Below, in pieces: positions 1 through 64,000 of a stretch of 64,000 nt of DNA; positions within the stretch are counted from its first letter, which is position 1; each line of letters starts with the position of its first letter. The DNA lies in NCBI GenBank assembly GCA_964057225.1, contig OZ059899.1, forward strand, positions 15,376,001 through 15,440,000, in the 5' to 3' direction. This DNA comes from Auanema rhodensis. Its lineage: Eukaryota > Animalia > Nematoda. The position numbers and the translations under genes are program-made. The notes under the pieces were generated by a model. The model had not been told where the DNA came from and made no database searches. It saw nothing but the letters and a program-made list of their open reading frames with translations.

Positions 1-3000
1 AAGAACATAATAAGTGCTTTTTTCATAGGAATTTAGTGAGAGGAAGCGATATAAGAAAGAAGTTTAGAAACAAAACAGATAAAATGAGAAAAAATTTAAA
101 TATTTTATGGGAAAATGAGGAATTGTTTGATGAAGAGAACATGGAAATGATGTCTACCGGAAAAGGCGGAAGAGAAATGGCGAAAGCCAAAGATTGGACA
201 GAGGCTCATTTGAAAAGAAAAAAAACGTTATTAGCATTGTTTGCTATTACAGAGTTTAATAGAATGAATTTAACTGAACTATTAGTCGCATGAACATCAA
301 TAACCACAAATTCCTAATTGTTACTACAGTATCAAAGAAGACAATGTGAACAAGAGAGAGGACTGCTTAGAAGATGAATAAGGAAAGATAGCAAAAAACT
401 CTTGACTAAACCGAAAATGTTACCGCTGTATAACAAATCAGAGCCAAAAATCGAATAAATGAGAACCGAATTTAGGAAAAGTAAGGTTTGCGAACCTTGG
501 AAGGTCATAGCTATCTGCCTATGAATGAATATAGACGTCAATTAAAAAACTATTAGGAAATGTTAAATTAGTTGATGCTATAAGAAAGTAGGGAAAAACT
601 GAAGATGAATTGTTATATAAGTTATAAAAGAAAAAATACATAATATGTGGAATAGTCGTTCAAATAAGAAGATAAAATAGTGATTGAAATAATTGAACTT
701 ATATATATATATATATGGAAGAACAAATCGATAGACCCACAATATCAAATTCTCAAAGAAAACTGAATAAAAAAGTTGTAAATTTGACATTAGATAATGA
801 AAAAACAATTGACAACGATTGCAACTTAACTGCCATACTGAAATATTTTAAAGGTGATATAAATGGAGAAAAGAAAATCTAGATCACCTTTCCTCTTACC
901 CACACTTCACCCGTTGTAGCCTAGTTTTCAATTATCAACAATAAGAAACGGAAAGTGGATGTAAAACATGAAAAAATGAAACATGCTGAAAGAACGGTTA
1001 TGACGTGTTCTTAACGCATTTTCTGTTTGAGTGCAAGAGCATTGAAGGTAAGAAAGGGTGGAGTACAGGGCACAGTGAAGATAAGACACATTCAGTCCGT
1101 TGCAAATATATGTTATCATTTAAACACTCATGTTTGAACGGACTGAATGACTGTGACCTAGCGATAATAAGGCTGATGATCTATTCCTGTTATCGCATCT
1201 CCAATTTCGGAAACAGAGGAAGAACAGCATGAACATTAGAAAGCGACAAATTCAGTTGCGATCAGGTAGGATTCTTCTTCAAGATTAACATTTGCAATGA
1301 TTTATCATATCAAGCACAGTATTTGCTTCAGAATTTATGACAGCTGAAATTCTGAATCAACACTATGACTCGAATGTATATTGATTCATCATCTAGCAAT
1401 CCAAACGTAGTAAAAAAATGTTATCTTGTATAGTAAGCAAGGTAAATCGGGCAGCTTCATATCTTAGACATATCTACATGCCATATAACTGATATAAGAG
1501 AAACATTAAAAATAAGTTATTTCATTTATTGCCCCTAATTGATTATACTGAATAGAAATAAAACGTAAGAATTGACATGACGTGATGGCGAAAAGAATGA
1601 AAAGTTATGAAGATCATTTATAAAACAAATATTGATGAATAATTTAAGTCATTTACCCCTCTCATAGAAGTATACAGTAGCAGTATAGAAATCTACAAAT
1701 AATCAAAAGATGAAACATGAGCCGGCAACATGAGCCCAGTACTATCTATTCACCTGCATCAATAACGACCATATCATTAATAGTTTATATTGTTTTGTAT
1801 ATTTTAACAATGTGGTATCAAAAATATTATGCAAAGAACTCTTGTACTACCATTCGACTAATATTAGAATAAAATATAACCTAATAAAAAAAGGTGAAAG
1901 GTATAAAGAAAAAAAGCGAAAAAAAGAGAAAAAACAGAGTAATCTGCAAATGCACAACGGAACAGCCGATATACCACACGAAAACTGAAAATAACAATGA
2001 CTGCACGTAGCGGCTCTACGTCAGTATCTATGACGTATGCTAATTGTGCCGGGACGGTTGAGGAAGCGTGGCGAGTATTGGAACACTGACAAGGTCGTGA
2101 ATTAGTTAAAAAAAGATTTTCAACATCGAAATTCTTGTTGTTGATGTCGATTTTATGTCTCCTTCTTATTGTCAGTATAGTTTTAATTAATCAGAAAAAG
2201 AGAACAAATGAGAAATATGAAAGTTAAGTATTATAAAGTATTTTGAAGGATAAAGAAAATATAGCAGATATTGAACTAAACAACAGGATTACCTATATGA
2301 AAGTAAAACTAAAAAGTCATTTTACCGTTGTTGATTCGACATGGAAGAAAAAGGGAGCGTGACAAGAAAAGTAAGACAAAGAGAAATTATTTAAAGTAAG
2401 AGAGTCGTAGCAGGGAGGAATATTTTGGAAAAAAAAACTTGGCTAAGCATTAAATTCAATAACCGTTTGTCTTTTACATGAGCAAAGTATTAATAGCATT
2501 AATAATATTAATAATATTCAGATATTAATATGATATGGTTCACTAAACGAATACACTTGAAAAGGTACGGTAAGAGTTAGTATAAACAAGCATAGATGGA
2601 TGTACATGTAACTAACATTCCGATGTGATGTTACTAAAAACATAATTTCTTGTAAACGATTTTACACGGAAGGTTAGTGCTGTACATGTGCGGCACCTAT
2701 GATCCACAAACAAGCATCAAGGTTTTGGCCGAAAAAGGTAATGATCCGGCAGAACTGCACGTTGCCTGGTCACCGTATTGAACTGACATTAAAACCGAAT
2801 TTATTATGAAAAGGAAAAAAAGATTAAAATGGCAACAGTGTGACAGACATTTGGCTTTGGCCTAACAGACTGTTTATGAAAAGCTGATTTTTCTAGTTTT
2901 GAGACTTCGTTACAGGACAGTCAGTAGAACGTCATGCTTCAAAAACGGTGGTGAATATTTTGATTAATTCAAGGATTACGAAGGTCACGAAGTAGTTTCC

Positions 3001-6000
3001 AGCTCGGTGATCTACGCAGGGTGAAATGGTTAGATCTCTCTCACTTACGCGAAGATAGACAGAAACGCGACAGGCACGAAAGACAAACGGAAAAGGAAGT
3101 GAAAACGGAAAGCAGGGAGAGGGTGCGATGATCAGAGAATGACTAAGAAAGATTGAGTATCGCGAAGAGAATAGAAAATATAAATGAGGTACTCTCAGGT
3201 GATAGAAATTGCGAGTAAGTAGGAGAGGTAGTAAAGCGAGGAACGGTGAATGAGATGGGTTTTGACGAGTAAAATATTGAGAGGGGGGAGAGAAAATGCA
3301 CGAATTGGTTGAAAGAAGGTTAAAAACGAAGGTTTTACAGTGAAGACAAGGTAAATTAAGCGACGATCTATCGGTAAATAAGAATGAGGCCTATTTCAGA
3401 AGTGTAAAAAATGACGAGAACATGTTTTTGAATGACTTTCCAAGTTTTAAACATAATAATGAGAAGATAACATCAAAGCAGCAATAATGAATGACTATTG
3501 AACAAACTTATGTGAAAGTTATATCTTATATGAGAAATTGGTCGAACACTAGACTGTGGAAGTTGGTCTACAAGACGCCATGATCGGCCTTAGATAGGTA
3601 ATGTACAAACATGGGAAGGCTATGTAATCAGTACTGACCGATGGATTAGTTTCGGTCATCTGATGCCAATCTACAATAGTAGTGGCTGTCTTTAAATATG
3701 CACACATTTCAACTTCACGCTACAGAAAGCGGTAGTTAAAGAAGATTAGGAATTATTTTGGTGACAAAATATGAAGAGAAGAAGATGAGAAGAGGAAAGC
3801 AGATGAGATGATTAAATAAAGCAGAAGAACTATTTCCTCATATCTAACTAGCCTAAGGATATGCATCTTGAAGATAATACTTATAATGAAGGACGTTTAA
3901 GAGAATATTCTTTATCTAAATTCACTGCAAATATATAAATATATTTGATCTGATCACAATTAATTTATATTGCAAAATAAAAACGCAATATTTACAAGAC
4001 TGCAGTAGCTAGTTAAGCTTATACTATTATATGAACGAAGTGAGAGAAATTGATACTTCACTTTTATATTTTGATATTGAAAGAATGCTATGAGAAATAA
4101 ATGAGATGGGAAAGAAAACAAAGAGAAAGGCAATAAAACAGCTATTTACGAACAACGGCCATATTAGAAATATGATCCTGATTAACCCCGAACTTAAGAT
4201 GACGCCATAATTTGCAGACAGATAACTGATTCATTAAAAAAAAAGTGGCGGTATGTGAGCGATGAACTCGAGTGGGAAGCTTTGGTTACTGAATAAACTT
4301 TGGCGAAGACCGATGAGCAACAGCTAGCACAAAGGGACACCAGAGAATAGATGAAGATGAGAGAGAAGAGGAGTTGTGCATAAGCAAGACAAGTAGACTG
4401 GTCACTGTTCAACCTGTATCTTCATATTCTGATCACCCTTGTAACCAATTGGAAAATAAGTAAGTAATATGTTGGTAGAAAAACCACACAAACATCGGAT
4501 AGACGCAGCTTGTCTGTTATTTTGAAGCGAAGAATAGCTGAATTAGGACAGGCATGTATGGCATTCCACGTTTAAACAATGACAACAGGAAGAATTGATG
4601 AAAGAAAAGCTGGACACGCGATGAGTAGCATTTGAAATTGCCTGAATAAGGAAGCGCACATTTCAAAAGAATTTAGAAACATACAGACAGTTATAATTAG
4701 ATGCACAAACGAAGAATAGAAGAGAACTTTTTTCCTAACTATTTCTACAATAGTATTTTACCGCTGACTCAACCCCTTCACAAATTTTTATAATTTTTAT
4801 AATAATGGAGGAAAAATGTGGTCATATAAAATTACGAAAATTAAAATAATAGCATGAAGCGTTCTTTATTCTGACATTTGTTTGCACGTCTGTCAGTTAT
4901 GTGAGCAATGAAACGATAGTTGTGAATACAAGAACAATTTATGTAAACTATGAAATTCATCTGTTCAAAATCGTATACAATCTAAATGATCAGCTCATGT
5001 TATTTTCAGATTTCAGAATAGAAATGTTTGAGCCATCCGTTTAACAATTATTGATGGCTTTTATGTTTCGAATATCACACATATGCAGTCAATGATATGT
5101 AAAATAAAAGAAAAACACCTCGTATATTTATACTTTTACGAATTGTTGCCTTGGGATCAATCAACGATAGAATCGTGATTCAATTCAGCCAAGCTTCGTG
5201 ATAAAAAAAAGGTAAAACCAATCTTACACTTGGGAAAAAAAGAAGGAATCTTGAAAAATAATTATTGAGATTAAGTTTCACTCAGTACAAAGCATGAGTT
5301 GAATTGGATGGAATAAATAGAAAAACGGGGAAGGAGAGACTATTGAAACGACCATTCTCGTCTATAGTTAGTTCGATGAGGAACAATATGATCACGGTTT
5401 CACAGAGAATGTAAGATATATGTAAAAACATTAAACGATTTCAGAATAGCTATTAATTGAATGTGGTATATGAGAAGAAAAGGTGAGCAGTAAATAGATA
5501 GACTACACGATAACATGATCATATGAAGGACATCAGATGACAGACATTTACCAAGACAAGACAGAGAAAAGAAAGACTCAAGAAAAAAAGATAATGGATT
5601 ATCCTTTTTGTAATCGACCCGCTTCACCAACTGCGGTGGCGTTCACATTACTTTTCGATTATGAATATTCGGTGTGAAAGCATGATGCTACAGACGTGGC
5701 AGGGAAAAGTGGAAGACGACTGGGATATATGATGCCAGTCGAGAAAAGAGTAGAGTGAACGAGGTCACTCATTATAGCATGTCTTTAAGAATACCAGAGG
5801 GAAAAAGGATTCGGTTCATTCAACTTGGTTGAATCCCATTTTAGTTTTTCAAATATTTCACCAATTAATTATATCAATTCACTGCCACGTTCGGTGTGAA
5901 CAAGTGGGATCACAAATGAAAATCCAGATTATTTAAACCAAGGATGGATTAGAGATAGACGCTATATGATCGCATTTATACATAAAATTACGTATAAATA

Positions 6001-7460
6001 GAAGCCTTTTCTGATAGAATATGAGAAATATATTTTTCAATAAATAAAGTGCATATTATAATGTTGATATGACTGACAAGTGCCAAAACAATATTGGCTT
6101 TGCAAAATTTGACTTGTAAATAAACTTATTCCAAAAAATTACAATACGAATATAGTTGGTAATAATAGGACAATCCGTATCCTATCAATAGGCTCTATAG
6201 CCAATACTACTAAGAGTCAAGAGAAAAAAAAAAGAAGAAATAAATTCATCAATTGTATTCCCACTAGAGTTTCGATCGCCTACCCTTATGTTTATGAAAA
6301 CTGCCAGCTGAAGTCAATTGAAAGCGTAGCTGTATAAACATGAGTAGCATGGTCAAATGTGAAACGTTTGATGTTTCTTAGAAACGGATGTTTGGCCAGA
6401 TGATGCAAGTGTAACAGAAACAATTTGCGATATACGTACCAAACTTTGTAACTGAACTAGGGAACCCAGAACAAGTTTATGAAAAGCAACGACAGGATTC
6501 TAATATTCGCTCACACATTCTCCTCTCGCACAGCAGACGAGTTGGTCATTAGGCGTGAATACCATATTTGAAGTGAGGGATGAACAAGGCAATAATAGCT
6601 GACTATCCGGATGGTCTAGCGCAGAATTGGATAGTAGGTAGTTGAAGAGACAACAGTTAAACAAGTCGTTCTCGAGTTTATGAACATCAAGTTCATCAAG
6701 TAGCATCGAGTACAAATTGAATAGATAAATTCAAAGTTACATACAGTAAGATTAATACCAAACGATGAAAAGTTAAGCTACGCGAAACATTGTAATTAAT
6801 TGGAAGCAACCGCTCTCATCGGGCTAGCAAGTTAAAATGAGAAATGCTATACGTGACGCTCGTAACATAAAATTAATTCACAGCAGAAACCATGATGTTA
6901 AGTTTATTTCAATATTATGGATAATGACCCAGTTAAACTTTAATCTATTTACATTCGGAATTTAGATATATTAACAATAGGATTCCTCAGAACAACATTT
7001 CGCCATCAAGTTGTGAAAAAAAGGTATAAACATGGCTTCCGTCAAAATCAAGTATATTAAGAATATTCGGAGAAATTTAACTGCGGCCTACGCATTCGCA
7101 AAAGCTCTCTTTCAGACCTATAATACGATAGAGGCAAAAACCGGTTGGATTTAGAGATCTATAGTTATAGATTTAACGTGTTCATTTAATCTTCCAAATT
7201 CAAGTCCAAATATGGTGCAATGAGCATCATCTCTAGTAACGTAAAAACTGAATTATGTTCAAATTTAAAGAACAATTTGGGTGAGTTGTTGGGAAATCAT
7301 GTATAAAGTGCAAAAGGTATAAGAGCTCTTTTAACTCAAATATTTAGGAGTTGTTGCCAAATGATTAGTGAATAAGTTTTGAAAAGTAAGATTAGTAGAC
7401 AGGTCAGGCTGCAACTTTGAGTTCAAGCGTTCATGCATAATAGAATAAATTAAAACTCAC

Positions 7461-7517
7461 TCGGCACCAAGCGAAGCTTGCGAGTTGAGCTTGGTTATTG
7501 GAGAATCATTAGCGTAG
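7461..7517 (-). other. Probable non-coding first exon of a gene whose coding part lies left of the window (possible downstream operon partner of abce-1)
   Basis: On the minus strand: acceptor aacattcag at 7518 and consensus donor gtgagt at 7460-7455. It lies about 100 nt after an AATGAA near 7621 in the abce-1 3' UTR. It contains only a 4-codon ORF (MILQ*). Confidence 0.5.
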
Positions 7518-7954
7518 CTGAATGTTAGATGTTAATTAAAGCCGAATATCACAGCAAATAGTTATGGATATGGCAATGTTAGGACATTTTTAAACAAACT
7601 TCCAATTTTATAACCTAACATTTCATTGAAAACAATCGTTCTCCCAATATAAACAAAGAAAAGTGTAGAAAAATCAACAAGAACCTATCCAAAAGTAGAG
7701 AAGAAAAGCCATGTGACAACAACATCAAATTATAAAAATACAATAATTCACAAAATTTAAAAGGGCGAATTATTATTACATCAGGCTGTGCAAGAGAAAT
7801 CTTCATACATCTGACTTAATAAACTGAAAAATAGAAAATGAAAAACAAAAGAATAGATGTTCTGGGGGGTTTGTCGCATATTAAAACAATTTTTGCTTTC
7901 TGTTTTTTCAACGAATTAATAAATACAGAAATTATCAAAATTTTATTAAGAAAC

Positions 7955-10402
7955 CTAATCGTCCAAGAAGAAGAATTGTCCGCTGCGCTTCTGTTCCACA
8001 TCCTTAACAGATTCCTTCTTGTTGATTCTTGGACGGTACGTCTCAGAATCTCTTCTAAAGGTGATGTCAAGCATTTTCAAGAATCTGTTCATTCCTTCTA
8101 ATAAGCTTTGTGGCCTAAAAAAACATTTCAATAAAAGAAGGCCTGAAGATTTTACGGACTTCTTAGCTGTAGCACACTTAGATGGTTCTCCCTCAAAGAC
8201 GATAACTCTATCGGCAAGATATGTAGCCATGATGAAATCGTGTTCGACGACAAAAGCAGTCTTCTTGCAATGCATGATGTATCTTAAACAAAAAATATAA
8301 AAAAGAATTAAACAAATCGATTTACCTCTTGATAACTTTAGCGGCATGAAGACGTTGTTCGGAGTCGAGGTAGGCAGAAGGCTCATCAATAAGGTATACT
8401 GAAGCAGTTTTACCGAGACAGAGAGCAAGGGCTACACGTTGCAGTTCTCCTCCAGACAAAGTTTGAACCTATAAAGATTAAAATATCAACAAGAAGTTGA
8501 TTTAAAATTATACGTCGCGATCCAACAAAGTCTCCATCATCAATGGATTCATTACGTCAGTCTTGAACTGAGGATGAGTGTACATATTGGAGATCTTTTC
8601 GTGCAAAAGATAACGAACCTAAAAGAAATGATATAAAACATACAAGTTTAGAAAAAAGTTACAGAATTGTCAGATTTTGGTGAAATTTTTTGTGGTTTGT
8701 ATGAAATGCTCATAGCGGGAAGTTCAACCTCTTCATCAGGTTTCAATGAACCAGCCAACATTCTGAAAACAAGACGATTCGTTAAAAATAAAAAGAAGTA
8801 AATGTACCTGATCATAGTTGTTTTACCGGTACCGTTCTCCCCAAGCATAACAATGATTTCAGAGTCACTGAAATCTCCGGCCTCAACAAAAAGTTGGAAA
8901 CCACCCAAATTCTTAGACATAGATGGGTACTGAAAGCAATATATGACGACATTTTACACCAATCATAACAAACCTGGAAGTGACCGGTTCTCTTTACTTC
9001 TTCAAGTTGATCAGCAACCTTGAAAGAAAGCTTATCCTCACTGAAAGAAAAACACAGTCAAAGTTTGAAATGAACTTAACTAACCGGAAACGCATGTTTT
9101 CTGTTGGGATGAAACCGTTCAAGAAAATGTTAATTCCTTCACGAACTCCAGATGGTAAAGTAACAACACCATAAACTCCTGGTACACCATAAAGCATACA
9201 AATGAAGTCAGACAAGTAATCAAGAACAGCCAAATCGTGTTCAACAACAATGATATAGCTAAAATTATTAATAATCACAACGTATTTGAAAAATGTAACT
9301 AACTTTGTCTCAGTCATAAGTTCACGGATAACAGCAGCAGCCTTCAGACGTTGCTTAACATCCAAGTAAGATGAAGGCTCATCGAACATATACACGTCAG
9401 CCTTTTGAACAACACACATGGCAATAGCAAAACGTTGGAGCTCTCCTCCAGAAAGCTGTTCAATTTGTCTTGTTAACACACCAGTTAATTCTGAAGTATC
9501 TGATTAACAAGACTTGTGAATATCTTTTCCTACCCATATCTTCTTGAACCTTGGTGATGTTAGCCATGTCATGCTTACGACACAGCAAGTCAGAAACGGT
9601 ACCCTTAGCAGCTCTGAGAGAGAATTAAATAATACAACAACATTATATGAACAGTACCTTGGAATTTGATCAACATATTGTGGCTTCACAACAGCCTTAA
9701 GATTATCTTCTAAAATCTTTGTGAAATAATTTTGAAGTTCAGATCCACGGAAGTGATTCAAAATGGTGGGCCAATCAGGAGGAGCCTGAAGAGAAGTTGA
9801 AATGCTGTTAACTTAAATTTACTAACATCAAATTGCCCAAGGTTAGGCTTCAGTTTTCCAGCAAGAACTTTCAAAGCAGTCGATTTTCCGATTCCGTTGG
9901 TTCCAACAAGACCAAGAACCTAATTTCGAATAAAAATACTGAGATACTGGAGAAAAAGTATTATACCTCTCCACGACGAGGAGTGGGGAGCCTGTGAAGC
10001 TTGAAAGAATTAGCAGAGTATCTATGAGTTGTTTCATTTGAAAGATTAGCAGGGAGATTGATAATTTTGATAGCATCGTAAGGGCATTTCTTTACACAAA
10101 TACCTACAAAATATAGATTCAAAAAGAGTAAATTATGTATACTTACCGCATCCAATGCAAAGAACTTCAGAAATGAATAGAATTGGTGAAGAAGTTTCTA
10201 CGACCATACATTGTTTACCTACAACAGTTACTATTACCATATGAAAAAAAAATAATATACCTTGTCTGTTAACTGGGCAAGATCTTTTGCATGGCAAACC
10301 ACAATTCTTTGGCTTACATCTATCCTTTTCAACAATAGCAATACGAGTAGGTGTACTTGTTTCGGCATTAGAAGCTAATGGCCCGCCTCTTTTAGAAGAC
10401 AT
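7955..10402 (-). CDS. abce-1: ABCE1/RLI1 ribosome-recycling Fe-S ABC ATPase (multi-exon)
   Basis: N-terminal Fe-S domain ([15 protein letters not shown]...[17 protein letters not shown]). Two nucleotide-binding domains: [12 protein letters not shown] / [11 protein letters not shown], and GENGTGKTT / [17 protein letters not shown]-terminus [11 protein letters not shown]. Confidence 0.98.
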
Positions 10403-11750
10403 TTCGAAGAGACAGTTTTAACCCAGTAGTTTCTGAAAAAAATCTGAAAGTATTAGTTGGATGATTATATTATGATGCAATAGACGTGGCAATATTATTA
10501 CGACGAAATCAAGCAATTATAAATAAGATAGAAATATAACATCAAGAGATATTTAATTATTCTGTATTTACTTTTTATAATTTTAGCTTCTTTTTTCTGA
10601 ACATTTTTTCTGAATAACCTTATTTTCAGAAGGTTTTGAATAATGAATTAAAAAAAAAATACAAGCTATCGTGGCGAGACTCAAATATGTAGTCCTTTAC
10701 AAAAATCGCTCTAATCTGTACCTTGATAAACACAGTTCACCGCCATCTGATAATTTTTGAACAAAGAATATTTAAGTTTATAATGAGCAGTGCATTGTCT
10801 AATACTTATTATCTTATAACACTAGTTTAAAATCATGCTTCACATCTTAAAAAAATTTATTTTGGCCTAAACGGAAACGAAATCGTAGCTTAAAAGGAAA
10901 CGGGGAGAAAACAGAAGATTTGTTAATTAAATGAATACAACTACTTTTATAGATAAGGTTGAAGAAAAATGATATCATTTTTCATTGTTAGAAATCGGGA
11001 CTTTCCAAATAAACAAGTGTACGACCAAATAATTTCATAGCAGATAGTATAATTCATATTAGATATCGATACATAAATTAAATAGTGAACATTAAACATG
11101 ATCGAATGTCTATAGTCGATATACGTTCGTATATTTATCGAATATAATGTGTTCTCGATGCATTTCTTTCATTATCTCGTTTGATATAGAAGAAGAAAAC
11201 GTGTTATAAGAATTTTCATTGCTGACTACCTCGTCGGTTAAGTGCATTTATGAAACATCAAAAATAGCTAGCGCCTAATTCAATAACTAATTGTGATGAC
11301 GCCAATGCATCCAGATCTTATTAAATGTACATTTATAACAATTCATAATAATTAATTACAATAACAAAACAGTTCAACGATATTAGTACAAATTTATATA
11401 TTTAATCTGATATTCACCCCGCTATCGTCAAAATTCTTAGTCAGAGCTCTGAACACACATATAGTTAATTGGTTCAATTTTCAATAAAGCAAATTTGAAA
11501 GATCATAGAATTTTTAACGAAACCTCTAGCCCATTGTGGTTCGGAAAAACCTTTAGGACCAAACTGGATGTGAAACGTTTCAGAAGAAAACCCATAGATC
11601 AAGATAAAGGTTGTTATGAGATATTCGAAATTTTAGAGAACTATTCCATACATTTTTCTTGCTTGAGAGTGCGCAATCGAAAATTGAAAATCCCTAAGAA
11701 TGAGAAGAGGAAGCATCAAGTGAATATAATATTGATGTTATAGAATATTC

Positions 11751-14700
11751 TCATTCTATTTTTGCCCATTTAACAAAACTTGGGACGGTCCTTGATGGAA
11801 TATTTTGACTTGTAGCTTTAATACAGATTCCACGATCTTCCGATAAGAGGACTACGTTTCTATATATCGGAGGGCTATCTAACGATGGAAGAGCAACATC
11901 CGTAAACGATTGAACAGAGAAGTTTTCCACAAACGAAGTACAACTTTGTAATATTCTATCATCATTCACCTGAACCAATACTGTTCTTAATCGAAGAAAA
12001 ATCACAATATTTACCTTTCCCAATCCATAATCACCAATTTCTTCACTAACTATACATATGACCAACTTTTTGCCTTGTGTCGTCAGGGTATTCATTTTCG
12101 GACATTTTTCTTTGGCTTTCTCTTTAAGCCAAGCTATTGCTCTTTTAGCTTCTTCCCTGACAAACGTGCCATGCATACTAGAACTTTCTATTCCTTTATT
12201 TTGACTTAAACCAAGAAGTTCTTCGATTACTGAATAAATATAATTTTAAAGTATTGATCCACACTTTTTAAATTACCTATTGTAGGTATAATGATTTGGA
12301 ACCGGCCACATTCAACAAGCTTTTGAACTAGAGCAAGGTGATGAACAAAAGCATTAGTATCCAAAATAAGATTCAGGGGGCGCACAACGATTACAGCCTT
12401 TTGCTTGTTCTTTTCAAATTCTAGAAGTTCATCCCTTGTTCGATCAACTTCATCGCTTGTATCACTCTATAACAGAAAAAATAAATACATTTCGATAACG
12501 GAAATCTTACAGTTTTCGAATTTCCTCTCGATTTTGAAAGTTCTGTCTCAGTGTCCTCATCACGATTCCAATTATTACTACGAAACTCGGCAGCACTTTC
12601 ATCAAAATAGAAACTACTCAAGCAAGAACCATCGATATACTCGGAAGCAACAAGAAGATTTCGTAATCGTAGATGTAACTCAAGGGGAGCCTGAAAAATA
12701 TACCAAATATGAAATGAAAACAGATATCTGGAGAACTATAACTAACACGTTCTCCAGCTTCGCCAGGAAGATTAATTTCAGAAGTTTTTGGAACAGGTGA
12801 GAAAATGCTTAAGAAAGATGAAACAAAAACAAGTTCAGGAAGAACACATTGCTTACTATCTGAAAATATAGCCTTAGAGAATTAAAATTACGTTAAATCA
12901 TACTTTCTTCAGTTTCTAGCTTTCCTAATAAATTAGCATCTTCTAATTGAACAAGCTTATTGGCAATATCAGCAAGTTTTTCCCAAGTGTTCAGTTTAAC
13001 TGAATTAATAATAGATTAGTTTTATGATGAATATATATTATTAATTTACCAGTTTGAATAGGAAGTGGATCTACAGATGGCATGGTTCGATAAATATTTG
13101 AAGCATGAGGACAGGAAAGCCATTCAGAAACAATACCAATGGATGGAAGAACCCGTGATATCTGAAAAGAATTAATAATAACAGTAGTATGTTATGAATA
13201 GAACTTACCACTTTTGGTATAGGCTCTTCACCTTTCAAATATATAGATAGATTTCCTAATTCAGCATGTACAGGTTGAAGTAATGCTCCAAATAATGAAA
13301 TTACTGTTTGAACCGCCAGTTGTTGCTGAACAGAGCAGGTCCCAGGTTCACCTTAAAAACTAGTAAATTGAAGACTTACTTTGATTAAAAACATACTTTT
13401 TATGGCAGAAACATGAACAGCATATATAAGTATAAGTGACATTTGGATTAATTGGTTAGAAGTAATAGGTGAATTGGGAATTAGAACTAGCGCTGCTAAT
13501 TGAGAAATTGCTCTCTCTGAGACACTAGTGAAGTGCTCCATTCCAATTTTTGTAATTAGTAATCCAGCGGTATCAATAATATACGAAACAGTTCGCCGGA
13601 GAAGCTGAATTAATTATATTCACAATGTTAGGAGAAAGTGTACAAACCTGAGCTGGTTGTTGCTCTAAATAAACTTCAAAAATATTCGATGCTTGATCTG
13701 GAACTTCATGTATACCGTTCACAGCTACCCATATCTCCCGTGGTCTATCACGGCTAGCTGCGAGCTCAGATTCTCCTTGCACATGTCCTGCTTCGCTATC
13801 TAATACCCCTTCATACTTAGATACCTAGAAGATTATTTAGAAACTCGTGTATAATGTGTAAACTCAACCTTCTTCCGCATTGCAGCCAACCGAACAAATA
13901 GGCGATCTTTAGCAGCTTCAAATGAATGTGTTGCTGCCAGAGCACGAACACAGAAGAAAATTTCATCTAATACTCGAGTCTAAAATAAAGAAAATGAAAG
14001 ATGATTTGCAGTATTTATCAAATATATAGGTAGGAAAGATAGAAGCGGGAAAGCATTAAGCTAGGTAAGAAAGGTTCATTTAATTCTTAATGAACGGCAC
14101 GTTAGACAAGAGGCAGTGTAATTGGATGCTTGAAAGCAAGTGTCATACCGTACCAAATACACCGAAACACATCAACATGTGGTGTTACTAGAAATGAAAT
14201 AAAAATAATTTTAGTATCTATAATTAACATTGGTTAGATATAATCTACATTTAGGTTTATAGATTCTAATTGCAGTATTGTGATTTCGATCATTCTTTGT
14301 TTAAACGTGAACATTGAAGACCAGGAAACAGAGGGAAACATTACTGCATTAGTGATTAATAAAACTGTTGGTATTTGGGAAAACATGGTGTTCTAGAGCT
14401 TCTACGAAAAAAAGTGTGAGACAACACAAAACAGTCTTTAAGTTAGTCGTCGGCTGGTGCGAAGGAAACATATATTAATAGCAAGCAAAAGACGATGTGA
14501 AGAAAAAATTTCCAAAAAGAAGCCCCAGCATTCGAACAACTTAGAGAAAATCGTGAAGTAACGCAAAAAAGTGCAAGATCTTCAGACCTGTCTCTGATTG
14601 GAGAGAATCTGGATGGGGATATGGCGGGCACGGCGAGTGCTACGATACAGCATCTAGAAGGAACGAAGGTACGGTATGACAGAACATTAAAATCAAAAGA

Positions 14701-17700
14701 ATGAAACATTCCACTCAAACTATTGAAACAAGAGTTCCTGTCGAAAAGTTTCTCACTTTTAAACCTAATTTACTCCAACATTTTGAACTTTTCAAATTAA
14801 GTATCGCTAAAAAAAACAGTCAAACTTTAAGGCTTTAAAGGCCAGATGTTTAGTTTGATTCAAATTATATGAATTATGCCAAAGATTCCTATTAATATCA
14901 ATTAGTTTTAAGAATAAAAGCTCACTGAATAAAATGCAACAACAGCCAACTGATTATAAGAATGTCCAGATGACGGCCATAACAAAGAAGATTTCAGATA
15001 CCAGCTGAAATATATTTGATAAATGCGATGATTACCAACTTTCAACGATATATCAAAATACTTTGCAGAATATGAAAACAACAAAAGATGATATGTGGCA
15101 AGGAAGTGAAAAACAAAGTAGATTACATGATAATTACAAACATGTTTTAAAATACCTGCGAGCTAAGGAATAATCCTCGGATCCTTGTACGACACATTTA
15201 TATCTGTGCAAATCCCCCAAAGCAAGAACATGCCTTGAACATGATTTCACAGCAAACTTAAATAAGAAAACTATAAAATTAAGATAAAACTTTCATGTAT
15301 TACCTTCTGTTTCGATGTTAGATTTTGAGTAGGTAACGGAGACGGTAAAACACTACAAAAATCATCGCTTGGCAAGCCTGACGGCCAAACAATCTGTGTT
15401 GATAAGTTTATTTCGAAGTCTTCTTGGTATTTCGTAAGCAGCTTCTCATAAAAGCATATTCCCTTCAAGAAAAACGTTAAGAGGGTGAAGAAAAAACAAA
15501 TAATACGTTGACAATGTGCTCAACCATGATTCCCAAAACAGTTTTTGCGCCAGTTGCATTAGAGTTAGACGCCGTTTTCAAAGCATCAATGATCTAAAAT
15601 AAGTTTAAATTCAAGATTCCAACTTTTAACGATTACACAAACCTTATGAAAAGCTTGCTTCCAAAGGTGTTGTTCTAGATTCATACTGAAGGTGAAATTG
15701 ATATCTTTCGTTATGAATTCATAATAAATATCACAGAGATCCTGACTGTACACTATGACTTTCTTGGCAGCATCAACATCTCGCTTGGCCACTTTAGGCA
15801 AAATTTCGGTAATTGCATCGTTAATCTGAGATAACTTAGCTTTTTTCTCAGCATAACTAGCCATTTTGGCTGAATTTAAATTTTTAAATTTTCGCCTCGC
15901 GACGTCAACGCGTCGCGGTTGTAGTAGTATACCATAGAAACTGTACAGTATTTTGAAAATTTGATGAAAAAAGTTATTTTGTAGTTGATTATTACATTTC
16001 GAATTTTAATTTATAAATATTCATAACTTAGTATTATAAAATTATAAGAAAATAACTGTGAGAGTGAAACTAAATACTATTTTGAGTTCATTCAAATGGA
16101 ATATTTAAAATTTATATACTTTATTATGAGATATGTCTAAACCCCTATATACATTTCGCAGTGTGAGTTAATTTTAATGAAGGATTCAGATTCGATGATG
16201 AATCTTGCGAAAGAACAAACAAACGTCGTCACTAATACTACTCTCGTCCCAATTTTTACACACAAAAATCAACATTTAATACAGCAGATTTTGCTTTTTA
16301 ATGAACTTAAACATATTTTCTTACAGGTCAGAAGATTATTAATCATTCAATTAAATTGTTAATCTGATAATGTTTGAAGTTCAATTGATTTATAAAGCTT
16401 AAAAAGATCTTAAAATTTGATTCAGTAAGTTTTATCTTTTTTTGCTCTTTTATTAAGAAAATCAGTTCACCAAGTTCTGACGCCTGTAAAGTTTATGCAT
16501 TCCTTTTAAAATTATCTAATTTTATTTTCTTATATCATGATTTTTGTAATTTTTCTAGCCCAGTTTCAGTTCTAGACTCCGATTCACGTCAACCTGTAGT
16601 CTCGAATTTGTTCAATTTTTTCTTCAAGGTCGTGTAAAGAAAGAAAGACTGAATCCCAGATTTTCAAGAAAAGGTTAGCACTACCTTCTGCATCCTAGGT
16701 CCCTGGTCTTTCGATATCTGAGCATAGATGGGAAAATCAGAGATTTGCCGATCGTGGAGGGGCATCTCGTCGCTGTCCTCATGCTGTGCGGTAGTGTCCT
16801 TCTGTTTCGGTTCAGCAGCAGCAGAACTGCAACATTGACAGTTCGTACATAGAACTTTAAAATGAGAAAGCGGAGGTCCTTCCTCTCTCTGTGAGGCTAA
16901 CGTTTTAGAAGGATAAATGTCCTACTTACACCCCTACCACCTCTATTTGAATTGAATGTTGTGTTATGATAACAAGTGATATTTCTGAGAGAGAAAGACT
17001 CTCCGCGTTGTTTTTTTTATAATTTAATTGGTTAAAGTGAAGGGAAGATTGTGGGAAACGAGGTATACATGTATGGTTCCGGCATTAAAACACCACCGAC
17101 ATAGGTAGCAAAAGCTATCCCAGAAAAAAAAATTGCTAAGCAGTAACAAGCCATAGCTCCCAAAAGCATATACGATTTATTATTACTTGTGCTGAAACAC
17201 ACACATACACACAAGTTTGGACAACTTGCGATCTGCTTCGTCTACAAGGTTCTCTTAGAGAAAATAGAGACGGCTTGACTACAAGTATGAAAGGACATTA
17301 TTAAATGAAACACACAAGTAGAAGAGAACAATTTGAAAAAATGGATCAAGCAGTGGATAGTCTTTTGTTAAGCAAATGATTAAAATAACCAAAATGTTTC
17401 TTTTTATTCCATAGCTTTGTAGTATCAGATATCCAAAGCTTGAACCCACAATATAGAGAAGCCAGAGTTGACCCAAAATCAATAAAAGAATGCGAGTTAA
17501 CCGGCAATCAGCTAGTGAATTGACTAGGATATTTTCAAAAAATAGCTGGAATACAACATATCTAGAGCATAGAACAGAATACAAAATTAGTAGAAACCCA
17601 ATAAAAGATCAACCAAGATAAAACAACCAACAATGCAATTCACAGAGATTACATATGATGATCGGGATAACTGAGATTGTAAAACCACATACAAAATATA

Positions 17701-20272
17701 AAAATATCTACATAGGGTGAATAATGCAACAGCATTCTAGTTAATAATATAAAACTATAAAATTATGAAAGTTGAACCATTCTAAGTCTTATTAAAGTTA
17801 TTAAAGTATAAAATGTATAAAAAGCTAACAATATAAAAATTTCGAGGTTAAACTTGTGATTAAAACTTGGAGTAAAGAAAGGGGTGAATAGATATAGAGA
17901 GAAAGATAGAGGATTAGTAGAGTGCCGCATAAGAGAGGTAAGGAGTGCCCAGTGTCCATTAGAGGAATTTGCGGAAAAAAAATTCAAAATTTACCTTGCA
18001 GCAGTTCTGTTAGATTTCAGTACAGCTGGAGGACCGCGAATATCTTCTTCAAACAAGGATCTTCATTACCATACATATTGCTAACTACTGACCTTGTTGT
18101 CTAGGATGGTAAATTCTCTGGGATACTGGTCTACGACCACGATTATCAAAGTTTTCTTCATTATGATCCCTGTTAGGGAAAGTTAATCGACTCTTAAATC
18201 GGGAAGGAGGTGCATCGCCACGATCAAAGTCATGATCTCCTTTATACTTAGAAGAGTAGCCTCGTGAATCGGAATAACCATTAGGATCTACAACGAAAGA
18301 ATATACAGAGCTTCATGTTAGATTCAACTAACCATGATTTTCATGATATCTACCATTACGACCATTTTCATGCATACGATTAGACGTTCCATAAGTTTTT
18401 TTGTGTTGTCTCCCTCCTATAAAAATTTAAAAGATGACCAGGCGAACTCAAAATGTAAAACCTCGACTACTCCATTTCTTTTCCTCTCGTTCGAGTTCTT
18501 TAGTTGGTGTTTTTTCTCCGCTAGCAAGATCATCCTCACTCTCGTCTTCTTCAGCAATACTTTCACCGACAGATGAAGAACGGTCACTATCTGAAAAGGA
18601 TTTGATAAAAAACATTAGAAAAAGATGCAGTTTACCTCTACGCATACGTCCTCCCCGATTGTGCATTTTACCTCCACGTCCTCTCCAAGCCTGTTTAGGG
18701 GATTTGGCTCGATCTCTGACATTAACTCGAAGAATTCCGCGAACATTTGACAATTTCGAATCCCCACCAGATTCTTGCTCTTCCAACTCGCTTGCACAAG
18801 CTTCAAGTCTACAATTTTGAAAAAAAGATTAAGCATTCCCGTTCTAAAAACAAACGCACTTTTGTTGTAGTTCCTTTGCCTTTTCTTCCTCTTCTCTGCG
18901 AACCTTCTCATTATATTCTGCTTCCATCTTAAATTAGCGACATTTAATAAATAATTTTTTTAAAAAGTCTAACCTCTTCGCTCCAATTTATGGAACCGAG
19001 CGACTCAAAGGATTCGCAGATCTGACGATAAGTAAGGGACTGATCATCACTAGCTTGGCTTTGAGTCTCCAAACGGGCATCTGCAACGTGCTCCTAAAAC
19101 AAAATAAAATAAAGATATAATGCTAGAGATGTTATACCGGTGCAGGGGGTCGTTCACTTTGGGTACTATTTATAGAATCATTACGTCTTCGACCAGTTTG
19201 CCTCCGATGACCGGCTTCAGCTCGCATTGAAGCTCGTTCATTACCTTTAGGGGGCTAAACAACAAACTTTTAAGAGTAAGAAAAAAAAGACTAACCGCTC
19301 GTTGGAACCTTGAGCCAGGGGAAGAAAACTCTTGAAAATCTCTTCTAAAATCGTTTTTTCTGGGAGAACGATAGTCCAAATATCCGCCAGGTTTTCGACT
19401 GTCATACAAAGATTGCGTTGAATCCTATAAGTTTTAAACAACTATGAATACGAATTTAAAAAACACATACGTAAGGCTTTTGAGATCGATTATATCTAAC
19501 TTCACGGATATCATCTCTGCTTCCCTAAAGGAACAAACAAAAGAATAAAAAAGTTGAAACACATGACATACTTGTCTTGAAGACATCTGGGAACCATTTC
19601 GACTACTATAGTTGCTGTAAGCATCTTCATTATGGTGTCGAGAATCACTACAAAGAATATTAGGAACGTTAAATATTTATTAAAAACAAATCAAACCTGT
19701 TATCATGGCGTCTGTTTCCACCTCCACCGCCTCCCCTAACATAAGTCTTAGACCGAAAAGCATGTGAACTGGAAACAGATGCAGCATCGGGAGTTGTACT
19801 TCCAGAATCTCCTCTATCTATAAAAAGCAAAAAACATCAAAAACATAAATAAGGCAAATCTTACAGGAGTTTTGAGATTCAGAGTCGTTACTCTGTCGCC
19901 GGGTATTATCTAATTTTCGCCCTAAGTAAAGAAATAGCATTAAATTTATAAGAATGTAAATACTAACCAGAAAATCTACCATGTTCAGGTAGCTTATTAG
20001 GACGTTCTCTTACTAATTCAGTTGGAGGTTTCGAAGTGGGAGGAGGAACTCCCAGTGTTAAGTCAGTGCCTTTTCGAAGCATGCCTATGAGAGAAAATTT
20101 AAATAATTGCATGAAGATTTAGAAGAATGCTTATAGAAATATTTTTAAGCGAACAAGTGAAAATGAAATTACCTGGTCGATAAATTTGAATTTCGGGCCT
20201 AGGCTTACGAACACGAACTTCATCTCGTTGCTGCTGATTTTCGAACTTACACTCTTCGTCCTCATCCGGCAT
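11751..20272 (-). CDS. smg-6: SMG-6/EST1A NMD endonuclease (multi-exon, alternatively spliced)
   Basis: First exon MPDEDEE...RKPRPEIQIYRPG carries an EJC-binding motif. It is followed by an R/S/G/D-rich disordered region, then an EST1/14-3-3-like domain (LEQHLWKQAFHK, GDLHRYK, GHSYNQLAVV). The PIN domain retains the acidic residues (LILDTNAFV, VIEEL, NDDRILQSC, LLSEDR) and ends VPSFVKWAKIE*. Confidence 0.93.
14149..14187 (-). other. smg-6: Candidate poison or alternative last exon of smg-6 starting with an in-frame TAA
   Basis: atttcatttctag|TAA...GGTACG|gtatga. In phase 0 the first codon is a stop. Confidence 0.45.
14588..14653 (-). CDS. smg-6: In-frame 66-nt cassette exon of smg-6 (MLYRSTRRARHIPIQILSNQRQ)
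   Basis: Flanked by ttcgttccttctag| and |gtctga. Phase 0/0, matching the neighbouring exons (...VAFYS| and |TRVLDE...). No stop codons; GC-rich within an AT-rich intron. Confidence 0.65.
17032..17191 (-). CDS. smg-6: Candidate alternative last exon of smg-6 encoding a hydrophobic C-terminal transmembrane segment
   Basis: Canonical tttcag acceptor, phase 2, compatible with the upstream exon ending at 17995. Encodes STSNNKSYMLLGAMACYCLAIFFSGIAFATYVGGVLMPEPYMYTSFPTIFPSL*, with ATTAAA just downstream. Confidence 0.55.
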
Positions 20273-22105
20273 TCTGAAGCTGATATATAACTAAGAAACA
20301 AAATTTAACAAGATAAAAACGAAAAAAGGGTAAATAAATGTTGGCATTGCACGTTACACACTAATATTAAACAAGGAGACCTGACTCATCTAAAGGGTAA
20401 ACAGAAGAGCAATCTAACAGAAACTCTGTCTTTCAATTTTCTTATCACAATAGTGTCAAGCGAATACGAAAACGAAGACAAAACGGTTTAGAAACAAAAA
20501 AATCGAAAATATATTGTGTTATTGCACTGGTGTCGAGAACATGAATGACAGACGAGACTCGGCACATCGAGGACGTCTGTTGGGTGGGCGCGAAATAAGC
20601 CAGCGTCACCTACAGAAACAAGTTCATATGCCATAATCATGTTCAAATGTCTAGTACTTTATACCTATGTGAAATTTTTGAAAAAATTGCTATAAAAAAC
20701 ACTAAACAAATACATTGCTCCTTCAGTCTAATAGCAAGATCTGGCTAGATGCTGAGGCGCTTCAACCATACTCCTTCGCATGCCAACCGCTCGCACGTGA
20801 TGGCAGTGACACTGGAGCACATTTCAAGCCATTCTGCCTCTTAGTTTTAATGTCAGCAGGTTCATATCACTGCTCAAGCAGATGATATGGCTTGATTTTT
20901 GGTTTTTCAAACTATATTTAAGATCACATTTGATGAGACCTGCCCAAGTTGTCTTTTTATTTTTCACAAAATATCTTTCTTTCGGGTTTTTTTAAAGATG
21001 CGGTTGTAAGTAAACGCTTCGATGTCTTGTTAATGTTTTCTTTGCTGTCATTGTCGAAATCAGACAATTTGTGACGCTGATGTAGTAGAAAGTTTTATGA
21101 GCTCTGTTCACAGGTTAAGTCATTTGAAAAAAAAAACTTTAAAAATATAAACGAAAACTAAATGAAAATAAACCGGGTTACATTAGAGATGATAAATTCG
21201 TAAATAAAACAATGTGTAATGACAAAAAAAGAGAAAGCGAATTTAAAACAACCAAGTGCTCTTCATAAAAAGAGAAATATATAGATAAAGAAAATTATTA
21301 TCACAATATAAGGAGAATCACCGCTACCATAAAACTGTGTCAAATGTTGAAATAGTACAAAACGTAATTAGAAGCTCTATATAAGTTCTATATTCACTAT
21401 GTACAATATAGAAATATTAATGAGCATACAAGGCTATGTACATATGAAAAACTTTTTTAACATGAGGCTAATTCTAACAATATTCCTCTGAGAATGCGCA
21501 AATCCCACCCGGATAAAGGAACAACGATCGGAAAAATGTGTAAGAGTTGAAAGGTGCTGGATCGAGTCCGATACCAAGTTATAAAGCATGACAGTATGTT
21601 TAGAAGGCACTAAATCAACCTCAAATGCGATCATGTAGAAGCTGAATTTCTAGTCACGGTATCAAACGTACGGAAACCCGACCGAATGTAAAAGAAAGAG
21701 AGTTAGAGAGAGACAGAGAGACTGGGAAGTCAGGGAAACGGATAATGCGAGGAGACACGGGGAAGAAGGCAAATACGACATTGGGGCCACGCAATATTTG
21801 AGGGAGACCGGTCTCTGAACATTCACCTCAATATTATCAATTATCAAAGACGGAACATCTAAAATAGTTCGTAGCACATTCATAATTAGCTTCCACGATG
21901 GTCTATTGAATGAGAAACTAATGAATTAGAACGATATTCCGGCTGAGTTTATAGACCAGACGCGCTGAAACATCCCCCCTCCCCTAAGATAGGCAAGAGG
22001 TGACACCCAAGAGTTAAGAGATTAAGATTAGAGGATGAATGAACATAAAAATGATCACTAATGCATTAACAGAAGAAAAAAAGTCTCAATACAAAACGAA
22101 ATTAA

Positions 22106-25100
22106 TTAGAAAATATTCGGGCATCGAGACCAATCCTTTCGACTTTTGCAATCCCAATAATCATATTTGAATTTATGAATAAGGGCTCCTGTCAGTTCAT
22201 CTTGTGTCTTTGTGAACCAAAGTGGTGTATATTCTTCGTAATCACGTCCTGTAAAACCAGTCATTCACTCCCAGCATCATCATTATTACGATGCAGATCA
22301 ACCAACTGGAAATGGACAAACCTTCTGCCATAGCTTTCTCCATTTCAGCTTCTCGCTTTCGCCTAACCGCACGTTGTTTTTCTTCCACCTCCAATTTCTT
22401 CTTGTTTGATTCATCCCATCTAAAACAAAAAGCAAAAATGTTTCCATTAAAGTATTACTTCATCATTCTATTTGCCAACCGAAAAAAAACAAAAGCAAAA
22501 TAATTGACTGCTTTATGATTCACATTGATCACGTGAAACAAACGTCGCATTTCAACCCGAATCAATTAATAACATTTTGGAATATTTTAAGGGTAGAGCG
22601 GCTGCATTCGAAACTTTGTCCGATTCTTTCAAAACTTTTCATTTTTTACATAAGTCGTAATAGCTTACCGTCCATCTTCCATTAATCGCTGATCTGGTCG
22701 GAAACGAGTATCAGTTGGAGCTACACCCTCTTCAGGATCGTTTAGTTCAATAGCGAATTTAGTAAAATTATGCATTTTTTCTGAACCCGGACTGAAAAAG
22801 AAGAATATTATACATATATTATACGAAATGGCATACTATGGTGCGTTACACGTCCAAATACGTTGAGGGTTTTCATCAGTTTCAATTTTCATTTTATCTC
22901 CAGTGCCAGAATATCTGAACAAATTGTTGAGCAACAAATAAGAAATCTGCTAAACACCCACCTTACTACTTTCAATCTATCTACATATTTATCCCAAGTT
23001 CCTTGTATGACATATTTTGGTTCACCGTTAGCATTTTTCACTACTCCATAAATCTGAAGAACAAAAATGCTTCGATGGAAAACTAAACTGCTGTTTACCT
23101 TTCTCGGAGTTTCTTTACTGAAATATGAATATGGTATAAATTTCAGAAGACATTTTTCTCCAGTTTTATGATTAACGATATCCATTTCACCATGGTTATC
23201 AATCCACAGTTTACCCACAATAATATTGTGTACTGTGGTAGTAATCTAAATTCAGAACACGGTAATATCAACAAAAATATTGATAAAGTTTTCTTACTTT
23301 CTTATACGAATACTTGTTTCCTGATTCAGGAAAATGAACATGGCAGTAACCAACAGGGATAACGGAGAGGTATTTTCCACGGAATCGACTGGTTAGGATG
23401 AAATCTTGAAACATGAGCCATCCGTTACCATCCGCGTGATGTGCAGCAGCAGGGGGATGATGAGATACCTAAAAACAACTGATAAACATGCTTGTTTATA
23501 ATAGGAACAACAACCTGTTCAGCTATACTTCTCCATCCTAGATCGTCTAGTCTATCACATTCATAAGTTTCACCCAACAATGGATTAAACGGCTTATTAG
23601 TGCGATTTCCCGTTGTTGAATAGTTACTTACAGCATAAGCTGCCACATAACATAACTGAACTAAAGAATCCTGAAAGAATAAAGATATATGATAACAAGA
23701 AAACATTCCGCAAAACATACTAATTGAGCAGCTTCTTCCAATAAATGAGCATATTCAAGATCTTCCGTCACACGTTGAAGCACAGAAAGTGGTTCACTGA
23801 AGTTAACCTGTAAAGAATCTATATAGTATTAAAGTGAAATAGAATTAGACAAACGGGCATCGGTATTTTAGAAAGATCTTTTCCTATACAGTTTTTCATG
23901 ATGGACCATAAATTGATAGGTAAATCTGGCCTGTCAGGTAGTTTTGTTCGCCGTTCTCGCGAAGTTCCAGATTTTCTGGGTAGCGCTACCTGAAAAAAAA
24001 TGATCTAATTAAGGTTTCAACTTATGCAACATACCTGCGAGAAGGAATGCGAGGCAGCTTGACTATTGAGCATAGGTTGTACACCTCTGACATCATTGAG
24101 TTCTGAATTTGGTCGACTTGTCCTAAATCAAAAATTTATTAAGTATTAAGATGACAACATTTGTTAGTTGATCAGACCAAACGATAAGAAAGAGACTAGT
24201 TTTCGTAGATATTACTAATCCCTTATGAAAAAATATATAATGAAAAACATACTTTCTATCACTCAATTCTTCAGCAGCATCATGGAATTCATCTTCTTGG
24301 TCACTGTACGCCGAAACTGGAATTGGTGTTTTTGTGAAGGCAGAGGAAAAAGAATAGAACATGAGTCTCACTCAGTACATTTCATCGTGTATTGAGACGA
24401 AAAGAAAAACTTATACTCACGTGGAGGATTGCAACTATTGCTGCTGATCGTTGCTGCACGTTCAAGACTTGAATGTTGTTTCGCTAAAGCTTCTAACTGT
24501 TCATGCAACATTAGCTTTTCTCGTTGTTCAGATGCAACAATCTGAAAGAAGAAATGTAAAAAAACTGGATTTAAAGCATCTTTTTAGGAAACGGTCCCAC
24601 AAACTTGAAGATATGCGTGAAATGCGGGAATGAAAAAAAAAGATATAAACTATTTCACCTTTCCCAATTTCCTAGATCCGCAGTCAGAGAGATCAACAAA
24701 TTCGCTGCAAGCTTTTAGAACTTTGGAAGTAGTATTCTAAAGCATGATAAGTTGAGAAAAAAATATTTTTTGAGGTAAAACGAACGGTAAGCTGTCCAGC
24801 ACGATCGACAAGTGTTCTCTTATCAAATTCACCCTCGTTCACATACTTGATTAGTTCATCTCCGTGCTTCTCTAAATAAGGAACAATATATTTACGTAAA
24901 CTAAAAAATATTGATTAATAAAATGACAAAAACTTTAGCTTTTCAACAAAAGAATTGTTTTTATTTCAATCAATCTTCGATGAAAATCTAACATTGAACG
25001 TTTACAATTCCTTAATTCATAAAAGAAAAACAGTGTTTTCAATTCTGCCGTTTTTAGACAGTGAGTCCCTAACTTTTTTCAGTCTCTGATTCTCTACCTT

Positions 25101-28100
25101 ACAACTACTACCTCACCCAGTCAAACTCTATACCACCTTATCATTCATAGTCCGAAAAAGTTAGACTTGTCAATAACATGCCCACCCATCCATTCAGAAG
25201 GAAATGTTTAGAAAATAAGAATTCAAAAAACAGGCTCAAACAATATAAAATATAAACAACATACCTAGAACTTTGGCAGTAGACTGAAGCTCATTTAATT
25301 TTCGAGCAAGTTGTTGATGAACAATCTTTAAAGCATCAGATCTTGATTCACCAGAAGATACCAAAGCATCATCATCTTCATCTAAATTATCGAATTTATT
25401 ACAACTTTCTTACAACTAAAAACCATCCGTATAATTCAAAAGTACATTCGTAAGTGAGAAAATAAAGGTGAAGAACACGAAAAACACGAAAAACATACCA
25501 CTTTCTGCTTGTCTTATAGCTTTATGACGTGAATATTCTAAAGCAGTGATCCATTTTTGGCGATCAACATCATTTTGAGCTTTTAGGTGAAATGTTTGAG
25601 ATGAAGCTGATATAACAATGTTGTTAGTCACCTGAAAATAAGAGGAAACAGTTCATGGTTCAAAGACTAAACGAATATGATTAATGAAAATAATCACTCT
25701 TTCTCTTGGTTGCTGCCACTACCATTTTTAGAAAGAAAAAATGTTAAACTGATATGAAGTAAAGCTACCTTATCAGATAAAATATGAGCTTCCTTAAGGT
25801 TGATACTTCCACGACACGTTTGTCCTACTTCATTAGGATTCCTGGAACGAATTACATAATTTGCAGAAAATTGGAAATGGAAAAAATAAATGTTAGTTGG
25901 TATATTTGCTGCATTCTTTTGAGATATAGCAGATGTTCGATAAAAAACATAGGGGGATATTGGTCAAATGATGAAAACCTACAGCATAACTTTAAGACTT
26001 TGACTTTCTCGTTTTTTTTCACGATCGAATGAAAAGCAAAAATGCTTCATTTTAGTGTCAGGATGTGTTTAAAGTGACTTTGAATAGATATTCATTTCGA
26101 CTTGGCTAAAAGGAAGTGATCGATGGTACTTTCAAAGGATACTGGTTTCCATGACGCCCAAAACTATATAGATATATGCACAATATGCTAATATGTTGGC
26201 AACGTATTCAAGTTCATTTTTTATGTTCACGCGACGTTAAGAGGCTGCATTTGCCCAACTACGAAAGTATGTTTGTTCATGTAGCACTTTGAACGAGAAA
26301 CTGCTTATTTCACAATGAAATATAATTCTGGTGCTATTCTTCAAATATTCAAGACTGCGAAGAATCAATTTTGATTGATTTTGAAGAAATATAGTCAATA
26401 GGTGTCGTGATAACAGCTTTAGTGATAGACAAAGGAGGAAAAGTGATCAGGGAGAACAAGGCACGAAGTTCATAAACATCGAACTTTAAAAAAGCAAAGT
26501 TTGTTGATATCATAGGAATATGCAACCTTAGTGTGAGAAAAGGGTAAAATAAACATGCAAAACATGACGGAATGAAAGTAAAAATAAAAATTTAAAAAAC
26601 GTTAATTACCCATTTCCGTTCTCCTCATCTTCAGCTATAGAATAGAAATAATCATCTACAGAGTCTTTTCGCGATCTCCGCCGACCTAGAGGGAAATAGC
26701 AACCTGAGATTCGCTTACGAGCCCTTCGCAATCGTCCGCGGAGGTTCGTCATCACAGCAGCTCGACTCCTGCCAGTCTTTCCGCCGATCTTATCTTTGTC
26801 TTCCATACAAAGCAGGGGAGGGGTAACCTTCTCTCCTGCGACTCTTTAGGACTGTGTGTCTGAGAGAGGAAGCAATCAAATGAAGGAACGAGAGAGATGG
26901 AGTGTAAGAGTGACACAAGAAAAGCGTACGAAGACTGGAGCGATAATCAATCCATGAGATCGGGCGACAGCCTCACACTGTCGTCGCACAAGTTGTCGTA
27001 GTCGTTGTCGTTGATGTAGTCCTGATATTTCTTGTTGTCAGAATTGGAAAGAAATAAGATATTCGAAAGAATAATAAAAACGATGAGACGAGTTCAGAGG
27101 TGAAGCGCAGCCACACAGGAAAGAAAACGAAATTAAAAGGTCCAATCGTCGAAGTACAAATATCGCGAACTTCGGGAGTCGTCTGCTCCGGCGGAACAAG
27201 AAAAACGCAAGTCTGCACAAACAGTATCCGGAAAACGCAGCAAGTTTGCGTCAGTGTGATTTTCTACGCTGAAACAATACTACTAGATGCTCTTCATGAG
27301 AAGCCGACCCCGTCGTCGTGGTCGTTGTTGAGGTAGCTGCAGTCAGTTGCACAAGTGATTCATCTACTAGGAAACGAGAGCACGACAAACGCAAAATGGT
27401 CACGGATCGATATAACGAACCGCGATTATTATATGGGAGAGTTGGCGATCACACGGTGACTGAGAGAGAAAGAACTAGGAAGAGAAAACGATAAATTCAG
27501 AAGCGCAAAAGAGAGAGGTGAGAACGACTACGAAATACGCATACAGTTTATAAAGACGATAATGATGAGTTATATATGTTATAACATATGATGAAGTGGA
27601 AGGAGAGAGAAAGAAGATAATGATAGCAGACAGCGTACGATGAGAGCAAGACGGGTTCGTGTCTTGCCCGGTCCAATATTTGACCAAGAGAAGCAAGATT
27701 TGGCGAGAATTGAGAGAGCATTAAAGAGAGACATAGAGAAAGTTGAAGACTCGTCTATTCTCACTTTTATAAACTTCTCCACACGTGTAGAACATGATAT
27801 CAGCTGGAGAAAACTGAATGCCAGTAAATACAATCTACACATATAGATTTATAGAAATGTGCATTTGACTATTGAATCATATGATTCATTGTAACGCTTA
27901 GAAGGATAGGCTTATAGAAATGGAAATAAATAGCGAAGCTATTTCTCGGTATGAAGCCGTTAACATATGCATTGCTGTTCCAATTTGATCAAACAGGAAA
28001 TCGATCAGAGAAATAGGGGGGGGGGGTCCACAAAGAAAAACAAACAACTAAATAAAAAAAACGCACCTATAATAACTAAGAACGGCCTCGGAATCTAGAA

Positions 28101-28558
28101 CGAACCAACGTTGGCGATAGCCTTTTATGTAATTCGTCCACTTATTTAACCAACCGGCCTTGTCGACTTCACTAAACATAGATAATGACTGAATAAACAA
28201 TAAATATAATACTGACAAAGGAAAATAAGTCCTGACTTGCATTCAGAAATTGATAAATGCAGTTAAAAGTTTTTGGATATGCGTTTGAAACGATTGCTAG
28301 TGATATGTATATGAATCGATAACACAAGTTCTTAACAATTAAGACCCCCTAGGAAGACAGAGAAAGCGAAAACTAGAGGGAGGGAACGAAGGAGGAAACA
28401 ATAATACTGCCAACATGCTTGAGTCAGCAGTATAGAGCCCAAAAATTAGAAAAAACAAAATGAGAAAACCAAAAACATTTGAAAAAAAAAAATTAAGCTA
28501 ACCCCGCGCAGATATCGCCACCACAAGTCGAAGAAATTGAGCCGCCTTTTGAAGACAT
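22106..28558 (-). CDS. obr-1: Oxysterol-binding protein, OSBP/obr-1-like (PH-FFAT-ORD); exact 5' end uncertain
   Basis: PH domain ([48 protein letters not shown]) and FFAT motif [11 protein letters not shown] motifs: [55 protein letters not shown]-terminus WSRCPNIF*. Confidence 0.93.
26610..26806 (-). CDS. obr-1: Alternative first coding exon of the OSBP gene
   Basis: Open 197-nt exon starting with ATG and ending GG|gtaatt. Phase 2, in frame with the shared exon starting at 25841 (G|[15 protein letters not shown]). Confidence 0.7.
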
Positions 28559-29149
28559 TCTCGACCTGATAATAAAAAAACCGATTTTGCACCGATTTTA
28601 TCAAATAATTACCTATTCGATTTACTTCGGCTATCTTTTTTGCAAAGTCAACGTCTTTCAGCAGTTCACCATGTCCCTGAAACCATATCAAATGAGCACA
28701 GTATCAGCACAAAAGCATAGATTATCAAGAGGACAAGTTCAAAGAGTACTCTTGTCTCATGAATGTTTCTATGATAAAGATACAAAGACAAAAGGTAAGA
28801 AGAGAGTGAAAACAGGGACAGCAACGCAGAATTTCCAAAAATTTTGAATAATATGAGAATAAGACATGGAAAAGACCTGTAAACTGGGACGACTGATGAG
28901 CAGAACTGAAACAGAGATACACACAAGAATACAGATCCGAACAACGAGATAAAATTTTTATAAACAACAAGAATTTAGAACAATTTTATATTGAAACAGT
29001 GTAGGACAACTTAGATCCTTAGCAGCAACAGCAATGATCTTAGTTCCAGTTATAGAAACACATAAACAATAAAAGATTGACCATTTGTTGTTGCGATTGG
29101 GAAGGAGAGAAAAGAAGGAAGGGAATAGAGGAAGAAAGTGCAAAACAAA

Positions 29150-29500
29150 AAAATTGGTGAGTGAAAAACGACGGAAATTACGAGCGTGGATATTAAAGAA
29201 AATGATGAGAGTGGGAAGAAGCCCACGCTTTTGAATTGCCGTAAATTTGATTAGATTATGTGTTGGACAACGCCATCAGAAAATCTTTATTTTAACGGAC
29301 TCACGGTAGTTGTACTAAAATCATAAAAAATTTCTAGGGTATTGGAAGAAGCTTCATAGGAACGAACTCCATGGTCCCTCACCTCTCATGAAAATCGAAT
29401 TTCTTGCGCCATTTTAGCCAACAGCAACCTCATTATGCTCCGCCCATTATCTTGTGCGGCGCTCTGCAACAGATGCGCACTTGTCAATATTAATTATTGA
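29150..29500. promoter_or_regulatory. Probable bidirectional promoter between obr-1 and cyclin Y
   Basis: The two genes are head-to-head. A local GC-richer patch lies between them (gcgccatttt, ctccgccc, gcggcgct). Confidence 0.45.
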
Positions 29501-29856
29501 GCTAGTTTGTTAAAGGAATCGCCAGTCCCTAAGCAGAGTTTTATGCAGTATTGGCTTCATGACATTTTATTTAATGAAACAGTATAATTGATTATTTTAA
29601 GTATTTTATTCTTGTTATTTTGATTTGTTTCAAAGTTATAAATCAAGCCTATTTTTGAAGTCAATCACCTTTGCACGACACATCAACTTTTTTCATTGTT
29701 TACTCAGCTTCTTTTTACAATCAACATCTTACAGAAAGCGGGTGTATAACATTTCTTTTGGAAATGATCTAAAAAGGAACTGTAAGTAGCAAAAGTAAGT
29801 TAGCATATTTTCTATTTAATTATTATTACTTATGTTGTATCTTCTTATAGACTGAG

Positions 29857-31437
<1,581 letters not shown>

Positions 31438-32061
31438 AAACACGGATCAATTTTTGACAAAAACTTAGCAGAGCTTCTAATCCTCATAATGCTGATAGCA
31501 TAATCTGTTGCATTATCTCCAAAAGGGTTCAATTAAACTCTTCTCCAAACTCACCAATAGTTATTGAAATTAATCTTAAATTCAATCTTGTCATTGCTAG
31601 TTTTATTAGTCAACAGGTCACACGCCATTTCTCATTTTGTGTCTTTTTACTTTAATACGGACAGTTTTTTCGCTATTGTCAACCTTTTTCAAATTTTGTT
31701 TATAACTTTACCTTTATTTGTTATCCATGCAATCTCATGTGCTTCCATATTATATAAAAAAGTAATATAAGCTGATTCATCGGAGAACTGTGTAATGGGG
31801 GAAAAATTTTTTTTCGCTTTTAAAGTTCCCCTTCATTCATGTTATTTATTAATTTTTTTTAGGTCTATTGTTGTTGCTCGTAATTATTTAAGTCGTTATT
31901 TATTTATGGAAATTCCTACGTTCAAAACACCACACAGCATAAAGCTTTGCATTTAAATTCAATTTCATGTTTTATTGTATCGTTTGAAACGTTTTATCTG
32001 ATAAAAAAGTTTCAAATTCAGCAATGTCTTCTGTTAGCATTTCATTTCGCAGTTCAGTACA

Positions 32062-35000
32062 ATGTGTGATCATGGTCATAGTCACGGGGGCGGTTGTGCT
32101 GGAGAAGCACATCTTGCTCCAAACACTACAGATGTAATGCGATATGATATGCATCAGTTTATAGAAAAAGATAAGGTTAATCATAAATATTTTATTGATA
32201 GAATAAATGTCTTTCAAAGTGACCACAATTCTATAAAATTCAGGTTACTGTCCTCAATGAATCTCAAGATGGTAATGGAAAATTGGTTTTTAAATCAATG
32301 GAAGAACGTGCAGATAGGCACGGCATTCTATTAGAAACATATATAAGCCTTTAATTGCAGATCAAAATTTGTTGAGAGTGACTGTGATGAAGAACTGCTT
32401 TTTAATATTCCATTCACAGGTCATGTACGAATTACCGGATTATCCGTGATTGGTGATCAGGATTCCTCACATCCAGCTCAAATTCGTTTATTCAAGGATA
32501 AGCCAGCGGTGTGTTAGAATTTGCCATATATATTCTTTTTAAATCAATGTTTTTCTTTCGGGCGTTTTTTTTTCAAAAAATTACAATGATATTGAGTGGT
32601 CGTGATAATTTGCATACGTGTGATCGACACGTGAAAATAAATTCTCATTTCGATGAAAAGAATTGAAACTAATGGTTGTATTCCTATTAACAATAGTAAA
32701 CTGAATGTTTACTATGTCTCACAATGTCTAAAATCAAACCGCAATTCATGAGATCTACTTTCAGATGTCATTCGATGACTGCTCCATTGAAGCTGATCAA
32801 GCAATTGATTTGAAGATGGATCCGCAAGGTTATTATTTTTTTTTGTTTATCACAAAATTTCAACTTCACCGGACTATTTTAAAAGATCATAGCCCCTCAG
32901 TAATTCGTTTGCTCAATTGTTGTTTCTGTCGTATTTTTGATATAACAAGCTCTGAGTCATCTGGCACTTGCGTGAGTACGATGATTCACTTGAGGATTGT
33001 TACAAAACTTTGTTAGTCATTTCGGTCTGTGAGAATTAATGGTAAAAAACGTAAAAAAATTAACATGAAATTGGAAACAAATCTACTTTTATACTCTTTC
33101 TCGTTCATTAAAAGCAAAATCGTAGAAGTGTATAAAAAGAAATTTATCTCCCCCGCTCTCTTCGTTTAGAATACGGTAATTGTGTTTTCTATTCTATATA
33201 CTATATACATATATAGTAAGTGATGTAGATAAGAGGTGTGGTCAGTGAGTAATTAGAGAGGATCAGCACACATCATGTGTCTACTACTATCCTAAAATAA
33301 TAGTTCATTCAGCAAGTCTTATAAGAGCAAAAAAAGGGATGATGAGAGGTGAGGTGGAGATGATACCGAGATTAGATTACAGTCTGTTTCCCTATTTTTT
33401 CGTAATTTCTCTCTTAGTCCCTTCCTTTATGTAGGACCGTATACTTTTTTGACGACAAAATTGATTGAGACAGTTGCCCTTGAATAAGATATGACTATTC
33501 ATCCGAGAAAATGTAAAAAGAATATTCATAATGGGGTTGATCATATATGTAAGAATTTGTTTCTGTTTTTTTAGGACTAATTGATTATCCGCTGAAAGCG
33601 TCTAAATTTGGGAATTTGACTCATCTTTCTATACAGGTAAATGAATACACTTGCTAGCAAATGTTCAAGTTGCATTTGAAGGTTAAAAAAAATTTTGGAG
33701 CTGATGAAACGAAAATTTTCTATATCGGCCTCCGTGGAGAGTTTCAACATGAATTCCGACAACGGGTAAGTTTTTTTGTATGAAAAAACATCAGAGTTTT
33801 CAAGTTGGCCACTGTTTCTACCACCCAACCAAAGAAATTATTGTTTCTACCTTGTTAAGCAGCTTTGTTTAGATTCGCGTAAGGTCTATTTGTTCAAATT
33901 GCCATGATCCACCATTATGACCAATGCGAGCCCCGAGTTGTTCTGTTTCTCTCTTTCTCACGCATTCTCTAACCTGCTTTAGTTGTCAAGCTCATACAGC
34001 TGTTTCCTATTTGCCATAGTTTTTGGTGATTGTAATGCAGGATGTCTACTGGGTGAAATGACGTATCCATGAAATTAGATTCCGTAGATACCAGTCGTCA
34101 TTGTGGAAACTGTCTTGGTGATCCACTATTGATATCTGAACAAATTAATGAGAGCTAAGAGAAAACAGAAGAAACATCTAATTTATTTTTTTCTTTTTAC
34201 ATAGCCGATTGATATTGACATTAATGACTTCTCTTTTGAAGTACGTCTATTGCGCTATTACCACATTTCTCTAGGAAGATAATAAGTGATCATACGGTAG
34301 AAAGGGACACAAATCGGTGCATGGGTCAATACCAAATGGCCACTCCATTGCCTTTCTCTACTCTATCCTCAATTGCACTCTCAACTTTTTATTCTATTTT
34401 CTTTCTTTCTCCAACACTTACTCTTTGCTGCCTGTGTCTCTGTAACTCTCAGTAAGTCAGAGTTGACCTTTCCTGATCGAGTTGTGCCAAACCCTTCTCG
34501 CATGTCACCTGTCCTCGCTCTTCCTCTTCCACAGAGATGTGCTACAGTAACCGCAGATAGGAAGAGGCCTTGTTTTGAATGAATGAGAATTCTGAATATA
34601 ACAAATTGCCTTGTCTATTCATTGTATGGAAATTTGTATGCAATTCCATCTTCTGTCCTTACAGAAGTAGACTAATCGAAAAATACAAAAAAATGTCTTC
34701 CAGTAATCGCATGGGAGGCTTTCAGCACTAATGAAAGTTCCAAAATTACGAAAATTGAATGTAGTTGAAATACATGAATTTTGAACATTTAAAAGCTTCA
34801 TATTAAATATTCTACTTATCTTCACTTTTATTCTTTATAGCACCTGGCTAGCAAGTTTATTACTCAATTTGAATAATTATTTTCAAGCAAAAGCCTTGGA
34901 TTGTCTTTTTTCATTTGGGAATTTCGGTTTCTCATCAATATACTGACATCTAGCTCCATGTGAGAACGAAAAATGGCTGTCAATTTCTCTTATAAAGCCA

Positions 35001-35434
35001 TATATAGCTCAGAGACCAAACTCTGGCGCTAAATTGTCTTTGCTTGTCTTACCACCCAATGAACTATCCTGGTCGTCGTCACGCATTTTTTCGGTATTAA
35101 ACTGGCCGTTCGTCATATGCTATCAGAGACATAGCTATTAAGAAAAGTATTTCCGGACCTTACGCTTGTTCATTTCTCAGAATTTGACTTCTTATATCCT
35201 CCAGAAAACTTAAGAGTTTCAACGAAACTGTGATTTCTACGATCTCTCGCAGAAAAAATCTGATAAGGGTTTCTTAGATTATCTTCCACGACCAAGCACG
35301 AATTATACTGGAACAATGTAGAAAATCTTTTATTTTTTCCTTTACAGATTGCAATTGCCACATATGAAGCTAGAGCAATTCCAGAAGATCACAAAGGTGA
35401 AATTCCAGAAGGAGCTCATTACGAAATGATGTAG
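32062..35434 (+). CDS. PITHD1: PITH domain-containing protein 1 (six coding exons)
   Basis: Starts [12 protein letters not shown]. Contains [42 protein letters not shown] and [14 protein letters not shown]. Confidence 0.93.
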
Positions 35435-37003
35435 ATATGAATAATTATTTCTTAATTATTGACAAATTGTATTTTTTGGAAATAAATGTTTTGGTATATG
35501 TAGTGACAATAGAACTTCTGAATGCAACCGCTCAATTTGTCTTCTTTAACGTAAAATGAGAAAAAAACATTCTCATGTAGTGTCATAGTGGACGCGATAG
35601 TAGTACGTTTTATTAAGCCATCATGTTTATTGAGGTATTTATCATTCGAAAAGACTGTTGTAGTGATCATTTTCTAGCCGACCCCTCGGTTTCCAATTTC
35701 CCCGCAACTGCTGCTGTCGGTAGCAGTCTGCTGTAGCTGTGAAAAGAATGCGCGCACGGAAAGGGGTGTCGGCGACGATGGGTGGGTTGACAAGAGTGCC
35801 AGATGCAGACGAACAGACACACGAAGGCAGAACAAAACGGACAGAGTGAGACTACTATAAAACGAGAGAGACAGCAGCCACAATAGTCGAACGTTATTGG
35901 CTGTCGGAAAGAACTGCTCTGCATCATGACCTATGCGATAACTGGTCGTCTACATTCTCCATGATGTGAGCGCTATTTTTTGGCTTTCGTGTCTGATCCT
36001 CTGGCAAAAACACGGTGCAACGAAGTCTTAATCGACCGTCTCGAACATCACATCTTACATCAATGTCTTCGATTCTCATCCGGGAAGCGGTTGAAATGTC
36101 TTTCGTTCTCTAACGTTTGTACCTCTTCAGTTTTTTGAGGGGAATGGACATCAAGAAAGGGTGAGATTCAGAGAGAGCAAAGATCGCCCCAGGTTCTATA
36201 AAACTGCGAGATAACGAAAGAGAAAGGCCGAAATTGAATCTAGTGTAGGGCTAATTACGGTAATCAGATGATGGTACTGAGTTCAACATTAGTGCAACGT
36301 CCCTGATTTCATATAGAAAAACGACTGCAGCTATTGTCTCTTAATACGGTAATATGCAACTAGTTTGAGAACTACATTGTCTAAAAAGCGGAAAAGGCAC
36401 AAAAGAAATGAGATACTGATTAGATAGCAACTACTAATGACTAGGTACGAGCCCCGGAAATAACGAAAGATTTAGATATCGACGTATGATAGTCATGTAA
36501 TCACTAATTGAAACGAAATAATCATTTTTACCGAAAATGTTCAGATGTATCATTCTTACATGAAGCGATATCCGGCAGTTTTCTCATCTGTAGCTACACC
36601 TCGTAAGACGAAGAACACTGTTCAAATGCTTTTTCTTTTCCATAAATGTTGATCCAAAACAGCATGTTCTAGCTCAACGTTAAAGATTTGAAGTTGAGAA
36701 CTGTTCTTGAACGTAGTGTGGGAACGCAGTTATAATCTTCACAGCCAATTTACTTTTCCGAAGACCAGTTCAACAATGGCATATCCTTGTCCTCTCTCCG
36801 AATTGCCATACACTTTTTATTATTCTTTCTTCTCCCGCTCTCCTCTCTTACGGGACGGCAATGTCTCGCCTCACGACAGTTGAAGAGCATGTTTGTTAGT
36901 ACAGTAGTCGACGTGATCATGTCGATACAGTATCGGAATGTGGCCTAAAATAATACTTGGTGGACATCTCAAAATTTCGGAAAGTACAAAGTAATCTGTA
37001 CAA

Positions 37004-37020
37004 ACACACACACACACACA
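37004..37020. repeat. (AC)n microsatellite
   Basis: acacacacacacacaca seen directly. Confidence 0.85.
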
Positions 37021-39132
37021 TATCAAACTTTATAATTATAATTATGTGGTAATAATAAGGTTTTATAAATATTTTGCTTTACAGCCAACTGCCAAATGCC
37101 CTTATCCTGTGATCATCTGGTCGGGATCGATTACACCAAAAGAGGATGTCTGCTGTTAGAACTCTGCCAATGATCCTTCGAAAAAAATTGCTGTATTGTT
37201 TGGGTCCAACACCAAAAAAACGAAAAGAGTCCTAGGCATACGTTCGATTCTGCAGACAGCAATTGAGAGATAGAGAGATTCTTTAAGATTCCTGAAGTGT
37301 CACTTTCCGAAACGAAGTTGCGGTCAGTTTGTCACGTCTGTGACCGCAAAGCGTGCCAAAAAAGCGGCGGCTGGACAAAAACTATTAGAAGTCGACATTC
37401 ATTTCTCATAATTCTTTCATATTTCTTCGTGTTGTTAAATGTGATTTTATTGAAATCAATACAAGATTACTTTCCGCCTTTGTCAATCTGAGAGATACTT
37501 GTTCGCCAAGGATTGGTCACCGGAACACTAATAGTCGGAAACATCTAAAGAAATAGAACAAGAACAACGAACAGACTATAAAATGACCTTTAAAAAAAGA
37601 TGAAAATTTTTCGGAGTTATAATAAACGGTTTGATCATCACATCGGATGAAGAAAGTTACGATCACAGCTGTAAATAACTCTCTTCAAGAATCAAATAGT
37701 CGTGATTGTGATGAAGTGTCAAAGTATCTTTATGATGACATTTGTTAACAAAGCTAAATAAAATTATTTATGAAAATTTTGGGAAAATTTTCACTCCAGA
37801 TGTTTTGATTTTCAACAATATCAAAGACAATGAAATATGTATAGTTGGATGGCGTATCTTCAATGTCAACTTGTGAAATTAGATCACTTGTTCAAGTATA
37901 AAATGGCAATTGACTTTGTTAATTGCAACATCTACTTTCCAGGAATTCATATGAAGCTCGTGATTACTATTAAATGAGCGTTTCAAAGCATTTGTAAACA
38001 CAATGAGAGAGTTAGTGACCAATTAGCATATTAACGATCTAGTAAACGTCGTCGTACGTAATCCGAAATTATTTTTGAATTTCAATGCAGATGGAAACGG
38101 TTGTCAAGTACATTATTTTTGTTTTTCATGAAATCAATCATTGAAAATCAATTTATTTATACGAATTATATTAAAACTCGAAATATCATAGACTATCACA
38201 TCATAGTGATTTCACTACCTTATTTGCATCAGATTGCAATCATGTAAATCGTACATGAAATGACAAATGAGGAATTTTATCAAAAATGTTCTTATTCACT
38301 TCGTGTCTGTTGCCTGTTTAGTGATAAATGGTCAAATCAAATAACAGACTGTCATTCAATTCAAATTTCTTATTTCGATACGATACAGTTTTATTGTTTT
38401 TTTTTACTTTCTAATGATGATAGATTTCATTCTTGGGACGATATCGACATTTTTCAAACAGATACAGCAGCTTTCAGACCTTGCAACAAGTACGGTAATG
38501 GACTTTCAATTAAATATCTTTGAAGTACACCACCAATAGTTTTTCGACTAGGTCATTGCATCAGCGACATTCTTCATCGTCTTTTTCATAACACGTTTTT
38601 TACTGTTGCCAACAGCGAACAGATAAATCTTCAAAGAGATTTTACATCTTCTACTATTCTATCTAAATGTAACGACTGACGTCATCTTATTGAAGACGAG
38701 GCATCACCTCTGACGTGTTCAGCCATTTCGTTATTGAATAGAAATACAACTAATAGATGCATACATAGTGCATATAATGTATAAAATTCTTAATATTTAT
38801 TATGAAATATGTATATATGTATATATATCCAAATTGCATATTATGTTTTATATTTGTCGTTTTCAACTTTAACATAACATATAAAGGTAAATTTTTATCT
38901 ATTCAATTGCATCTGGGGAAGAAGAGAACGGACCTGAAAGAGAATATCTCATCTAATATAGTTCAGTCCGAAAAAAGAGCTGAGCTGAGCACAATAGATT
39001 CAATTCGAACCTCGCACATAATAAAACAACATTATGAAAAGTAAAAAGCGCGCAGAAGCGAATACCGGAAATACCCGAAATATATGAAGTATAAACACAT
39101 AAATATGTACAAGATAATGTTTTATATTCTTA

Positions 39133-40263
39133 TCAAAACGAATTATAACTGTTCGCATGATTGGCAATAGCTATCGAGGGCACCTTTTTGAAAAGTTCAT
39201 CCTGAAAATGAAAAAACGTTGTAAAATAAAAGTGAATTTACACTATTTACCTTGAGAGCGCGACCTAATGGCTGCCCTCTGATTTTAGCCATTGTGATTA
39301 TATCTATAGATGACGTACTCGATGATTGCGTTGAGGGGGTGGGCTCTGGGGCATCAATGATCGATGCTAATGTACTCTGAAATTGATGTGTTATTAACTG
39401 AAAATTTATGACGAAAATTTACCGTGGAAGATGAGATGGGAGGTGTGCGGGAAGGCTCTGAGGATTCAGCTCTTGGGGAGGCTAGCACCGGCGACAATTT
39501 AGGCGGAGACGAACTGTGAATGGAAACTGAAGGGGGAGTTGAAAGAGATGACGATGAAGGACTTGGGGTACCCATAGAAGATGTTGAAGGAATGTTGGCC
39601 GTTGGAAGTGTCAACGTTGGGATGGCAGTCAACACTTCTCCGACACTGGCTTTTCGAGCAACTTTGGGACTAGGCCCATCAAAGCCAATTACATCAGATA
39701 AACGCTTTTGACTTGAAGTCTTTTCTTGTATGCTCTTATCATTGGCTTTGCTCACTAAGCTATTGGCAATAGCTGGATATTTTGAAAGCACTTCATTAGG
39801 TCGGCTTATTGATATAGCCATTGGAGCAGTTGTTGTAACTGAGATTGTGGTAGGATCTGCACTACTAGTAGACTGTGTAGTAGATATTCCAGCAATTGCT
39901 GTCGCTAGGTTTGGATACGAAGGTGATTTCTTCTTATTATCGGGGTGTTGTGACTGAGCTTGTACGAGGCTTTGAACAAGTCCGGTCGCTGTAGAACCTC
40001 CACTTGAAGTTACGATTGAAACAGGAAACAAGTTGGAACTCAAGGGAGCTTGCCTATCTAAGAGCTTCATTTTCTTCGTCATTTTTGATTTAGCGGTACG
40101 CATAGTGACAGTAGCAGGATTTCCTGGAGGAGCTCTAGATGCAGCTGGACTGGAGTTTGAGTCTCCAGATTTAACGTTGCCATTCGGAGTAACCTGCTGC
40201 TTCACTGGTGGAGATTGTATTTGCTGCTTGGGCCATTGAAACTGGAGTTGATGATGTTGTTGA

Positions 40264-40294
<31 letters not shown>

Positions 40295-41985
40295 GAGCAA
40301 ACATATAGTGTTGAATTCGCTGCATATCAGAAGAATTAATACACAACGTTGATCCATTACGTTGAAGCACTGGCATCTGACCACCAAACTGTGACGGCAG
40401 AGGTATGATCCTAGGAGCAAGGTGAGCATTTTGAGATTGAGTTTGTGCTTGGACTTGGGCCTGAGCTTGAGCCTGGGCTTGAGCTTGGGCTTGAGCCTGA
40501 GCCTGAGGTGAGATCGAGATTATAGACTGTGGAGCCGCAGTCAGAACTGGTGGCGTTTGAAGAGATTGCTCAGTAAGCCGAGGAGTCTTAGAAGTTGGCT
40601 GTTGCGCAGGAGTTCGTTGCGTTGGAACCTGAGGAGAAATTCGCTGCAGAGTAGGTGGGCTTGAATTAAGTTGTGGAGAAACAGCTTCGAGTGTAGGTGG
40701 CTGATCCAAATTCACCCGTTTTACGACTAGAGGAGTTTGTGGTGCCACTGAAGAGGAATTAGAGTTCTGATGAAGTTGTTGCATTAGAGCAGAGTTGGCA
40801 GGTATCATAATCGTTGGCGGGGAATATACGGCCTGTGTTGTAGGAACAGTAATAGAGGTAGCAGAAATTGAACTAGACGAAGTTATGGTAGGAGACCCGA
40901 TATGATTTTGAGAAGACACTAATACAGGAGGAGGTGATGATGAGCCTTCGGCCACTAATGCTGGAGGCTTATCCTTATTTTCACTAGGCCGTTTACTCCT
41001 CGAACAACCCGGCTTAGATGACTGAAACAACTATGAACACATATTAGGAAGACACAGTAATGAACTTACTTTTTGCCTAATTTTAGGAGCTTGATTCCCG
41101 TTGCTATCCGTTAACAGATCTACTTTGAATTCGGGAGGAGTAACAAAGCAATTGCCATCTTTAGGCTCTTCAATTTTAACTGGAGACTGATGACGAACAG
41201 GGTCCTGTTCAGCCATCAAGATGGGCATTTGTTCTGCTTCCAAGACTGGCGGTCTCTCCTGTAATGAAAACGTATGCTACTTCAAACTATTAATAATTTT
41301 ACCTTTGATAGTATGGCAGTGAACATTAATCTGAGAGGTCGTTTACGTAGCCAACCTGAGCCCTCAGCCACAGAACGAAGACTAGTTTCCAATGGAATTT
41401 CCTGAGAAACAAGATATAAAAAATCGAATTAAATGATGCTTACCTTATTAATTTGGTTTTGAACAAAATGAACGGTAAAATCGTCTTGGTGTCCTAGCTT
41501 TTCTTTTATCAACGAATCAAAAACAGTTAAAGAGGCTTCAGCTGATAATCGAAAAAATCTTCGAAATACGGACGAAGTAGGATTGGGAAACTTCTTTCTC
41601 TAGAATATTATAATGTAAATTAGTTTCATTTACTCAAAATTAACCTTCTTCTGTGGGGATCTCATACATCTCGAAGATGTTGGCACATCAATTAGGCAAT
41701 CCTGAAGCAATCAGTTAAGCAGGAAATAAAGAATAAAGATCTAACCTCTTCATAATCATCATCACTAAGCAATTCGACAGACATTGGAATGCTGAAGAAT
41801 TCAAGAACAACGCTAATGAGCTCATTCTCCTCTATACTATGACGAGGACTAAAAGAAATCAGATTAAATACATATCAGTTTCGAGCATACGGTGCACGCT
41901 TATTCCTTGTTCGTTCTTTAGGTGTTTCTTTGCGATTTAAATTGGGAACAAGCTTATGAATTAAGGTTTGGAACGTAGGATCCAT
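39133..41985 (-). CDS. PCGF/Psc-like Polycomb protein with a RAWUL-like domain and a long S/P/Q-rich tail; no RING finger found
   Basis: MDPTFQTLIHKLVP resembles the post-RING PCGF helix (DxTLQDIVYKLVP). RRFFRLSAEASL...LIKEKLG...FTVHFV and IPLETSL...WLRKRPLRLMF resemble RAWUL strands. The large exon (39423-41021) has QA and polyQ tracts. Confidence 0.65.
40249..40505 (-). repeat. Coding polyQ (CAA)n and (QA)n low-complexity repeats
   Basis: (ttg)n at about 40255-40295 and (gcttga/gcctgg)-type hexamers at 40441-40505 on the plus strand. Confidence 0.9.
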
Positions 41986-42668
41986 GAAAATATCTAAAAA
42001 CAACAGAATAAAGAGAGGGCTAAATTGAAATATGCATACTTTGTTATACAACGCACTCTTCTAAATAAATAGCTGATAGAGTAGGGTACCTAAAATCAAT
42101 TTTTTTAAACACAAAATATATCTAAACAACTCACGATAACTGGAAAATGAGCAACTAACACGCCTTCAGTCTTACACACAGCTTTATAGTATTGTAACAA
42201 TAATTCTGAAAGTAAAATAAAATTTAAAAGTTAAAAAGTAAGCACAACCGTTTTCATTTTGCACTTAACGGAAAATAAATATATACGTAAGCCATATTTA
42301 TGATTATTTTATATTTTGAATACGAAAAAGCGGTTGTCGTAAGGTATTAATCATGAAAAAAACTTTTTTTTCACAATTTTGACAGGCTTCACCATTCAAC
42401 GTTTAAAATAGAAATAGAAAAATAGATTTGAATATAAAAATTATAAAGAAAATCACTTACTATTCCATTTCTGTTTCCAGTGAACCGCTTGTAGCTTGCG
42501 GTCACTGATAATTCTCGAACAAATACAAATTGAATGCAATCGTAGGATCCTATAAAAACCAATATATCCATATAATACATAATTATAATGACAAATAGTA
42601 ATGTAATGAAGAATCAGAAAATGTTATTTAGAGTTAGGTTCAATTTAGTACTACCGGATGACCAGTAC

Positions 42669-42688
42669 CGCGTGCGATATCGCACGCG
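42669..42688. repeat. Perfect 20-bp GC-rich palindrome
   Basis: cgcgtgcgat|atcgcacgcg, flanked by accag...ctggt. Confidence 0.9.
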
Positions 42689-44021
42689 ATTCTGGTAGTT
42701 TAGCTTAGGGAGGGGAAAATCGAATACGAAATACCAAAATTACTAATACGATAATGAAATACAACCAAAATAAGCATACTGCATAAGGTATAAGGCAATT
42801 TGTTCGAGAACAATATTGTAGAGTAGAAGACAAAATTGATAACAAGGCACATGATAAGACATTGGAGGAGGCCATATCATCAAAATTAGTTATGAACTTT
42901 ATACAGTAATCCAAAGTTGGGATCAAGTCAGAATATTGATTAAAACATACAGCAAAGCTGATAGATCTGTTGCCCACACAACCCTCCGCCCTGCGACCCA
43001 ACAATATGGGCGTGGTTTTGTTTGCCACGCCCACAACGACAGTGCTGATTGGTTACATAGGTCAAAAAAGATAACTTCTTAATCTTACTTCGTACAAAAG
43101 GAGTATATCATTAGAGAAAGTGTTAAGAATTCATCCTGAATGTTAAAATTAAAAAAAAATAAGTTAGAAGACTAAAGGACAAGCTTGTTGTGAACGGATG
43201 CGTCCGCTGGCGAATAGAGCCACAGTATTTGGAAAATGCTTTGCGAGACGACGCGAGCGTGTCCTCTACAGACTCTCTAGCAATGGTGCACTATTTCATT
43301 CAGCTGTCTGGTCATAGGACCAATCAGCAGGACACAAGGAAGAACCGCCCATATTCATCGCTCAGTTCTCTCTCTCTACTACTTGGCCAACCTCCTCTTA
43401 GCAGTAGAATGAAGATAGAGAGATGGATGAAGAGAGGACGAGAGAAAAAAGGCCGACCAGCCAGCTAGCAAAACGAAGCTCTCTCTCTCATTCTTTCGTG
43501 GCTTATTTCTTTCTCTCTCTATCTCTCTTCATCAGCCACGTGTGTTGTCTGTCTGTTCGTCTGCGTTCTCTCAACTATGCATGTTGTCTAATAGTTCGCA
43601 CGGCTAGAGGTCTCTGCATTGCAAATGTGAGATGGCGTTGCGAGAGGAGAATGAAAACATAGAGAGCAGGAGAAGAAAATAAGAGATTAGTATAGAGAGA
43701 AAATTAAGAGAAAGAGAGAGAGAAGACAAGATAACATGGCAAAGCAAAGAATCTCCAGACATAGAAAGACAAGTGAACCATCAGCAACCTCTTTCTTTCT
43801 CCGCTCTAGGCCTTTCCACTCATCGGATCTCGCTTGTCTGTCTCTTACAATCTTCAAACCTCCCTTTCTCTTTCTGTCTTTCCTATATCTTTCCTTCTCT
43901 CTCAAACCGATTGTGCTATTTGGCTGACGAAACGATTCTGGTTACGGTAGGTGATGAAAAAGGCCTCGGCCCTTTGGCTGAGTGCGTTGCGAACGCGACA
44001 GCGGCAATGTGTGTGTTGTGG

Positions 44022-44045
44022 GTGTGTGTGTGTGTGTGTGTGTGT
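44022..44045. repeat. (GT)n microsatellite
   Basis: gtgtgt... run seen directly. Confidence 0.9.
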
Positions 44046-45515
44046 AACTAGTCCACATCCCACCACACCAACATTGCACAGCCAACAAGCGTCTAAGGAG
44101 AGAATGAGAGAATCTCTGTATTATTTCCACATCATCATCTCTCTTCACTTCCTCATTCTCTTTATCTCGGGTATCTATTGACCATGAAGTGCTCCCAGCT
44201 ATTCTTCTCTTGTCATCATCATCTTCAGGTCTTCAGCAATAGAGAACAACGTGATTAGGCTTTTAAGCGGGAAAAAAAGATTATTGGCTCATCATAAAAT
44301 AATTTGGTTTAGCCTGGATAGGCTTGAGAACGATAGCTGAACTAATAAGGAAAGGGGGTGGAGAGCTATAGCAACAACATGATACTAAGAGGGTGCAGAC
44401 ATCAAGAGATAGATTGACAGATTGGATACAGAATTGCAAACGAACTGCACAGTCAGTGAGGTTTAGTTTGGAAAGAGTTGCAACAGCTGGAGGTGGGAAT
44501 TAAGCTACCAGCACAAGGTAAACCACTGCCAATCATCTCTATCTCTCACTGTTTCTCTCTCGCCCGTTCTCTCACGCTCATAATTATATCTTCTCCTAAA
44601 GCTGTATACGGTATCAACCTCGTTTGAGAGGGTATTATTAGTTTACAATAAGATACAACCACAAACAAATAAACTATGCAGATATAATGAAATTATCTAT
44701 GATACTAGATGTATTATTCCGTTCATTATCTGTGTTTTCTTAAATAGTTCTCTTCTCTTCTACATCTAGTGTTCACGAATGATTTAACCTCTCTCGTGTT
44801 CTCTCTATCTCTCCTTTTTTCTCTCTCTGATCCTTTCATGTTATTTTCAGCTGCTAATGGTTCTCAGTTTTCTGTCAAGACCAGCCTGACCCGCCTGAAT
44901 ATGAACGTCAGATGCCAGATTAGGAACAGATGAGGAAGACGAGCACATAGTCATTACTAAAATTAGACGACTAACTTGAATTTAAGCAAGAAAGGAGGTA
45001 GAACTAAAGTCTGTCAATCAGACAGACAAAAGCAGAGAAAGAGGAGAGCTTGCTAGAGAGAGTATGTGATATCAGGAGAGAAGCAATAAGAGAGATTACT
45101 TTCCTCATATAGCATCTCTGAAACCTTGTTCTTCCGTTTTTCTCTCCCTCTCATGCTCTCATGCTTTCCTCTCATATTGAAGAAATCTTTTTATTTCCAA
45201 AATTTGCTCTATCGCTCTCAGAATTGCTTAACAAACTATTCGATGTAGAGCTTTCTTTCCGAAAATTCTAATTTAGTTTATTTGAAATAGATTTTGAATG
45301 AAATAATATAAAATTTGATTAAGATATCATTACTCTAAGCATATGTCATCTAACTAACCACATGTCTTCCGAAGTTTTTTCTAATTCATCTCTTTCGGCA
45401 TCTGAGATACTTCGGAAAACCATTTCTTTGTGGAACAAATAGATAATAGCTATTGTCTTTGCAGTTAAATTAAATTTTAAATTTGGAGTTATAAATAATC
45501 CTGATGATACTATCA

Positions 45516-45615
45516 CTCTCTCATTCTCTCTCTCTTTCTCACTTTCTCTCTCTCTCTCTTTATCTCTTTCTCTCCCTCTTTCTCTCTTTCTCTCTTTCTC
45601 TCCCTCTTTCTCTCT

Positions 45616-45666
<51 letters not shown>
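45516..45666. repeat. (CT)n-type polypyrimidine microsatellite, about 150 bp
   Basis: Imperfect then perfect tctctc run. Confidence 0.95.
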
Positions 45667-45669
<3 letters not shown>

Positions 45670-46490
45670 CGTTCAACGGAGATTCATAAAGGTATAACAT
45701 CCGCTTAGATCATGAAACATCTCAAGCATCATCTCAAGCGGCATATTCAGATAAGACCTACTGATTAAACTTTGGTTATGATCTCTACGTCCGCACATTA
45801 GCAAGTCGTCCGAGTGGCTAGCAAACGATTTGCTTGCAAGCTTTCTATTGGGATACGGAGAGAATAGCAAAGAGTCAAGAAGAGATTAGGAGATATGGAG
45901 AGAGAGGAAGAGAGAGGGGAATGAGAAGCTCCAATTTGATTGTGTTGTTTTCTCTGTTACTGCTAATGTTGACGTCATCAACACCTTGAACTTAAAAAGA
46001 ACTTGTATATAAGTGCAAACATAGGTGCCAATTCAGTGAAACTCATATGAAACGGAAAGGAAATTGAGATTGATTTGGTACATGTAGAAGCTCAAAAGAT
46101 ACATCTAGTCTTCTTCTTCTTTTTCAGCACGTTTTCTTTTATTGGATATATGAAGAAAGAAATCAAGAAGTATGTGTGTATGTAGCCGTTCGATCTTCAT
46201 ACTGCATCTTCATGTCATCATGTTTAGCACCCTAAGAGCTTCTGAACATTCATCCATCCAGTTGTCATTACGAAATTAATGGTAAATAGTGTAAAGTCAT
46301 AACAGTATATTCTGCAAGATATTATCATCTATTACCTATATGTCATCCAGAACTTATACAACTAAAATTTTAAATATATAATGCTGAATCAGCATTATTA
46401 ATATTTTTCTATTTTCAAACACTTTTTGATTATACCAAATTTGGTATTTTCACACCTATACATTCATATTTACCCCATTTTCCCTCCCCT

Positions 46491-46504
46491 TCTCTCTCTC
46501 TCTG

Positions 46505-46558
<54 letters not shown>

Positions 46559-46568
46559 TTCTCTCTCT
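46491..46568. repeat. (CT)n microsatellite
   Basis: Seen directly in the sequence. Confidence 0.95.
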
Positions 46569-48847
46569 TCAGTCGTCCTGAAACTAATCTTCAAACCTTT
46601 GAACAAAACAACTTCAATTAATGATAATTAGACCATTAAGAAAACACTCAATAGGCTTGTATGCGCACTGTCAACAGATTTGCCACCTGGCTTCTTTAAT
46701 CAAATCTGTTCACCGATCACCTTCGTGACCTCATAAGCCGATATATTCCTGATTGATGATGGTATGGGTTACATCGTCACCAGCTAGCTAGGTTGCTTTT
46801 CAGCTTAACATATAATAGTATGTAATACACTCTTGCACTTCTACAGTAATAGCAAGATGTAGACGTAATTTGCCAGAAGCCATTACCTTCCAAAAGGTAT
46901 TGTCATGCTGTTGACTATATTTATCTTGGGTGGATGACTGCTAGTGTGAAAATGGAATTACTGGCATCTTGAGATGCTTAAACGACCCTTCGAACATGTG
47001 TCAGAGCTTTCTGTCATGTCAATACTCGCCAACTGTTGGACTAACTCACTGAATAGAGAGAGAGGAATATTGAATAGATAGATATGAGAAGAAGATATGT
47101 ATATATATATACTTCATCTAATTAATCATCTTAACAATATTTGAGACTTTTGCGTTGGGGCATCATTCAATGTAGTGGAAGCATTGGCTTTCCATATGAT
47201 GCATCCGTCTTAGAAGATTCGAAGCTGTTAGATATGTAGAGATATATACATATCTTTGAATACACTATAACATAATTATAATCTTCGTTCTTTCATAAAA
47301 CATCCCAAAAGCATTCCCTCCTGGCTTGTTGGACTGATTCATAACCTGACTGACAGCTTGTCAGCTTTTGTACTTCTATATGCATCTTAAAAATGCTGAA
47401 ACATCTAACTATATTAAACTAAAAAAGGTTTTTAATTGTAACTTTATCATTGGTAGAGCTTGGCATCCTCCAAAAATAGATAAGGCTCTTATCAGCATAA
47501 AAAAAAGCCAAAAATATAGTATAAAGCTAGAGCATTATGAACGGATATGCGCGAGGATCAATGAGTTTCATCGCAAACGAACACAATTCACGAGATCAGT
47601 TAGCTTTATCATCAAATCTGGACTGAATAAAACGATTACATACATATAAACTATTTTAAATTGTTATTTGAATTTATTAATTCGGAAATTACATCATCAT
47701 ACCACATGAGAATAAGCGAAAACTTCGAACTAGCCTATATGAGAAGATAATTAAGAGAAAAGCCCATTCCGTTGTCAGTCATATAATCTCTAACGTACTC
47801 ATCGATAAGGCGAACACCCAATCATACAATGCAATTGATTTTTATACCCGAAAAGGGCAACTACCGTGTTTTGCGCTAGATAAGAATGTGGCGGGTAATG
47901 ATAATGAACTGAGAAACCTTTAACTAACTGTCTCAAAACTCTTTTTAATAGAAGATATTTATAAGAATTATATGCTTAATTAAGAAGCTTTCATCATCAT
48001 ATATACAAATTTATAATGTTAATATTACATTATGATTTGTATGTTTTTTTCGTATCTAGCTTATACAAGAAAGCATCAGATGAATGGAGAAGCATAACTA
48101 TATATCAAACAATAATGGCTCTTTTAAAGCTCTGTGATTCTTAATTTGGTTATCTCTCCGTCATTATCCTTCGTTTCCTGCTATTCTCATGATCTCCTCT
48201 TCCATCATTTGCATCTACTCTCCCGCGCTCTCCTATACGCTCTCGTTGACTCTGTCTCTATGGAATCAGTAATGAGGTCTGGATGACAATGAGGACTTAA
48301 GCAGCCATCTGATGTATTTCTGCATGAACGTCAACTCTCCTTTTTCTCTCAACCCTCTTCAGTTTCCTGGGTATTAGTGGAGACCTTGTTTGTTTCATTG
48401 ATCTTCTCTAACTTTTTCAGAACATATACCTCTGTCACTTAGAGTATTGCAACTATTCATATTTCCTATACGTATCTACTATTCATATTGAACAACCCTT
48501 TCATCATTATATTGTATATGGCTCCAAGTATTTCCGTACCTGCTATGATATACTCCTTAGTTGCCTATTTGAGTTTCATTGGATTAGGCCAGATGTGATT
48601 AAATCCGTACATGACACTACCAATCGCAAACAATAAGCCAATAGCTGCATTGGTTTTTCACAAATGATAGAAACCGAAAAGGCAAATATATCTCTTCTCT
48701 TTTTCAAAGTGCAAATCAAGCCAAAATCAATAATTAAGAAAATTAATTACACTAGGACTTATTAATAGGACAGTCTCTCTCAGCTAAACTATTTGTGTGC
48801 ATGTTCATTATAATATTTCATGTGATAAAGGCTTAGCTGATCAATGT

Positions 48848-48851
<4 letters not shown>

Positions 48852-48896
<45 letters not shown>
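48852..48896. repeat. (CT)n microsatellite
   Basis: Seen directly in the sequence. Confidence 0.95.
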
Positions 48897-48899
<3 letters not shown>

Positions 48900-51248
48900 A
48901 CTCTCTATGTTTCTCTCTTTGTTATCACAAGAAAAAGCTAATATAAATTGTTATATCTTCAGTAAGCCAATGCGCTCACGTAAACACGTACGTCACGTGA
49001 AAAAAAAAAATTAACACGTCACATTTCATTTTTCTCGACGGACAAATCGGCTGCTTTCGTGTCAAATTCTTTACTAAAGATATTTAGGGGAACAATTATG
49101 AGAAGGTCATAGTAGATGTTGAGCGACATGCAAAGGGAAAGAAGGGGTAGATGAGCAGTGAGAGATAGAGAAAAACGAGGGAGAATTAACTGAAAATTAC
49201 TGTTGAACCACTAAGCAAAAGTAGTATACATCATGTGTCATGTGCAAAAATCCTAGAAACCCTTATATCTTTTCAGCCAAACTACAAAAAAAATAGAAAA
49301 AATATATTAAAACGATAAGAAATTTAGAAAAAATTTAAAAGAATCAAAAAATCATGTTTAAAAGTATATTCTGTAGTCCCCGAAATTTTCATAAACTGCT
49401 TGAAGTCTTCTTTCATGAATTTCATGAGTTTCATCAAAACTTCAAATATAATCTTTTAATATAGTGTTAGTGTCATTTATTAATTTATATTTCCAGGATC
49501 AAACAGCTCAAATCCGATGCCATGTGTCCAAAAAAGCCCACTTTGCCGAAGTGAATACCCTGGGTGCTGATGCAATGAGAAAATTAGAACTGTCTATACT
49601 TGTAGACAGGAAGATGGATAAGTTCAAGCTTATCAAACATATAAATGTTCTTGTACGTTTATTATGGGATTTTCTCTTTCGCGTTCGCATGGTAATAAAC
49701 CTCGTATATATACTACCAGCAAATTTATGTATGCATTATTTTCGTTGAGAGGAAACAACACGAAAATGCTGAAATTGTGAGAATTCAATCAATAATCTTG
49801 TTTCCAGATACAAATGTAATTAGTACTCCTTTCTAATAGCACTAAGGGATAATTTGACAATCTTCAAAGCATTTATCAAGCCATATGTTAGAAAAATACT
49901 GTTAGCTGAATAGGCACATATTACAGCATAACCAGATATAAAAGAATGGAGGGTCATTATATTGTTTAAGATATCATCAGTATTAGAACAAAAAAACGTT
50001 TTGTATGTTTACTACTTCAATCAAGTGGCTTCAATAGTTACAATTTTTCTATTTGAACTTGAGTGAAGTTTTGGCGAAAAAGTCAGTTGTAGTCTGAATT
50101 TACAATAAAATCAGTCTATGTATTATGTTGTTTTCCTATCATTAGAACAGATGAATCATATGAATGTCAAGATCTGACATTCAAGGTCATGTCGTCAGCA
50201 CCTCAGCTTGTGGGTGGAAACGACTACAGTAACCAAGAGTTAATAAAACCTCGTTCCTTCTGCTGGCTGGTCTTCTCCACTATTGAGAAAATCGATTGTA
50301 ACCCTTTTTATGTAAAATTGGCTGGCAACCAGTGGAAACGCTTCGTCGAGAGCTTAATGGCCCAAAAACAGACACATCCTCATAAAAAGCTGTTGTATGG
50401 CCATTTCGACTGAGTATACCGCTAATTGTGATTATGATGTTATGAGGAGGAAATAAGAAGGACGGGGCTACCCAGCATCTGGCCTTTAGCTGAACACTCG
50501 GGAATACGGTAATTGGACTAATTAGGGACTGTACTCAGAAAGCCGGAGAACCTTTGAAAGAACGAACAGAACGTCAGGAACTCATAGCGGCTCTTATCGT
50601 TCAAATCCATCTGAAGTAACCAGTTTGATAAGTGGTACGGAGATTGAAACGGCCTTGAATAAGGGGATATAGCCGGGTTTTCTGTTGACAGTAATCGAGA
50701 TAACTAGAACAAAGGAAGACGATTGGAAGGTAAAAATGTAAAAAAAGGACAATTAAAACCAACGTTGACCACAAAACGAGCCACATAAAAATCAAATAAA
50801 AGTTAACCATATTTACTATATTTAAGGACATAAAAACAAAACAAAAAAACACCAAACTATTAACATACAACACTCAAAAAGTTTGTACAACAACAAAAAA
50901 ACTATGAGATTACGGTAAATTATTACAAATTGGATATATTCGTTGAGGGAGTATTATTAGTATCTTTAATAAAACTGCTTAAGACGAGACTATATAGAAG
51001 AATAGGAAACAAACTTGGAGACTTAACAGTAAAGCAAAATTGTAGAATGTGCAGCTTGAAAAGATACAATACAATTTTTGGCCTTAAAAGGCACGTAATG
51101 ATGACTTGATGGGAGCGTACCTTATAGTTCAATGGAACCTATATGGTAAAACTTGGAAATCATTATTGTAGAGCGTATATACATAAGAAGTGGAATTAGC
51201 TAGAAAAAGAAGAAGCGCATCCTTAGTCAGAGATTCCATCCACATCTC

Positions 51249-54200
51249 TTAATTCCCCATCCGATTCTGAAATTAAAAAACTTTTTACATAGGCTCACTG
51301 TACACCGTTTGGCAACTAACCGTCTATTACAAGTCTGTCATCATCAGCTCCGCTCGAACTATAGTTTTCAGAATTATTAAGAAACTGGAAAGAAGAAATA
51401 TAATTTCGAAATAGGCTAGAATCAGATACCTCTTGATCGACTGGGATTTTATCATCAAGATTATTATTATTATTGGGGTTGGCAATCTTCTGTTTATCAA
51501 AAGCCTCAGTATGCTGAAAATAAACATATGTTCAACAAAGAACAGAACAAAAACTAAGTTCGAACCTCCTCAGAAGATGCTTCAGCATTACTAGATATCA
51601 CATAGCCTGGTCTCCATGTTTCATAGGGCTTGTCTCTATATTCTTCTCCTTCTGGGCGATCCGAGGTACCTCCAATAACAGATTGATAAACAAGGGCCTA
51701 AAACGGTACATGGAAGAAAAAATAGTTGTAAGACTTCCTTTCAGCTAAAAACTTACCTGGACTCTTGATTGCATTTTTTTATACTCCGTAACGTTTGACC
51801 CATATGTGTAGCAGCTAAGAAATGGATTATTAAAGAAAAATCCAGATTTCTGGAAAAAACAATTATGCTTAGTTAGAACCTATTAACGAACTACAGAAGG
51901 TGTTTGCCATTGCTGACATTCTTCGGAATTGGCAGTGGAACTGCTCGGATTCCGCCCACTTCTGAAAACGGAAATCATTTAAAGACAAAAAAAGATTTAA
52001 AAGCCCAACGTATTAGCATTAGTTGTAGTCGCTTTAGAGGTTGAATCCGAGGCATGGTTTAGTTCTGCTCCAGGTAGTGTTGTCCATTCCCCAATAGCAG
52101 GTTTTGCTTCCGTTCGAAGAGGAGACAATTTTGTGTCCATCAGAGAAGGCACGCATAGTCCAGGTAACAGAGATCTGAATTATTGATACAAACACCAACT
52201 TGTAAATAAAGAAATACTTTTTGACTTTGTTTACAACAGGTTCTCCTTCTGCCGCACGTACATCCCAACGCCTTCTTCTAATAGAACAAGATATTTTTGA
52301 GATTGAGCAAAGAAAAATTACCTTCGGCTACTTTCACGACTACCTGGAGCACTAGAATTGGAATCAAATCCAAATAAAGTTTCTTGGGAACTATCAGGAG
52401 TGCTGAGAGGAATAGGGGTTGTGCCATCGGAGAATGCACTACGAATGATTTTATGAGCGAACGAAGAAACTTGAGGTTTACCTTGGACAGTAATCTAGAG
52501 AAGTTTCATGAGAGACGTCAGGACTAGCTGCAGGAGGAACGTCATCATCAGCTTCATTTTCTTTATTCTCAGAATCATTGCAATCAGAATTCGTATGAAT
52601 TCGACGTTCATTATTATCTCCAGAAGAGAAATTTTGAGCCATATCATTGTCATCTTCCTCGTCAATTTCATGTTCATCTTCTTCTCCATCCTCCTCTCCA
52701 TCTTCTTCTTCTTCTTCGTCGTCATGTTCATCATCATTCTCATCCTCATTATTAATCTCCATTTCTTCCGCAGTACGAGAAGCTACTATGCTAAATTTCT
52801 CTCCAACTTTTTCTTCGGAACCAGAACTTTCATTTTCCTTGTCTTGTGCGCTTTCGAACACTTCATTATCATGATCAATTTCTGGGCTTTCACTATTCTT
52901 ATTCCCAAGGCTCTGACTTAAGCATATCTCTCCATCTGAAAAGCTTATTGTTCAGTTGAAACTGTTTAGAACACCAACCATCAATGTTCGAAGTACCTAA
53001 TTCGGTTGTTGAAGTTTCACTTATATCTAATCTAAACATATGAAAAAGCTTCTTTCAATTTTGATTTTAAGTCTTACATCTCCTGTTTTTCAACAGATTC
53101 AGGCAAATTTTCCTCAAAATATATCGGAGTACTAAAACGTTTCAATATATTTCGAAGAGTAAATTCTCATATTCTTACCAATCGTTGGAAAATTCTTCAA
53201 GGAATGTCGTATCCGTTCCTTTGTCTTCAGTAGTGCTCTCAGTTTTTTGGAAGAAATCACCTAAACAACTGTACATTATAGATGAACTGAAATCGGGAGA
53301 ACCCAGGTGACTGTAATTCAAGGCAGAGCAATTATTCTCAAAATCTGTCTGAATCGATCCTAAATGGAAATGACTAGCTATTTTGATGAAAGAGATAAGA
53401 CAGACTTGACACAGGATTGATTTCAATTTGTATACCACGATCAACGGTATCCTTGTCTGACGTAGTAAGGGAATCTGAAAATTATCAACAATGCAGAACA
53501 AGAGTTGCTACCAAACCTAGTTGACAACGAATAGCATCATTAACAGTTTTCTGAAGAATGAGGAAAGCTTTCTTTTCTCTATCACGTATAGTACGTTGCA
53601 AGAGTTCAAACTATAAATGGGATTAAACCCGAAACATACAGAAGAAGATCGATAAGTCATACCTCATCACTTTTACAAATATGGAATTTAGCAACCCACT
53701 CTGATACAAATCTCTTATCACATGTAGCACAATTGTAAATATGAAATCCTCCTTAACAATCGCAAAATTTCAAAGAAAGAAGAATAGTTTGCTACCTAAG
53801 TGAGCATGAGCGATATGCTCGAAAAGTAAAAGCAAATCCCATTTTTCAGAATGTTTAGATCCCGGCAGAGATTTACAAACAGGACAGGGATAAGCAGGCA
53901 AAAAGTCAAGTTCGCTTAAGCGAGATTTCTGAAACATTTTTATCGGTAAAGCTAAATTAATTATAATTTCTTGAAGTGCAAAATCCGAAGGTTCAAAAAC
54001 AAGATTATGAACCTTGGAAAGATCAAAAACTGATATTCGAATTTAGTTTTCACATAAAGTGAATGAAAATTGGACCTGGTCCCGATTATTTCTGCAAACG
54101 TGAAATGATCAAAAAACAAAAGATCATTTGTCGCTACTACCTCAAGAGGATTAGAAGAAATCTTCGAATACTTCAACAAAACTTCTTCATATATCAAAAC

Positions 54201-54302
54201 AAATGAGCAATCTTATTGTTTATTTTTTCTTGGTAAAAAATTTTCAAAAATTACCTTATTTCCATCAGAGTTGACCTCAAATTTTCGAGCCGCCTGAGCC
54301 AT
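51249..54302 (-). CDS. Zinc-finger protein (C2H2 plus C2HC fingers) with a long acidic region; family unassigned
   Basis: Starts tttttcag|ccATG (MAQAARKF...). Contains YPCPVCK...LFEHIAHAH and YNCATCDKRFVSEWVAKFHIC. A D/E-rich exon lies at about 52330-52935. Last exon ends ESDGEL*. Confidence 0.7.
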
Positions 54303-55566
54303 GGCTGAAAAATTAAAAAGGAATTGACAAAGTTGATAAAGAAGTAAGAGACAGATACGACATGAAAGAACAGAAGTAGTTCAAATTATATTAAATTTTC
54401 CTTTAGGTTCTGAGAATAATCTCTGAAAATCACCTAGAATATATCGGAACATTTTTAAAAAGGGTTTCACAAATTGCGTTTACTTATAATATGTTAAATA
54501 AATAAAATTATATATAAATTAAAAATTAGAGTTAGATTGTTGGAAATAAGAATCAAGCAGAGATGTGGAGCTAAATAGAACAATCAGCTAAGAGCTTACT
54601 GGCTCAGAAGAAGACTAAGGATAAGAATACTTTCCAAGATTTTATATTAGAAGATGGCAGTCTTATTTTATTAATAGGTCAAAAGAAGTAATCAAAGGCG
54701 GGAAAAGAAAAATATATGATTGAATCAATATATTTATTTTCCTGAATACCTGTAAATACATTACAGTAGAATAAAAAATTGGAAATCACACTTTATAATG
54801 ATACGCAGCTAAGAAGTATCGTTGTTGAATTCAAAATGTCTATTTACAGATTTCTTAATTACCAGCTTTGTTCATGATGATTTCTTTTTTTCTTCCAGGT
54901 TTCTTCTAGTTTTTAAAAGCTATATCATTGCCTATGCTATACATATTGTTTCTACAAAATAAAGTGTATAGTATCATCCAATTTTTATTATTTTGAATGT
55001 TTTTGAAAGATTTTTAACCATGCAATAGTAATTAAATCGGAGATAAATCTTCAGGGAATTACAAATATGAACAAAGATACCTGTAAACAACTTGTGTGGC
55101 TGCCGGTTTTTATGATAAAAATAAATAGAACTAGTGAAGAATATTCAACTGATTATAAATAAAAATTTGAAAAAATTAGGGACTGATCTATATCTCTACA
55201 TTCTTATAAAATATTCTTTATTATATTGCTTGTTGTTTCATATTTAATGCTTAAAGATTCAAATAAATTTCAAAACAGTCGTAAAACCTAAAAAAAACTT
55301 TTATGATATAATCTAAGCAGATGTACATATGCAATACTGCCTAACAGATCTTTTTTATAAAAAATTTGGAAAGGTATGACTAGTTATCTGGAAAATGGAA
55401 ATGAAATGAATAAATCTATATCTAAAAATTTCTCTCTGAATATATCAACCCGATACTCTTAACTATGCTGTTTGAGCAAATTTTGACAAGTTAAATGCGA
55501 TAAAGCAAAAATAATGAATCTCTTGTTTTCACCGTATATTCTGATTCAATCATATGGGCAAGGTTT

Positions 55567-58500
55567 TTAAGTATACATTTGCATGAGAGCTTTGATGATG
55601 TAATGACTTGTTCCATATTCACCGGCTGGAGCTGAATCATAAAAATGACGACAGATTCCTCGCGCGCCATCACAACGTTTTCCAGATGCACAGCATTCGA
55701 GAACGACAGTACCCATCTGTCTCTGAAAACAATCGTATCTGATACATATCAAAAGTTTTGAACGTACATTGTGTTCCACAAATATTTGATTGGCGCACAT
55801 CAAAATAGAGTGAAGAACTAACGGCTTATCACAAGGTATGTTGGGTTGATCAGTGCATATAAGCTTATCTAAATGGCCTAACAGCCATATAGTTTCAACA
55901 ACCTGAATTTCGAAAATGAATTAAAACAGATTCAAAGTAAAGCAGACGAACTATTTCACGATATTCTGGTTCAGCTATCTTGTTCAAAGTTTCCTCGACT
56001 TGAAGGGCAAACTTAATTTCCTTTCTTGTCATCTCTTGTGTCAGGCCCCAATGTAAGGTGCTATTATCTATAGTTAAACCATGAGGAAGACGATGAACGG
56101 TATCCCATAGAGCCTTAATTTGAAAAATATTATCATGTCACCTTTCATTACTTACTGCATAGAAATTGTGGGGAACTCTGTTTAAAGCACCATCGATAAT
56201 GCGATGTCTGAGCCAGATTCCAAATTGGAAACCAGATAAATCTTCGTCTAGCTCTTCTTCTGGTTGTTCTTGCACAGTTTGATGTTGTACACTGAGGTTT
56301 CTCATGGATTTACGGAGAGATTTTCGCTCTTCAATCTGTCTACGGAATGAACCGATTCCAGTGCGAGTTTCTTTAGCTGCTCCTTCCTCTTCAACATACT
56401 CTTCTAACAGACGTCCACTCAATAAAGAAAATATCATAGCTTTAAGCTCGAATGGACTGATTGTTAAAAGTTTTTCAGCAGCATCAGCAGCAGAATACGA
56501 TCTTATTCTTGCCAACTCAGAAGCCAAAACCTGAAAATGAATAAGCATGATTTCTGTACATAATATAAGTTCAAACCTGAATGATTAGTCCAATTCTCAA
56601 ACGAAACATTTCATTGAATAGTTTAGGTTCTGTTCTTACTAAGGATCCCAAAGAAACGATAATTTCCTTAAAAATAGAGTTTGAATGATTTACAAAAATT
56701 TGATTTCATACTTGACTAAGAGTGAAAGCATTAGGATCGTCAGCAAAAGCCCGTAACATGATTTCAGTTAATTCTTCATTTGTCTTAGGACATGTGATAG
56801 CTTCCTCTTTTTTTGATGGCATTCCAACCGTAATTTGCTTCTGTCGAACAAGTAGATGAGTTACAGCTTTACCTAATTCTTCTAATTGCTTCGCGAGTAG
56901 GCCAGCTGTCAACCGTACTAAAGCCCAGTCTCTAGCTTCGCATGCCTGAATTAATTCAAACTTTAATCTTTAAACAATATTTTTATACCTTTGTATGAAC
57001 TTCTTCCATTAAAGTCGTAATCGTAATAGATTGATCATGAATGGTAGCTACGAAATTAGGCCCACTGTAAAAATAAAGAGAATTTATATGGTGAGGAATA
57101 ACATACAATTTCATCCAAAGACAATGGATAATTGATGCTTGTTCTTCCAAAACAACTGTTTCTAAGAGCATATCCACTAGAATATCACCTTTCATGTCAT
57201 TCATCTGAGCCATATCTGGCATAGAACTAAAGCAAACCCTTGATAGACAGTACATTGTTTCACACATGTTTCACCTTTCACTATCCAAACGATTGCGGGT
57301 AGTGGTTGTAAGCACATTTCGTAATTGGGAACTACTCCTTTCCCTAACTGGTTGAAGAGGCTTATCAGTACTCGGCCCCGAAGCATTAGATAGTCGTTTT
57401 CGTTCGGTGACAGGTACAGGCGAAGTTGGCTCACTTTTGTCGTCAAAACTAAAATCTAGGTCTCCGTCTCCTTTAGTCTGATAAGCAAGTCTAAGTTTGA
57501 CGAGATCTGTAACAAGTTAATATTTGAAAAACAAGATTTTTTAAAAGTCTGACCATTATCATTACTATCAAGAACAATTGAACGATGTCTCATAGATGCT
57601 TTATGAATAAGCCCATAAGAACGACGATTTTTTACTGATTCTCCTCTTTTTATAATCCGTGGTGATACTCCAGAACTTGTTTTTGTAGCTAAATATTTTA
57701 AATTAGTTCCAGTTGTGATTCAAACTCATACCTTTCTTATCTACTTCATATGTTGGCAAATTAAACTGAGTTTGTTGAGAACCAAGATCGTCCAGAACAT
57801 CTCCAACATCTTCTTTGAATTCCATTTTACTAACAGCAGTTGTACGGAAGAAATCAGAAATATTCTTCATTACAATTCTAGAAAATTTAAAGTTTTAAGT
57901 TGCAGTTTCAAAAATGCTGACCTGGCTCCTCCCAAATAGCCAGTATTAATCTTCTTAATTGTACCCATCACAGTACTTTTCATATACTTATTCAGAGATA
58001 TGCTTGAAAAATTTGAAGAGCCATCCTGATATTATAGGTATAACACAAGATCTTTAGTTATTTAACTTACTGTTGATAGCATATTCTGATTTACTACAAG
58101 AACAACTAATGGTCTTCCACTAATACTAACTGAATTCCACGAAGCATATATATACTGCAATTCGGAACTCCACTCATCCATTAAAATTCTGATATCATAC
58201 ATCAAATGGGAACGTCTGTGTTCCATGAACTACAAATATAATAATTAGATAATTCCAAGTGGAAAGAGACTTACTTGAGGAGTAAAGATGACAAATTTTT
58301 TGTCAATTTGATATAGCTTACTTGTACTAAGTAAGCCTACATCTCGCTCACCTGGACGTCCACTAAGACGAAGTTTTTCAGATACGCCAACTCTGAAAAC
58401 GAATTAGGGTAAGATTGTATTGAGTTTTAACTAAGTTTCAACAAACTTTGAAAGTATATTCCTCAAAGTAGAAGCTGGTCTAATAACAAAAACAGGATCA

Positions 58501-60400
58501 ATCTGATCAACACGTTGTACACGGATACCATGGGATAGCAACTCCTCTTGAACTTCAGGAGTTTCGGCAAGTATAGAAACTGATATCAATCATTGAAATA
58601 ATTTTTAAAGACTATGTACTAACCTTGAACTTCACATGGAGGTCGTTTCTCATAGACTGAAAGCCGTCGACTGAGAGGATCAAGCTCTGCTGGACTCAGA
58701 AAGCCCTCATATAACAAGTTGCAAAGCACATAGAGAGATTGAGCCCACAAAAACGGACTAAAAAACAAAATTTAAACTGAAACATGGGGACAATCATACA
58801 CAGCTCCAGCTGCAGATCGTGGTTGCGAACATCGTTCCTGCTTCTCTTGAGTAACATGTTCAAGTTCAACTTTATACATTTCTGGTACAACACGATATCC
58901 AGATTCATTAACGACGAGAACCTACAAATTTACATTTAGAATAATAAAATTTAATGTAAAACCTTATCCAAGAGATGCCAATATTGTTCAACGGCTTCCT
59001 GATTTTTGGAATACATGGCATCTAAAAATAGGAAACAGAGAAACACTGGCCATTCACACTCGATATCTTCAAAACGTTGTAATTCCGATTTATTATAGTA
59101 GAGTCTAGAAGGATCCTGGAAAACAAATAATAATAAAGAATAATGCAGGCAAAACTAACCTCCAAGACAGTTTTATAACCATCTCTTAGAAATCGTCTAC
59201 ATCCATACTTTCCCATTAGTTTTGAAGTAATAGTATTGCGAGTACTTTCTACTAAGTCAGAATCTTCAACAGAAAATGCTGGATAGGAGATTATGGACAT
59301 CAAAGCAGCATCTGTTTCCTAAACAATATCTACTTTTTCAGATAACATTTAGATCATTTACTTTGCTAAAAGATTCTCTGGGTAGCATACTTGATAATAC
59401 TGCCGAACATTGTTCTATTTCATCAGGTAGGACATGAATAACAGATGCTTTTGAGCCATCTCCAAACAAATCTCCAACATCATTCAGAGCCTAAACACAT
59501 TGTTTCGAATGTTTTCAGATTATGTTGATATTTCGAATGTGTAATACCTGCAAAGCTGCTTTCACCAATCCTATTGAACTTGCATTTAACTCTCTAATTC
59601 CTTGGTTAGTTTTATCTCCCCTCTCCCAAACTCCAAAATCCTAGAAAACATTGTACAAAGATTGCGAAATAAATGTTATACCGGAGTACGATATCCTGTT
59701 TCAATATAGTATACCAAGTTCTGAATGAATGCTACTTCATCAAAATTTCTGACTATTTGCAATCCTTAAGTGATAAATCAAGTGAATGACTAATTGTAAA
59801 TATTGTACCAGAGGCTGTTATCTGTGCTAGAGTCAGAAGAAAAAGAGAGGTAGCATCCATTTGTAGGTGACCCCATTCATTGTCTCCACATACACTACCT
59901 AAATAAAATAATTATCATCTTCAGATATGAAGAGAACAGACTTTTTGTGGACACAGAGTATTTGGCATGAAGAGAATCCATAGGTCGTTGGTAGTTCTTG
60001 AACATTTCAACTTTGTCGGCTTGCCTCATCAAACATTCAAGTATAGACTGCATCATTTTGACACTATTTATACGTCTCAGTTAATAACAAAATTTAATAC
60101 ACGCTGCATTACCAGGTAAATCCTAACTCATTAGCTTTTGATAAATCCTCATCAAACTCCGCACTTTTCATATAAGCCCTATATAAAGCCCATAAAGAAT
60201 GAGCAATATATACGTTATCTCTTACCCAAGCATGACCTAATAACTCATTTTTTGCTTTAATTTAGTGTTGGTTCAATACCTGGAAATTCTTTCTTATTGG
60301 CGAACAAGGCAGTTACAGGATTTTGATATTTCATAATAGTTTGTTCCACCAGAAGAAGAATTCGGTCTAGTCGAACACCGGATCCACTACGGGATCTCAT
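55567..60400 (-). CDS. PHKA: Phosphorylase b kinase regulatory subunit alpha
   Basis: Starts [12 protein letters not shown]. Contains [62 protein letters not shown] and [12 protein letters not shown]. Confidence 0.95.
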
Positions 60401-60429
60401 CCCGACGATGGTGTATACCGCTGTTCTGT

Positions 60430-60770
60430 AAAATTTAATGTTCTATTGAGTTCTATAATTTTATAATTTATAATTAGTACTGATCGAGAATATAATTAAT
60501 TAAAGGAGATAATCATTGATCGAATTATGAAATTTAAAATATAATTGATAGCCAATTTAGTTTTCAGAATACCAGTTCCTGTCACAATTATGTTTTCAAG
60601 TTTATATCAGTATTTAAATTATTTTAAATTAAAATACTTGAAAAACCACAAACAGCGCATATGACTGTGGGCGGAGCTTATATGCAGTGGTTGCGCACAT
60701 CAAAAATTCCAGTTCTATTTCTAAATATTTCGAATAGGAGTACGTTCTTTTTAAAAAAAAAACAAGCACA
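60430..60770. promoter_or_regulatory. Compact bidirectional promoter between PHKA and EXOSC8
   Basis: The start codons are head-to-head and only 371 bp apart. A GC box (gtgggcggagct) at about 60667 is flanked by gcgca motifs. Confidence 0.55.
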
Positions 60771-60771
60771 G

Positions 60772-61903
60772 ATGTCTAAAACACTTCTGAAGTTATGCGA
60801 TCCTGTTACATATTTTGATCAATTCTTATCTGAGAATATATACCCTGATGGTAGACCAATTAATTCTTTTTCCGCTGTGTCATTTAAGGTATTCGAACCA
60901 AAAAATTAGCATATTTCATTTTTGCGCGTTTCAGAGTGGTGTTTCTGGTGGCGTAGGATCAGCGTTAGTTCGTCAGGGTGGTGTAACTGTATCATGTTCT
61001 GCTACAGCTAATGTTACTCTTAAAAATGATGATGATTTAATTATTCCAAATATTGAGGCTTCATCTGATATTAGCCAAGTCTGTTACTAATTTTATGATC
61101 AACTTAGCTTGCAAATATATAATTCAGAAAACAATGAACGAAATTTCTGATCTTCTTAATGAGCTTTTAACGAGAAACATAGTGTTAACACGAGAATCTC
61201 TTATTTGTAAAGGTACTGAAGACTCTGTCCCATTATGTTGGCAAATAATTCTGAACATTCGCGTATGTGATTTTTTTTCCAAATTATCATTTTTTTCTCG
61301 ACAATTCCAGATATTGAATAGTGATGGCTGTATTTCGGATGCTGTTATTGGGGCAGTGGTCGCCACTTTGTTGGACATTAAACTGCCCTATATTAAACTC
61401 AACCATGCTAAAGATGATGAAGCTCCTGTAGAAAAAAGTGAAATCGTTGTACAGGAGAACGAGGTATAAATTGTTTATTAGTGTTAGTTTTCTCACCATT
61501 AGTTCATTGATAGAAGTATTCATTGGAGCTTGCCGATTTTCCTGTTTCGTCAACATTTGCTTTGTATGAGTCCAATTTTGGCAAGGAACCGGTTTGTTAT
61601 TATAATCACTAAAGAATCAAAGCATTCTTTCAAGATATCACGAGTTTTGTGTGATCCAACTGCCGAACTTTTAAGTTCTTGTAAGGTGACGTGTTCTGTT
61701 GTAATGGGACAAAACGGTATGTTCTATCCAAAGTCGTTTTATGATCCAACATTTTGCCTTCACAAAGCAAATCATACTATTGTTTAGGTATTTTACTTCT
61801 GCGGACTAGAGGATCAATAAGCGACCCTTCTTTGATTTCTACTATTACAGGATGGGCGGAGAATAGGCGGCAGAATGTGCACAAAGCTATGCACCGTTCG
61901 TAG
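60772..61903 (+). CDS. exos-8: Exosome complex component RRP43 (RNase PH fold)
   Basis: Contains DPVTYFDQFLSENIYPDGR, GSALVRQGGVTVSC, LCWQIILNIR/ILNSDGCISDAVIGAVVATLLDIKLP and LCDPTAEL. Confidence 0.8.
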
Positions 61904-62056
61904 TTTTTTGTTGTTGAGCTTATTTGTTTTCTTGTTGAAAAAAGTGAATTGTTTCTATATTTAACTGTTTTTCATCATTCATACGGTCATTGAGTCCAAT
62001 AACTATTTTGCTCTAACCTTTTTGTGTAGTTATAATCCATACGATGAATTTTTCAG

Positions 62057-63987
62057 ATGACGAATGGTATAAACTTGGCAAAAATTAAAGAGAATTTGGC
62101 AAAAACAAAGAAGCTCGAGGTGAGTCAGCAGTGTTAAATGAAGTTGAACAATTCCCAGTTAAGCAAACATTAGGAGATAATGATATCGATTATACGATGG
62201 CTATGATGGAATCAGATGACGAAGAAACTGACAATACCAACGAAGATAATACTAAAGAACCTGAATATAGTTCATTGTAATTTTTAAAATATTTTACTTT
62301 TACGATGACAAATGATTTTTTAAAGAGATGAAGAAAAATATGATGATACTATGAGCAAAGCTGTTAACTTATTAGCTGAAGGAAGTGTTGAAAAACTCAC
62401 TGTGGACACGCTCTTCCGAAAACTCAGTGTAATAGGTTCAAATGAATTTCGTATGTTTATTCTAAATTTTCCTTCCTTTCATGTTTTTTATTTGAAGATC
62501 ATGCTATTCACTCCTTGGAAGATGCTGAGAATTATATAAATAGAATTCAAGCAACGCATATGGATATTGTTCTAAATGCTAGTGGCCATTTTCAAATGCA
62601 TGGTATACTTTAAAATTTTATTTTATTTTACAAAAATTATTTTAAAGATATTTTTGATCGTGTTATCTCTAATATCGTCAATGCTCGCAGTGTGGCGGAA
62701 CATAGTGGCAAAGGCCCTGATTTGAATTTGGTACTAATTTCATTTATGTTTCTAATTTTGATTCTTGGACTTTGCAGTGTCTGGCATGGCTAGCTTTTGC
62801 ATGTCAAGGCCAAGTTGGAGATATCATACCTCCAGGTGAACAATTCCCTTACGCTGTTCAGTATATTGCTAAAAAACTTAAAAATACTTCTCTTCCCAAA
62901 GTAGCTAATAGTGAAAGATTAGAGTTAGCTACATGTCAGGTACAGAAGTACTAAACAGACGCATATTACTATTTCTTTTTTTGCAGATTTCTCGTGTTTT
63001 CGAGTTTTTAACAGTTTGTGATTTATGTAATCAGAGTCCTGAAGACAGGGCTATTTTACTTTTTTCAATTGCACGTATCATTCTCGATAAATCAGCTCAA
63101 GCACATATACACTTTAAGGCCATTGATGTTATAGCAAATGTACGTTTTTTCAACCAAAACAAATTATATGTATGTAACAATGATGTTAATATTTGATTTT
63201 CAGATAATCAATGCTAGCTCTTTAAATCGAAGATCTGTGATTGTGGAATTTTCGCGACTTTTCTGTTTAATATCAGGTTTGTTAGAAGAGGCATTTTCAT
63301 AATTATGGACCTACTGCCAGTGTAATCACATAGAAACAGTAGCCTTCTCTTTCAGATGATTTCTGCGCTTTACGCTTTGTTTTTGAATGTTTCCGTCTTG
63401 CACCTATACCACCATATGCTTTACTATGTTTAGTTTCCACAGCTTTTATATCAGCCAGTGAACGTGCGGAATGTGAACCTGAGTTTAACGTACTGTTGTT
63501 TTCTGAAATTGAACACAAATATATTACAGATCTTCTTCTAATTTTATTATGTAATTATCTTTCATTTCAGGAACGAATGACTGATGATGATCTAATAGAC
63601 TCCTATTTTGCCGTTATTACTGACACTTTTTCTGATGCGATGGAAGTATTTGCTAATGTACATGTGATATTTTATTTTTTCAATCTCATCAAACAATTAC
63701 AGGCTAAGAAAAATCAATCAGCATTACTAAACATGCTAGATGCAGCTCTTGTTAAAGATTTATTTGTGTTGGATCATGCTAAAGGCAGTCGCCGGCTAGA
63801 TGAGCTTGCAAAAAGCATCGAACCATATACGGCCAAGCTGGTTAGTCATTAATAAAATTCTGCTTACATTTTTTTATTTCTCCAGCTGGAAAAGAAGGGC
63901 TCCCCCGACGAGGCCATGCTTGAAGCTCACTTACGAACTTTAACTTCAAGACTAAATGTTATCGAACAAGTTATCGCAGATCTCTGA
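62057..63987 (+). CDS. Uncharacterised predominantly helical protein with an acidic N-terminal region (multi-exon)
   Basis: Starts tttcag|ATG. A chain of phase-compatible exons separated by short GT-AG introns ends ...IEQVIADL*. Confidence 0.75.
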
Positions 63988-64000
63988 GATGAAAAGAAAA

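What the first reader, a model, noticed from the sequence alone, without database searches (positions are those of the whole stretch)
13981..14924. Structured splicing switch in an smg-6 intron: a 14-bp long-range helix ties a coding cassette exon to a stop-codon exon
Seen: most smg-6 introns are about 45 nt, but this one is about 945 nt. It holds an in-frame 66-nt exon A (14653-14588) and a 39-nt exon C (14187-14149) that begins with an in-frame TAA. Positions 14668-14681 (ggtacggtatgaca) and 14141-14154 (tgtcataccgtacc) are a perfect 14-nt inverted repeat about 510 nt apart. In the pre-mRNA one arm abuts the acceptor of exon A, and the other covers both candidate donors of exon C (G|gtacgg and G|gtatga). 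Known: NMD factors are feedback-regulated by NMD, and long-range docking/selector pairing controls exon choice in Drosophila Dscam. Inference: this is an RNA-structure-controlled AS-NMD autoregulatory circuit for the NMD nuclease itself, and it is the best candidate for an undescribed system in this window.
Basis: partly seen in the sequence, partly recalled or inferred. Interest (0 to 1): 0.82.

Follow-up and report, generated by a model that had tools for sequence, protein, structure and literature searches.

The report
Helix bracketing a conserved smg-6 exon
The long smg-6 intron holds an ancient, already annotated 22-amino-acid optional exon, bracketed in this nematode by a perfect 14-base RNA helix that probably favours skipping it. 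The proposed stop-codon exon and NMD feedback circuit have no support.

Summary
The sequence observation holds. The perfect 14-nt inverted repeat, exon A and "exon C" are where stated.

Exon A (14653-14588) is real. The same 66-nt in-frame exon (MLYRS..RRAR..P...LS..RQ) lies in the orthologous intron of eight other clade V nematodes. It is annotated as an optional +/-22 aa insert in C. briggsae, C. brenneri, C. bovis and H. contortus, and is present in a C. elegans RefSeq isoform. The "long intron" is therefore two introns (272 and 608 nt) around a known cassette exon. Its inclusion keeps the frame, so it does not trigger NMD.

RNA contigs show the skip form as the main mRNA. Indirect signs point to low-level exon A use. 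The intron is covered at about 10-15% of exon depth.

Exon C has no RNA support and is not conserved. It is one of many stop-bearing pseudo-exons in the intron.

The helix is unlikely by chance within this intron (P about 0.003) and is predicted to form (pair probability about 1). Its upstream arm covers positions -28 to -15 before exon A. It is not seen in the other species, and neither arm has a competing partner.

Best reading: a lineage-specific loop-out helix that biases splicing towards skipping (about 0.5). It is not a Dscam-like switch and not an AS-NMD circuit.

The parts
13980..14925 (-). Intron removed in the main (skip) mRNA: 946 nt, GT..AG, phase 0
   Evidence: Sequence. The X3 contig of 3052 nt has exactly 714 nt between its pieces at 15643-15825 and 13395-13604. 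That equals the exons with neither A nor C.
14926..15004 (-). Upstream constitutive exon (79 nt, ends ..NQLAVVAFYS)
   Evidence: Joints and contig ends. Alignment to SMG-6 orthologues.
13869..13979 (-). Downstream constitutive exon (starts TRVLDEIFFCVRAL..)
14654..14925 (-). Intron 1 (272 nt) when exon A is included
   Evidence: Follows from the exon A boundaries.
14588..14653 (-). Exon A: conserved 66-nt in-frame cassette exon encoding MLYRSTRRARHIPIQILSNQRQ
   Evidence: - The same exon lies in the orthologous intron of 8 other species.
- Identity by codon position is 0.76/0.82/0.42.
- It is annotated as an optional +/-22 aa insert elsewhere.
- X1 contigs break exactly at 14588 with a 30-nt overlap.
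13980..14587 (-). Intron 2 (608 nt) when exon A is included. Reading through it gives ..QRQ-V-stop.
   Evidence: Colinear low-depth contigs cover 13952-14617 in X1 and 13952-14501 in X2.
14668..14681 (-). 5' arm of the helix (UGUCAUACCGUACC in the RNA), at -28 to -15 before exon A
14141..14154 (-). 3' arm of the helix (GGUACGGUAUGACA in the RNA), 433 nt after exon A and 161 nt before the final acceptor
14149..14187 (-). "Exon C": a stop-bearing pseudo-exon with no support for use
   Evidence: The sequence is present. There is no spliced contig and no extra depth. It is not conserved. It is one of 18 comparable pseudo-exons.
15010..15024 (-). 5' arm of a second, outer perfect 15-nt AU-rich complement, 5 nt before the acceptor of exon 15004-14926
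14013..14027 (-). 3' arm of the outer complement, 33 nt before the final acceptor at 13980

Best explanation
Shown:
- The 946-nt intron of this clade V nematode's smg-6 gene is two introns flanking an ancient optional exon.
- Exon A adds 22 residues to a loop of the 14-3-3-like/TPR domain, right after the NQLA helix, and keeps the reading frame.
- In this organism the exon-skipped mRNA is the main form.

Inferred:
- A perfect 14-bp helix (duplex energy -23.5 kcal/mol) pairs positions -28 to -15 upstream of exon A with a site 433 nt downstream of it.
- This loops out exon A and hides the region where its branch point and U2AF binding are expected. It also shortens the effective distance between the constitutive splice sites.
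- The helix thereby biases splicing towards skipping, and may slow removal of these introns.
- It looks like a lineage-specific modulator laid over a much older alternative exon. It is neither a multi-partner switch nor an NMD sensor.
For: - Exon A is conserved in 8 other species, with a coding pattern of substitutions.
- It is annotated as an optional +/-22 aa insert.
- The helix is perfect, with P about 0.003 between the two flanking introns.
- Its pair probabilities are 0.99-1.0 for 13 of 14 pairs (0.69 for the terminal one), and it appears in both the MFE and the centroid fold.
- The arms are isolated matches. The sequence between them shows no extended inverted similarity, and they enclose an ancient exon, so they are not a transposon or a decayed duplication.
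- A second, nested perfect 15-nt complement lies in the same 1.2 kb. Two such repeats never arose in 20000 shuffles.
- Skip form is dominant: the X3 contig arithmetic fits it exactly, and the skip junction has residual depth about 26 against about 4 for the exon A junction in X1.
- This intron carries 10-15% of exon depth, while the 859-nt smg-6 intron carries none.
Against: - No comparable helix was found between the flanking introns in T. colubriformis, A. costaricensis, C. bovis, C. auriculariae, C. nigoni or D. pachys.
- The Pristionchus candidates rest on a motif that is about 8-fold over-represented across the whole locus.
- The exon is alternative in species that lack the helix, so the helix is not needed for alternative splicing.
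- Real sequence in this window has about 7 times more long inverted repeats than shuffles, and the finding was picked after the fact.
- The intron as a whole is not unusually structured (z = -0.96).
- There is no structure probing, no mutagenesis and no close relative to test covariation.
Confidence: 0.5

Rival explanations
1. The 14-nt complement is a chance or neutral match with no measurable effect. Exon A is controlled only by its weak sites (TAG acceptor, GTCTGA donor) and by protein factors that bind the flanks, as in the species without a helix.
For: - Not conserved in 8 other species.
- Inverted repeats are in excess across the window.
- The weak yTAG acceptor is conserved in 7 of the 9 species (D. 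pachys and C. nigoni have CAG). Two strongylids also conserve 40 nt upstream of the exon, which suggests protein-binding control.
- Overall intron fold z = -0.96.
Against: - P about 0.003 within this intron.
- One arm sits exactly in the branch/polypyrimidine zone of a validated alternative exon.
- A -23.5 kcal/mol perfect duplex is hard to leave unformed.
- A second nested perfect complement lies nearby.
Confidence: 0.38
2. The helix is a safeguard. It masks the donor-like GGUACGGUAUGA cluster so that the pseudo-exon behind the good acceptor at 14188 is never spliced in.
For: - The 3' arm covers both GT dinucleotides.
- No exon C is seen in RNA, which is what a working mask would give.
Against: - Many other pseudo-exons in the intron have equal or better sites and no mask.
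- Point mutations of the donors would be a simpler evolutionary fix.
- Absence of exon C is equally expected if it is simply not an exon.
Confidence: 0.08
3. An RNA-structure switch chooses between coding exon A and stop-codon exon C, giving an AS-NMD feedback loop for the NMD nuclease.
For: - The sequence elements exist as described.
- NMD would lower the steady-state level of exon C transcripts, so their absence in wild-type RNA is not decisive.
- Retained-intron forms of this region do carry early stops.
Against: - No joint, contig break or extra depth at exon C in four runs.
- Exon C is not conserved, whereas exon A is.
- There is no alternative pairing partner to make a switch.
- SMG-6 is not known to act on splicing (my own knowledge). 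Stabilising an unproductive isoform would not restore SMG-6 protein, so the loop is not homeostatic.
Confidence: 0.04

Closest known systems
The optional 22-aa exon of nematode smg-6, annotated in C. elegans NP_001040885.1, in C. briggsae isoform pairs 1243/1221 and 1264/1242 aa, in C. bovis 1246/1224 aa, and in H. contortus and N. americanus
   Same: - Same intron position and phase, and same 66-nt length.
- 64-73% peptide identity to the five orthologous exons scored by tblastn, against 33-50% for the whole protein.
- Same ATG...CAG|GT ends.
   Different: - Here the gene is unannotated.
- The skip form dominates in the available RNA.
- Intron 1 is longer than in C. nigoni (272 against 81 nt), and the acceptor is TAG rather than CAG.
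Long-range intronic base pairing that loops out an exon or brings splice sites together: Drosophila long-range structures (PMC2724269) and human conserved complementary regions (PMC8052449)
   Same: Two complementary boxes in the introns on either side of an alternative exon, hundreds of nucleotides apart. One box overlaps a splice-signal region.
   Different: Those cases were defined by conservation or covariation and partly tested by mutagenesis. Here the pairing is seen in one species only and is untested.
Docking-site/selector-sequence competition in mutually exclusive exon clusters (Dscam type; PMC4691838, PMC6071210)
   Same: Long-range intronic RNA pairing placed next to an acceptor.
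   Different: - There is no cluster of exclusive exons.
- There is one pair of boxes only. No competing partner exists at up to 2 mismatches in 64 kb.
- No docking site is conserved.
Poison-exon AS-NMD autoregulation (SR proteins and other splicing factors), and NMD-factor feedback through NMD-sensitive mRNAs (reviewed in PMC4770240)
   Same: The gene encodes an NMD factor, and unspliced forms of this region carry early stops.
   Different: - No included poison exon was detected.
- The candidate is not conserved.
- The protein is not a splicing regulator.
- The real alternative exon is in frame.
Zipper stems of long yeast introns, which shorten the distance between 5' splice site and branch point
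   Same: A stem inside an unusually long intron, in a genome of short introns, that shortens the effective intron from 946 to about 420 nt.
   Different: Here the stem encloses a functional alternative exon, so shortening and exon skipping are the same act.

Membership tests
Conserved nematode smg-6 22-aa cassette exon | Lies in the orthologous phase-0 intron directly after the ..YNQL(A/G)..(Y/F)(S/Q) helix of the EST1/14-3-3-like domain | tested here: met
   Protein alignment. tblastn of flanking exons and exon A in 8 loci.
Conserved nematode smg-6 22-aa cassette exon | 66 nt, open in frame, peptide MLYRS.RR....P...LS..RQ, under coding selection | tested here: met
   Mean pairwise peptide identity 72%. 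Identity by codon position 0.76/0.82/0.42.
Conserved nematode smg-6 22-aa cassette exon | Both the included and the skipped mRNA exist | tested here: inconclusive
   - The skip form is shown directly by the X3 contig.
- Inclusion is only inferred, from the X1 contig break at 14588 and from X1 and X2 contigs ending at 13952. That end point is expected if a path ending in ..AG joins 13979.
- X2 has depth over exon A but none over intron 1.
- The joints themselves were among rows not printed.
- Both forms are annotated in other species.
Long-range intronic pairing that loops out a cassette exon | Complementary boxes in the two introns flanking the exon, stable enough to form | tested here: met
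   14/14 Watson-Crick pairs at -23.5 kcal/mol. Pair probability is 0.99-1.0 for 13 of them and 0.69 for the terminal pair, within 946-nt and 1301-nt contexts.
Long-range intronic pairing that loops out a cassette exon | Pairing conserved or covarying in related species | tested here: not met
   No significant helix in 6 species. The two Pristionchus candidates (P 0.01 and 0.05) are confounded by a motif abundant across the locus. All available species are distant (at most 50% SMG-6 identity), so a young helix is not excluded.
Long-range intronic pairing that loops out a cassette exon | Disruptive and compensatory mutations change and restore the splicing ratio | not testable with these tools
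   Needs a minigene or genome editing.
Docking/selector competing structures (Dscam type) | Array of mutually exclusive exons, each with a selector complementary to one docking site | tested here: not met
   There is a single cassette exon. Only two copies of the box occur in 64 kb at up to 2 mismatches.
AS-NMD poison exon | A stop-bearing exon is spliced into some mRNAs | tested here: not met
   - Zero residual depth in the bin holding exon C in all four runs.
- No cover of exon C in X3 and X4.
- Colinear contigs pass it without a break in X1 and X2.
- Wild-type RNA only, so a rare NMD-cleared form is not excluded.
AS-NMD poison exon | The poison exon and its flanks are conserved | tested here: not met
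   Exon A, plus short flanks, is the only conserved block of the orthologous introns.
AS-NMD poison exon | The isoform rises when NMD is blocked | not testable with these tools
   No NMD-deficient data exist for this organism.
MITE or other transposon with terminal inverted repeats | Target-site duplication, further copies, and non-host interior | tested here: not met
   The flanks differ (..gttc / cttg..). There are no other copies in the window. The interior holds the ancient exon A.

The most novel reading that the evidence does not exclude
Two nested perfect long-range helices (14 bp inner, 15 bp outer) form a lineage-specific RNA scaffold. The scaffold sets how often an ancient SMG-6 cassette exon is used and how fast the flanking introns are removed. 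That exon remodels a loop of the 14-3-3-like domain, which in human SMG6/SMG7 binds phosphorylated UPF1. Structure would then tune both the SMG-6 protein isoform and the share of stop-bearing, NMD-sensitive retained-intron smg-6 transcripts.
Probability: 0.1. Interest if true: 0.6.

Novelty: new member of a known kind. Interest (0 to 1): 0.33.

Why it matters
- The exon. This analysis puts a nematode-specific, deeply conserved optional insert on record. It sits in the SMG-6 domain homologous to the phospho-UPF1-binding domain of human SMG6/SMG7. It is annotated in several species, but no paper found in five full-text searches discussed it. Its function is an open and easily testable question in C. 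elegans.
- The helix. If it acts, it would be a clean natural example of a young RNA structure retuning an old splicing choice, in a genome whose introns are otherwise about 45 nt.
- The NMD-feedback idea.

Tried and rejected
- Rfam on 13800-15100 gave nothing near threshold. A 24-bit mir-190 hit in the neighbouring 151-nt intron has no hairpin support (z = -0.23).
- Transposon or MITE origin was rejected. There is no target duplication and no other copy, and the ancient exon lies inside.
- A decayed large inverted duplication was rejected. There is no similarity between the arms' neighbourhoods.
- The shared ACCGTA/TACGGT core with Pristionchus first looked like covariation. It was dropped because the motif occurs 79 times in the 29.6-kb P. 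pacificus locus, on both strands.
- RNAduplex of the 60 nt before exon A against intron 2 was not significant in the five other species tested.
- Fetching closer relatives failed. No protein nearer than about 50% identity exists in the searched collections. Look-ups of P0006, P0103, P0100 and P0001 found no locus.
- An AlphaFold model of the insert-bearing domain was of low confidence (mean pLDDT 49) and was not used.
Exon A junctions could therefore only be inferred from contig ends and depth arithmetic.
Full report
**Observation**

On the minus strand the intron runs from 14925 (GTGAGC) to 13980 (TTTTAG). It is 946 nt long and phase 0. It lies between an exon ending ..GHSYNQLAVVAFYS and an exon starting TRVLDEIFFCVRAL...

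RNA contigs confirm 16 smg-6 introns in the laid stretch. Twelve are 43-56 nt, and the others are 151, 859 and 946 nt. A further intron, 16829-17996, follows from a contig's loose end.

The 66-nt exon A (14653-14588), the 39-nt "exon C" (14187-14149, starting with TAA) and the perfect 14-nt inverted repeat are all as described. The repeat arms are 14141-14154 and 14668-14681, with 513 nt between them. The 5' arm ends 14 nt before exon A. The 3' arm covers both GT dinucleotides.

**Chance**

A Watson-Crick run of 14 or more between the two flanking introns arose in 0.27% of 3000 shuffles, and in 0.4% of shuffles of the whole intron. Two caveats apply. The window has four such repeats within 1 kb against about 0.6 expected. 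The finding was also chosen after reading 64 kb.

**The gene and the organism**

The exons encode SMG-6, with EST1/14-3-3-like and PIN domains. The nearest proteins found are:
- Heterorhabditis bacteriophora, 50% identity
- Trichostrongylus colubriformis, 48%
- Caenorhabditis species, 39-41%
- Pristionchus, 33%

The source is therefore a clade V nematode without close relatives in the searchable protein collections.

**Exon A is real, old and already annotated**

In the protein alignment, C. bovis SMG-6 carries a 22-residue insert at exactly this intron position. It is 16/22 identical to the translation of exon A.

tblastn then found the same 66-nt open exon inside the orthologous intron of eight species: T. 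colubriformis, A. costaricensis, C. bovis, C. auriculariae, C. nigoni, Diploscapter pachys, P. pacificus and P. mayeri. Seven of the nine species, this one included, have ..yTAG|ATG...CAG|GT ends. D. pachys and C. nigoni have a CAG acceptor.

Pairwise identity by codon position is 0.76/0.82/0.42, the signature of selection on the peptide. The exon is the only block of these introns conserved across species. The two strongylids share it 66/66, plus about 40 nt upstream.

Public annotations carry it in C. elegans NP_001040885.1. They carry both forms (+/-22 aa) in C. briggsae, C. brenneri, C. bovis and H. contortus. Human SMG6 (4UM2) and SMG7 (1YA0) lack the insert. It falls between the NQLA helix and the next helix of the 14-3-3-like domain.

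None of the papers I searched discusses this exon.

**RNA evidence in this organism**

Four runs of one 2019 study hold the locus as spliced contigs.

- In X3 one 3052-nt contig crosses the region. The 714 nt between two of its listed pieces equal the exons with neither A nor C, so the skip form is the main mRNA.
- In X1, X2 and X4 the main contigs stop exactly at 14926 and 13979, which shows branching there.
- Low-depth colinear contigs cover the intron at about 10-15% of exon depth. The 859-nt intron of the same gene has zero depth. These introns are therefore specifically under-spliced or retained.
- Retained forms meet early stops: ..AFYS-VSFYS-stop in intron 1, and ..QRQ-V-stop in intron 2.

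Three details point to use of exon A:
1. In X1 two contigs overlap by 30 nt and break exactly at 14588, the predicted last base of exon A.
2. In X1 and X2 the unspliced contigs end at 13952, not 13950. That is expected only if another path ending in ..AG (exon A ends ..CAG) joins 13979.
3. X2 has substantial unexplained depth over exon A but none over intron 1.

Residual depth suggests about 26 for the skip junction against about 4 for the exon A junction in X1. These are inferences. Three joints and 64 pieces were not printed, and the tool allowed only one call.

**Exon C**

The depth bin holding exon C is fully explained by colinear contigs in all four runs. X3 and X4 do not cover it at all, and no contig breaks at its ends. 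It is not conserved. Loose splice-site criteria give 18 pseudo-exons of 25-150 nt in this intron, every one with an in-frame stop. Nothing marks exon C as an exon. A rare form cleared by NMD cannot be excluded from wild-type RNA.

**The helix**

- The duplex energy is -23.5 kcal/mol.
- Pair probabilities are 0.99-1.0 for 13 of 14 pairs within the intron alone and within 1301 nt of context. The terminal pair is at 0.69.
- The helix appears in both the MFE and the centroid structures.
- The intron as a whole is not unusually stable (z = -0.96).

The arms are isolated. There is no further inverted similarity between their neighbourhoods and no other copy in the window. They enclose the ancient exon. 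This rules out transposon ends or a decayed duplication.

A second perfect complement of 15 nt (AU-rich, -12.4 kcal/mol, pair probability 0.36) is nested outside the first. Its arms are 15024-15010, 5 nt before the acceptor of the upstream exon, and 14027-14013, 33 nt before the final acceptor. Two such repeats in 1181 nt never arose in 20000 shuffles.

**Conservation of the helix**

The longest complement between intron 1 and intron 2 is unremarkable in T. colubriformis, A. costaricensis, C. bovis, C. auriculariae, C. nigoni and D. pachys. So is the duplex formed by the 60 nt before exon A, in the five other species tested.

P. pacificus and P. mayeri have ACCGTA boxes upstream and TACGGT boxes downstream that share a core with the arms here. 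However, this near-palindromic motif is about 8-fold enriched over the whole Pristionchus locus, on both strands. I do not count it as conservation.

All comparison species are distant, so a young helix remains possible. The helix is clearly not required for alternative use of the exon.

**Mechanism**

The helix hides positions -28 to -15 before exon A, where branch-point and U2AF recognition are expected. That placement rests on established knowledge of 3' splice-site recognition and was not tested here. The helix also loops out the exon and cuts the effective intron from 946 to about 420 nt.

The simplest expectation is less exon A inclusion, which fits the dominant skip form. It may also slow splicing, which would fit the intron cover. 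I put this at about 0.5, and a neutral chance match at about 0.38.

A Dscam-like docking/selector system is excluded, because there is neither an exclusive exon array nor a competing partner.

**Verdict**

The interesting exon is known from annotation, the poison exon is unsupported, and the helix is a plausible but unproven, species-limited example of a known kind of splicing control.

Noticed in passing
window 15010-15024 and 14013-14027: A second perfect inverted repeat (15 nt, ATTTATCAAATATAT) is nested outside the 14-nt one. Each arm lies just upstream of an acceptor: of exon 15004-14926 and of exon 13979. If it paired, it would loop out the 79-nt constitutive exon as well.
   Followed up: partly
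window 16829-17996, contigs from about 17160 to beyond 17600: This 1168-nt smg-6 intron holds a separate transcript at 2-3 times the depth of smg-6. smg-6 contigs splice across it, from 16828 to 17997.
   Followed up: partly
window 15826-16684: The 859-nt smg-6 intron has zero RNA depth in all four runs, unlike the 946-nt intron. I did not check whether it hides conserved elements.
   Followed up: no
L005 (P. pacificus) and L006 (P. mayeri), whole loci: The near-palindromic motif TAC(C/G)GTA, often as GAGGTACGGTAGG or CTACCGTAATC, is about 8-fold over-represented in the introns of the Pristionchus smg-6 locus on both strands. Six copies lie in the 322-nt intron before exon A.
   Followed up: partly
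L001 15721-15829 and L004 16138-16242: T. colubriformis and A. costaricensis share exon A 66/66 at the nucleotide level, plus about 40 nt of upstream intron at about 90% identity. The rest of the intron does not align. This points to RNA-level constraint on the exon's acceptor region in strongylids.
   Followed up: partly
window 14998-15072: Weak Rfam hit to mir-190 (24 bits against a gathering score of 48) in the 151-nt intron. Folding shows no significant hairpin, so I treat it as spurious.
   Followed up: yes
window 47092-47257 and 54714-55556: The only other perfect inverted repeats of 14 nt or more within 1 kb in this window: AGATATGTATATAT (low complexity) and ATATGATTGAATCA. Their gene context was not examined.
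   Followed up: no
window 8994-10402, minus strand: ORFs with ABC-ATPase and iron-sulfur cluster motifs, which look like the ABCE1/RLI orthologue next to smg-6.
   Followed up: no
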